From Octopus vulgaris (lineage: Eukaryota): DNA of 64,000 nt. The position numbers were made by a program, and so were the translations under genes. Location: positions 4,712,001 to 4,776,000 of the forward strand of contig OX597836.1 of assembly GCA_951406725.2 (NCBI GenBank), read 5' to 3'. Positions 1-64,000 of the stretch are shown one piece after another. A model generated the notes under the pieces. It saw only the letters and a list, made by a program, of their open reading frames with translations, had not been told where the DNA came from and ran no database searches. How positions within the stretch are numbered: the stretch's first letter is position 1; every line of letters begins with the position of its first letter.

Positions 1-29
1 TGCCAGTTGGCTGTTAATTCTTGGAAGGG

Positions 30-140
30 ATTAAGGAGATTACATCGACCCCAGTTCTCAAATGATACACAATTTATCGACACCGAAAAAATGAAATGCA
101 ATGTCGATCCAGTCCGAATTTGACCTCAGACAGTAAAGCG
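30..140 (-). mobile_element. SINE family B, degenerate fragment
   Basis: Similar to the reverse complement of the 57522-57757 copy (atcgaccccagt, aatttatcgac..gaaa..atgaaa.gcaa.gtcga, gaatttga.ctcaga). Confidence 0.75.
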
Positions 141-435
141 GAAAAAGAGATAGAAATTTGCAGATACAATATAACAAGTAAAACAGGTGAGGAAGAAAAA
201 TTATTTCGAAAACGGAATGAAATCGCTTTTCAGGAAATCGAAGAATATGAATGGAAATGATGGACAAAAATTCCCTGTTATTCGAAAATCAAGCAACGTT
301 TAGTAATAAACATCATTTCGCACCTATTTTGCCACTGACCCTCCCGGGCTGTTAATATGTCACAAAAACAATCAAGTACAGAATATAAACACAACGCAAA
401 AGGCTTATTGCTTGTAAAAGTAAAATAAGGTTTTT

Positions 436-496
436 CTCGACTAAAGGCGGTGCTCCAGCATGGCCGCAGTCAAATGACTGAAGCAAATAAAAAAGT
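436..496 (+). mobile_element. SINE family A, 3' fragment
   Basis: ctcgactaaaggcggtgctccagcatggccgcagtcaaatgactgaa is identical to the 3' end of the 59720-60135 copy. Confidence 0.85.
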
Positions 497-1379
497 TTAA
501 AAGAATTATTTTCTATTATTTCTTAGATATTATTGTGATATATAATATTTGGACATTACAACTTATATTTAATTAGCATTTTCTCCCTGATGTTTTAGTA
601 TCATAATTATGGGGTGTGTCTTGTAATCGTGTCCGATAACATTTATTGCTTTCCTGTCTGTCGTGTTAAACCCCTTTGATTGCAGTTGAGACTATAATAA
701 TTAACATAACGTTTTAATAGACCAGCTAGAGTATTGATACCTCTTACTTTAATTATTTTGCATTTAGTTACTTCTGTCTTAAATATTAATCTAACATTCC
801 TTGCTAAACTCTCTTTCAATTTGTAAATGCTGTGCTCTGTCTAGTTCATTAATTCCTAATTATGCTTGTAGTCTGTATTTAGGATAATTCTCTTATCTCT
901 GTTTCATTATGTAAAATGATATTACTGGGGTTCATTAATATCTTACACTTCAAAGCAAGCCGTGGCAAACTTTTCTAAATCAAATTCCATATAATTTCAT
1001 CTAGTGAATTTGTCTCTTGTCTGTGTTATCTGTGACATTGTTTCTAGCTCTTTATGCTCTGCATTGTACAACAACAGGTCACATACATCTCGCCGCAGTT
1101 GCATCCGAGTGCAATTTAGTTTTGTATGTGGGTTAACTATGTTAACGCGGGAAGAGAAGAAAGGGAGAGAGGAAAATCTCATGAAACCTCCAGGTCTGAT
1201 ACATACATACATACATAAATATATATATATATATATATATGCACATCTAACTGACAATCTATCTATTTATCTATCTATTTCTATATTGTTAATTAAAATA
1301 GTTTTATACAGCTTCATTCTGTTGTATGTGTACGTTACTCTTACTAAATGTGTTGAGTGCCTCTTCCTTTCTTTTGATC

Positions 1380-1380
<1 letters not shown>

Positions 1381-1427
<47 letters not shown>

Positions 1428-1483
1428 TATATATATATATATATAATACAGATTCTGAGTTCGATTGCAGGCAGCGTCTTGAA

Positions 1484-1543
<60 letters not shown>
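1381..1543. repeat. (AC)n, (AT)n and (AAT)n microsatellites
   Basis: Directly visible. Confidence 0.98.
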
Positions 1544-1545
<2 letters not shown>

Positions 1546-1591
1546 GCGAACATACCTTAGGAATGAGAACCCAAGTTTAAAATTTCCCCAA

Positions 1592-1637
1592 GACTCCTGA
1601 TGAACACTGGAGGGTATATCAGCCGAAACGTTGTGTT
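1592..1637 (+). ncRNA. Minimal type I hammerhead ribozyme motif, degenerate, Penelope pLTR-type
   Basis: CTGATGA at 1597-1603, partial stem II (ctg..cag), GAAAC-GT-T at 1625-1632 with palindromic AACGTT, imperfect stem I gactc/gtgtt. Confidence 0.6.
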
Positions 1638-2344
1638 AACAATAAACTAGATGAGAACAAATATCCGTCAGATATAAATAATATATATATATATAATTCT
1701 TTCACAATTCCAGTTCATTGACGACATGCCTAGAGAGAGAGTGCATGCTACCTCTGCCATAATCTTTCTCGATTCCATTATTCTCACTGTGTTTATTCCC
1801 TCCACACAATCAATTCTTTTTTTATATTTAGACCTACTACTACTTCTTTGAAAACTATTTGCTTAGGAATTCATCTCCTTAAACGTACGTTTCCTTAAAA
1901 AATTGCTTCTATATTTGTGTCTATGATTTTTATGTTCAAATACGTATATTTTCTTTCCGATATGGCTACAGTTATGAGTTAGTAAGCTAGATTCAACAGA
2001 ATTATTTACACGTTCAAATAACATAATTCCTGGGAGCTGAGAACCCACTTGTAGCTGTTGAAAGAGATAAAGAGATAAAGAGATAGAAACCGAAAAGTTC
2101 CCAAATTCCTCAACCCATTATATGAAAAATAGTGAAGAAATAACAAAAGAAAACTCTTCCATATGTAGGTAAGTGTCACCTGTAGAGTTAATCAGGTTCT
2201 CTACAAGGAAATCATACCCAGCGATTGATGTAGTAGCATTATATATGGAACTGATATGCTTGAGGTTTATCTCTCGTTAAGATGGATTTAGTCATCGGAT
2301 AAGTCAAATAATCTCTCATATTATTTTTTGCTTGTTTGTTTTCT

Positions 2345-2637
2345 TTCTTCTCTTGTTTTAGTCATGTGACAATGGCCAAGATGGGGCACCACTTTGTAGA
2401 TGTTTAGTCTCACAAATGGACCCCTGTATTTATTTTTGTAAAGCTTGGTCCTTATTCTATCGGTCTTTTGCCGAACCACTAAGTTACAGGGATGCTAATA
2501 CACTATCACCTGTTTTCAAGCGTTGGTGGGAGACAAACATTTGTAAAAACAGATACTCGCCCAAATTGCCGACTCAGTGGGACTGAACCAGGAACCATGC
2601 GGTTGGGAACCAAACTTCTTACCACACAAGCATGCCT
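2345..2637 (-). mobile_element. SINE family A, degenerate and internally deleted
   Basis: cttattctatcggtcttttgccgaacc and gtgggactgaacc.ggaaccatg.ggttgg match family A. Confidence 0.85.
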
Positions 2638-2734
2638 GCTTCTTTAAGTGTGGTTACTGTATATATGTTTAATAATTAGTGATAATTAGGAATTTTATTA
2701 ATGTAACATTCACATCGCTCATTGACTAGTATAT

Positions 2735-2935
2735 ATTTCTTTACTACCAACAAGGGGCCAAACACAGACGGGACAAACAAGGACAGACAAACGGATTACA
2801 TCGGCCCCAGTGAACTGGTACTTAATTTATCGACCCCGAAAGGATGAAAAGCAAAGACGACCTCGGCGGAATTTGAACTCAGAACATAGCGGCCGACAAA
2901 ATACCGCTAAGCATTTCGCCCGGCATGCTAACGTT
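2735..2935 (-). mobile_element. SINE family B
   Basis: Reverse complement of the family B body (cgaccccgaaaggatgaaa, ggcggaatttgaactcagaac, gcatttcgcccggc). Confidence 0.9.
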
Positions 2936-5434
2936 GACTAGTATAGCGATAATTCCTGAGTTGTATTTGGTCTTCCACAACAGTTCATGTACCGCATTGA
3001 TGCTCTTGAATACTCTGGTCTGAGAGGAATCCCCTTCTTTCCATATTTCCACTCAAAATACTTTTCATGTCTTCTAGTTGAACCGCATTGATTTCCATTT
3101 ATTTTAGTATCGGGTGAGACTAAGTTGTTTGCTTAGTCTAAAAAATCATTACCGCTGTTCACAAGCACAGCCATATTCTTTGCATTTCAGCCAAGATTTC
3201 TTGTTTAAGGCATTCTCTTATTTCGAGTATTACTTTGTTTTGAAATAGTTTTTGTCTTTTCATTGATTTTGATATCTTTGGTGAACTGGAAGTATCGTTG
3301 CAGCGTCCGAGAGAAAATTTGTGGTATTTCTTCCGATTGTCTGCTTTCAGTTCAAATCGTTCCCAAGTCAATGTTGCCTTCCGTCTTTTCGAGATCGATA
3401 GAAATAGATATTTCCTTTTTTACACACACACTTTACTCCACACAAGGATACATCTGGAGACGCAGGTCCACACATATAGAGATGCACATCCATACATACA
3501 AACATGGTATATAGTTGCAAAACACACACACACATGCACACACAAGGAGACAAAGGTGCATACATATACAAACACACACATACACACACACACACACATA
3601 GAAAATACACAAACACGGACACGCAAACACATGAATATGCATAATAGATATATACAGATGCACAGCCATACATACATATATACATATGCATACACACACA
3701 TGCATACATACATACACACATACATACGTACATGCATGTATGCATAGGAACACACACACACACACACTGAACAACACACATGCGCACAAACAAACAAAAT
3801 GGAACGCAGTGTAAATAACGGACGGAGTCAAGACTATTGAAAAGGTTTCAAGACGCAACGAAAATTTTAGAAAAAAAAAAAAAAAAGAATTAAGTGGAAA
3901 TTTTACAGGTGAGTGTGTTAAATTATAAGGTACAAAAAGAAAATGACTCTCCCCAGATACAATAGAAATAGATAATTCAAGAGGATAAGACTGACAAAAC
4001 CGCAAGAACTTAAGATCAGGCATCTTATAATGCTTGTTCTCGCAGTGTCTACGTCGATGTTTTGATTAAGCCGTTGCCATATTTAACACATTGCATTTTG
4101 AGTTCTTTGGATGGTACCACATCTTTTGCGAACAGTCGGGGACGTGTCTCCGTTTTGAGAATGTGACACCCAAAAAACGCATTTAAGAAACAAGATGGAT
4201 GACAAAGACTGAAAAACCGGAAAGTGAAGGCGATTCACGGGTAATAACTAAGAGAAATCGAAGGGAAAGGATAAAGGCCCACACCTGGAGTTGGCTGAGG
4301 GAAAGTGGTCTGAGGTGATGCACGGAGTAATTGGTATGTAACGCTCAGGAACAAACCCTGAGAACTAATTACAGCAAGTTCCAAATATATAATAGTAAGG
4401 AATCGTCATTTTGTAAGATGTGTGGCAGAAAAAAACAAAACACTAGCCTCTTTTGAATTTACCAGACTTTGCGCTCGTGCAACGCGAAAATATTGATTTT
4501 ATCAATAATTGGGAGATTTCTTTTTGTTAGGTTTTCTTTACTTTGTTCTCCGTATATTTCCTTTCGAAGTGTTTACTTTGGTTTTAATATTCCAATACAA
4601 GAAGATCTCATTGAGATCCCACTTTCTTTGTAACTTCTGTGACGTTTATCTTCGCGATATTGATATTCTCATCCATTTCAATTAAGTGAACGGCCATATG
4701 CGCCCATCTTATTGTTGTTGCTTTCTCATCTTTAAGATTTATCTTTTTCGCTTTATCCTTTCTATAGAAGAACATCCTCGATCGATTAGAGCTGTTTAAA
4801 TATTTTCACCTTCGTGTTATTGCTTTATTCAGAATTCACATCTTTAGAATATCTACTTTGAAACATTTTTCACATTTCATATAATTCATGTTTTCGTTTG
4901 TGTTATTCTATTCCATTTTTTTGTCAATACACTGTAAGTCTTCTAAATTGTGAATTCAGTGTGTTTCTGCTGTTTTATTAATTTAATTTGCTATCTATTT
5001 CCTAGATTTTACATTGCATTTCTCATACCGTATGATTTTAGCAGTAATATCATTATTGCTGCATTTTTCATTAATCACTTATTGTTATTAAGCTTTCAGA
5101 TTTTGAAATGTTTTTTTTTTTTATTTCTGTTCCACATAACAATCCTGCTCCGAAAATGTACATTGTAAAATTACCTAAGCTCTACAAATCCAAATGTACT
5201 TTTAGATCAGTGCTGATTTCTTTACCAATATTATACCGAAGATATTTCTAGCTATGTTTTAGAGTAGAACGTAGCTGCAAGGTATAAGTGTAGTCTAGAA
5301 GCGCATTTCTCTTGGATCCATCGTGGATTTAGTTTCTTTTGATTGTGTGTGTGGGGAGGGGGGGGCACATGATTAACAATACGTTTCAGCCATTTATTTA
5401 CATTGTCATCATTAGATATTAAAAGGTTAAATGT

Positions 5435-5665
5435 TTCCTTCTCGAACCATGTGAGTCTCATGAGGGCTGGTTTCCCCGGTTTCTGTGGTATATATGATAA
5501 ATTCCCCGCCTGGAAGGGACGCCAGTCAGTCATAGGATTACTCAGCGGAGCAACATGAAATGAAGTATTTTGCTCGAGAACACAACTCATCACCCGATCT
5601 TTGGATCGAAACCACAAATTCCGATCGTGAGTCCAACACCCGTAACCATTAAGCCACGCGTCCCT
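5435..5665 (-). mobile_element. SINE family C: tRNA-like head plus V-domain-like body
   Basis: Minus strand has A box TGGCTTAATGG, B box GTTTCGATCC, then gactggcgtccc.tccagg...cagaaaccgggg resembling the V-SINE domain (from memory). Confidence 0.75.
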
Positions 5666-6299
5666 ACTCATTATATATTACAAGCATATATATATTTCTT
5701 ACGAGGAGAATTATCGAACATTATAATTTTTTTTTGTTTTTGTTATTGCTATACGTTCAAATGGAAATAAGAATCAAAAATGATAACATTCCCACTGTAT
5801 TTCTTGTTCTATATTTGTATAGGTATCGCAGCTTGGAGAAGGAAATTTAGTAGTGCACCCCTGGTGGGTTTCCTCACTAGCGCAATTCGATCAGAAGCCT
5901 ACTGTTATGTTATACATTTCATACATGAGCAAAGCAGCAACAAAACTCCTGTGATAACCACAAACATGTTCGCTGAAATATCTTCGGCATTTCTTTCTCA
6001 CTTTTGTTATTCCATTGATATTTCAGGTCGGAAATCCAGATATATATCAGTCGACTTCAAACAGATCTGCAATACTTTGACGACATTACGTATCAATCTT
6101 CTATGAAGCGATTATTTCATAAGGAATTAACAAGATACGAAAGTCTGTATCTTCTGTTGTAAAATATAAAAGACTTTAGAATTCACTGGTTAATAATGAA
6201 TTTTCTATTCCCTAACAAAAGACGTTTTATAAAATATTACAGTCTTCTTTCTGAACGTTATCACAAATCCACGGGTTACATATTTGCTTCCATTTAATC

Positions 6300-6383
6300 T
6301 CTCTATCTGTATTCACATGATTACGAGTTACTGTATGTATATACATATTTGTGTGTGCGTATTTGCTTGTATGTGTCTTGACA

Positions 6384-6449
<66 letters not shown>

Positions 6450-6549
6450 CATATTTGTGTACATATATATATGTGTGTGCATATATATATATACATTGAT
6501 AGATAGATAGATATGCATGCATATGTATATATGGAATCGTATATAAATA

Positions 6550-6590
<41 letters not shown>

Positions 6591-7166
6591 GTCCATCTCT
6601 CTCTCTCTCTCTCCACATATGTATGTGCATGTATGAATGTATACATTTACATATATATGTGTGTGTGTGTGCGTGCGTGTGTGTGTGTGCATGTGTGTAT
6701 CTGAGTGTGTACATACACATTAGAGAATCGTTAAGGCTACCTGCATATAATTGTGTAGTCATGTGCATACATACGCTAAAAGACAGATGTATGAGTTATA
6801 TATACTTTAGATATATGTATATATATATATATATATATATGCGTGTGTGTATGTGTTTGCATATATGTACATAAATATATGTATATATACACGCATGTAT
6901 ATATATATATGTATGTATATATATATGATTGCTTTAGATGATTATTTGACCTTGTGTGTGTCCTCTGTGTGTGTGTGTTAGTGAGTGTGTGTGTGCGTGT
7001 GTGCGTGTTTGCGCGCTTGTGTTTGTATTTGTATTTATGTATACCTATGCATCTTTATGTGTGTACAGATACAGACACGCACACACACAAACACGCACAC
7101 ACACACATAGATTAACAGATAGATAGATAGATTGAAAGATCGATAGATATATAGATAGACATACAT

Positions 7167-7217
<51 letters not shown>

Positions 7218-7239
7218 CATAGATAGATAGATAGATAGC

Positions 7240-7279
<40 letters not shown>

Positions 7280-7348
7280 CATATTGATAGATAAATGTAC
7301 ATACAGAAATGTACATATACATAAACATACGCCAATATGCATTATATG

Positions 7349-7379
<31 letters not shown>

Positions 7380-7520
7380 ATGTATAATATATATATATAT
7401 ATATCCGCGCACGTACGCTCATACACTCGCTCCCATATGCATAAAGATACAAGCACTGACACACAGCGCCAGTCAAGATTGCATATATGAACATACATAT
7501 ATAGATTCACACGCACATGG
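6300..7520. repeat. Compound (TA)n/(TG)n/(GATA)n microsatellite field
   Basis: Directly visible. Confidence 0.97.
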
Positions 7521-7867
7521 GTGGAAAAAAATGATATCATAACAAAAATAAACATAGAGAAAACCAAATAAAATAAAATAAAAAGAAACATTAGCAACAA
7601 CAATATTTTTATCGATCTATTACGTCGAAATGATTGTTAGTGAGATTTCTCCAATTTTTTTTTGTTTTTGTTTTTTTTTTATTTTGTCACTCTTTAGATC
7701 TTTCAACCTCTCTTTCACTCACTCTCTTTATGTCTTTGTTTCTCCCTCATTGCGTCACCTTCATCTTATTTCGCCATTTATCTACTTGTCTCTCTCCTCT
7801 GTCAATCTTTTGCCAGTTAGGCGTCTAGATTTTGCCATGATTAATACTAGCACTTCACTTTCTTCTT

Positions 7868-7869
<2 letters not shown>

Positions 7870-7920
<51 letters not shown>

Positions 7921-8438
7921 ACACACTCACTCATTCACTCACTCATTCACTCACTCACTCACACACTCTCTCTCTCTGTTTCACTCATTCTCAGAGAAGT
8001 TCTGTCTTCCTAACTCTCTTGTCTCTCACGCTTACTCTCTCGATCTATTTTCACCTATTTTTTCTATCTCCCTCTCCATCTCCCCTTTCTCTCCCTCACC
8101 CCTCTCTCTCTTTTTCTCTCATTTTTCCCACTCATTCTTTGAGAAAATCTAACTTCTTAACTCTCACTCTCTCTCTCTCTCTCTCGATCTATCATTCACC
8201 TATTTTCTCTCCCCCTTCACTCTCTGTCTCTCAGAAAAGCTCTAATTTCTCCTTCTTAATTCTCTTTCACTCACACTTTCTCTCGATCTATCTTTCCCCC
8301 ATTTTCTCTGTCTCATTCTCTCTCTCTTTCACTCATTCTTCCCATTCACTCTCTGAGAAGCGCTTACTTCTTAACTCTCTCTCTCACACGCTCTCTCTCT
8401 CTCTCTCACGTTCCCCCTCTCTCTTTCTTTCTCTCACG

Positions 8439-8469
<31 letters not shown>

Positions 8470-8660
8470 ACTTTCGCTTTCAGTCATTCTTCCCATTCAC
8501 TCTCTGAGAAACGCTTACTTCTTAACTCTCCCTCTCTCTCACGTTCCCACTCTTTCTCTCTCTCTCTCTCTCTCTCTCACATTCCCCCTCTCTCTTTCTC
8601 TCTCTCACACTCTCTCTCCCTCTCCTTCCCATTCCTTCCCATTCCCTCTTCATTTTGTCA
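7870..8660. repeat. (CT)n-rich polypyrimidine tract with a degenerate internal repeat (ttctgagaa..cttacttcttaactctc)
   Basis: Motif recurs near 7990, 8140, 8350 and 8500. Confidence 0.9.
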
Positions 8661-9177
8661 TCTTTATTTATGGCACAGTTCCTGTGAAGTCAAAGTCTCG
8701 CTGCCCTGAATGAGCTATTTTAGCAATTGATACGAAACGAGTCTTATCGATCCAACACATTGCTTTCTCTCATTTTCCCCTTGCTCTCACATTCACGTCT
8801 CCCTCATTCTGATTCTTTCTTTCTATTTCTCTCTCACCCTCTAAATCTCTCTCACTCTCTAAATCTCTCTCTCTCTCTCTTTGTCTTCCACTCTTTCTAT
8901 TTCCCTTCTGTATCAGTTATACAAATCTTTGCGGTAAAAAATATGGCGTTAAAAAGAGCGAGGAGGGAAGGATTGCTCTCCATGTTTAATTGTCCTTGTG
9001 TGTGTGCGCGTGCGTATGTGTGTGTGTAAGTGAGTGTCTGTGTGTGTGTGTGTGTGACTGCATGCGTGCGCGCGCGCGCGCGTGTGTGTGTGTTTGTATT
9101 TATGCATTCCTATGCATCTTAATGTATATATACACACACACACACATATATATATGTGTGTGTGTGCGTATATGCAT

Positions 9178-9240
<63 letters not shown>

Positions 9241-9669
9241 TACATATAGAAATGTATTTATAGATAAACGTGCGCCTTTATATATATATATACACGTGCA
9301 CATATACGTATGTATACATATATATATATATATATATATATTAATAGCATTTATAATTTTCTTTTTCGGTCTTACATTAGTAAACTGAAGCCTAATTCAA
9401 TTATTTGAAATATTAATTTGTGAATCGTTAAATCGTCCATAGATTTTTATGGAGTATACATTTGTATTGCTGGCGATCTTATCCGAAATCTGGCGTTTAC
9501 GGCCGCTGACAGTATGTATGCGCACAATTATGTGCGTTGACTGCAGCACCATAGCGTCTAAGCTATTCTTTCTAGCACCATAGTTGTGTCTAACATAGTT
9601 GGTCATTTTTAATGCCAATTATATTTTTCTTTTTTGATGTTATGTTGCTAAACTGCTGCCTTATTTAAT

Positions 9670-9731
<62 letters not shown>

Positions 9732-10454
9732 GTGTACGCACCAAACACACCAGTCACACATGCACGCGACCATACACACAATCGCATACATACGTGAAAT
9801 TTCGTATGTTCCAAATTACACTTCAGTTTCGCTTTTAGGTATGTGAAAATTTACAGGTTTGTTTTCAAAAGGGGAAAATACGAAGTATAACGTATCCAAA
9901 TATGACATACCCTTAGCAAATACTTTGAACTGTCTTATGCCATAAAAGTACTTCGGTAATCATAGGTGATAGTTACACAGGTGCGAAGAATTATATCTCT
10001 GTAATATTTCAATTAGTAGAGACCTTTTGAACAAAATACGTTTTAAAAATATGAAATTGTTTTTAGAAAAATTATATTTCAATCTTGACACATCTATGCT
10101 TTATTGGGAATTTTGTCGGACATAAATTGAATTCTGTTCTTGATGGCGTTCGTGTAATAATTCAGAGGAAATGGACATTCTTGGACCAAAGAAAATTGCT
10201 TGCACATTATACAAATCAATTTATCCTTAGTGACTAAAAACGAAATTGGATATATTAGATTATTAATTAATAAAAGTTCTGGTTAACATAGCTAGTTTAA
10301 TAGTTATTATACACGACAGAACACCCGACAGCTGCTTCAGAGAGCTCAAAATTATGTAAAAAAGAATTAACATTTGCAGGCAAATCTAGTGGTGGCACGG
10401 AGGATGTTAGTGGTTCGATGATGAAGATTCGTTTGGTCGTTCAACTAATTGTTA

Positions 10455-11070
10455 ACGCGTTGGACGAAATCCTAAGCGGTATTTCGTCTGCCGCTACGTT
10501 CTGAGTTCAAATTCCGCCGAGGTCGACTTTACCTTTCATCCTTTCGGGGTCGATTAAATAAGTACCAGTTACGCACTGGGGTCGATGTAATCGACTTAAT
10601 ACCTATGTCTGTCCTTGTTTGTCCGCTCTGTGTTTAGCCCCTTGTGGGTAATAAAGAAATAGGTATTTCGTCTGTCGCTACGTTCTGAGTTCAAATTCCA
10701 CAGAGGTCGACTTTGCCTTTCATCCTTTCAGGGTCGATTAAATAAGTACCAGTTACGCACTGGGGTCGATATAATCGACTTAATCCGTTTGTCTGTCTGT
10801 TTGTCCTCTCTGTGTTTAGCCCGTCGCTACGTACTCAGTTCAAATTCCGCTGAGGTCGATTTAACCCCTTCGAGGTCGATGAATTAAGCACCAGTGTAAG
10901 ACTGGGGTTGATGTAATCGATTGGTCCCCTCCCCACCAAAAATTTCGCGCCTTGTGTTGAAGGTGCCCCAGGTCGACTTTACCTTTCATCCTTTCGAGGT
11001 CGATAAAATAACTACCAGTTGATTACTAGGGTCGATACAATCGACTCACCTCCTCCCCCAAAACTCCAAG
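10455..11070 (+). mobile_element. SINE family B tandem multimer (3-4 bodies)
   Basis: ggtcgacttt.cctttcatcctttc.gggtcgat repeated; first two units offset by 184 bp. Confidence 0.92.
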
Positions 11071-11304
11071 CCTATTCCAGGATTGTTCGTTCTGATTGTT
11101 GTCTAGAAAATTGGTAAATTCTCGTGCTATTTCTTCTATTAATTAACCTCGTGTATTTATCACAGATATATCGACATAAATCCCGTTATTGTTATCGTGT
11201 CGTTTTTTCTTCTAAAAATAATGTCGTATTTCCGTTGTTTGAAAATAGAAATACGTAAATAGATCATTCCTTGCTCCTGAAATTCGTCTTAATCTCGGAA
11301 TGGT

Positions 11305-11366
<62 letters not shown>

Positions 11367-11456
11367 ATCTGTGAATGTGAGGCAGATAAAACAACAGAGA
11401 GGGGGACAGAGAAAGCATGAAGGAATGAGAGGAAATGATATTCAGAAAATCATATA

Positions 11457-11501
<45 letters not shown>

Positions 11502-12084
11502 ATGTGTGCGTGCGTGTGTGTGTGTATGTATGACCAAAGGAGGAAGGCGAGATTTATTTTTTGCAAACACGCAACATGTTGTTCAACGTTCCGTTTCATG
11601 AATATTAATTCTTCACTCTGACGACCTCCGTAACGCCTGGAAAACAAGTGGTCATAAATTCTATGAGTAATCCGCACACACACCCACACGCACACACATA
11701 TTTACACACACAAGCATACATATTTTCAGGCACATGTACAAATATATATATATGTGTGTATGTGCGTGCATATCTATCTATCTATCTATATATATATATG
11801 TATATATATATATATACATATATATATATACATAGAGAGAGAGAGAGAGACTGACAGACAGACAGGCAGATAGATAGATAAATAGACTGATAGATAGATA
11901 GATAGATTGATTGATAGATAGACAGACAGATAGATTAGGTCTGTGATTCGTTAGAATCTAGGCATATCAACAAGTAGACGCCAGTACTGCCTGGCGACCA
12001 TAAAACTGAGTTTATAATTACATATCACAACCACTACGAGTTATTTTTTCATAATATACTAAAACTATATATATAAATAAATAG

Positions 12085-12122
<38 letters not shown>

Positions 12123-12169
12123 TATATATAAGTTAACTAAAATGAGACAAAAAACCCAAAGCAGTCTGA

Positions 12170-12590
12170 AATTTCTAGGACATTCTAATATGCTGCATGT
12201 ATCTATTTTTGTTCTTATATTTCCCTGTATACTTCCTATATCTCTCCCTTTCCAGTATAACTTCTTATATTGAACTCTACTATTTCATTCTATTTAACTC
12301 TCTCATATCGTCTCTGATATCTTTTATATCCCTGAAACAGCTGTAAGAACAGCATATCTTTTAAATCCCTGAAACAGCTGTAAGACTATCCTTCTCTGTT
12401 TGAATATAAGATGTCCTAGAAATTTGACACTGACTTGGCTTTGTTGTCTTTTTTATCTATACACGCTCACATACGACTCGCGTTAGACTCCTCACTCATA
12501 TTATCATCATCGAACCGGGAGTCTAACAGTGATTCTTAACAGTGGACCTACCGTTTGGATCTTCCTGATACCAAAATCTCTCATATATAT
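12170..12590 (+). mobile_element. Penelope-like pseudo-LTR fragment with two tandem partial hammerhead motifs
   Basis: GAAACAGCTGTA at 12334 and 12371, gtct-CTGAT at 12310; downstream sequence homologous to 13890-14090. Confidence 0.65.
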
Positions 12591-13089
12591 AAGTTATGAA
12601 TAACATTCCCATGAATAACATTCCCATGGAAACTGGTCATATTTGATAAAGATTATTTTAACGTAAATGAAGTATAAATGCTTGTGTTAAAGTAAAAATT
12701 AAAAAGCATCTGTACTCTAGCCATAATAGCCTGGAACAGACGGCAACAATCGACTTGGACATTTTTTGCGGTTGCACATATAGCATAAGTTTGGTTAGAA
12801 AAATCATGTCCTAATCATTTTGAAAGCACCTCGTATGTCGTTTACTACATGTTCCTGTATAACAAGATGGAAGCAAATAACAACTCGCAGCTTTATGAAT
12901 ATTTAAACAGAAGGTAGAAATACCTGATTTTCGGTTAATACGTTAAGAGCTAGGATGATCTTTCTTGAATTTGTTACATGTACTAACATTAGTAAAAGGG
13001 TACGTGAGTACGTATCTGTGAAGTTAATCGGGTGCAAAACGTAATGGAATATACACATACGGACACGGTTTTAGATAAATGCTTCAGAT

Positions 13090-13120
<31 letters not shown>

Positions 13121-13228
13121 TATATCTATACTTCTCTCTATATATATACATGTTTGTATATATACATGTATGTATATGTGTATATATCTGTATATATACA
13201 TATATGTATAAATATATGTGTTCATATG

Positions 13229-13260
<32 letters not shown>

Positions 13261-13382
13261 TATATATATATAAATTCACACACACAAATATAGACGTATA
13301 CTTATATACATATAGTTTATATAAGTATATATGTATATGTCTGTACTTAAATATAAATATATAATTATATATACATATACAC

Positions 13383-13461
<79 letters not shown>

Positions 13462-13516
13462 CAGAATGAGATAAAAATCCAAGGCCGTGAATAGTTTTAG
13501 GAACATTTATATAGAG

Positions 13517-13563
13517 GCCTTACAGCTGTTTCCGGGATATTACTATATCCTTTCAGCAGAGAC
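13517..13563 (-). ncRNA. Minimal type I hammerhead motif (core variant CUGCUGA)
   Basis: Minus strand: gtct CTGCTGA aa ggatat-agta-atatcc cg GAAAC AGCT GTA aggc. Confidence 0.7.
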
Positions 13564-13847
13564 GGTGCGAGAAAATGTTATTATAGAGAGGTATGAAATA
13601 CACAGTGAAGGTGAGGAATGAAAACAGACGTGAGATATGTAAGGATATTGTATCTGCAGTTCCATTATTTAAGCAAAATGCTGCCACGCACAAGGTACAA
13701 GAAACTTATACATACACCATTCTGCTTAAATGATGGAACTGCAAATACAAAATCCTTACGTATCTCACGTCTGTTTTCATTCCTCCACTACGCCCTCTAT
13801 TTCATATTTTCTCTACAATAGTTAATACTCAAGCATTTTATCGCACT

Positions 13848-13895
13848 GTCTCTGGTGAACGGTTATATAGAATATCACAGAAACAGCTGTAAGGC
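13848..13895 (+). ncRNA. Minimal type I hammerhead motif (core variant CUGGUGA, decayed stem II)
   Basis: gtct CTGGTGA ... GAAAC AGCT GTA aggc. Confidence 0.6.
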
Positions 13896-14136
13896 ATTCT
13901 CTTTATAAATCTTCTGATTTTTTCATCTCCTTCTTTTAACTTTTATATATATATCCATGCTAATATACGATCTGCTTTGGTCTCCTCATTCGTATCATTA
14001 TCGAACCTGGAGCTTAGTCTGTCCATAGCGCTTACTTAGCATTACCTGATACCTTTGGGTCTTCTTAACATTAATACCTCTCATACCCTCGGTATACATA
14101 CATATATATACGAATGTATGTATGTATATATACATA

Positions 14137-14555
14137 CTCTTTTACTCTTTTACTCTGTTACTTGTTTCAGTCATTTGACTGCGGCCATGCTGGAGCACCA
14201 CCTTTAATCGAGCAACTCGACCCCGGGACTTATTCTTTTGTAAGCCCAGTACTTATTCTATCGGTCTCTTTTGCCGAACCGCTAACTTACGGGGACATAA
14301 ACACATCAGCATCGGTTGTCAACCAATGCTAGGGGGACAAACACAGACACACAAACACACACACGCATATATATATATATATATACATATATACGACGGG
14401 CTTCTTTCAGTTTCCGTCTACCAAATCCACTCACAAGGCTTTGGTCTACCCGAGGCTATAGTAGAAGACACTTGCCCAAGGTGCCACGCAGTGGGACTGA
14501 ATCCGGAATCATGTGGTTCGTTTACAAGCTAGTTACCACAGAGCCACTCCTACGC
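14137..14555 (-). mobile_element. SINE family A, near full length
   Basis: Collinear with the reverse complement of 59720-60135. Confidence 0.95.
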
Positions 14556-14764
14556 ACATATATATGAATCTTTATTAGAAATCTAACTTTGCCGTCCACC
14601 AAGTTAAAAATGTTGTAATTAACTTAACTTTTCTCATATATATGTGAATGTGCAAGTTTCTTGGGCAAGTTTCTTTTACCATACCACAGGCCGACCACAG
14701 CCTTGTGTCTAGATTTGGTGGACGGAAGCTGAAAAAAGCCCGTCGTATATATATATATATGTGT

Positions 14765-14827
<63 letters not shown>

Positions 14828-15119
14828 AATGCGTATATAGATACATGTATGTTTGCATGTGTGTGTATGCTTGCATGTATACCTATACCCAGAATAATAG
14901 TTATATGTTTAGTTATATGATGCTGCAAGCTTGCGGCACACCGTTAGCTCGTAGGAGAAAATGCTTAGCGACATTTCTTGCCGCTCTTTACGTTTGAAGC
15001 ACAGAAGCCGCCAAGGCCCACTTAGCATTTTCAACTTTCCGAGGTTGATAACATTAAATTCCACCCGAGCATTGCTTCAATGCTTCTCTAGTAAAAAGAA
15101 AAATTCTGACCTTTTGGCA

Positions 15120-15509
15120 AGATTAGAATATATTTCTCCATATATTTCTCACATACGAACAGATGTACATTTGTTTATGAAATATTATTTCTTAATATAG
15201 AAGCATATGTTAAAGAACGAAAATGTACTTCCTTCCCTATCGTGATTGTGACATTTGCTACACCGAGAATAATCCTACCAGAATAAAATTAATCCCGACA
15301 TACGAGCAAATATCGTTAGTCAACCTAAGACCTGCTATCTAGGCTTATCTAAATTCGCACAGGGAATGTTCGAAAAATATGTTATTTTAATATGAAATTT
15401 TAGTTACCGATAACAGCTCTGGCCACCATAAATGAATAATTATATAAATAAATAAATTTTACGTTTGACACCCAGGAAAAGATCTGTTACCTCACTGCTT
15501 TATTACTTA

Positions 15510-15580
<71 letters not shown>

Positions 15581-15699
15581 TAGGACTTGAAAGTATTAGG
15601 ACAATTTGATTTTGTTCTCTAACAGAGGGCTCGTGTTTGTTGCCTGTAAAATTTTAAGTCAAACTGATTTAAAGAAGATACACACGTAGAGACATACAA

Positions 15700-15763
<64 letters not shown>

Positions 15764-15768
15764 GTAAA

Positions 15769-15817
<49 letters not shown>

Positions 15818-15923
15818 CGGGAGCGAGAGAGGGAAATAGCTAGATAGACAGATACACACTAGAGTTGTTTCGCTAGGATTTCAAGATTCATGGTAAGAAC
15901 CCGTTCATCGTGATGCATTCTTG

Positions 15924-15960
<37 letters not shown>

Positions 15961-16013
15961 GTGCGTGTGTGTGTTTGTGTGTGTGTGTGCTTATGTGTAT
16001 TTGTGCATATGTT

Positions 16014-16063
<50 letters not shown>

Positions 16064-16440
16064 CAAGCATATATATGAATACGCTGACGCATATACCTAC
16101 AATCATGTATATGTAAACGCTGATACGCATGCATGCAAATTCACATGCACATATGTACACACACATACATTTATCAAACGCATACCTATACAGTCGCATT
16201 TTATATTCGAATCTCTTCAGTATTTGCAGAATCGGCAGTAATCTAAGACATCCGTGTGTAGAAAATGAAGAATCATGTTTCAAAATTCAAAAGAAGTACT
16301 TTTAAATATATATGGAATATAAAACTTCCATTTAAACAATGGCGCCTACTTTCCCGTTTAATCCCGTTCGCTGTATTATATCACGTGGAGGCCTCGTGAT
16401 ACGATTCCTATAAAATACTGAACGGGATTTAAGATTATGA
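15120..16440 (+). repeat. Copy 1 of an old local segmental duplication
   Basis: 15120-15450 aligns with 19200-19545; 16170-16440 aligns with 20345-20620 (shared cagaatcggcagtaatctaa). Confidence 0.8.
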
Positions 16441-16444
16441 ATGC

Positions 16445-16581
16445 CTATGTGGTGAGTAGCTTTCTACCCAACCGCATGGTTCTGGGTTCATCCCCAGTGC
16501 GTGGCACCTTCAGCAAGAGTCCTCTAGTGTAGCCTTGTGTTTTGTGAGTGGATTTGGTAGACGGATAATGAAAGAAGCCTG

Positions 16582-16680
<99 letters not shown>

Positions 16681-16735
16681 CATACATATATATATATATA
16701 CATATATACATACATACATATATATATATATATTT

Positions 16736-16791
<56 letters not shown>

Positions 16792-17190
16792 TTTTTCTTT
16801 TATATTCTATTCCTCTCAGTCAGTAGAGTGCGGCCATGCTAGAGCTTTGCCTTCACAAATTTATAGACCAAATGTATCGAACCTAGTACTTTATGTAAAG
16901 TCTGGTACTTGTCTTATTGATATCTTCTGGCGAACCGCTAAGATACGGGAACATAAACACACCATCTTCGGTTGTCGAGCGGTGGAGAGGGGAGGGGGAA
17001 AATACTGAAACCCATACATAGACATATGCACACATATATTCGATAGACTTCTTTTAGGTTCCGTCTGCCAGATCCACTCACAAGGCCTTGGTCGGCCCGT
17101 AGTTTTAGTAGGAAACAGTCAGCCAATGTAGGACTGAACCCGGAGCCATGTGGTTGGAAAGCAAGCTTCTTACCACACAGGCATACCTGC
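16445..17190. mobile_element. Two SINE family A copies in opposite orientation (16445-16585 +, 16810-17190 -) around a long (TA)n
   Basis: Family A motifs on both strands. Confidence 0.85.
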
Positions 17191-17363
17191 AATATATATG
17201 CGCATGTGTGAGTACGTGTGTGTGTGTATCATGTGTGTGTGTTTGTGTGTATCTCTTTGTCTGTGTATGTGTATCTTAGTGTCCCTGTTTGGCCTTCAGC
17301 CTTGCTTGGGGATCAAAGTGAGAGGACGACAAAGGAATACATGATTATCTTATAAACACCTTT

Positions 17364-17441
17364 CGTTACAGCCGTTTCTGCTATAGGATGCAGTCGACTC
17401 ATAGCTTAGAGCCTGAGTAACACCTATGAGCTTCATTGGAG
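17364..17441 (-). ncRNA. Degenerate type I hammerhead-like motif with long stem II
   Basis: Minus strand: CCAATGA agctcatagg...cctatagca GAAAC GGCT GTA; core carries two substitutions. Confidence 0.4.
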
Positions 17442-17442
17442 C

Positions 17443-17660
17443 CGGCGTTCTGGCAGAAACGTTAGCAAGTCGGACGAAAAGCTTAGCGTTGTTTTGTCTG
17501 TCTTTACATTCTGCGTTCAAAGTCAACTTTGCCTTTTATCCTTTTGGAGTCGATAAAATAAATACCAGCTGCATATTGGTGGCGATCAAGTCGACTACCC
17601 AGCCACCCATCCCCCCCACCCCAAATATTCGGGCCTTGTGCATAGAGTAGAAAGAATATG
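17443..17660 (+). mobile_element. SINE family B, degenerate
   Basis: ctggcagaaacgttagca, gtcaactttgccttttatccttttggagtcgataaa. Confidence 0.85.
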
Positions 17661-17877
17661 AAGCGCAATTTACTTAGGAACAATTTACATTTGTGCCTAT
17701 ATAGGGAATGTCCTCAACAATATACGGATGAATATATACGTGAGTCTCGTGTATTTCTTTGTGTCATAGGCAGAATGTCTGTGGTTGTATGGTCTCCCTT
17801 CTAGATCACAAAAGTTCCTAGTTTTCCTCTCTGCCCCTGCCGGGTTGATCCCTTCTTTTACATTCATGTTTATAATT

Positions 17878-18072
17878 AATGAAATATGATCATTAATTAT
17901 GACTTCTTACGTCATCGTCTATAATCAAATTGGATTAGAAAATGATTACTTTCTTATGACCTTGAACACATACACGAACATACACGCATACAATGAATTT
18001 ATAAAATATATTTGTAAATATATAAACTGTAAATACTTATATACAGACGTACATTCATTCATATATATGTAC

Positions 18073-18132
<60 letters not shown>

Positions 18133-18377
18133 ATATTTCGGAATGGTCATTTATATATATATGTATATATATATATATATTCGTACATATATATGAAGGA
18201 ATGTACGTCTGTATATAAGTATTTACGATTTATATATTTACAAATATATTTTATAAATTCATTGTATGCGTGTATGTTCGTGTATGTGTTCAAGGTCATA
18301 AGAAAGTAATCATTTTCTAATCCAATTTGATTATAGACGATGACGTAAGAAGTCATAATTAATGATTATATTTCATT
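17878..18377. repeat. Near-perfect inverted repeat, arms about 205 bp, (TA)n-rich loop
   Basis: ORFs 17899+ and 18356- translate almost identically; about 4 mismatches seen by eye. Confidence 0.97.
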
Positions 18378-18509
18378 TATATAATTGTATGTATATATAT
18401 GTATATATGTATGTGTGGATGTATGCATGTTTAGGCAATGCTTAGAAACACACATGCTTAGAAACACACACACAAACACACACACACGCATATATATATA
18501 TATGCATTT

Positions 18510-18608
18510 CCACTGCATAGCATCTTGGGCAAGTGTCTTCAACTATAGCCTCGGGCCGACCAAATCCTTGTGAGTGGATTTGGGAGACGGAAACTGAAAG
18601 AAGCCCGT

Positions 18609-18699
<91 letters not shown>

Positions 18700-18885
18700 G
18701 TTTGTCCCCCAACATCACTTGACAACCGATGCTGGTGTGTTTACGTCCCCTTTACTTAGCAGTTCGTCAAAAGAACCGATAGAATAAGTACTAGGCTTAC
18801 AAAGAATAAGTTCTGGGGTGGATTTGCTCGACTAAAGGTAGTGCTCCAGCATGGCCGCAGTCAAATGACTGAAACAAGTAAAAGA
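18510..18885 (+). mobile_element. SINE family A, 5' truncated
   Basis: cttgggcaagtgtcttc...gaaactgaaagaagcccgtc (TA)n(TG)n...gactgaaacaagtaaaag. Confidence 0.95.
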
Positions 18886-18970
18886 TATATATATATATGT
18901 ATGTATGTACGTGTATATATATATATATACACACACACACACATATAAACTTACACACACACACACACAC

Positions 18971-20760
<1,790 letters not shown>

Positions 20761-20832
20761 CAAGACATACACACGCTAACACTAACACACACACACATAC
20801 ATGGAAACACACACACACACACTATATATATA

Positions 20833-21209
20833 CTCTTTTACTCTTTTTACTCTTTTACTTGTTTCAGTCATTAGACTGCGGCCATGCTGGAGCACCGCCT
20901 TTAGTACTTATTCTATCGGTCTCTTTTGCCGAACCGCTAAGTGACGGGGACGTAAACACACCAGCATCGGTTGTCAAGCAATGCTAGGGGGACAAACACA
21001 GGCACACAAACATACGCACACACACATACATATATATACATATATACGACAGGCTTCTTTCAGTTTCCGTCTACCAAATCCACTCACAAGGCATTGGTCG
21101 GCCCGGGGCTATAGCAGAAGACACTTGCCCAAGATGCCACGCAGTGGGACTGAACCCGGAACCATGTGGTTGGTAGACAAGCTACTTACCACACAGCCAC
21201 TCCTGCGCC

Positions 21210-21212
<3 letters not shown>
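20833..21212 (-). mobile_element. SINE family A, young copy with internal deletion
   Basis: Close match to the reverse complement of 59720-60135. Confidence 0.95.
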
Positions 21213-21245
<33 letters not shown>

Positions 21246-21248
<3 letters not shown>

Positions 21249-21595
21249 TATTTGATGGCCTATATGACGCACCACTGCAAAGGACGCATCCTAGCCTAGG
21301 GTATATTTTTGTAAAATAAACTACCACTACAATAATGTTTAAATTCCTCCACTTACGTGTATAACTTGATGCTATTGCCGGTAATTATAAGCAATTTATT
21401 GCATCCACTTTCGATACCGTAGGTGATTGTTCACCAATAGATGGCAGCAGTAAAAGAGAGTACACGTTTTGCAAACATATATACCGTTTTGAGCTAGTTT
21501 TGAGGCTATATTGAGTGCATTAGACGCAGGAGGATTTTAAAAACCATTTTTAAGTACAATAAATAAAGATGCGTCTTATAGGCTATCGAATACGG
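21246..21595. mobile_element. Tc1/mariner-superfamily (Tc2/pogo-like) MITE, 350 bp
   Basis: TIRs tcgtatttgatggcctatatgacgca / tgcgtcttataggctatcgaatacgg, flanked by TA on both sides; CCGTA-type terminus. Confidence 0.8.
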
Positions 21596-21624
21596 TATAT
21601 ATATATTTATATTTATATTTATAT

Positions 21625-21766
21625 CAGCATGTTGAACCGGAAAACCTTACACAAATGAAATGGTTGCCGGATATCTCGCCAGCTAGCCACCTCTTATCAA
21701 TCCGTTCAATATATGCTAGCATGGAGGACGGATATTAAATGATGATGATGATGATGATGATGATGA
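21625..21766 (+). mobile_element. 3' end of a retroposon with (GAT)n tail
   Basis: gctagcatggaggacggatattaaat followed by (gat)n; microsatellite tails are typical of RTE-mobilised elements. Confidence 0.45.
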
Positions 21767-21798
21767 AAATACATTTACACACGCAAACTCACACGCAA

Positions 21799-21859
<61 letters not shown>

Positions 21860-21879
21860 TGCATTCAAATACAAAACAT

Positions 21880-22205
21880 CCACTCCACAAGGAAGGGCGT
21901 AAAGTAATTCTCTAAAGACATTTTTTTTTTAAATATGTAATACCGGAATGCCACCAACACAATATCTGCTTGTATCCCATTTAATCCCCCCATGCCGTAT
22001 CATGTTACGTGAGGTCACATGATTAAATTTCTATGGATGTTGTGTGAAACGAAATTGAAATTTATGCGACATTGTTTCTTGAAATTTAATATTCTTTTGC
22101 GACGTTTTTACAACTACGTTGTACTTATTCTTTATTTTCTGAGGTTACGCAAAACTAATAGCTCAGAACACAATGTGCAATATACATAATCACGTGACCT
22201 AACAT
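21880..22205 (+). repeat. Copy 3 (partial, more diverged) of the local duplication
   Basis: ccca.ttaatc, ttgtgaaacg.aatt.aa.tt.atg and ctttatt..ctga.gtta.g.aaaa shared with 20525-20710. Confidence 0.65.
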
Positions 22206-22320
22206 CCAAAAGCATGCGCACAATCTTACTCCCACACACTCTGGTGTATATTTATGTGCGCACGTGTGTGTGCTGCTGCATAATTTCCTTCTGGTTTATT
22301 TATATTGTTCCATTTTGCAG

Positions 22321-22372
22321 GATTGGATGCAGTCACTCGAAAACTGGCAATGCTCTCGGGGTTTATGGTGAT
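22321..22372 (+). other. Candidate 52-nt spliced exon, product unknown
   Basis: ccattttgcAG acceptor and GTGAGT donor; two frames open; no homology evidence. Confidence 0.3.
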
Positions 22373-23634
22373 GTGAGTTCGTTAGTGTTTGCAGATATGC
22401 ATCTATGCAAGTGTGGTGAACCTACGTTTGCGCAGGGGATGTGCATATCATTCTAGTGCAAAAACAACGTGTATTCCCTGTTGCTCTTGTTACATGTGTA
22501 CGAACCTGTGTTGCGTGTGCGTATGTCTGTATGTGTACGCGTGTGTGTGTGTGTTCCATATGCATATGGTGAATGCTTTCGTGGATTCAGAATAAGAATC
22601 TCAAATGGAGAATCCTTAAAGTTCTTTGAAATTTTTCACTGTACCGCTAATCGATAATATGTAGAGAAAAGAAGTAAATTCGTTTTGTTCATTCTTTGCA
22701 AGCAACAGTATTCCTAGGTTTGTGCAAATCTATTGTTGCATAGTCCAGTGCACGTATGATAATAGTCACAAACGAAAATCTATAGACTGAATATAAGAGC
22801 CCTAAATTTTACATTCGCTCTCAATAGACTCAACTCCACGCACACTTTTGAGGGGTCACATCCACCGGGCAGAGTGTATCCAAAACAGAACATTACTTCT
22901 GCTCCTATTCCCATACAGCAATATCTGGCCCGATGTCATTACACAAATTAATTCTTTTATTGTTTCATCAGTATTTTATATCGTTAAGGGTTTGGCTACA
23001 ATCTGATATGAGTGTCCCTTTAATATAGCATTCAGGATAATTTTCCCTGGTGACAGTAATAGCATTTGGGGCTGTTTTAGAGACAATCTTCTCTAGAATA
23101 GAAAAATATTAGCTTCCGGTCAATTTGGGACATCTATTTATTATATATGGGTAATATATTCCACACTTCCGTGATATAATCGATATTTTCTATCTAGAAA
23201 TATCTTTATTTCTGTTGTTAGGCAGGTATTTTGTAGCTAATCCTACTACTGGATGACAAACACCGAGCTTTCTGAGTGAAATGTCTGGCAGCAAGGTGAA
23301 TGATAATCTCTAAAGGTACATAACAATGCGTAAGTTCGTTTGTAGTTTCGATAATTATACACGATTTTATTACAAGTATTTGCGGCAGGTATTTCTCCCC
23401 CATGTCTCTTGCTAAGAAACTCCGTCCATCCTTTATTCACGTGAAACAGTTGCACACTCAGTGCGTCTATTCAGGATTTCTTCATCTCACCAGATGATGC
23501 TTTGTTTTCGAAACTATGTACACATGCAACGTACTCATTTTTCTCTATTGTTCAAAAGCAATGTTATACAAGCTCGTATGCTTCCGCGTTTTCGTCCCCT
23601 CGTTTAACTTAAATCCTGTCAGAGTCACTATTAA

Positions 23635-24208
23635 CACTTTGTGGGCCGGCAGAGCTGGAGGTACCCAAAAAGCCATTGGGGTCCCTCGAGACTCCAATTT
23701 ATCTTAGCTCATTTGCTCACAATACATAAAGTAATATTCGTTTAATCTTGTATTTACATATGTGTGTGTGTGTTCATGATATAGAACGAGAAATTTAACA
23801 CTTTATAGGTATTTATATATATGTAATTATTAGCATTAATGGAGGGGAATTGAAATATAATTTATTGACAGAACAGATTTTATTGAAAAAAATCAACGTT
23901 TTCTTAGCACTAAATATAAAATACAACAAAATTATTTGGAACATCGATTCATACCAGTAAAAACGCGAAGAAAATTAATTGACTTATAGTTCATCAGAAT
24001 GTCTGAAAATAGAACCGAAAAATTCATTTCTCAGATGGCTAATGGGGTCCCGTTGTTATGACATCCATATAACTGGAGGTTTTAAACTCAAAATTCGTAC
24101 GTGCTTATAAAAACTATTGACAGAAAAAGTCATGAGATGTAAAATCACTTGAATAAAAGATGTAAAAGTTGCATGGGGTCCCGAGGGTTCTCGCCAACCC
24201 ATGAAATG
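23635..24208. mobile_element. piggyBac-like non-autonomous element, 574 bp
   Basis: TTAA at 23631-34 and 24209-12; degenerate TIRs cactttgtgggccggc-aga / tctcgccaacccatgaaatg; repeated ggggtccc subterminal motif. Confidence 0.65.
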
Positions 24209-24944
24209 TTAATGTAGCTCTTACTATCTTTTGTCATGATGTCAGCAGGTATCATTTTAGTCTTTTTCTTATCAATGACGTGCGGTGAGTGTCTTGTAAC
24301 GATAACATATGTTCTCCCATGCAATACATGACCACCTTGCACTAACGTTGGACTTAGGAAAGATATTTCTTGTAAATATTTAGTATTTCTCCAGTTTTAA
24401 GAGTGAAAATGAACTGGAAAATAGCATGGAATCAGGGTGTGATTTTTAAAAAATTCAAGTTGGTGGTGAAGCCAAGAAGTTCCTCAACAGAAGGAATCAA
24501 CCACTCAGTTCCTTTTCATTTTTATTCTCTATGAGGAAATGATAGCTTTTACTAAAGTTCCCTGATCACAATTTACATCTGTGCCATGAGTCGAGTACAG
24601 TAGTACAAATTTACAAAATTGCCAGTTGCAGATTCAAAATATCACGAAACAAATGGAGATCTACATATAGGTAGATCATATATTTACGAAGTACAGCAAG
24701 GTATCGATTTAATATCAAAGAATTCACAGTTTAGATAATTCAACAAAAAGATAATTAATCAAAATCGCACAACGCTAGAAAAGGAAAAGAGAAAAGATCT
24801 TGAGATAAGCAATCAAACGTTACTCTTTCGTATTCATTGTTAGACATTTCAAGGTGCTAACCATATCAGATACTGAAGAAGTTTAACGAAGAATTTGTCA
24901 TCTTCGAATAGGCCATAATCCTTTGAATTATATTGTGGAGACTA

Positions 24945-25415
24945 AGGCGGTGAGCTGGCAGAAACGTTGGCACGCCGGGCGAAATGCGTAGCCGTATTTC
25001 GTCTGCCGTTACGTTCTGAGTTCAAATTCTGCCGAGGCCGACTTTGCCTTTCATCCTTTCGAGGTCGATAAATTAAGTACTAGTTACGCACTGGGATCGA
25101 TGTAATCGACTTAATCCGTTTGACTGTACTTGTTTGTCTCCTCTGTGTTTAGCCCCTTCTGGCTAGTAAAGAAATAGGTATTACATCTGTCAGAGTTCAA
25201 ACTTCGCCGTGGTCGACTTTGACCTTCATCCTTTCGGGGTCCGTTATTTAAATACCAGTTGCGTACTGGAGTCGATCTAATCGACTAGCCCCCTCTCCCA
25301 AAATTTCGGGTCTTGTGGCTAGAGTATGAATGATTCTTTAAGGCGGCGAGCTGGCAGAAACGTTAGCACACCGGTTTGAGTTCAAATTACCCCGTGGTCA
25401 ACTTTGTCTTTCATC
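24945..25415 (+). mobile_element. SINE family B dimer plus a third truncated copy running into (CAT)n
   Basis: aggcggtgagctggcagaaacgtt head; second body offset by 184 bp; new head at 25340. Confidence 0.92.
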
Positions 25416-25809
25416 ATCGTCATCATGATCATCATAATCATTGTCGTCGTCGTCATCACCATCATCATCACCGTCAAATCATCATCATCACCATCATCAT
25501 CACCATCACCATCATCATCATTATCATCATCATCATCACCGACAGCACTACCACAGACCTCTACTGAATTTACTACACGACCACTAACGCCTGCCACCAT
25601 CACCACTACCACCATCACCAACAACAGCAACAACAACAACACCAGTACCATCATCATCATCATCATCATCATCATCACCATCATCATCAAAAACATCTAT
25701 AGCAATACCTGCAAAAGCATTTGGAGGAACGATACTCTATCAGAACAGAATTAGTAATAACTGTCGTCGAAATAGCAGCAGCAGCAGCAGCAGTAGCAGT
25801 AGCAGTAGC

Positions 25810-25847
<38 letters not shown>

Positions 25848-25873
25848 CAGTAGTAGTAGTAGTAGTAGTAGTG

Positions 25874-25910
<37 letters not shown>

Positions 25911-25924
25911 TAGTGGTAGTAGTG

Positions 25925-25991
<67 letters not shown>

Positions 25992-26008
25992 CAGCAGCAG
26001 CAGCAGCT
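25412..26008. repeat. Compound triplet repeats (CAT/CAC)n then (GCA/GTA)n
   Basis: Directly visible. Confidence 0.97.
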
Positions 26009-26439
26009 AATGTTTCAGTCTTTGTTGCTATGATGGTGTTGTTGTTGAAGCTGTTGTATTTGGTCGTCGTCGTTTATTTTATTAAAACAGTTCAGCTTTC
26101 GTGATCGTTGTGTGTCTCTGCCGTCCAAGATGGCGTGCAAGAAAAGACACAAAATTATTCCATCATCGCAAACTTAAGTACAAAACCTAAACAAGAAAAT
26201 AAAATGGAAACAAAAAAAAAGAAAAACATAACCAGCAGAAAAGACAAATAAAAATAACACGTAACGTAATACAAGCAGAGCCTGCTCCGTGATTATCCTT
26301 CCTTTATTTCATCGTGTGTCTTAGCATGCTGGACTTATTGTTGTTGGTTTTGTTTCGCTTTTGTTGATGTTCGGTGCTTATTGCCAGATTTTCTTTCTTT
26401 TTACTTCGATTTCCTGCTTTTTCGTATCAGTTGCGTCAT

Positions 26440-26889
26440 GTATGTGTTTATAAGTCGGTATTTATGTACGTATGTATGTATATATGTATGTATGTATGTG
26501 TGTATGTGTGGATGTATTATGTGTGTATGTGTGTATGTATGTATGTATGTGTAAATGTATGTATGTATGTATGTGTGTATGTGTGGATGTATGTATGTAT
26601 ATATGTATGTGTGTATGTATGTGTGGATGTATGTATGTGTGTATTTGTGTATGTGTGGATGTATGTATGTATGTATGTATGTGTGTGTGTATGTGTGGAT
26701 GTGTCTATGCAAATACCTCTTCCTTCTTGCTCTCTCTCTCTCTCATATTTCGCACACACACTCACGCAAAGCCATATACACACACATACACACGTATATA
26801 CACAAAGAGCGCACATACACATATTGATGTCGATCTATATTTAATTATATATATTTCTTTACAGACACATACAAACATGTTCGTATATA

Positions 26890-26937
<48 letters not shown>

Positions 26938-27077
26938 CACACATATATACATATATATATATATATACACACACATATATATACATACATATGCATATTT
27001 ATACATATACACAAAAATTCATACGTACAATGTATAAATGGAGGCACGTATATACGCATGGTCACATTTCTATATTT

Positions 27078-27109
<32 letters not shown>

Positions 27110-27209
27110 GTATATATATATATATTTATCTATGTATATATATATATATCTGTGTGTATGCATTGGTTCTTACATACTTACATACATACATACATACATA
27201 TATACATAC

Positions 27210-27273
<64 letters not shown>

Positions 27274-27290
27274 TATATATATACAAGCAC
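26440..27290. repeat. (TATG)n/(TG)n/(TA)n field with recurring gtgtatgtgtggatgtat units
   Basis: Directly visible. Confidence 0.95.
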
Positions 27291-27909
27291 GTATGAATTT
27301 CTATTTGCGTTTATGTGTAATCATTACATTGTTATTTTGGCAACACGATTCCTTTGTACGTTCTGAGACAGTTTCAAGTACTTCCTGCTTAATTTCCAAA
27401 TGATTTTATTTTTAATCACTATCGTTTTTTTTTATTATTAGCATTATTACCAGTCTTTATTTTCCTTGCGTGTTTTCAGTGCACCACAGACTGCATCTGT
27501 GTATGCCTTGGGTGCGTGCAACTCTTTGTTTTTGTTGTGTATGTAATTGTATTAAAAAAATAATCTCTGTGATAAGTGTATAGAACCTAATAACACTCTA
27601 TCGTTTACATCATATTAAGTTCTGGCACTTGCGTTGTGTGTGTATGTGTTTGAATGTTTTATTCTGTTTTTTCTTTTTATTTTTCCTAAATTCATTTCTG
27701 AGACAGCTATTATTGTAATCCGTCTCTCTGTTTTTCAGTTGTACTTTCTGGTTATCTCCATTTCTAGATCTATATATTTGCTTACTATCACAATTTTGCT
27801 GAGTTTGATTTTTATTTTAGCGTAGTAAACCATCCTTTCTAATTTACTTTCCATGCAACCTTATCTCAATTATTTAGATTTGTATCAGTGTTAGAAATAT
27901 AGAACTTGC

Positions 27910-28045
27910 CATCGTCCTCCATATCATCATCGTCATCATCATTATCATCCTCCTCCTCCTCATCATCATCATGACCACCACCACCAGCATCATCAACATC
28001 ATCCTCATCATCAACATCATCTTTATCTTCGTCACCATCATCATT
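27910..28045. repeat. (CAT/CCT/CAC)n triplet repeat
   Basis: Directly visible. Confidence 0.95.
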
Positions 28046-29139
28046 GTCAGAGCTGTGATCAGGCAGAAATCTGAGCGCGACGGACAAAATGCATAATGAA
28101 ATTACTTTCTTTTTGTTTACCTTTTTCTTCTTATTTTTTTAGTTCAAATTCAGCTGGTGTCTATTTTACCTTTCCTCCTATCGTAGACGATAAAATAAAT
28201 TATCAATCAAGTACGGCGTTCGATATAATGGACTTAACCCTCCCCTCAAAATTGTTGATCCTTTCCAAAATTTAGAAGAGTTTATCATTGTTTTCATTAA
28301 TTTTCATCGCTAAATGAACAGATTGATTATTTTCCACAGAAAATAAAATGACAAATAGAAAAATGCCGAAGGAAATTGCAGGACAAAATGGCGGAAAAGT
28401 GCTTTGCAAACTTAATTTTCTGTGTTGGAATTCTGTTAGGGTCCGGTTTTGTAATTTATACTTTCAAAGGCCGATAAAATATAATATGAAAATCGATTTA
28501 AGATATTGCACATCTCTCTCAAAATTAGTTTAATGGTCTTATGATATGAAAGAATTATAATCCTTCTTAATATAATGGAATATAATCGAGTCGCGTCCTG
28601 TTGTCTACATAAATCGATTATTCCCATTAGAAGAGATTCGGTGGCTTTGTACCAGCGTTAGACATCTCTATGGTTCAGGGTGGAGATCTAAACGTGGCCT
28701 GAGAGTGTTACAATCTGAATTTTCGTCTGTAATTTTCTAGCAGCAAAAGGCACCGGATTTAGTATAAAGGGGCATACTCAAGCACAGCTACTGTCGTCCA
28801 TATTTGATGATGCGAAATGTATTAATAACATCGTAGGTCTGGATACAGAGTGACACTGTTATTCTTGAAAGTTCTGGATTTCTACGTAACGAGATCTTCG
28901 TGATCTCGATTTAGGCCTTGTGTCTAAGAGAGAAAGTATTATTCAAAATAAAAGGAGAAGCGATTGTTAAGTACCAGTTGAATACTGGGGTTGATATTCG
29001 ACTGACCCACTGCCTCGAAATTCCTGACCTTCTGCCAAAATTTGACCCCCATTCTTATATATTTTGAGGTCGATGTCGCCGACTTAAGACTTTTTCCGAC
29101 ATCGCGGGGCTTGAACCTAAATAAGAAAAAGACTGCTGT

Positions 29140-29178
29140 TGCTACAACTACTACCACCACCAACAACAACAAAACAAA

Positions 29179-29259
<81 letters not shown>

Positions 29260-29475
29260 GGCTGATAATGATTAGGATAATGATGATGGCGATGATGTTG
29301 ATGATAGCTATGGTGATGATGATGGCGATCGATGATAGTGGCGGTGGTGGTGATAGCGAGAGTGATGGTGTTGATGGTAACGATAGTGATGGTGATGATG
29401 ATGATAATGATGGTGGTGGTGGTGGTGGTGATGGTGATGATGATGATAATGATGGTGATGGTGATGGTGATGAGG
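29140..29475. repeat. Compound triplet repeats (TAC)n(TGC)n then (GAT/GGT)n
   Basis: Directly visible. Confidence 0.97.
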
Positions 29476-30220
29476 AGTAGGATAACATTGCCGCCGACGA
29501 CGTGATGGTCGTGATTCTTCGGAGAAAAACGATATCAGAAAACAACTTGATTTCACTTAAAACGTGATATCCACGGATGGCGTATGATACCGTTCTGACG
29601 AGAGGGGGCGCTTGGATGTATTGTTTTTGTTTTTTTTTGATATTGGTGTTTCTGTTCAAGTTATTGTCGTTACACGTGAATACTGAACTTCGCTTTGCCC
29701 TTTTTTTTTTATTTTTTGCTTTCTTTTGTTTCTATTTTCCTCATATATACTTCGAAAATTTATTACAAATTTGTTTGCCTGCAAGTACGAACGTATTCTG
29801 GCACGCATCTCCCCGCGTACGAATACAAGTGCTGTGTTATGTACGTGTACGTAAACACCTGTGTACGTTTGTGTGTACGTCTGTTTGTGCGTGTGTGTGT
29901 GTCTGTGTATATATATATATAACTATATACCTACACAAACATGCAAGCACACGCATGCACACATCTATATGATTAAGAACATTTAAACAAAACAGGCACG
30001 CGCATTCATACACACATACATACATAGATACATACATACGGAGGTATGTACACTATTACACAGAGACACACAGACATACAGTCACACTATACACTCAAAT
30101 ATATATGAATGTGTTTGTATATATATATATATATACATACGCACTTAAATTACGTGTACAAACCTCACCCCTGCACTCTCTCAATACATCTGTGTATATA
30201 TGTCTGTGTATGCGTGTGCT

Positions 30221-30259
<39 letters not shown>

Positions 30260-30349
30260 CTCTATATATATACATATGTGTGGGTATATAAATTTGCATA
30301 CGTATAAGTAAATACTCATACGCACAGAGATATATTTACTCAAACCTAC

Positions 30350-30383
<34 letters not shown>

Positions 30384-31554
30384 ATGCATACACACATACA
30401 TATATATGTATGTCTGTATGTATGTATAAGCACGTCTATATATGTGCCTGTGCGTGAGTATGTGTGTGTGTACGTGTATATGAATGCGTACGTTCACATG
30501 TGTAACCGTCACACCATCGACCAACCTATGTGTCTCTAGTCTAGTGGATCGTTATTTATTATTTTGGAACGGATCTTTAAAGTCACGTAAAGGCAACGCA
30601 ACTAGAAGCCAGAGGGTTTCTTCTGATTTGTGTTTATATATATTGAATTTCGAAATGGTATCGATCCCAGTAGAAGAAACGAACCAAGAAAATTACATAT
30701 ATACATATATACGCATTCATATTTATATATACATATATCTATATATACATATATACGCATTCATATTTATATATATATATACATATAAAAAGTGCGGTAG
30801 GTTTTCCATCAAAAGGAATCGTAAAAGGGAAAAAAAGACGATGAATAGGTATCGTGTATCAGAGAAATGTCCTGATGTAGAGTGTAAAGGGGGAAGCGAA
30901 TAATGTTTATCCGTGGAAAGAAAAGCCTACGAAAAAGACCACGGTAACCCCGGTCAATAATGTCACATGTTAACACATTTGTTTGCAAGTAAGTAACACT
31001 CTGTTTAAAATTTTTCCGGGTTCATAGGATTATGCTCAAGTTGGCTTCGTCATTCATACGTGCCATTCTTGATACATTCACCCATCTTTTTTTGAAACAT
31101 TCGCTAGACAAAACTTGCCTCCCTACTAGATACATACATACAGGCTGTCAGAAACACACACACTACTCACAAGTGTTTGGTCAGCCCGGGATTATACTAG
31201 AAGACGCTTGACCAACGTGCCACTCACGCAGTGGGGCCGAATGCAGAACCATCTACACTTCTTCTCACTCGACCACACCTGTACCTGTGTAGGAAATATG
31301 TTGAATGGTCGTCTCTTTTGAAATGTTTCTGTTGTTTAGAAATCTATTGTTGGAACTATCGTTGTGCAGATAAACTGAGCCGCTGAGAGCTTGTTGTATT
31401 TCGGTCAGTTTAATTCCTGCTGATAGTTTAGAGACCGTCAGAGGTGAATTTTAAATTTTTTTGTCTATTTTCTCTTCGTTCATTCTTGGTTCTCCAGTGT
31501 GTGATTGGGAAATAGAAAACTGAAAGAGAAACGAAGAAAGACTATGACGACAAT

Positions 31555-31593
<39 letters not shown>

Positions 31594-31802
31594 AGAAAGA
31601 GGGAGAGAGAGAAAGGGCATGAAAGTGAGAGAATGAAAGAAAGAAAGACAGAGAAAAAAATAAAGAAAGAGAGAAAGAAAGACAAATGGAAAAAAAGAAG
31701 AAAGAAAAGGAAGTGGATGAAACAAACACAGATAATGAGAGAATTGAATGAAGAAGCAGAGAAAGGGAGAAGAGAGGAAGGTGAGAAGAAAAAACATAAA
31801 GC

Positions 31803-31838
<36 letters not shown>

Positions 31839-32075
31839 GAAGAGAAGGAAAGTATTCACCAGGAAGAGAGAAGCTCAAAAGAGAGGATGTCATGGAGAGG
31901 AGAAGAGAGAAAGACAAAGATGTAAAACACAAAGAGATGGAGAGAGAGAGAGAGAGAGAAGGAGAGAGAGACAGACAGATACAGAGAGACAGAGAAAAAA
32001 GAGAGACAGACAGACAGACACAGGGAGACTGAGAAGGAGAGAGAGAGAGAAAGAGAGAGAGAGAGAAAGAGAAGA
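31555..32075. repeat. (GA)n-rich polypurine tract
   Basis: Directly visible. Confidence 0.95.
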
Positions 32076-32105
32076 TTTAGTACAAAAAATACGCAAATTA
32101 CATAC

Positions 32106-32201
32106 CTGGCGAGGAGGGGATAAAGAATGGTGTCCGTACAGCGACCGGCGTTAGTGCCCGGTGCCTGGAATGGGCAGATCTAATGTTGACCAGGACGGAA
32201 T
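32106..32201 (-). CDS. Candidate 96-nt internal coding exon (phase 1-1) of an unidentified host gene: (D)SVLVNIRSAHSRHRALTPVAVRTPFFIPSSP
   Basis: Polypyrimidine tract ttttctttactttctcctccctttgcgacgtcAG, donor CAG|GTATGT, length divisible by 3, only one open frame, GC/CpG-rich island between microsatellites. Confidence 0.6.
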
Positions 32202-32449
32202 CTGACGTCGCAAAGGGAGGAGAAAGTAAAGAAAATACAAATAATAATAATAATAATAATAATAAATACTAACGCAACTAAACAGCGCAAGACTTATCAT
32301 CCGTCGTTCGATTGATTATGCAACACGACTGGTAATATGATCGATATCAGAACAAATGCACACACACGCTCACACGCACACGGACACACTGACACACACT
32401 CATCCACACTCAGACACACTCACGAGCGCACACCCACGCACGCACATAC

Positions 32450-34030
<1,581 letters not shown>

Positions 34031-34340
34031 ATTATTTCATGGCATCAATAGATTGCATTGATGAGATGAATGATAGCTGGTGTAAATAGGCTGTATTGAT
34101 GTCTTTTTGTGATGTTAATTGTAGTAGCAGTAGTAGTAGTAGTAGTAGCAGCAGCAACAACAACAGCAACAGCAGTACTAGGTATAGTAATGGTGGTGGG
34201 GGACGTGTTGGTGGTGGTGACGGTGCATTTAGGTAAATATATCTGTCCTGGTGTTCATACAGACTTGCAAACATTCTTCTCATACTCCCTCGATATATAC
34301 ACACATATATACACTCATACATCTACACACACACACACAC

Positions 34341-34377
<37 letters not shown>

Positions 34378-34399
34378 GTATACAGATGTTTGCATTTTC

Positions 34400-34783
34400 A
34401 TTTCTTTTATTTGTTTTAGTCATTTGTTTGCGGTCATGCTGCAGCACCGATTTTACCCGAACAAAATCGACCCCATGACTTATTCTTTGTAAGCCTAGTA
34501 CTTATTCTATCGGTCTTTGTTGACGAACCACTTAGTTGCGGGGATACGGGGACGTAAACACACCAGCGGGGGATAAACACAAACACTCAAATACACACAC
34601 ACACACACACTCGCACACATCACACACATATACATATATACGGCGGGTTTCTTTCAGTTTCCGTCCACCAAATCCATTCGCAAAGCTTTATCATCCCTAG
34701 GCACTTGCCTAAGGTGCCACGCAGAAGTACTGAACTCGGAACCATGTGGTTGGTAAGCAAGCTACATACCACACAGCCACGCA
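34400..34783 (-). mobile_element. SINE family A, moderately diverged
   Basis: Collinear family A motifs. Confidence 0.9.
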
Positions 34784-34866
34784 TATAGATCGGTTAGTTT
34801 CAGCTTTCGCCGTGACTTCGTCAGTGGGATTGGCCGACACGGCTAATTCCGGACGACGATCAATAT
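34783..34866 (-). ncRNA. Candidate type III hammerhead ribozyme
   Basis: Minus strand: AUAUUGAUCG-UC-GUC / stem I CGGAAUUAGCC-GUGUC-GGCCAAUCCCA / CUGACGA / stem II AGU-CACGGCGAAA-GCU / GAAAC-UAAC-CGAUCUAUAU. Confidence 0.7.
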
Positions 34867-36176
34867 CAGCATATGTCTACGCCACAGAACTCAATGGATA
34901 ATTTTAGCGAATCGCTAATGATATATATATGTGTGTATGTGTGTGTGTGTGTGTGTGTGTATTTATGTATATATATATACATATGTGTGTGTGTATTTAT
35001 ATATATATACTGTATATATACATATACGTTTATATATATTCTTTACTTGTTTCAGTCATTTGACTGCGGCCATGGTGGACCATGTATGTATGTATGTATG
35101 TATACATGTACGTTTTTTGTGTATAGATATATAGATATTAAATGGATAAGAATGATTGGTCATATGCCTTGTATATTTTTATTTATATAACGCTTACACG
35201 TGTTTCAGATGTGAATTTCGGTACCGTCATCGTTCAATTTTATTAGTAGATCGATTGATCAACTGAAAATATCGAGCGGCTGTCTCCCTAATAATATGTA
35301 TGTGCGTGTGATTGTTAGTGTGTACGTGCGCACGAAAATATGTGAATATTCTGTCATCGATTTTTGCTTTACACACGTCGATTACTGCTTACTACGCATC
35401 TTACCGTGGACACGAAATCTGGCTTCCTTTGCATTCAGCTCTGAGGTTTTTAACGATGCTTATAAAGAAAACATTACAAGAAAAACGAGAAACTCATAAT
35501 TTTAGCTGATGTAGAAGAAGACATATTTTATATCTTGAATGATATACCACGTAAACTGACGTGTGTATCTTAGGTGAGTGAGATATTATATTCCACTGGC
35601 GTCGTTCATTGGGAATCGAATTTAATGGCGACAATTTTATATCAAGGTCGTATTTGCTGCCATTGAAAGCGTGCGTCAAACTTCGACATTCCCTGAAAAT
35701 TACGATATTTGTGTCGTTTGAAAATCTAGTTAGAATATGTGTTAATACAACGTTGGTGTATTTTTATGTAAGCCGCAATTTTGCATATTCATTCTGTTTG
35801 TATAAAAACAAATTAGTGGTATTATCATTACTTATCGTTATATGTACATAAGTATATATATATATATATATATACGTATATGTGCTTGCGTGCTTCACAA
35901 ACACACACAAACACAACCCATAAAAGCACACAAGTACACAGAAAAGTACACAAACACGCTCGCGCACACGCATATTTATATATATGACCGACCAGGCCAT
36001 CAGATGTTGCTACACATCGCTGGTCACAATGCGCGTCGCATTGTTTTAGCCTTCAAATGACGCCGCCCTGCTGGCTAAGCAAGCGGGACAATATATATAT
36101 TATTTATATCATATTTTGACCGAACTCCATACATCCATTTCCAAGTAAGCTTATATATATACATACATACATATAT

Positions 36177-36263
<87 letters not shown>

Positions 36264-36299
36264 ACTCTCTTTAATGGTGATTTTCTTTAATGATGATGA

Positions 36300-36900
36300 G
36301 AGGTGGATAATCATATTAAAATCAATTCCATTCGCCTAACACTAATCAGAATTCTTAGATTATGCAGAGTAGGGTCCCAGCTGCAGTATATTTCATTTTC
36401 AATGGAATTGTTTAAAGTGAATCCCTGAAGTATTGCTATAACTAAGAGAAACCGAAGAATTTGAAACTAAAGGAAGGAGAACATGTGTTCAGCAGCTGGT
36501 CTATCGGGATAAATTAACTGTATCGACATCTTCAGAAATTCTCAGCGGAATGAGCTCCCAATATTGTAATAAAGAAAGGAACGTATTCAATATGCCGCAT
36601 TATGGTTGGTGAAATATCCTGGAACAAACGTGGTGTAATATTCCAGATAAACTTTGATATGATATGCCTCATTTCAGATTGTAAGGTATGGTGGATAAAA
36701 GGTGATTTTGGAATAAGGTGGTTCAATATGCCGGATAAAAGTTGACGCAGGATTAAAGGTGGAAAATATTTCGGAACACAGAGGGTGGGGTTTGGTAGTT
36801 GATTCGAGATCAAGTGCAGAGTTCCTTGGAAGCAAAATGGCAAGAGTCACTCATAGATGTGGCTAGAGTGCTTCCTGGAAATGACATTGATAAATGGTAA
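36300..36900 (-). pseudogene. Possible decayed Penelope-type reverse transcriptase remnant
   Basis: Ordered weak motifs on minus: PKYFPPLILRQLLS, DVDT..IPIDQ (frameshifted), FTLNNSIENEIY. Confidence 0.3.
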
Positions 36901-36960
36901 ACTGAAGAATCGTATAATTACTAATCATTCTCTGGGAGAATATAGTGTGTATATGTATGC

Positions 36961-37082
<122 letters not shown>

Positions 37083-37152
37083 ATCTGTCTATATATCTAT
37101 CTATCTATCTATCAGTCTGTCTGTCTGTCTGCCTATCTATCTATCTACCTAC

Positions 37153-37185
<33 letters not shown>

Positions 37186-37229
37186 CTTCTATCTATCTAT
37201 CTATCTACAAAACCGTATCTATCATACAA

Positions 37230-37384
37230 AATTTAGAGGACTGACCACTAAAAGTGGACAGCCTATATGCTGGATATAGACGCCAAATCGCCATTTTCCA
37301 CGAAGAGAACACATTCTTCGTGGAAAACGGCAATTTGACGTCTATATCTAACATTTAGACTGTCCACTTTTAGTGGTCTAAATT
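37230..37384. repeat. Inverted repeat, arms about 65-70 bp, 8-nt loop
   Basis: gaccactaaaagtggacag...ttccacgaaga-gaacacat-tcttcgtggaa...ctgtccacttttagtggtc; single-arm homolog at 49333-49403. Confidence 0.93.
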
Positions 37385-37482
37385 ATAAATATATATGTAT
37401 ATATATAAAAATGTGACCTCGTGTGTACCGTTGACGATTTTTTTCCTCTGTCTTCCCTTCACGGGATCTTCCCTTCTCCTAT

Positions 37483-37517
37483 GTTTCCGACGAAGAGCTA
37501 CGCTCGAAATGTTAAGC
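37483..37517 (+). ncRNA. Minimal type I hammerhead motif (variant CCGACGA)
   Basis: gttt CCGACGA a gagc-tac-gctc GAAAT GT T aagc. Confidence 0.6.
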
Positions 37518-37744
37518 CCTCCTTCTTCCCTTCTTTCCTGAGCGTCCAATAATACTATATTTGTTCCAAGTCCTCGCGTTGTTGTGTTTTTTTTGTGTTT
37601 TCTTGTTTGGATTAACTTTATACATATATATATATATTTATGTACATTCAAAAATGAGGGTGAAAAATTAGATATTAATTTAATAATACCCTTATTTTAA
37701 CACCAAGCGACCTAGCACAATAAACCAGGGAGACAATACATATT

Positions 37745-37916
37745 TATCCGTAAATATAAGAGAGTTAACGTTAAATAGGTTAACTCTAGTGCTAGAAATA
37801 GCTCCTCCGGTATAATCGCCGACGATACCTCCACATAGAAATAGCACTACCCTCAACGTAAGGAAAGTGAAATACAACTAAAAAGTGGATTAATGTTAAC
37901 TCTCTTATATTTACGG

Positions 37917-37919
<3 letters not shown>
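37745..37919. repeat. Inverted repeat, 30-bp arms with 115-bp spacer
   Basis: tatccgtaaatataagagagttaacgttaa / ttaatgttaactctcttatatttacggata (1 mismatch). Confidence 0.9.
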
Positions 37920-37947
<28 letters not shown>

Positions 37948-37948
37948 A

Positions 37949-37979
<31 letters not shown>

Positions 37980-38012
37980 CTTTATTTTAAGCAGCAGAAA
38001 ATTCAACAAAAT

Positions 38013-38050
38013 CTGTTACTCTGAGTTTCTCGTTGCCGTTCATCAGACAG
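38013..38050 (-). ncRNA. Minimal type I hammerhead ribozyme, nearly intact
   Basis: Minus strand: ctgt CTGATGA acg-gcaa-cga GAAAC tcaga GTA acag; perfect 4-bp stem I, GNRA loop in stem II, GUA cleavage triplet. Confidence 0.8.
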
Positions 38051-39060
38051 TTTTTGCTAGAATGGAACATATATATTAATTCAATCTATACTCTTACAAA
38101 CGCTACACCTTTAAAAAGAAATGGACTTGTTTGATTGGCCCTTTAGAAAAAACGGTCAATCTTCGAGCGATAAACAAAAAGGTCAAAAATATATGTATAT
38201 ATATATAAAAACTTATAAAAATTATAAAATCCGAGGAAAATACCGAGGAAAAAACCTGTTGCCGTTAATGAAGACAGTACAAATTAATGCATAGAAATTA
38301 AACCTGTTATAAATACTGCAATACATATTTATATTAAAATCCACATATATATATCAACATACACAAAAGGATGCGCGTAAACGCCATACATACATATACA
38401 GACGTATGAATATGAATCTAAATTATACACATAAAAGCATGTGTACATATATTCACGCAAACCGTCTCGCACGCAAGCTAAAATTCATCTATGTAGCAAT
38501 TCTCATATACTGAGCAAGGAGGGGGAACGAAAGAAAGGGAAAGAGAGAAAAAGGAACGGAGGAGGGGTGGGGAAAAAACTTGTAGCGATGTTATTTGGCA
38601 TCTATAGAGGCCAGTATACATACACAAGTTTGAATTGATACATATACATACCGTCGTGTATATGTGTGCTTAAGCACAAGCATACTTTCACTTACACATA
38701 CACAGATACGCATGCTTACAAATACATATGCTTTGCTATACACAAATTTATATAAACATTCTAAATTTGACAACATTGCTTTTTTTATAAAAAAACATTG
38801 CTTTTAAAAAATGGGTGCATTAATAAAAATATATACGAAAGACCTATAAAATAAAATATAACATCCTATTTTGGGTCATTTATAAATAATCAAGGTAATA
38901 TAAATAATCAAGGTAATCTTATGCAATACAATAACATGAAAACAAAGTTTGTAGGTTTTTCCTAATATATATGTAGAAACAATAAGACTTTGCTATAGGT
39001 CCGTTGTAGCGCTCAAGAGTCAAAATCAAAATCAAAAAATCAAAATACAAAATATATACT

Positions 39061-39289
39061 CTATCCATATGGTATATTTATATTCGACATTTTAAATTTA
39101 GCCTTGTGCCTACATAAGTTCATTAATTCACTTCTTTGATTCAAAGAATTATTGTCTTTGAATAATATGTGCATTTTTTCTAATAAACAAAGCCTGCACT
39201 TGAAATTATATTTGTAAGCTCCATGCCTGTATGGTGCCGCCCTGTCCAGAATGCTCCATGTCACGTTGAAAGGTGGGGCTTCCTTTTCT
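39061..39289 (-). pseudogene. C-terminal fragment of Penelope-like GIY-YIG endonuclease (left arm, frame intact)
   Basis: VTWSILDRAAPY..KCRLCLLEKMHIL..SLNQRSELMNLCRHKAKF matches the W.I....PY...C.LC..EK..I....LN.R.EL...CRH pattern of PLE ORFs. Confidence 0.85.
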
Positions 39290-39530
39290 GGGAACTAAAA
39301 GAAAAGGAAGCCCCACCTTTCAACGTGACATGGAGCATTCTGGATAGGGCGGCACCATACAGGCATGGAGCTTACAAATATAATTTCAAGTGCGCAGGCT
39401 TTGTTTATTAGAAAAAATGCACATATTATTCAAAGACAATAATTCTTTGAATCAAAGAAGTGAATTAATGAACTTATGTAGGCACAAGGCTAAATTTAAA
39501 ATGTCGAATATAAATATACCATATGGATAG
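39289..39530 (+). pseudogene. Same GIY-YIG fragment (right arm), starting WELKEK, with a 2-nt frameshift near 39393
   Basis: tgg gaa cta aaa gaa aag...; tgcgcagg versus tgcagg in the left arm. Confidence 0.85.
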
Positions 39531-40564
39531 AGTATATATTTTGTATTTTGATTTTTTGATTTTGATTTTGACTCTTGAGCATAACGGACCTATAGCAAAG
39601 TCTTATTGTTTCTACATATATATTAGGAAAAACCTACAAACTTTGTTTTCATGTTATTGTATTGCATAAGATTACCTTGATTATTTATATTACCTTGATT
39701 ATTTATAAATGACCCAAAATAGGATGTTATATTTTATTTTATAGGTCTTTCGTATATATTTTTATTAATGCACCCATTTTTTAAAAGCAATGTTTTTTTA
39801 TAAAAAAAGCAATGTTGTCAAATTTAGAATGTTTATATAAGTTTGTGTATAGCAAAGCATATGTATTTGTAAGCATGCGTATCTGTGTATGTGTAAGTGA
39901 AAGTATGCTTGTGCTTAAGCACACATATACACGACGGTATGTATATGTATCAATTCAAACTTGTGTATGTATACTGGCCTCTATAGATGCCAAATAACAT
40001 CGCTACAAGTTTTTTTCCCCACCCCTCCTCCGTTCCTTTTTTCTCTCTTTCCCTTTCTTTCGTTCCCCCTCCTTGCTCAGTATATGAGAATTGCTACATA
40101 GATGAATTTTAGCTTGCGTGCGAGACGTTTGCGTGAATATATGTACACATGCTTTTATGTGTATAATTTAGATTCATATTCATACGTCTGTATATGTATG
40201 TATGGCGTTTGCGCGCATCCTTTTGTGTATGTTGATATATATATGTGGATTTTAATATAAATATGTATTGCAGTATTTATAACAGGTTTAATTTCTATGC
40301 ATTAATTTGTACTGTCTTCATTAACGGCAGCGAGGTTTTTTCCTCGGTTATTTCCTCGGATTTTATAATTTTTATAAGTTTTTATATATATATACATATA
40401 TTTTTGACCTTTTTGTTTATCGCTCGAAGATTGACCGTTTTTTTCTAAAGGGCCAATCAAACAAGTCCATTTTTTTAAAGGTGTAGCGTTTGTAAAAGTA
40501 TAGATTGAATTAATATATATGTTCCATTCTAGCAAAAACTGTCTGATATATGAATATCCACCTT

Positions 40565-40624
<60 letters not shown>

Positions 40625-41704
40625 ATATATATATGCATATGTATGTATATACATATGCATATATATATATACGTACACATACATACATGTATGCATTCAT
40701 ACATACATACCTGCAGATGAGTGCGAGCGAGATGTAAATACGTGGAGGATATATAAATATTTAATACTTATTTCCAAAGGAACGTATTCACAAATAAAGT
40801 TTGCCGTAATTGCGTTAAATACCCTCGTGTTCCTTCATCCGTTTATATATCAAAGAGATAAAGTGTGACATGTTGGTGGGCTTACGTTACCATTTCTGAC
40901 ATTCCTAACGAGCACTTATAATATCCGCCCTCGATGCAGATATTAACTACTCATGTTCGTTCGAAATGTGTTATATTTCATCCCAATTATCTATATTTCT
41001 GATTTCAGATTTGTCAATTTCTCCATTCCGTTTTAATGCCGTGTTACAAAATTTGGCGAACTGGAAGAAACGTTAGAATGTTCGATCAATTATCACGTGG
41101 TTATAAGCATGTTGTTTTTGAATGACAGGTTAAAGTCCAACAGGGATCAACTCTGCTTTCTGTCCTTCCTGGGTCAGTAAAATAAATAACCAGCCAAAGC
41201 AATTTATCGATAGCATTTCTTTGCACTCGTTCCAGTTATCTATATTCACCTTCTTAAATCTCACAAAAGCGCGCAAACTTCGTCTACATCTAGCAGACAT
41301 GCACGATGTCTTGTGACAGCTAACAAAATGTATGTCACAAGAAAACAGACTTAGATGCTCCAATGAAATCACACCATTGCTCAGTATATCGAAGCCTTAC
41401 ACCAGGGGTCTTTCGTTGACCTTTTGGGAGCAGAAATAAAAAAGTATCGCTCGATGAAATTTATAGAAATCATGCAGTTTTCGAAAGGTCATATTAAACA
41501 GTTTTCTGATTGTAATTCTGTGAGAAAAATCTATAATAACCGCGTTTAATTTAATCATCCATCTTTAATTACCGAATCATTTTCATTTTCATATTCATTC
41601 TTGTTTCGTTTAGGTTCGTGACTTTTATTAACGGAAATCATGATCGCTTTCTGCATCCAATAAGAATAAAATAGATATAGACAGATATCTTAGACAAAAC
41701 TGAT

Positions 41705-41751
41705 AGTATCTATCAATCTATCCATCTATCAATCTATATATCTATCTATCA

Positions 41752-41800
<49 letters not shown>

Positions 41801-41822
41801 CCTATCTCTATCTCTATATATA

Positions 41823-41857
<35 letters not shown>

Positions 41858-41870
41858 ATATCTATTTGTA

Positions 41871-41901
<31 letters not shown>

Positions 41902-41952
41902 TTATCTATTTATCTATCTGTCTATCTGTGTATCTCTCTATTTGTCTGTCTG

Positions 41953-42045
<93 letters not shown>

Positions 42046-42130
42046 TTATCTATCTATCTCCCTATCTATATATCTATCTACCTATCTGTATATGTGTGTA
42101 TGTGTGTGAAAATAGATAGATAGATAAATA
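41705..42130. repeat. (TATC)n/(CT)n/(TA)n field
   Basis: Directly visible. Confidence 0.97.
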
Positions 42131-43282
42131 TAGCTATATGTCACATACATATGTATATTGTGCATAGCATTCGTATATTCTATACGCATATGTATATTAT
42201 ACGATATGCAAGTATTTGTGTGTATGTGATAACACGTGTATGTAGGTCTGCGCATGACGAGGGATGTGTAGAGGATGCATATGTCGGAAAGACACAGGGG
42301 GAAAGAATTCGCAAATGTACTTCATTTCAGTGACATTTCCCCCATTTATTTTTCTGATTTTTTTTTCTGTTCACTATGGAGGTTGAATGATAAGAACGTG
42401 ATCTGAAGGTAGGTAGCTTGTCTTTGTTATCTTTTATTTCTAACTAAAGGAATGATTGCGTATGAATTCCTTCAATGCAAATCTTATGTGTGCACATACA
42501 TAAACGCATACACACATACAGTCACGTAGCATCTATATACAGACACACAGCTTCTGCGTACATACAGCTTCTATATACGTAATGCAAATATAAATATATA
42601 CAAGTAATAATTGGTTCATTTGGTTTAATGAGTAAATGCCCGAGTGACCATCTGGAAACGATATTAGTCAACTAACACGTACATTGCAAATACAAACTCT
42701 AAGTAGAACAATAGAATTAAGCAAGACTTTTTTCAAGTATTGTATATGTTATCATATGTTATCCGCATCCCAATGATGGGCTTTTGTATGTTTGTTAGGG
42801 ACCAGCTCCTTCCTCGAGAAAGACATCAAATTATTTGCAACAGAACACAGCATACACACACACGTGCAGAGCTTCAATATGTTCTGTCATTTATACCCAG
42901 ATAGAACTCATTTCTGCCGATACTAATTGGAGCACTTGATTTTCGTAATAATTGCCTTCGTGGAAATCTGTAAAGGCCAGGTAAGTCACTTTTATTTCGA
43001 GATTCTTTATTCTTGAGAACATCTCATTAGGCACCAAATAATTGTTCCATCTTCAGCGAAAGTCGAGAGACTTTCAACCATTCAAGAATATACCTTCTAT
43101 GGCATTTCCAATAGCATTATTCGTGTGTGTGTATGAGTTGGGATATGAGATGATAAAGGAATAAATAAATATCTTATGAACTTCGTTACGTTACAGCTGC
43201 TTCTCGCATACGGATGCAGTGGGCTCATAACTGAGTAACACAATAGAACATCATCGGAGCCTCGGGTATATATATGCATATG

Positions 43283-43323
<41 letters not shown>

Positions 43324-43324
43324 G

Positions 43325-43496
43325 AGGGTGTGTGGTAAGTGTCTTGCTTACCAACCACATGGTTCCGTGTTCAGTCCTAGTGGGTGACAACTTCGGCAAG
43401 TGTCTTTTACTATAGCCTCGGGCCGACCTAAGCCTTGTGAGTCTTTTGAGTGGATTTGGTAGATAGAAACTGAAAGAAACCCGTCGTATATATAGG

Positions 43497-43539
<43 letters not shown>

Positions 43540-43552
43540 GTGTGTGTGTGTA

Positions 43553-43591
<39 letters not shown>

Positions 43592-43808
43592 ATATGTTTG
43601 TGTGTCTGTGTTGTCCCCCACAACATCCCTTGACAACGAATGCTGGTAGGTTTACGTCCCTGTAACTTAGCGGTTCGGCAAAACAGACCGATAGAATAAG
43701 TACTAGGCTTACAAAGTATAAGTCCTGGGGTCGATTTGCTCGACTAAAGGCGGTGCTCCAGCATGGCCACAGTTAAATGACTGAAACAAGTAACAGAGTA
43801 AAAGAGAA
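43325..43808 (+). mobile_element. SINE family A, near full length
   Basis: Collinear with 59720-60135. Confidence 0.95.
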
Positions 43809-44757
43809 GTAGAATTATCCAGCAACACAACTGCAATTCAATACTTCATTTGAATAGGATGTTGTATCGTTGAAGGCGGGTATATCATGGAATACTTGAT
43901 AACTTTACATAAGCAATTTATACTAAATTATTTATAATAGCGAATAGCTGGCTGGAAGCAATAGTTGCGTTCCTGCAACTCCATCTTTTGGATTCCTTAA
44001 CGGTAATTGTTTCAATATCGAAGCTAATATCTCGAAAACATCATAACCAAATGCAATCTATAACATTGTTTATGTGTAAGTCATTGAATAACATAACAGG
44101 ACCTTTCCGGAATCTACTTAACTGATAGACGTTCACATTACGAGTAACAGAAACCATCATCTCGATATAAACTCCATTGTAAATTATTATACTTATGTAA
44201 TAACTGCAAATAATCAACGAGTAGCTATACAAATTTCCGCAGAATCTAGACTGCCTGTAGCTACTTCAAAAGAATTAGTATTATTCTTCTTTTAAACACA
44301 GATCGTTAGTGAAAGAAACAAAATAGTAATAATCTGCTCGGATGCATGGCTGTTTTGATATTAGATTTCTGTTATCAAAGAATGACAATCAATGATACAA
44401 AACCAGATAAATTTGTAAAGATGTTTATCAGTAATAATATTGTACGAATTAGAAACAGAAATAACGTCATTTCCTGATGCTAAACCGGTTTGTAGAATTC
44501 TAAAAATAATTTTATCAAAGATAACCAACGAGGTTTTTCGTTGAATTTATTCGTGTTCAAGATGGCTTATTAATAAAAAGTATTCTGCTGTTTGAATGTA
44601 ATGAAAGGTATTTATAAAGCTAAACCTTCAAACCTGCCATTTGTTTCTATATCGGCAGCTGTTTACTTAGCATCTGTATTAAAAGATTAGAGCGTGTTAT
44701 TTTATTTCATTTTTAGCGACGTCTGTCGTGTTTTTACATAACGAATGCGAGCGTAGA

Positions 44758-44920
44758 ATAGGTGCAGGCGTTGGTGAGTAGAGAGAGCTTTGGTTTCCAG
44801 TCCTAGAGTCCTTAGTTTAGTCCCTTTGCACGGTAGCTTGGGCCCTGGTGATTTACACTATAGCCCCGGAACAACGAAAGTCTTGTGTGTCGACTTGTTG
44901 ATGGCAAGTGGAAGACCATC
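44758..44920 (+). mobile_element. SINE family A, old 5' fragment
   Basis: taggtgcaggcg, agtccc.ttgca.ggtagcttggg, actatagccccgg. Confidence 0.65.
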
Positions 44921-45598
44921 ACATATATGCGTATATAAGTGCGTGTGTGTGCGTATGTGTGTTTTTGTGCCTAAGTCTATGCAATATATACATGCGAGTG
45001 TGTATGTGTATGTCTGTTTATATCCCCGACTGGTTGTGGTTTCATAGTGTGTGGAGGATCGCTGACTTGGGTGTTGTTTGGTGTTCTTCATTGGTAACCT
45101 AATTAAGACTTACATGCCAGTCTCTAGTTTTGGGAGTGTCTGCGGGTTCGAATTATGGTCTTAAATTTCATGAATATTTAGAGTAATCTTATTTAATATC
45201 TTACAAATACGGAAAATTGTCACCCAATAAACGTGAGGAGTGCAGAAATACATGTTATGATGCGTTAATACAGCTTAAGAATTTCCATAAGTTGTTACGG
45301 TCATTGTAAATAGATATATGCACGCTCCTCACACACAAGCAGACGCACACAGCAAGTGCGCTTTTATCTGCTTAGTCTGTTGGAGTATTTCAGCTGATCA
45401 AAATGTAAACTCTGTAAGGTGTATCTTGACCTGAACATCTTACACCCAAAACTACTGTAAATGCAAACTTATATTTTATATGTCTTGTAATTTTTTGTAA
45501 TTAAAATTGGGTTTGAAGTGAAACAATTGTAGGCAATGTCAAAGAGTTAATAAATTAATTTATATCCTTTGAACCTCATCACTTTCAAACTTACTAAT

Positions 45599-45638
<40 letters not shown>

Positions 45639-45642
<4 letters not shown>

Positions 45643-45835
45643 CGCAGGCGTGTCTGTGTGGTAAGAATACGCGCAGGCGTTGCTATGTAGTAAGAAGCTT
45701 GCTAACCAACCACATGGTTCCAGGTTCAGTCCCACTGCGTGGCACCTTGGGCAAGTATCTTCTACTATAGCCTCGGGCCGACCAAAGCCTTGTGAGCACA
45801 TTTGGTAGACGGAAACTCAAAGAAGCCCGTCGTTC
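45639..45835 (+). mobile_element. SINE family A 5' half with duplicated head (gcgcaggcgt twice)
   Basis: Family A motifs up to gaagcccgtcg, then (TACA)n. Confidence 0.9.
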
Positions 45836-46469
45836 ATATATATATACATACACACACACACAAATACATACATACATACATACATACATACAAACATACA
45901 TACATACATACATACATACATACATACATACATACATACATACATGCATACATAAGTGTGTGTGTTTGTTTATCTGTATCCATGTCCGACATTCAATCTG
46001 CTCCAATGGAACAACGGAATTAAAACGGGTCCGCCGCTCTAATTATCAATACGAACTCGCCGAGCATTCAAGGATTCCTATAAATACGCGTGCATCTGCG
46101 TGACGCCAGAGGGATAGAGAGAAGAGGGAACACTTGAGATAGGAAGAATAAACAACAGAAGAATCTGACAAAACTACAAGATGATTGATGAGCGGTTGAT
46201 AGATTTTTGTGTGTATGTGTATGTGTATGTGTGTTCGTTGCAATATGCGAGCGTATATGTAGAGTGAGTGTGTATGTGTGTGTTATGGCGTGACTGCAAT
46301 GTGTCGAATTGTAACGAAAGATGGAGCAACGCATTATTATATCGAACTTCATTTGTATGTCTGTGTCGATGCTAACACTGCTCTAAAATCGGTCGTTGTG
46401 TGTTTGGTTTAATTACGCTTCTTAACTTAGCGCGCCAGCAAATAGTTTCGATAAAATAAGTTACCCAGC

Positions 46470-46877
46470 ATAGGCGTAGGAGCGGTTGTGTGGTAAGTAG
46501 CTTCTTTACCGACAACAGGGTTTCCTGGTTCAGTCCATCTGCGTGGCACCTTAAGCAAGTGTCTTCTATTATAGCCTCGGGTCGACCAAAGCCTTGTGAG
46601 TGGATTTAGTAGATGGAAACTGAAAGAAGCACTTCGTATATATGTATATATATATATATGAGTGTATATGTTTGTGTGTCTGTGTTTGTCCCCTCAACAT
46701 CGCTTCACAACCGATGCTGGTGTGTTTACGTCACCGAAACATAGCAGTTCGGCAAAAAAGACCGATAGAATAAGTACTAGGTTTACAAAGACTAAGTCTT
46801 GGAGTCGATTTTCTCGACTAAAGGCGGTGCTCCAGCATGACCACATTCAAATTACTGAAACAAGTGAAAGAGTAAAA
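46470..46877 (+). mobile_element. SINE family A, full length
   Basis: Collinear with 59720-60135. Confidence 0.95.
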
Positions 46878-47104
46878 TATATATATATATATAGCATGGG
46901 GTAATGCGCTGTAACTGTTTGTCGATACATCCATCGCGCGGATGGAACCGTTTTATCGACAACACTCCTGCCCGCAGCTCTGTTTTGGAGTTTTATGAGG
47001 TCGAAGTGCAAATCCTGCCTCAAACATTTTTTTAACTGACTTTAACGATAGACAGAGGGAAGTTTGGGTTTATTTTTTGGCATACTGTTAACCACAACGT
47101 ATTA

Positions 47105-47233
47105 GAGAAACGTGAACCAATGTGTTTTTCTTAAGAACACAACACACCCTCGGTCCGGTCTAGTCCGGCAATCGAACCAATGAACTGCCGATCGTGTTGG
47201 CAACACCCTAACCATTATGCCATTGCCTCCACT
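47105..47233 (-). mobile_element. SINE family C 5' fragment
   Basis: Minus strand: ggaggcaatggcataatggttagggtg...ggttcgattgccgg (A and B boxes). Confidence 0.7.
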
Positions 47234-47861
47234 GGTAGAATAAGACAACAGAATATAATTATTACCATCAAATAGGATCGATGGGAACGACTATATAAGA
47301 ATGGCAGTGTTCGTAGGACAAGTGCCCTCACTATCGGCCTGCTTTCTTCCATTGGTATCGTATGCTGTGGATCTTGTCTTTGCGTTTACTTTCCAGAACC
47401 TTCTGCCCATCTAGGTCATTATTTTTCTTTTCCAAAGCGAACGATCAGATATCCCATAACAACCACAAAATTCTTGCAACTTTTCGTATGTAAAAATATT
47501 TAGAAAAGGGTACGATCAGACATTCAGTGGATATGGACGCCATGTCGCCGCTGCTAATGAATACAACCAATCATTCTCTCTCCTACACACACAATGCCGT
47601 GTGCACGCACACACACTGATATATACACACACATACACACACGCAAGCATGAACACTCGCACACACATATGTATAGATAGATAGATAGATAGATATAAAG
47701 ATAAGAGAATTACATACAAATACACACACACACATATGTATACGCGCACAAATGTATATATATATATATGCATGTATGTGTGTGTATATATATATATATA
47801 TAACGCGAAAATTATACAAAATGTATAAATAGACAATGAGTAAAGTACTGGCACCGTTATG

Positions 47862-47915
<54 letters not shown>

Positions 47916-47994
47916 GTATGTATGTTTGTATGTATATATATATTTATATGTATATATATATATATGTGTGTGTGTATATATATATATATGTATG

Positions 47995-48061
<67 letters not shown>

Positions 48062-48334
48062 AGAATTTATACAGAAAAGAGAAATACCTATATATATAGG
48101 GAGAGAGAAGGAGAGAAGAGGAGAGTGAGGAGAGGAAAAGAAAACTTGAGAGACTGTTCTTTGCGTGAGCGGGAGGGGGAGACCGTGTTCTGTTTTCTAT
48201 GAAATAATTCATTAAGGTTACCAACGGATGCACTTTTACATAAATTAGGCTGACCAATATACTTACGTCTAAGTTTTCCTATACAAGTATTAGTTTGTCT
48301 CTCCCCGCTCTCTGTCTGTCTGTTTGCCTCAGTC

Positions 48335-48374
<40 letters not shown>

Positions 48375-48797
48375 ACTCTCAGGAAATGAGTAATTGATTT
48401 CTGGTGGACAGGAAAAATGCGCAGAAATTACTCAGATAGATTGTTTATTATGGCTTTAGAGAGGAAAGCACGAGAAACAATGAAAGTTTTCTGATGTGAT
48501 TGAGTGCCGGAATGTCTTGTTCTTCACTTGACGTTATCCAGCTTTTTATCTTTACAGTCTTGTACTGTCTGTAATTGTCTGTCTCTCTCGCCATACTCCA
48601 AGGCAACGCTTTTTTTCAATTGTGTCTGCTAAAGCCAAGAGAGATGTCTCTGTATCGTGAGAGGGAAAAGGAAACTGCTGCACAAAAGTCCATCATTATT
48701 ACCATCATTCCTAGCATTGTTCCAATGCAGGAGTGGCTGCGTGGTAAGTACCTTGTGAGTGGATTTGGTAGACAGAAATTGAAAGAAGCCCGTCGTA

Positions 48798-48829
<32 letters not shown>

Positions 48830-48848
48830 CAGGGAGAGAGAGAGAAAC

Positions 48849-48900
<52 letters not shown>

Positions 48901-48982
48901 GTTTATATCTTCGTTTTGCAAGATTCTTGATGTGAATCCGTGAGTTGGAACAGATATTGTTGTATTTGGGGATGTCATGTCA

Positions 48983-49213
48983 ATTTAGCCAACGAAAATG
49001 CACGCACTATAAATACACTTGCTTCAGTTTTATTTTAAATAACTCCAACGAATTTTTGTGAAAGAGTTTTCAATTATGTTCATCAAACGTCAAGCTGAAC
49101 GCTAATGGAGAAAATAATTGAAAAGTCTTTCAAAAAAACGTTGGAATTTTATAAAATAAAGCTGAAGCAAGTGAATACCAAATATATAGAGCGCGTGTTT
49201 TCATTGGCTAAAT
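48983..49213. repeat. Diverged inverted repeat, arms about 100 bp
   Basis: atttagccaacgaaaa..cacttgcttcagttttatttt..ttttcaattat / ataattgaaaa..aaaataaagctgaagcaagtg..ttttcattggctaaat. Confidence 0.88.
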
Positions 49214-49649
49214 ATATTAGATAATGAGGGTGGAAATTGGTATCAATCACTTAACATCAATTTAAACTGGTGATCTAGCATATTTTAAAAAATCTGAAGA
49301 CTTAAAATTTATATTACAATTAATAAGAGAAATGACCACTAAAGTGGATTCCTAATATGCTAAAGATAGACGTCAAATCGCCTTATTACGAAGAGTGTGT
49401 TCTCAACAAAAATCTCAGCAAAAACGCTAGAGCAAGATGAATGAAAATATACAAAATAAAACGATTACCTACGTATCATGATATCATTGTTAACACTTGC
49501 ATAATGCAAATATCTGCAACTCTTCAGCGTAGTCTGTTGCGTTACATACCTATTTAACAGAAATATACACAGAAAAGTTCACCCGAAAGAAAACGCGTGT
49601 ACAGTTCTGCAGATAATATTAGGGGTTAACTTTCAAATATCTTCATTTT

Positions 49650-50020
49650 GGCGCTGCTGCGTGAAATTTTATATGGTGGACTTTCCAGTGGAATGAGACT
49701 ATAACTAACTGGAATCGATCGCAAAACCTGGGAGATTGAAGCTCAGAACAGGCCCGGCTGGCATCATTCAATCTCCTCTGTGACAGATCATTTTGAAACT
49801 GAACGAGTGAGGAAAGAGGAAGACAAACGACAAGAAAGAAAATGGCGGCTGCAACAACCGAAGCCTCCACCACGGATCCCCTGTGAATTTAGCAAAAGAC
49901 GCTTCCGTGCGAGAATTGGCGTCATTTGTCCATCAGAGACATAAACACGGACAGAGGGGAAACACGTGGTCAACAAGAAACGAAATAAGTCATCGGACAC
50001 ACGATAAAACGCCGCCGACG
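49650..50020 (+). mobile_element. 3' end of an RTE-clade LINE (ORF C-terminus with decayed C2H2-like knuckle) followed by (AGT/GGT)n tail
   Basis: EILYGGLSSGMR...GIDRKTWEIEAQNRPGW...EEDKRQERK...PCEFSKRRFRARIG..(frameshift)HQRHKH. Confidence 0.85.
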
Positions 50021-50035
50021 AGTAGCAGTAGTAGC

Positions 50036-50085
<50 letters not shown>

Positions 50086-50146
50086 TAGTGGTAGTAGTGG
50101 TGGTGGTGGTGGTGGTGGTGGTGGTTGCTGTTGTGTGGTGGTGGTG

Positions 50147-50195
<49 letters not shown>

Positions 50196-50334
50196 TAGTG
50201 GTAGTAGTGGTAGTAGTGGTAGTTACAGCAGCATTAACGCTCCCTAGTAAGTATGTAAAGATATATGGCGATGTATTTCTGTATGGTTTTGTGTGTGTGT
50301 GTGTGTGTGTGTGTGTTTAATGGTTGAGGCTTAC

Positions 50335-50404
50335 GGCGTGTGAACGTATGTCTCCGTGTTTTATGCATCTCGTAACACACCCACGTAGGCGCCTACTCGT
50401 GGCG
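50335..50404 (-). other. Candidate 70-nt exon, open in one frame: ATSRRLRGCVTRCIKHGDIRSHA
   Basis: ttgtttAG acceptor (weak tract), GTAAGC donor, CpG-rich island between (TG)n runs. Confidence 0.35.
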
Positions 50405-50487
50405 CTAAACAATCTACACTGCATCACATTATTGAATACTCTCAAGTTAATAGATAACGGTTTAAAGACATTACTCTGCAATATAGA

Positions 50488-50521
<34 letters not shown>

Positions 50522-50889
50522 TCTTGGTGTTCATGCATTAGATTATGTATGCGTGTGCATGTGTATATATGTGTGTTTGTGTACGTGTACACACTTACAT
50601 ATATGCGCCTGTGTGTATGGATAGATGTTTCCGGAATTTATGTGTGTAATCATATCTATATATACAATGTGTGTGTGTGTGTGTGATTGTATATGCATAT
50701 ATGTGGTTAGAAAACACGCAAAATATACAAAAAAAGGAAAAACAGAGAAAGATGAAGAGCAACAAGTAGGGCGTAATAGTTTGATGCTCAGGAAAAAATG
50801 GAAGGAGTCATTGACATTTCGAACCTACGCTCTTCTACAGATAAGAATGATGAGGGAAAACAGATAGAGAGAGGAAGAATGCGGAGAGT

Positions 50890-51430
<541 letters not shown>

Positions 51431-52094
51431 AAGAATGAGTGCCTTTTCCTGGTCTCTCACTTCGCTAAAAATGACAGTTAAAATTTTCTACACAAACTGA
51501 AAAAGTTGGCGATCATAATTGGTGTATTTTCTGTTTTCCGGGAAAAATATCTGCACAGTGTGAGTTGCCAGTGAGATAAACAACAACAACACCAAACCAC
51601 AAACATCCAACCCTAAACTGTCCATTTCTCTTTTCCCCCCAGATTCCTAAATATGTTAATTGTTGAATTCTGTGGGGAGGTCCACGGTTGGTTTGTAACC
51701 TTCGTAGGTCCTCCGAGACTTGAATCTTTGATGTCGTTAATGCTCCTCAGAAACCGCTGCAGGTAGAACAAGACTTGAGAATTGAATTATCAAACACCAT
51801 CAGTTGCTGAATTCCTCAACGTCTCTGTTGTTCTCTGTTATTAATAACGAAAATAATGACAATCAATTAACCATATTTTGTATAAATTGTTTGAAAAAAA
51901 TTACTCTGGAGGGCCGATTAGTTCTGGAATATTGAATCACTGAGAATTAAAACGTTGCAAATGCGTAGAAACTATCTTTATTTTTTCACCCATTTGGCTA
52001 CAGCCCGCCTCTGGCCTGAGGTCATTCGATCTCTAAAAGGTCCTAACGTATTTTTATAATCAATTATTTTGAAGAATTGCATTTTCTTTTTTTA

Positions 52095-52207
52095 ATTCTT
52101 TTTATTTGTCTCAGTTATTTGACTGCGGCCACGCTGGAGCACCGCCTTTAGTCGAACAAATCGAACACAGGACTTATCCTTTGTAGGCCTAGTACTTATT
52201 CTACCGT
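52095..52207 (-). mobile_element. SINE family A 3' fragment
   Basis: ttgactgcggccacgctggagcaccgcctttagtcga. Confidence 0.85.
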
Positions 52208-52959
52208 CCGGAGCGATGATGCACGACATTCGCAGAAGGTGCGGCGTACGGGGATTGAACGCGAAATTTCCGACATTGCAATGCGTGTTTCTGAACCAAG
52301 CACACATGAAACTATCTACTTAAGATATGCAGTGCATCAAAATCGAACACGAAACCCTGCATACACTAAGAGTAATTCTAAAACAAAAAACCCACGTGCG
52401 CATGCAATATAACTCACGTGAAACACTGCCTCCAGTTGTTCTTTCTCGGACCTCTTATCTTCTGGATCATCTTCCTATGAGTCTGTTGTGTCCCATGCAA
52501 GCATGAACCGGAGCCCGAACTCAAATTATCACCAACGAATATATTCGGGTTTACAGAGTTTATGGTTAATGTCACATTTCTTACTTAGATCACTGATTTG
52601 AAACACGCATGCCCACTCATTCATTTGTACATCTTCCATAAAAGACTCCATTGTTTCCTTACGAATAATTTTCAATTGACCGTATTAACTTATATCATTC
52701 TTCTATGAATATTAAACCAATCAGTTTGGCATCGATCAACTTTGGTTAAATCTGTCATCTCACTTATTTCTGAACTCTTAATATAATTGAGCTTATGTAT
52801 GTATATCTATATATGTATCCGAAAATTTGCCAGGTTCTCTCCCACCACCTAACATACTCTTCCCCAGTAATCCTTACCCAGTACAGCTTCTTACACCATT
52901 CTCTCTCTCTCTCTCTCTATTGCTTTAACAAAGGATATTCCATCTTACACATCTGTAAA

Positions 52960-53300
52960 GACGCAAAAGTAGCGGACAGTGAAAATATCAAAATATCTAT
53001 TGACAGTGAGAATATCAACGACAACATTACTCCCTGCAGCTGAGCAATGTTCAGAGAAGTCCAAATATTAGCAAAAAATATACACACAAATACGTCTCGC
53101 AACGAATAGAAACAATTACGTATAATAGTCTGTAAGCCTTCGGAGGTGGTCATATTTCTATCCAGCAGGTCTCACAAAAATATAGATACACGCGGTGCCT
53201 TCATTAGCGAGATGGAAAAGCGTCATACGGATGTTCTTACTCAATACATGGACTGTACTACCACTAAAAGAAATCCTGTCGATCTACATTTTGAATAGAT
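52960..53300 (+). pseudogene. Possible decayed RTE-like RT thumb remnant
   Basis: Frameshifted EQ..KY, AFG, YGC../TWT motifs in the expected order. Confidence 0.3.
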
Positions 53301-53496
53301 TCACAACAAAGTTCTATTCAACGAAATTACTATTAAGATATAAATTTAAATTCTACTCAGAGAAATGGAGTGATATAGTAATTATAGGAATAAATATTTC
53401 ACATCTGTATGGAAAATATTTATTTAGTGCAAAGCCATTATCACTAGATCTCAATATACTTAGATACATACCAACACACACAAACAAATATACACG

Positions 53497-53555
<59 letters not shown>

Positions 53556-53622
53556 ATATATATCCATTTATACATATATACACATAGATTTATAGATACA
53601 TGGATAAATATATATATATATA

Positions 53623-53670
<48 letters not shown>

Positions 53671-53760
53671 TTTTTTTTCAATCATAAAAAAATCTTTTAT
53701 CTCTTTGAAGATACATACGTTTCCAGGCTTTTCATGAGTTTTATTTCCGTCAATGAATTT

Positions 53761-53818
<58 letters not shown>

Positions 53819-54254
53819 CCATCATCACCATCATCATCATCATCATCTTGTTATTACTATTGTTCTTGTTGTTCTTATATTCTTGTTATTCCTCTTATGG
53901 TCTTCCCTCATTTTAAAACATCTTCCCCTTCTTTCCATCCATCAATGTTCTCTTCTTATCTCACCCTTTTCAGTCAATCGATTCCCTGATGCTGCTCTTT
54001 TGTGCATCCCAGCTCACGATAGAAAACGTTCCTCTCGAATTCACGACTAAATTCTTTCTCCGTGCGTAACAAACATTATTTTCTTTTTATATTTCACTTC
54101 AGATCTCTCAGTTCTTTCACGTTCTTAGATATTCCGTTCTGTCAATTCTCCTGTCTTTTTATTCCTTTTCGAAATCATATTCAATAATGCTCCTTGATTG
54201 ACTCTTCACTGTATTATATCTTTGCTTATCAGTGTCCACGTTCTCTCTCTCTCT

Positions 54255-54294
<40 letters not shown>

Positions 54295-54407
54295 CACTGA
54301 TTGTGTTATGGGAGAATCCTGAACACCCCCACGTGACTGAGGGTGGACTTACAGATTGAAATAAATAAAAAAACAGGTGACCTCGTAGGGGGAGTAGTTG
54401 ACGGTTT

Positions 54408-54881
54408 AATGGCGGCGAGCTGGCAGAAACGTTAGCGCGCCTGACGAAGTGCTTGGTGCTATTTCGTCTGTCTTTACGTTCTGAGTTCAAATTCCGCGAA
54501 GGTCGACTCTGCCTTTCATCCTTTCGTTGTCGATAAATTAAGGACCAATTGCGTACTGGGATCCATTTAATCGACTGGGCTCCTCCACCAAAATGTCGGT
54601 TTAGGGTTAGAGTAGAGTAGAAAATAATGTTTGCCGTCATACGACGGAGATCTGGCAGAAACGTTAGCACGCCGAGTAAAATGCTTAGCGGTATTTCGTC
54701 TGCCGTTACGTTCTGAGTTCAAATTCCGCAGAGGTCGACTTTGCCTTTCATCCTTTCGGGGATCCATAAATTAAGTACCAGTGAAACACTGAGGTCGATG
54801 TTATCAACAATCCCACCTGCCGACAAAATCCAGGCCTTGTGCCTATAGTAGAAAGGATTATTATTATTATCATTATCATCA

Positions 54882-54962
<81 letters not shown>
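54408..54962 (+). mobile_element. Two SINE family B copies, the second ending in a (TTA)n tail
   Basis: Heads near 54410 and 54645. Confidence 0.92.
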
Positions 54963-54965
<3 letters not shown>

Positions 54966-55157
54966 TAGTGTCGTTATTGATATTATTTCTACTTCAGATC
55001 TTCTTCGTTCATCTATCGATACGATTGTTGTAGAAATTGAAAACACTTTTAGATCAGATCAGTTCAGATGAGAGTCATTGATTTCCGCACTTAAAAGAGA
55101 TTCGCCATTAAAGATTTTCTGGTAAACTGTCAAACTTTTGTACATTCATGTGACTAC

Positions 55158-55223
<66 letters not shown>

Positions 55224-55379
55224 AAGGTGGTGGCGTCAGCGGTGGGGGTGGATGGAATAGTTAGAGACGCTGCTGGTGTCGCTGGTGTTGGTGTATTTGG
55301 TATTGGTTTCTGTGATTGCGTTGGGAATGGTAAAGGTGAGTAGCAGATGGTATGTTGGTGTCGGTGGTACAGAAAATAA

Positions 55380-55975
55380 AATTCTTTACTGCCAACAAGG
55401 AGCTCAACATAGAGGGGACAAACAAGGACAGACAAACGGATTAAGTCGATTACATCGACCCCAGTGCGTAACTGGTACTTAATTTTATCGACCTCGAAAG
55501 GATGAAAGGCAAAGTCGACCTCGGTAGAATTTGAACTCAGAACGTTGCGGCAGAAGAAATACCTAATTCTTTACTACCCACAAGGGGCCAAACACAGAGG
55601 AGACAAACAAGGACAGACAGAAGGATTAAGTCAACTATATCGACTCCAGTGCGTATCTGGTACTTAATTTATCGACCTCGAAAGGATGAAAGGCAAAGTC
55701 GACCTCGGCAGAATTTGAACTCAGAACGTTGCGGCAGAAGAAATACCTAATTCTTTACTACCCACAAGAGGCAAAACACAGAGGAGACAAACAAGGACAG
55801 ACAGAAGGATTAAGTCAACTATATCGACCCCAGTGCGTATCTGGTACTTAATTTATCGACCTCGAAAGGATGAAAGGCAAAGTCGATCTCGGCGGAATTT
55901 GAACTCAGAACGTAGCAGCAGACGAAATACGGCTATGCATTTCGCCCGGCGTGCTAACGTTTCTGCCAGCTCGCT
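55380..55975 (-). mobile_element. SINE family B trimer: one head plus three 184-bp bodies
   Basis: caga.gaaatac at 55551, 55735 and 55919. Confidence 0.95.
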
Positions 55976-56744
55976 ACAGAAAATAGTAGCGCAAGTTTGT
56001 ATTGGGATGGTAGGGGTTTTAGATGGATTTTCTCATCAGTGTTGTAACCGTTTGTTGTTTTGCTGCTATTGACCGTGTGTTGGTCTTATTGCTGTTTGTG
56101 GTAAAGTAGTGTGGTTGTGGTGAAGGTGATGGCTTTGAAATTTTTATATTTTTAAACGGAGAGTCATTTTTGAAACGTAGACCACCGCACCCATAACATG
56201 ATCCAGGTGAATTATTATATTTCCCTCTAAATACGCTGCTCCTTGACGGTTTCATCAGTAACGTGAGTTCAATTCTCGGAGTAGAAGGTCTGTTAGATTT
56301 TTGAGCAAGGCATGCGATTTCATGTTGCTTCAGATCCTTCGACGGAAAATGATTGTCAGTAATAGATCGGGCGGAGGGAAGTTAAGCGTGCAAAAGACTA
56401 GGGTCCCGTCCTGGTGGTTTCTTTCGCTCCCAGATGGTCAAACATGTTGTATGCCCTAAACAAGAATATCCACAACAACGTCTTTAACTGAAATCATTAA
56501 ACAGAAAAGCACAGTCAACTTTAGAGGGATTGAACCAAGAGCATAGTGAGCCAGATTAAACACCACAAGGCATTTCATTTGAGGACAGAACAAGACTGAC
56601 AATATGTAATGGCGACCGCTACTGCGGTTGTTGCTGTTGCTGTTTGCTTGTCTTTCTGTTTGTTGAGCGAAGCGGGCTTCGTCCCAGTGGGAGAAGTCCG
56701 AAACGTGGTCCTTTGCTATTCGTAAGACCCGCAGAAGAGAAAGC

Positions 56745-56812
56745 AGGGAATCGAAACCGCGATTCTCCGACCGCGAGTCCGCTGCCCTAACCACTGGGCC
56801 ATTGCGCATCCA
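56745..56812 (-). mobile_element. Isolated tRNA-like head of SINE family C
   Basis: Minus strand: gcgcaatggcccagtggttagggcagcggactcgcggtcgg...gtttcgattccc; near-identical to 63905-63972. Confidence 0.8.
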
Positions 56813-57521
56813 CTGCTGTTCCTGCTTCTGTCGTCATGGTCGTCGATAGACTGATGACTGAATGATTTTAGATATAATGTTAAAGGTGTTTCTATTTGCT
56901 CAAATCACAACACAGGTTTGCTTTTAATTATTTCAGATAAAACCTACTGGTTTGGTCCGCTTTATATGTTATTACTATTATCACTAACGTCCACAGCACT
57001 GTTGCCGTGTATGTCCGGTCACGCTGCTTTCTCGGATTCCCACGAGTCTCTGTTGCCATCCAATTCTATTAAGCATTAAATTGGAACCTCGAGTTATTAT
57101 AAATCTTTCATTAGCTGATTACACAACGATGGACTCCGCTCCAATGGACCCGTTGCAGTTAATCTCTTCATAGACCTTGGAGATCCTAGCAGGTTAATCA
57201 TTTAATATTCTTCAGCTCAGTATCAATGTTAGAAACAGCGTGGGCTCAGTTCAGCTCTTCCACTATCTCTTCACAATCCGCCATGATGCACGCCCATGAG
57301 TTGGCCATACGTTGCCCGGGCATTGTGGCTGAGCGGTTGCAATGCTCTGCCAAAAGGCAGCCCTTAACACCGTGAGGTATTTTTGAGATTTCCCCAAACA
57401 CACAGCTCATCCGCTGCCTCCTCACAATTCGCCTTGCTGCAATCTCATGATATCACTATGTTCCCCCGGCAGTGTGGCTGGACGGGTGGTATACCTTGCT
57501 AAAGGACAGTCCATGACTATA

Positions 57522-57757
57522 AAGGCGGCGAGCTGGCAGAAACGTTAGCGCGCCGGGCGAAATGCTTAGCGGAATTTCGTCTGTCGTTACGCTCTGAGTT
57601 CAAATTCCGCCGAGGTCGACTTTGCCTTTCATCCTTTCGGAGTCGATAACTAAGGTACCAGTTACACACTGGGGTCGATCTGATCGACTTAATCCCTTTG
57701 TCTGTCCTTGTTTTCCCCCCCCCCTATGTTTAGCCCCTTGTGGGTAGTAAAGAAATA
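57522..57757 (+). mobile_element. SINE family B monomer (reference copy); central segment resembles the Meta-SINE domain
   Basis: A box TGGCAGAAACG, B box GAGTTCAAATTC, ggtcgactttgcctttcatcctttcggagtcgataa; domain name recalled, not searched. Confidence 0.92.
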
Positions 57758-58167
57758 TATGTAGTGACTGGTCGTTACTCCATGAGGTATTATTCTGGAT
57801 ACACGCTTTCCCACATCTCTTCCGCAACCTCTTTCACAAGCTACCATGCTGCTCTCCCGTTGCTTCACCGTATCCCTCACAGGGTGACTGAACAGATGCA
57901 ATGCTTTGACAAAAGACCACCCGTAACTGTGCACGGCCAAGTCATCACTCCGTTAGGTAGTTTTCAAAGTGTCCCTATAACCTGGGCTTGGTATATAGTA
58001 CTATCTGATCTTACCGTAGTGTTAAGGGGTATGGAGTAGTAGCCTGTAGTTGAGTGCAGTGGTAGCAGAGTGGCAATAGTGGTGTGGTGGTGTGAAAGTG
58101 TTGTAACTCTGGGTTGAGACGGTGCCGTCTAGTGGTGATCATGTCAGCTACTGCAGTGATGCATAGT

Positions 58168-58423
58168 TGTGGTGGTGGTGGTGGTGGTGGTGGTGTTGAT
58201 GGTGGTTGTAGCTGCTATGTAGTGATAGTAGTAGTAGTAGTAGTAGTAGTGGTAGTAGTAGTAGTAGTAGTAGTAGCAGCAGTAGTAGCAGCAGCAGCAG
58301 CAGTAATAGTAGTAGTAATGATGGTGGTAGTGTTGGTGGTAGTAGAAGTAGTAGTGATGGTGGTAGTGGTGGTGGTGGTAGTAGTAGTAGTAGTTATGGT
58401 GGTAGTGGTGGTGGCGGTATTAC

Positions 58424-58467
<44 letters not shown>

Positions 58468-58470
58468 ATG
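58168..58470. repeat. (GGT/GTA/GCA)n triplet repeat
   Basis: Directly visible. Confidence 0.97.
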
Positions 58471-59203
58471 AATTCAACCCGCAACAGATCGGACGAGATC
58501 GATTAAAGTGATAATCAGAGACATTCCAACCATGACTCTCTCGCCATTTTTCTTTTCACGTACCTCTAATTGCCAATACATCATTAATTTTCCGTCATTA
58601 ACCGGGACACCGTTGAGGTTAAATTCGGTGCTATTTCGCGTAGATCCACTCTCCCCTTTAATGATCACCAATGTTTATGTTAACCAAAAGGCAAAGGAGA
58701 ACATGCCACGTGATTACTCAGCTTGCTAGAAATAGCAGCACGTCCTCCTCATATGACTTTCTATTGTCGTAAACAAAGATGTCACAACAGAAATTGTAAT
58801 TGTAAATAAGTGTAATAGCCATAGCTGGAACGTCTTGGATCTTAAATTTCTAGGAAATAGGATGAGCGAATATTCTACAACAAAAATACCAACAACAAGT
58901 ATAATGTTCCGATATTAATGTCCAAACATAGCATACTGTTGAAGTGATTCATTTTTACGATTCCACCAGGAATTGTGGAATTCCTATCGAAGAATTCCAA
59001 GAACGCGGATATACCGGTCCCTTTCCACCAGCTTCTGTCTGACCAATAATTTCGATCAATTTCTCACAAACAGACCGCCGCCAAGAAGTTCTTCTCTTTT
59101 CTCCATCTGTCTATTGCCCTCCCTCCTCTCTCTCTCTCCCTTCCTTATTCTCTCTCTCTCCTTCACTCTATCTCCTTTCCTGTCTCTCCTCTAAATATGT
59201 ATG

Positions 59204-59261
<58 letters not shown>

Positions 59262-59270
59262 CATACATAC

Positions 59271-59325
<55 letters not shown>

Positions 59326-59402
59326 TTGCATGTATGTATGTATGTATGTATGTATGTATATATATATATATATATATATGTATATACATACATACATGCA
59401 TA

Positions 59403-59464
<62 letters not shown>

Positions 59465-59719
59465 TGTGCTCAAACGTGTACGATGTGGTGTGTGTGTGTG
59501 TGTATGGCTGTATGATAGGAATATCCGTATGTCCGCATGTGTGTGCGCGCGCGTGCGTGCTTATGTGTGTGTATTACTAAAAGTGTAGAACACATGAAGA
59601 AATCAATCCTCTACTCATATCACAAGAAATTAAGGTTATTTTCGATTTTGATACTTGTATGATCCTTGACCCAGTTTCCAAATGTCCTTCCGTTTCAGTA
59701 TATTTCATATATATATATA

Positions 59720-59887
59720 ATAGGCGCAGGAGTGGCTGTGTGGTAAGTAGCTTGCTAACCAACCACATGGTTCTGGGTTCAGTCCCACTGCGTGACATCT
59801 TGGGCAAGTGTCTTCTGCTATAGCCCCGGGCCGACCAATGCCTTGTGAGTGGATTTGGTAGACGGAAACTGAAAGAAGCCTGCCGTA

Positions 59888-59925
<38 letters not shown>

Positions 59926-60135
59926 TGTGTGTCTGTGTTTGTCCCCCTAGCATTGCTTGACAACCGATGCTGATGTGTTTACGTCCCCGTCACTTAGCGG
60001 TTCGGCAAAAGAGACCAATAGAATAAGTACTGGGCTTACAAAGAAAAGGTCCTGGGGTCGATTTGCTCGACTAAAGGCGGTGCTCCAGCATGGCCGCAGT
60101 CAAATGACTGAAACAAGTAAAAGAGTAAAAAGAGT
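59720..60135 (+). mobile_element. SINE family A, full length (reference copy); tRNA head plus CORE-like domain
   Basis: A box TGGCTGTGTGG, B box GGTTCAGTCCC, CTTGGGCAAGTG CORE-like motif, internal (TA)n, (AAGAGTAA)-type tail. Confidence 0.95.
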
Positions 60136-60309
60136 ATAGCAGCAAATTTATACTCTGGGTGTAGAAGACGATGGGTTCGAAGATATCCGTGCAAGTATCT
60201 GCTAATGTGTGCCTCTGTGTGTATGTATACTATTAAACAACAATTAAAATGCTCTATGCTTGTTCGAGCCCCTGCTCGCACCTCTTGAATATAAAAACGT
60301 TTCTGTTTA

Positions 60310-60545
60310 TAGGCGGCGAGCTGGCAGAATCGTTAGCACAACGGGCGAAATGCGTAGCCGTATTTCGTCTGTCTTGACGTTCTGAGTTCAAATTCCGCCG
60401 AGGTCGACTTTGCCTTTCATCCCTTCGGGGTCGATAAATTAAGTACCAGTTACGCACTGGGGGGGTCGATGTAATCAACTTAATCCCTTTGTGTGTCCTT
60501 GTTTGTCCCCTCTATGTTTAGCCCCTTGTGGGTAATAAAGAAACA
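60310..60545 (+). mobile_element. SINE family B monomer
   Basis: Near-identical to 57522-57757. Confidence 0.95.
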
Positions 60546-60596
60546 TATATCTGTAGCTTAATTTTTATAAATAGTTTTAATTATAAGTGTAGGACT

Positions 60597-61110
60597 GCAA
60601 CAACAACAGCAACAACGACAATAGCAACAATGATACCACTACTATCCCCACCACCGCCCCCACCGCCTCCACCACCGTCGTATTCGTAGCCGCAGCAATA
60701 TTACCAACATGAGCGCCGTCACGGCCACCTGCACCCGCCAAACCGTCTCCAACACTATCACCATCACCACCACCACCGTGACCACCACCATCACTACGGA
60801 ACCAGCACCACTATCACCACCACAACTAGAAACACAAATACCAATACCATCACCCCCGCCAACATCACAATCACCATCCCCAGCATAAGACCACCACTAC
60901 CACCACAACCATCACCACCACCACAACCACCAACACACCGCTTTCCACTAAGCTGCTACTGGTACAACACGGTATACTCACCACCTCATCACTTCAAAAT
61001 TACACAACCACAGCATTAACTATCAATACCACAGCAAACACCACCAGCACCACCAACCCCACCACTCACACTAGCACCACCAACACACCAACACTCTACC
61101 ACCACCACTA
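60597..61110. repeat. Degenerate (CAA/CAC)n triplet repeat
   Basis: Directly visible. Confidence 0.92.
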
Positions 61111-61501
61111 GCGAAGCACCGCACGATTCCTACAATATACTACAACCTCTACATACCAATACAACACCATTGCTATAAAGGTAACACGCGTCACAACGGC
61201 ACAACCATTACACACAAAACTACATATGGCCAGATATGATGCCATCGCACCGTTACTCGCTAGCACAAAGCAACGCTTCAATGCACCGCTATACACCACT
61301 GCACACCGCCACAGTATCACACACCGCTAAGCCGTCTCACTTCTGCATATTCCCACATTCGACACCTCCGTCGGAAATGTGTCATAGGTTAATGAAAGAA
61401 ATCGCAGTTCTTAAATATCTGAGATCGGTCATATTTATACGAATAGGTGCATATTCATACGTACATACTTACATACATACATACACACATATATATGTAT
61501 G

Positions 61502-61557
<56 letters not shown>

Positions 61558-61902
61558 TATATTAAATTAGAGATAAAACCACTATTAGGCAAATCAAACA
61601 GTGAAAATCATAAGCCAATACGTAGAAATAAAATTAATTACTAAAAAATATAAAATATAAAATATAAAAAATATTTTTTGCGGTAATTTTGCGAATAAGG
61701 TGTTCAACGTTCGTTCTATGTCAGCGTGTGTATATAAGAATTTTTGTGTAATAAGAAAAAAACCCAAGGCTTTGTGGATATAAGAACATTTATAGATAGA
61801 AGATCTTACAGTGGTTTTTTTTTTATCCCATTAGGCAAAAATTTCTTATAAATATATATATATTTATATACATATATATAGTCATGCATGCATATATACC
61901 TA

Positions 61903-61942
<40 letters not shown>

Positions 61943-61965
61943 TACATGCAAATATATATATGTAG

Positions 61966-62017
<52 letters not shown>

Positions 62018-62769
62018 TACATGTATGCATATATATATATATATCTCTTATTATAATATATATATATATAAACACACACTCATTATATACCTTCATATGA
62101 AGATACATGCAAACATGCATATATTCATACTCGTATACATACATACGTACATATATACAAACGTTGATACTCAGACATGTATACATAAGTATGCACTTAC
62201 ATGCCTATATTCACGTATTCACACACATACGTACACATACATAAATACATATACATACCTTCATACATAACACACACAAACACTTACATACGACCGTACA
62301 CATGTACATTTATACATACACACATACATATATAAATAATACATACATATATACATACACACATACATAAATAATACATACATACATACACACATACATA
62401 CATGCATACATTCATACACACATAAATGATACATACATACATAAATAATACATACATGCATACATACACACATACATAGACACATAATACATACATACAT
62501 ACTTACATATATACATACACACATGCACGCTTAAATAATACATATATGCATACATACATACACACAAGCATACATTTATACACACATGCATACATTCATA
62601 CATATATACACACCTACATACATACGTAAGCATCCCTTTACAAATCGCACAATATCTCAGAAAGTAGAACACTTTTCGGTGTCACTGCGCGGGGCGGGGT
62701 TTCAATTTCCGCTCTGTGTCCCCGATATTTTTTATAGGCTCTCAACTGGTGGAGGTGAAAATGGTTGCT

Positions 62770-63445
62770 GGTAGTTGGTGGTGGTGGTAGTGATGGTAGT
62801 GGTGGTGGTGGTGGGGATGGGTGGTGGTGGTTGCTTTATTGATTGCTTGTAGTAAGTAGTGGAGGAGGTTGTGGCGGCGCTAGTTGTTGTGGTATCGATG
62901 TTAGAAATTGCTGAAAATGGGTTTTCGTGGATATGCTTTAGTGCTGCTACTGCTGTTGCTGCTGTTGTTGTGGTTTTTGATGGTGGTGGTGGTGGTGGTG
63001 GTGGTGGTGGTGATGGTGGTGGTGGTGGTGGTGGTGGTGGTGGTGGTGGTGGTGGTAGTGGTGATGGTGGTTTGTGGTGATGTTGCTGGCGGCTGCGTTG
63101 ATGGTGGTGGTGGTGGTGGTGGTGGTGGTGGTGGTGGTGGTGGTGGTGGTGGTGGTGGTGGTGATACTCTGCTACTGCTGCTGCTGCTGATGATGTTGCT
63201 GGTGGTGGTGATAGTGGTAGTGTTTATGGTGGTGGTGTTGGTGGTGGTTGTGGTGGCGGTGGTTGTTTTCGTCACGGTGTATATGAGTGTGGTGGTGGTG
63301 GTGGTGGTGGTGATGCTCTTGGTGGCGATATAGTGTAGGTGATGGAGTTGGTGGAGATTATAATGCTAGTGGTTATGGTTGTGGTGGTGGTGGTGATGGT
63401 GGTCTTGCTGATGGTAGATGTGGTGGTGGTGGTGGTGGCGGTGCT
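62770..63445. repeat. (GGT)n-rich triplet repeat
   Basis: Directly visible. Confidence 0.97.
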
Positions 63446-63574
63446 AATATGTTTACTGATTTTGGTGTTGTTAATGATGACAGTATTGTTGTAGATGTTT
63501 AACTCAAGCTCAGACATCATTGCGTAGCTACCTATGATCAAAATCCTTCCAAAAGTGGCCACCACACGTTATTT

Positions 63575-63972
63575 TTACGACATATGTATCGTGGCACTTT
63601 ATGTCAGTTACGACGACGAGGGTCCCAGCTGATACGATCAACGGATCAGCTTGCTTGTTGAATTATTATGCAACTGACTGAGCACTCCACAGACACGTGT
63701 ACCCTTAACGTAGTTTTCAGAGAGTTTCAGCGTGGCTCAGAGTGTGACAAAGCTGGCTCTTTTGAAATACAGGTACAACAGAAACAGGAAGTAAGAGTGA
63801 GAGAAAGTTGTGGTGAAAGAATACAGCAGGTTTCGCCACAAACCCTGTCAGACCCTTGTAGAACTTTATGAGTTTTTGCTCAATAAACACTCAGAACGGC
63901 CGGTCTGGGAATCGAAACTGCAATCCTACGACCGAGAGTCCGCTGCCCTAACCACTGGGCCACTGCGCCTCC
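63575..63972 (-). mobile_element. tRNA-headed SINE (family C-type head, different body)
   Basis: Minus strand: ggaggcgcagtggcccagtggttagggcagcgg...gtttcgattcccagacc, then gtgtttattgagcaaaaac CORE-like segment; 3' boundary uncertain. Confidence 0.75.
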
Positions 63973-64000
63973 CCGACTTATATATAGAACTGTAATATAC

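Follow-up and report, generated by a model that had tools for sequence, protein, structure and literature searches.

The window, a 64,000-nucleotide stretch of the Octopus vulgaris contig OX597836.1, has a GC content of 30-46% and is rich in microsatellites and SINE-like repeats. A hammerhead motif lies on its minus strand, between a TA/TG microsatellite and a SINE-like repeat, within a truncated copy of a low-copy repeat. The features of the locus and of a distant relative elsewhere in the window are located as follows.

34921..35039, no strand assigned: TA/TG microsatellite on the 5′ side of the motif.
34788..34920, minus strand: truncated copy of the low-copy repeat, cut at both ends, with loose ends of related contigs at 34788 and 34920.
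34852..34854, minus strand: GUC of the type III register, the cut site originally proposed and a likely decoy.
34841..34862, minus strand: upstream substrate-like strand, which pairs with both 34825-34835 and 34788-34792.
34834..34838, minus strand: GUCGG, 5′ side of the helix that closes type I stem I; the partner strand is absent from the window copy.
34825..34829, minus strand: stem I arm UCCCA, forming 5/5 pairs with the downstream strand of the relatives and 3/5 with the upstream strand.
34818..34824, minus strand: core CUGAnGA, where N7 is C in the window copy and A in 8/8 related contigs.
34802..34817, minus strand: stem-loop II, with 3 bp and a 10-nt loop.
34797..34801, minus strand: GAAAC, from G12 to C15.2, where G12 is A in the likely orthologue (run X5, record 18).
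34788..34796, minus strand: U15.3 and loop III of the type I fold, also pairing with the upstream strand.
34783..34787, minus strand: TA filler at the break point, outside the family sequence; three of four X5 contigs depart from the window sequence at 34788.
34400..34781, minus strand: SINE-like repeat standing where the 3′ part of the element would be, its far end approximate.
9341..9668, plus strand: distant relative, a TA-flanked 328-bp element made of a 268-bp unit and a 60-bp terminal repeat, with no intact core.

The repeat at 34400-34781 is presumably a SINE, and part of it (34702-34780) has nine further matches in the window with E below 1e-8. On the other side, the AT-rich sequence that other copies possess beyond 34920 indicates that the family extends further 5′ than the window copy; this sequence, found in the loose ends of the contigs behind 34920, is related among them and also resembles 9390-9415. 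The 5′ part of the copy contains short palindromes at 34903-34918 and 34882-34897. Among the 99 window frames of at least 110 aa, whose translations were read, none was recognised as a reverse transcriptase with a GIY-YIG domain.

All core letters of a hammerhead are present, and the preliminary description, which took the motif for a full-size type III ribozyme, placed them correctly: GUC at 34854-52, CUGACGA at 34824-18 and GAAAC at 34801-797. The sequence also bears out its 11-bp hairpin (34851-34825, eight pairs and three A.C/C.A mismatches), its 3-bp stem II (A-U, G-C, U-G) and its outer helix with 9/10 positions paired. NUH, closed stem I, core, closed stem II and GAAA follow each other in the order of type III (RF00008). 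In this register the inner stem III has 2 bp, with U.C at the third position, the innermost stem I pair C1.1.A2.1 (34851/34825) is a mismatch, and a second mismatch, A.C, occurs at 34848/34828. Two features that define RF00008 are missing. A paired N1.1-N2.1 with a stem I continuous at the junction is found neither in the window copy nor in its relatives, and a conserved contact between loops 1 and 2 is likewise not seen, although a non-canonical contact is possible. For this reason 34788-34920 is not classed as type III. The proposed pseudoknot between these loops stands as a 6-bp complementarity (GCCGUG/CACGGC) and fails as a family contact: stem I already engages three of its six bases (GCC), so that 3 bp remain, and 34839, the middle one of the three unpaired bases, is private to the window copy, differing in 8/8 covering contigs, while 34840 and 34842 also vary. 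In the general sense the motif is a hammerhead, with CUGAnGA, GAAA and NUH around three helices, the type I helices being formed with the strand of the relatives.

A type III descriptor, written to fit the window hit, matches once in the window and in 4/400 block-shuffled windows (3/400 with the outer helix), which is beyond chance for a single window and not decisive at genome scale. Since about 1% of shuffled windows match, several hundred chance matches would be expected in a multi-gigabase genome, so that relatives are needed. The Rfam scan suggested earlier gives no hammerhead match in the window; this blank is uninformative, because at E 0.01 the same scan left 7/7 phage hammerhead-shaped control loci without any family match.

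Relatives come from four of 24 runs aligned on 34770-34935 at 80% likeness, namely X1 and X3 (organism A), X5 (organism B) and X12 (organism E), and all of them are DNA contigs. The 23 aligned contigs (6, 9, 5 and 3 from X1, X3, X5 and X12) have 80-95% identity to the window copy, all below 95%. Their differences were taken from the 22 that were listed; a record filter omits some contigs, and any copy number is a lower bound. Moreover, X1 and X3 are probably views of one set of loci, and the contigs are not independent copies. Taken together, the contigs suggest that each genome has a few copies at 80-95% similarity. Family-specific patterns have no match in viral contigs, metagenome contigs or prokaryotic genomes.

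The family letters are more canonical than those of the window copy. Position 10.1 is G in 7/8 related contigs, with a gap in the eighth, and A in the window copy; position 11.1 is C in 3/8. The pair 10.1-11.1 is therefore G-C in three contigs, G-U in four to five and A-U in the window copy, supporting the stem II register of the preliminary description. No tandem units, tandem 68-mers included, are found at the 34788-34920 locus. Positions 34851, 34848, 34828 and 34825 have no change listed in any aligned contig, although the listing may omit differences close to the ends of aligned pieces, and X1 record 2 has two that it does not account for. Of the three mismatches, two, including the innermost pair, are therefore family traits rather than signs of a slightly decayed copy. 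In addition, the outer AUAU/AUAU part of the proposed closing stem III is not family sequence, since 34863 and 34865 differ in 11/12 contigs and 34783-87 is TA filler.

One contig, X5 record 18, continues together with the window into the SINE, with the same break point and the same letters at 34863 and 34865. The common break point and SINE junction, together with these two letters, make it the likely orthologue. It carries G12 -> A, and its stem II is broken; the core is thus not conserved at this site, the orthology being deduced from the break point. G12 is the general base (PMC12192606). Two further copies have C3 -> U in their loose ends, one of them also G8 -> U, and these changed cores suggest that the family may be largely dead. 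A C3-G8 swap is described as tolerated only if compensated (PMC9901934, PMC3088659). The idea of an intronic function is not borne out either, given the altered G12 of the likely orthologue and the 31-aa peptide of the candidate exon at 32104-32201, for which no relatives were found. This candidate exon lies on the minus strand, has AG and GT borders and contains one open frame. Another group of contigs, X1 record 5 and X3 record 16 (aligned to 34872-34920), represents a more diverged subfamily of organism A, in which a 14-nt tandem duplication replaces the upstream strand, still ending in GUC-CG.

The relatives supply what the window copy lacks. At the 3′ edge, three of four X5 contigs (records 19, 20 and 21) extend 69, 182 and 100 letters past 34788, and their common continuation gives a 30-letter consensus with an agreement of 0.88. 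This downstream strand is the majority string of three contigs from one run, organism B, and single copies differ from it; the contigs of organism A end at 34796. Read on the minus strand, the consensus starts with A-GUC-UGGGA and places its GUC in register. It closes type I stem III at 3/3 positions (A-U, C-G, U-A) and type I stem I at 5/5 positions with 34825-34829. Beyond stem I, an internal loop is followed by a second 5-bp helix formed with GUCGG (34838-34), the duplex amounting to -13.2 kcal/mol. The same test is passed by 39/200,000 random 30-mers from the window and by 102/200,000 shuffles, a chance of 2-5 in 10,000, and the continuation of the window copy itself fails it. The type I arrangement, with NUH and the 3′ strand of stem I downstream of GAAA and a closed stem III, is thus found in the family and not in the window copy, and neither the downstream-strand motif nor the motif of the third subfamily has any match in the window. 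The window copy is consequently not full-size, as it lacks the downstream cut-site strand of the family, and type III is not supported as the working form. What the relatives do uphold is the suggestion of an unannotated, small, retrozyme-like element carrying a hammerhead core. The layout is that of animal hammerheads (PMC4209133, PMC7229834), which are mostly type I (PMC7229834, PMC7761336). The sequences of the relatives also allow a possible contact between loop II and the 3′ tail, ACGG with CCGU. We rejected another possible stem II, GGC-GAAA-GCU, in which an insert following A9 would pair with loop I: relatives have G directly after A9, and their loop pairing is broken.

The upstream strand is, to judge from the aligned contigs, not an accident of the window copy. 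Positions 34848-34862 have no listed change in aligned contigs from three organisms, though the way the aligner seeds its matches accounts for part of this invariance, and two transitions occur nearby in one loose end. The UC-CG motif is kept in two more distant lineages, in the loose end of X1 record 5 and at 9481-9485. Within the upstream hairpin, the pair 34845-34831 is C-G in X1 record 1 and X5 record 19, U-G in X5 record 20, U-A in the window and broken in X5 record 18; the hairpin is weaker in one subfamily, as seen in the loose ends of X5 record 22 and X12 record 7. With the core held fixed and with thresholds fitted to the hit, 33/100,000 shuffles and 35/100,000 random 40-mers give the hairpin, the outer helix and the in-register triplet. 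The two helices alone are given by 743 shuffles and 357 random 40-mers (each of 100,000), so that, once both helices exist, the triplet adds a factor of 0.04-0.1 (33/743; 35/357). Pairing of the upstream strand with the arm 34825-35 yields -7.0 kcal/mol, and pairing of the downstream strand with the arm extended to 34839 yields -11.4 kcal/mol. Both strands have GAUC, GUC and GGAAU in common, in that order, a likeness that may reflect either a duplication or two answers to one pairing need. In a full copy, substrate-like strands would stand on both sides of a single core, separated by 68 nt, and that on the upstream side would be mismatched at the cut.

The 84-mer containing the motif folds with z = -2.79, into a form that buries the core. 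In the predicted fold 34852-56 pairs with 34818-22, covering the core, and the active junction accounts for 1.3e-11 of the ensemble. The 17 distinct phage type I motifs used as controls and treated alike have a median P(active) of 0.37 and a minimum of 0.002; all these fold energies leave out tertiary contacts. The core-burying pairing uses the C at N7, which is private to the window copy. Without the downstream GUC of the family, no activity is predicted for the window copy, and the locus is most likely a dead fragment. It serves as a warning for motif scans, in which truncated type I elements may be mistaken for type III ribozymes.

A motif from the loose ends matched 9437-9452 and thereby revealed the distant relative at 9341-9668. 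This element has a 60-bp terminal direct repeat, 75% alike, and TTAA at its start and end. Its alignment with 34919-34823 scores 68, a value reached by 0/2000 shuffles (best 53.5), and is the best of 764 tiles, the next scoring 55; at 4/5 sites checked it has the letter of the relatives. In the upstream register it carries AUC-CG, whose first two pairs would be C-G and G-C, and a GUC stands 50 nt past CUGA. No Rfam match was obtained for 9341-9668. Being longer than one unit, it could stem from reverse transcription of a circular template or be a partial tandem of the Penelope type. The repeats of animal retrozymes measure 150-450 bp (PMC7229834), and the size of the octopus element, a 268-bp unit with 60 bp of redundancy, is in line with them. 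A long hairpin lies at about 9505-9545.

We favour, with reservations, the reading that the fuller copies act as type I ribozymes within a repeat of the retrozyme or Penelope-dependent kind, that their upstream strand serves as a lock, and that the window copy has lost the downstream strand and is drifting. In the transcript of a full copy, both arms of the core would at first be paired with the upstream strand; with C.A mismatched at the cut site, little or no cutting would occur in this state, and the downstream GUC would be covered. The downstream strand, pairing better (-11.4 vs -7.0 kcal/mol), would then displace the upstream strand, and cleavage would follow. The unit-length RNA would close into a circle and serve as template for a Penelope-like reverse transcriptase, which would return it to the genome in the manner proposed for non-LTR retrozymes. 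In the window copy the downstream strand would have been lost at the SINE junction. Several points weigh against the lock. Its downstream strand is known from the 30-letter majority string of three contigs of organism B, cores are altered in two further copies, an intact core is missing from the 9341 relative, and the locus shows no tandem array. In the majority of animal retrozyme circles the ribozyme is predicted to be unblocked (PMC7229834). Moreover, the upstream register is itself improbable by chance, and the UC-CG kept in two distant lineages is not needed by a mere lock.

These last observations speak for one core making two cuts, to which we give a small chance. Here the upstream GUC would be cut first, in the type III form and while the downstream strand was yet to be made; once the 5′ piece had left, the better-paired downstream strand would take over, and its type I cut would release a closed hammerhead of 68 nt that could circularise. 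Both registers exceed chance, 34848-34862 shows no listed change across three organisms, UC-CG persists in the two distant lineages, where the 9341 copy would even pair C-G and G-C, and the mismatches would ease displacement of the upstream arm. However, every copy seen has the C1.1.A2.1 mismatch and a 2-bp inner stem III, and a mismatch beside the cut (pair 1.1-2.1) slows cleavage strongly. The in-register triplet adds only its factor of 0.04-0.1 once the helices are given, tandem 68-mers are absent from the locus, and part of the invariance is seeding bias. Two-sided cutting by one natural core in an animal genomic repeat, or a living intermediate between two circular permutations, is thus a long shot. 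Alternatively, the upstream strand may be a relic without a present role, left by an old duplication of the substrate strand or by an ancestral type III cut site that the type I strand replaced, which we regard as unlikely, if a somewhat better candidate than two cuts. The shared GAUC, GUC and GGAAU, in the same order, would follow from such an origin, as would the weakened hairpin of one subfamily (X5 record 22 and X12 record 7). The upstream part is also older than the intact core, being common to the 9341 element. On the other hand, the hairpin stays paired through the changes at 34845-34831, which hints at selection, albeit in few independent copies. The original view of an active or nearly active type III ribozyme with a loop1-loop2 pseudoknot, possibly intronic, is now very improbable. 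It draws on the complete core letters, the rarity of the descriptor in shuffles, the supported stem II register and the frequency of stem I-stem II pseudoknots in natural hammerheads (PMC3088659). It is contradicted by the private pseudoknot base (8/8), the ancestral mismatches, an outer stem made partly of filler, the predicted misfold, the orthologue-like contig without G12 and the candidate exon peptide without relatives. A chance resemblance within a hairpin-rich, DNA-transposon-like repeat is scarcely credible: the palindromes of the 5′ part, the coreless 9341 relative and the Rfam blank would agree with it, but the relatives have a core more canonical than that of the window copy and supply a full type I strand.

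Compared with the animal non-LTR retrozymes (PMC7229834), the octopus family has the same type I order, short stem III, and internal loop with a closing helix in stem I, and likewise consists of dispersed, low-GC monomers whose unit, 268 bp long in the distant relative, spans a few hundred bp. It differs in its 5-bp stem I and 8-nt loop III, as against 6 bp and a 2-4-nt palindrome, and in being low-copy, with no tandem array at the locus and known from DNA contigs. Particularly, the ribozyme is predicted to be free in most animal retrozyme circles, some mussel ones excepted (PMC7229834), whereas the octopus upstream strand pairs both arms in register. With the hammerheads of Penelope-like element pLTRs (PMC4209133) the family has in common type I, solo dispersed copies, G10.1-C11.1 and TA-microsatellite surroundings, a bias described for the Naiad and Neptune elements (PMC8557442). 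Unlike them, it has no extra base between A9 and G10.1, a short instead of a long stem II and a real stem III, and no reverse transcriptase frame was recognised near the locus among the window frames read. The upstream register has the type III order of plant LTR retrozymes and viroids (RF00008; PMC7229834, PMC6155905). In those circles a complementary strand blocks the ribozyme (PMC7229834, PMC6155905), whereas the octopus blocking strand would instead mimic the substrate; in addition, the innermost stem I pair of the octopus family is mismatched in all copies, and no loop-loop contact is conserved. A type I pattern search found seven viral and 25 metagenome loci (L001-L032) with 17 distinct motifs. 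These marine motifs share the UCCCA / GUC-UGGGA signature of stem I because the search pattern required it; their stems II and III are longer, and homology does not extend outside the pattern (best BLAST E 0.058). Judged by their sequences, they are not relatives of the octopus family, and they were used as fold controls. In several of them loop II is complementary to the 3′ tail.

Animal repeats with type I hammerheads are already known, and the octopus family with its two-register core is new as far as we could find. The literature searched, mostly open-access papers, yielded no octopus hammerhead family and no two-register core, though supplementary material, chiefly that of PMC7229834, might change this picture. 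The giant squid genome has 235 annotated Hammerhead_1 loci (PMC6962438), and animal retrozymes, often dispersed monomers, are proposed to originate from Penelope-like elements (bioRxiv 10.64898/2026.07.22.740005). The non-circular permutations described in PMC10085705 have an arrangement different from the two-register core. Blocking strands are known in plant retrozymes and viroids and are said, in PMC7229834, to be absent from most animal circles; how these circles avoid cutting themselves is named there as an open question. A substrate-mimicking lock beside the core would be one answer. If instead both sites were cut, the family would provide a natural hammerhead with one core and two sites, showing how permuted forms interconvert.

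Two other hammerhead-like motifs occur in the window. The one at 1597-1630 (plus strand), CUGAUGA ... GAAAC GUU, is of the minimal Penelope type and lies inside a short repeat; it has no Rfam match and is missed by the relaxed type I scan. At 37420-37620, a TA-flanked repeat of about 200 bp carries a decayed minimal hammerhead on the plus strand, with its core at 37487, composed of CCGACGA, an extra A, a 4-bp stem II, GAAA, GUU and a 4-bp stem I.

Follow-up and report, generated by a model that had tools for sequence, protein, structure and literature searches.

The window analyzed here, the whole 64-kb stretch C23:4712001-4776000 of a 2.8-Gb octopus assembly in 227 contigs, contains a long palindrome. 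Its left arm (38042-39289, element on the minus strand) and right arm (39300-40547, plus strand) were 98.4% identical over 1,254 columns of the assembly sequence (BLAST, E = 0), a similarity far above chance expectation, and were separated by a 10-nt loop, GGGAACTAAA, at 39290-39299. The preliminary description of this DNA had reported two arms of about 1.25 kb, joined at their 5'-truncated ends across a 10-nt spacer, and had read them as an inverted Penelope-like element (PLE). Both the structure and the class of element held up, the latter through the motifs of a 711-amino-acid (aa) ORF. The reading frame of the right arm runs on into the spacer, as had been proposed, and W-E-L-K proved to be genuine coding sequence of the intact family ORF; the 75-aa frame of the left arm was identical at 74 of 75 positions to the C terminus of that ORF (P0001 637-711). 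The arms meet at the center in a 3-nt microhomology, TCT, within the range of 0 to 6 nt found at most joins of the family, and their outer flanks are unlike each other. No obvious host exon was recognized by eye among the 303 stop-to-stop frames of at least 70 aa in the window, whose SINE-like repeats resemble octopus SINEs. The features of the locus are listed in Table 1.

Table 1. Features of the palindromic insertion, in window coordinates
Feature	Position	Strand	Basis
(TA)n target, left side	37917..37979	.	Tandem repeat; (TA)n adjoins family ends
Left arm, untailed 5'-truncated copy, unit positions about 2046-3365	37980..39289	-	Sequence comparison
Left-arm content: last 75 ORF codons, 1.09-kb 3' UTR, hammerhead, AATAAAG on (TA)n	37980..39289	-	
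AATAAA just within untailed end	37981..37986	-	Sequence
Type I hammerhead motif, predicted cut between 38017 and 38016	38013..38050	-	Motif; laid out like Hydra-2_aMil and Penelope-3_HM
Last 75 codons of Hydra ORF, with stop (CxxC..EK..N.R.E..CxH endonuclease end)	39061..39288	-	74/75 to P0001 637-711; motifs
Head-to-head join, TCT overlap (39287-39289) and 10-nt loop of right arm	39287..39299	+	
Right arm, 5'-truncated copy starting at unit position ~2033, frameshift at 39392-39393, broken inside hammerhead core	39287..40547	+	
9-nt filler replacing ~99 bases (remaining hammerhead, AATAAAG, first 37 nt of tail)	40548..40556	+	
12-nt remnant (positions 38-49) of 70-nt tail	40557..40568	+	
(TA)n target, right side; target-site duplication indistinguishable within microsatellite	40569..40610	.	

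Copies of this family end in one of two ways at their 3' side. Either AATAAAG sits directly on (TA)n (untailed), or the copy runs on for about 70 nt, through the opening 70 nt of a following unit (tailed). The left arm is an untailed copy and, in agreement with the preliminary description, is complete through the hammerhead motif and AATAAAG to (TA)n. The right arm halts, as also described, inside the hammerhead core, at CTGTCTGAT (CTGAT, 40547); the filler follows, then TCCACCTTGTTT, which corresponds to tail positions 38-49, and then (TA)n. Because of this tail remnant, the right arm is identified as the tailed copy. The lesion at the right end exchanged about 99 nt for the filler and also removed the last 22 nt of the tail. 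A genome-wide search found the CTGAT-filler-tail junction only once in the 2.8-Gb assembly, and a programmed truncation inside the hammerhead was ruled out by this uniqueness.

The element was traced through the genome from its 221-nt left end, which gave 736 candidates; all 40 of those scored were 100% identical, and 24 of the 40 formed 12 minus-then-plus pairs with a spacing of 1.3 to 6.2 kb. All 27 loci containing the 40 scored matches were retrieved for comparison. The unit is 3,365 nt long, consisting of a 138-nt leader, the ORF, a 1.09-kb 3' UTR and the hammerhead. An intact 711-aa ORF is present in loci L031 and L032; in this single frame, reverse transcriptase (RT; YRDD at 344) precedes a C-terminal endonuclease (end motifs at 667-697). 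Among 7,996 candidates scored, the family protein had 1,074 homologs at E ≤ 0.001, with 43 to 58% identity among the 120 homologs listed. Pfam searches with P0001 and with 37 aligned homologs, and a PDB sequence search with a profile of those 37, returned nothing relevant; one homolog, P0003, bears PF01541, which we take to be the GIY-YIG domain.

The Hydra clade of PLEs is defined in section 11 of PMC8557442 by the motifs RWK, DKT, CxCx5C and CxxC/CxH, a hammerhead and a (TA)n target. The protein motifs were scored in 37 of 121 proteins, chosen across the homolog list. RWK was found at position 37 (32 of 37 aligned proteins) and DKT, in place of DKG, at position 113 (36/37, with DKG in 0/37). 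The CxCx5C linker lies at position 562 of P0001 and was present in 34 proteins, the second Cys being replaced by Phe in the L031 copy; CxxC..EK was found in all 37 and LN.R.E..C.H in 29. As judged by eye, P0001 has no cysteine pair between VVY and TYTG (no CCHH), and no insertion (no IFD) interrupts the fit of the protein to the published Hydra alignment. A canonical-type hammerhead, recognized by motif and stems and matching entries in File S2 of PMC8557442, lies near the 3' end, and the copies are inserted into (TA)n, as in the Hydra clade. By these motifs, the element is assigned as a young Hydra-clade Penelope-like retroelement; it is considered young because the left arm is only 0.15% diverged from L033 (and 0.23% from one arm of L028) and because, of the 150 best endonuclease matches, at least 22 fall within a full 727-codon open frame. 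The C-terminal position of the endonuclease motifs and the presence of a hammerhead ruled out a Naiad/Chlamys PLE (N-terminal endonuclease, no canonical hammerhead), and the absence of DKG from all 37 proteins ruled out a Neptune/Nematis/Penelope-Poseidon PLE (DKG and CCHH). A non-LTR retrozyme (short, noncoding, head-to-tail tandem hammerhead units) was ruled out by the coding remnant, the head-to-head arrangement and membership in an autonomous element.

Published members of the clade (Hydra-1_Obim, Hydra-2_Amil and Penelope-13_HM; Craig et al. 2021, PMC8557442) share with the octopus family RWK, DKT, CxCx5C, CxxC/CxH around E and N, a single ORF of ~710 aa, the 3' hammerhead layout and the (TA)n target. 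Set against File S2 of that work, the window hammerhead matches Hydra-2_aMil in stem I and Penelope-3_HM in stem III; an additional base flanks stem II on either side, as in many entries, but stem II is just 2 bp. The published elements are described as "generally" below 3 kb, with one entry of 3,045 nt, versus 3.37 kb for the octopus unit, whose extra length comes from the 3' UTR; the published tail is 30 to 40 nt, versus ~70 nt here. The octopus family also differs in having about 3,000 ends that match exactly and numerous full-length frames that are open. Hydra-1_Obim diverges widely from it in sequence and, as judged by eye, belongs to a separate family; the octopus family is apparently uncatalogued.

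The two end types follow a near-strict rule. Genome-wide, the exact pattern for tailed ends occurred 1,465 times, a count that takes in tandem junctions, and that for untailed ends occurred 1,593 times. On C1, up to 190.75 Mb, 87 tailed and 100 untailed ends (187 ends) fell into 122 clusters. Of the two-end head-to-head clusters, 57 of 59 paired a tailed with an untailed end, two paired tailed with tailed, and none paired untailed with untailed, an excess over random pairing with p = 2e-15. The remaining clusters comprised 3 that were more complex, 21 single tailed ends and 39 single untailed ends. Inspection by eye of 20 of the 21 single tailed ends revealed an untailed inverted partner, missed by the exact pattern, in 8; inspection of 27 of the 39 single untailed ends revealed a tailed partner or tail piece, similarly missed, in 9. 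Clear solo copies, with the 5' end on (TA)n, numbered three tailed (L105, L112 and L116) and six untailed (L124, L127, L129, L143, L145 and L147) by eye, the other singles being damaged, complex or unparsed; the solo untailed copies stop at the identical base. From the cluster counts and the partners found at inspected singles, head-to-head is the commonest form of the family. The window locus is a damaged but typical insertion rather than a special one, a single copy among well over a thousand. The value lies in the family-wide counts, and the locus itself is of no importance.

The two arms of one insertion derive from a common source sequence. Of 17 two-arm insertions that were classed, 14 had arms 0 to 3 substitutions apart, and rare alleles were shared. 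At the window locus, the differences are concentrated on one arm: 11 private events (5 substitutions and 6 indels) fell on the right arm versus 1 on the left, with two low-complexity zones masked. This corresponds to 9.3 private changes per kb on the right arm, about half of them indels, whereas 39 arms longer than 600 nt had a median of 1.2, and it lends some weight to the view that the palindrome is an assembly artefact, either a self-folded read or a mis-join. In keeping with that view, among the read-derived contigs of four DNA or unclassed runs (some 20,300, of which 32 were listed), no listed one spanned the center or the right-end junction, a result that neither supports nor refutes the junctions; in the same contigs, the unique right flank (40717-41200) was covered in three of the four runs, and the arms were at high summed depth. 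However, the tail remnant of the right arm is absent from the left arm, which cannot template it, and the flanks differ. The same tailed-plus-untailed build recurs in the C1 pairs, and an independent insertion, L094, has its head-to-head join about 10 nt or less from that of the window locus. An artefact is therefore very improbable, and the palindrome stands as confirmed at the level of the assembly. For the excess changes on the right arm, consensus error and error-prone repair both fit; consensus errors within a real structure are a possibility that we rate somewhat below an even chance. One other long arm (L028) had an equally high load, and A>G accounted for two of the five private substitutions of the right arm, no signal of an ADAR signature.

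Arm lengths were compared in 32 long insertions (two sets of 16). The window locus was left out, as were complex, one-ended or unparsed loci, among others L028, L032, L035, L044, L092, L098, L103, L107, L109, L115, L135 and L141. The tailed arm was longer in 16 insertions, the untailed arm was longer in 14, by up to 2.2 kb, and the arms were equal in 2. Near-symmetric joins were enriched, with 6 of 32 symmetric to within 15 nt (0.56 expected; p = 1e-5) and 10 of 32 to within 100 nt (2.9 expected). The window locus is itself a near-symmetric join with the tailed arm longer.

Short insertions, or stubs, with less than 200 nt between the patterns, made up 35 of the 59 C1 head-to-head pairs; 42 stubs were parsed, namely, these 35 and 7 of 8 more (L142 was excluded). 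Of their 84 arm ends, 39 lay 80 to 84 nt before the untailed site, 7 lay further away, and only 2 lay near the ribozyme cut (30 to 39 nt), which disfavors ribozyme-cleaved RNA as the template. The sharp wall probably represents the RNA 5' end in the upstream pLTR. Joins had an overlap of 1 to 6 nt in 35 of 42 stubs (10, 8, 2, 7 and 8 joins at 1, 2, 3, 4 and 6 nt, respectively), were blunt in 4 and contained filler in 3. Genome-wide, 129 stubs are exact palindromes on CTAG. It is conceivable that these 129 identical joins reflect a self-copying MITE; the many other join points suggest repeated independent formation. The TTCTAG at the wall could alternatively be a splice acceptor, yet the stubs keep unspliced bases; a splice acceptor has been placed at helix I of Drosophila virilis Penelope (PMC4209133).

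These observations can be accommodated by priming from both target strands. In our reading, to which we assign a probability of about 0.6, the window locus is one young Hydra-clade PLE insertion in (TA)n, made of two 5'-truncated head-to-head copies that likely arose by twin-primed reverse transcription and altered by a one-off right-end deletion. The broader proposal, for which we see the odds as even, is that Hydra-clade PLEs integrate by obligate twin priming, with a dimer nicking both (TA)n strands, two RNA hairpins 70 nt apart each positioning one RT, and the cDNAs being joined head to head. Owing to the self-complementarity of (TA)n, the two nicked strands would present identical primers, equivalent and facing in opposite directions. 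One primer would start at the untailed site and the other at the tailed site, on uncleaved RNA, where CATAT or TCTA 3' of each site could pair with the TA primers. Both cDNAs would then halt, and their 3' ends would anneal via microhomology, followed by fill-in. In the short stubs, priming would use these two sites as they occur in the upstream pLTR, and the cDNAs would run off a fixed RNA 5' end 81 to 84 nt before the untailed site.

Several features of the two sites bear on this scheme. Each priming-like end is precise, is found alone and precedes TA-pairing bases in the RNA (CATAT and TCTA), and TCTA was copied into 11 of ~100 tailed ends. A bulged hairpin starts 6 nt past the untailed site and 8 nt past the tailed site (TACTC-TACC-ACT-GGTA-TTT-GAGTA and CGCTC-CTT-GTAA-AAG-TTT-GAGCG); the hairpin motif occurs at exactly two places in the unit, although it was defined from them and a shuffle test is therefore circular. 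By eye, a hairpin like those of the family is visible after the hammerhead of the coral element Hydra-2_Amil, and none is clear in Hydra-1_Amil. A PLE protein of the Poseidon clade cuts and extends both target strands, begins synthesis at two internal positions of the RNA between which the tail lies, is a predicted dimer and uses uncleaved RNA (PMC11167929). Together, the either-arm-longer counts, these two-strand data and the identical (TA)n primers favor twin priming. As a counterpoint, this in vitro support comes from another clade.

The preliminary description had instead taken the left arm for a fold-back or template-switch copy of the right. Extended to the family, a cDNA begun at the tailed site would turn on microhomology, copy itself and be cut or joined at AATAAAG, and asymmetric joins and solo arms would arise by later deletion. 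This account, which is close to the self-priming idea outlined in PMC3846280 and to the "EN-mediated resolution" of the tail mentioned in PMC8557442, draws support from the excess of near-symmetric joins, the exact CTAG-centered palindromes, the source alleles common to both arms and the fit of the TCT/AGA pair and 10-nt loop at the window locus, where a longer tailed arm is also what it predicts. The near symmetry can likewise be explained, under an added assumption, by two enzymes halting at one barrier or at the RNA end. A fold-back copy, however, can neither outreach the 5' end of its template nor gain a tail that is absent, so that the 14 insertions with a longer untailed arm require two primed cDNAs or a later deletion. 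Deletions in unstable palindromes could indeed have produced both these cases and the solo arms. Fold-back would nevertheless require a precise stop at AATAAAG about 1,600 times, the solo untailed copies end on the same base, and two start sites were observed in vitro (PMC11167929). From the strict pairing, the either-arm-longer counts, the sharp stub wall and the twin hairpins, we infer twin priming over fold-back, which we consider less likely; fold-back is possible for the window locus taken alone but fits the family less well.

The inverted architecture itself has already been published for PLEs, and the octopus family is a further Hydra-clade case. Head-to-head, inverted 5'-truncated copies with a palindrome at the join and a tail at one end are known as the inverted pLTR and tail of EN+ PLEs (Arkhipova et al. 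2013, PMC3846280, for palindromes at head-to-head joins; Craig et al. 2021, PMC8557442, Fig. 2 legend, for the inverted copy with a tail at one end only), and Penelope-13_HM, of the Hydra clade, is reported in PMC8557442 to bear at its 5' end an inverted copy that is itself 5'-truncated, with a hammerhead on each strand. In comparison with these reports, the one-sided tail has here been counted and is near strict, and either arm may exceed the other. The closest biochemical counterpart is PAc, of the Poseidon clade (Frangieh et al. 2024, PMC11167929): its two internal starts bounding the tail lie near a stem-loop, both strands are cut and extended, and the RNA is uncleaved. In contrast to the octopus family, PAc belongs to another clade, and its tail lies in the ORF start rather than in the 5' leader; head-to-head products are not described in the parts of PMC11167929 relevant here. 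The origin of the tandem and inverted structures of PLEs and of the one-sided tail is named as open in the relevant text of PMC8557442. No statement of a twin-priming model for PLEs was found in the literature searched; subscription works outside that search (Evgen'ev, Pyatkov, Arkhipova 2006) may already propose two-strand priming. The family counts (57/59 pairing, either arm longer, a sharp 5' wall and almost no ribozyme-cut ends) separate the models, and the intact ORFs make the family usable for reconstitution. If true, obligate twin priming would give a single cause to the inverted pLTR, to stubs that carry the ribozyme and to a tail on one side only; the family would then also have seeded perfect inverted repeats, both short and long, in numbers on the order of a thousand. 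Near-perfect inverted repeats scattered across the genome are a by-product of the family and, within transcripts, would be duplex RNA.

A comparable process is L1 twin priming, for which Ostertag and Kazazian (2001) reportedly proposed that the second target strand primes a second cDNA and that the two are joined by microhomology. In L1, the outcome is an inversion of nonoverlapping parts of one RNA, whereas here a single 3' region would serve as template for both cDNAs, started at fixed sites separated by 70 nt, and a palindrome results.

The hammerhead of the left arm was recognized from its motif and its match to the published Hydra table, and its activity is putative. Its pieces are stem I (CUGU/ACAG; 38050-38047 with 38016-38013), CUGAUGA at 38046-38040, GAAA from 38029 and the GUA site at 38019-38017, with a 2-bp stem II flanked by A.A and a palindromic stem III, ACUC-A-GAGU. 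Rfam gave no match at the gathering score in the 64-kb window; at E ≤ 5 in 37200-38200, it gave no hammerhead family and only sub-threshold miRNA-like matches to the hairpins and (TA)n. It had been proposed that, on a minus-strand transcript, a 1.25-kb duplex would be freed by this ribozyme as a defined substrate for Dicer or ADAR. The geometry is present, with the GUA site 25 nt outside the duplex, but the exposure of half a ribozyme at the left foot is a by-product of the right-end deletion, which is unique in the genome, and in typical family copies the whole ribozyme is buried in the duplex on either strand. At the window locus, stem I and CUGAU lie within the duplex, and in a minus-strand transcript the antisense arm would precede the ribozyme. 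In a calculation confined to the foot of the duplex, forming the ribozyme fold was predicted to cost 20.0 kcal/mol with the antisense arm versus 4.7 without it, in line with the concern, already voiced in the preliminary description, that the duplex may inhibit the ribozyme. Stem III is moreover of the palindromic, dimer type (self-duplex, −7.4 kcal/mol); as reported in PMC4209133, such hammerheads need a second copy and are inactive as monomers, and the hammerhead of PAc is protein assisted according to PMC11167929. The copy is also very young and shows no sign of selection. A freed, discrete duplex is thus exceedingly improbable. The copy at the window locus is dead debris and, if it lies within a transcript, would form a plain long duplex with its ribozyme half buried.

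The joins between the two arms of the Penelope-like element (PLE) insertions were compared across the family. At six other loci of this genome that bear copies (L023, L026, L029, L060, L097, and L107), an extra piece of the element, inverted or duplicated, lies between the arms, and these joins represent more than one template jump. Arm ends that arose independently at L090, L094, L026, and L103 lie, like that of the window insertion, in one purine-rich stretch at unit positions about 2040 to 2055, which is possibly a hotspot for stopping or joining. Changes private to one arm are as numerous per kilobase in the L028 arm (4791-6204 of that locus) as in the right arm of the window insertion. 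The short head-to-head pairs of the family (stubs; L048 to L082, genome-wide) are palindromes of ~230 nt with two hammerheads and one tail, and an identical CTAG centre was found in 129 stubs across the genome.

Several other repeats were located in the window.

Other repeats and palindromes in the window
Feature	Position	Strand	Description
Imperfect hairpin	37243-37378		136 nt, 84% self-complementary, MITE-like; adjoins (TA)n
3' end of separate repeat family	37410-37622	+	Hammerhead-like core (CGACGAAGAG...CTCGAAATGTTA); flanked by (TA)n runs
Short element	37740-37918		~180 nt; 25-nt terminal inverted repeats (TATCCGTAAATATAAGAGAGTTAAC)
Candidate hammerhead-like core	49294	+	CTGAnGA...GAAA; loose scan
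Candidate hammerhead-like core	56258	-	CTGAnGA...GAAA; loose scan
Second long palindrome	17870-18384		(TA)n core between 232-nt arms, 97% complementary
Older imperfect palindrome	13501-13914		75-76% self-complementary, MITE-like
Older imperfect palindrome	48983-49213		75-76% self-complementary, MITE-like
SINE-like family	10451-10920, 24944-25286, 54404-54814, 55376-55974, 57520-57760, 60305-60549		

The repeat end with the hammerhead-like core is probably another PLE end; its summed depth was very high in contigs of four DNA or unclassed sequencing runs. For the neighboring hairpin, a search of Rfam (E≤5, 37200-38200) returned only sub-threshold miRNA matches. The right end of the short element is directly bordered by the (TA)n target of the PLE insertion. 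A loose motif scan of the second long palindrome found no hammerhead core. Some copies of the SINE-like family, which resembles octopus SINEs, are arranged as 184-nt tandem units.
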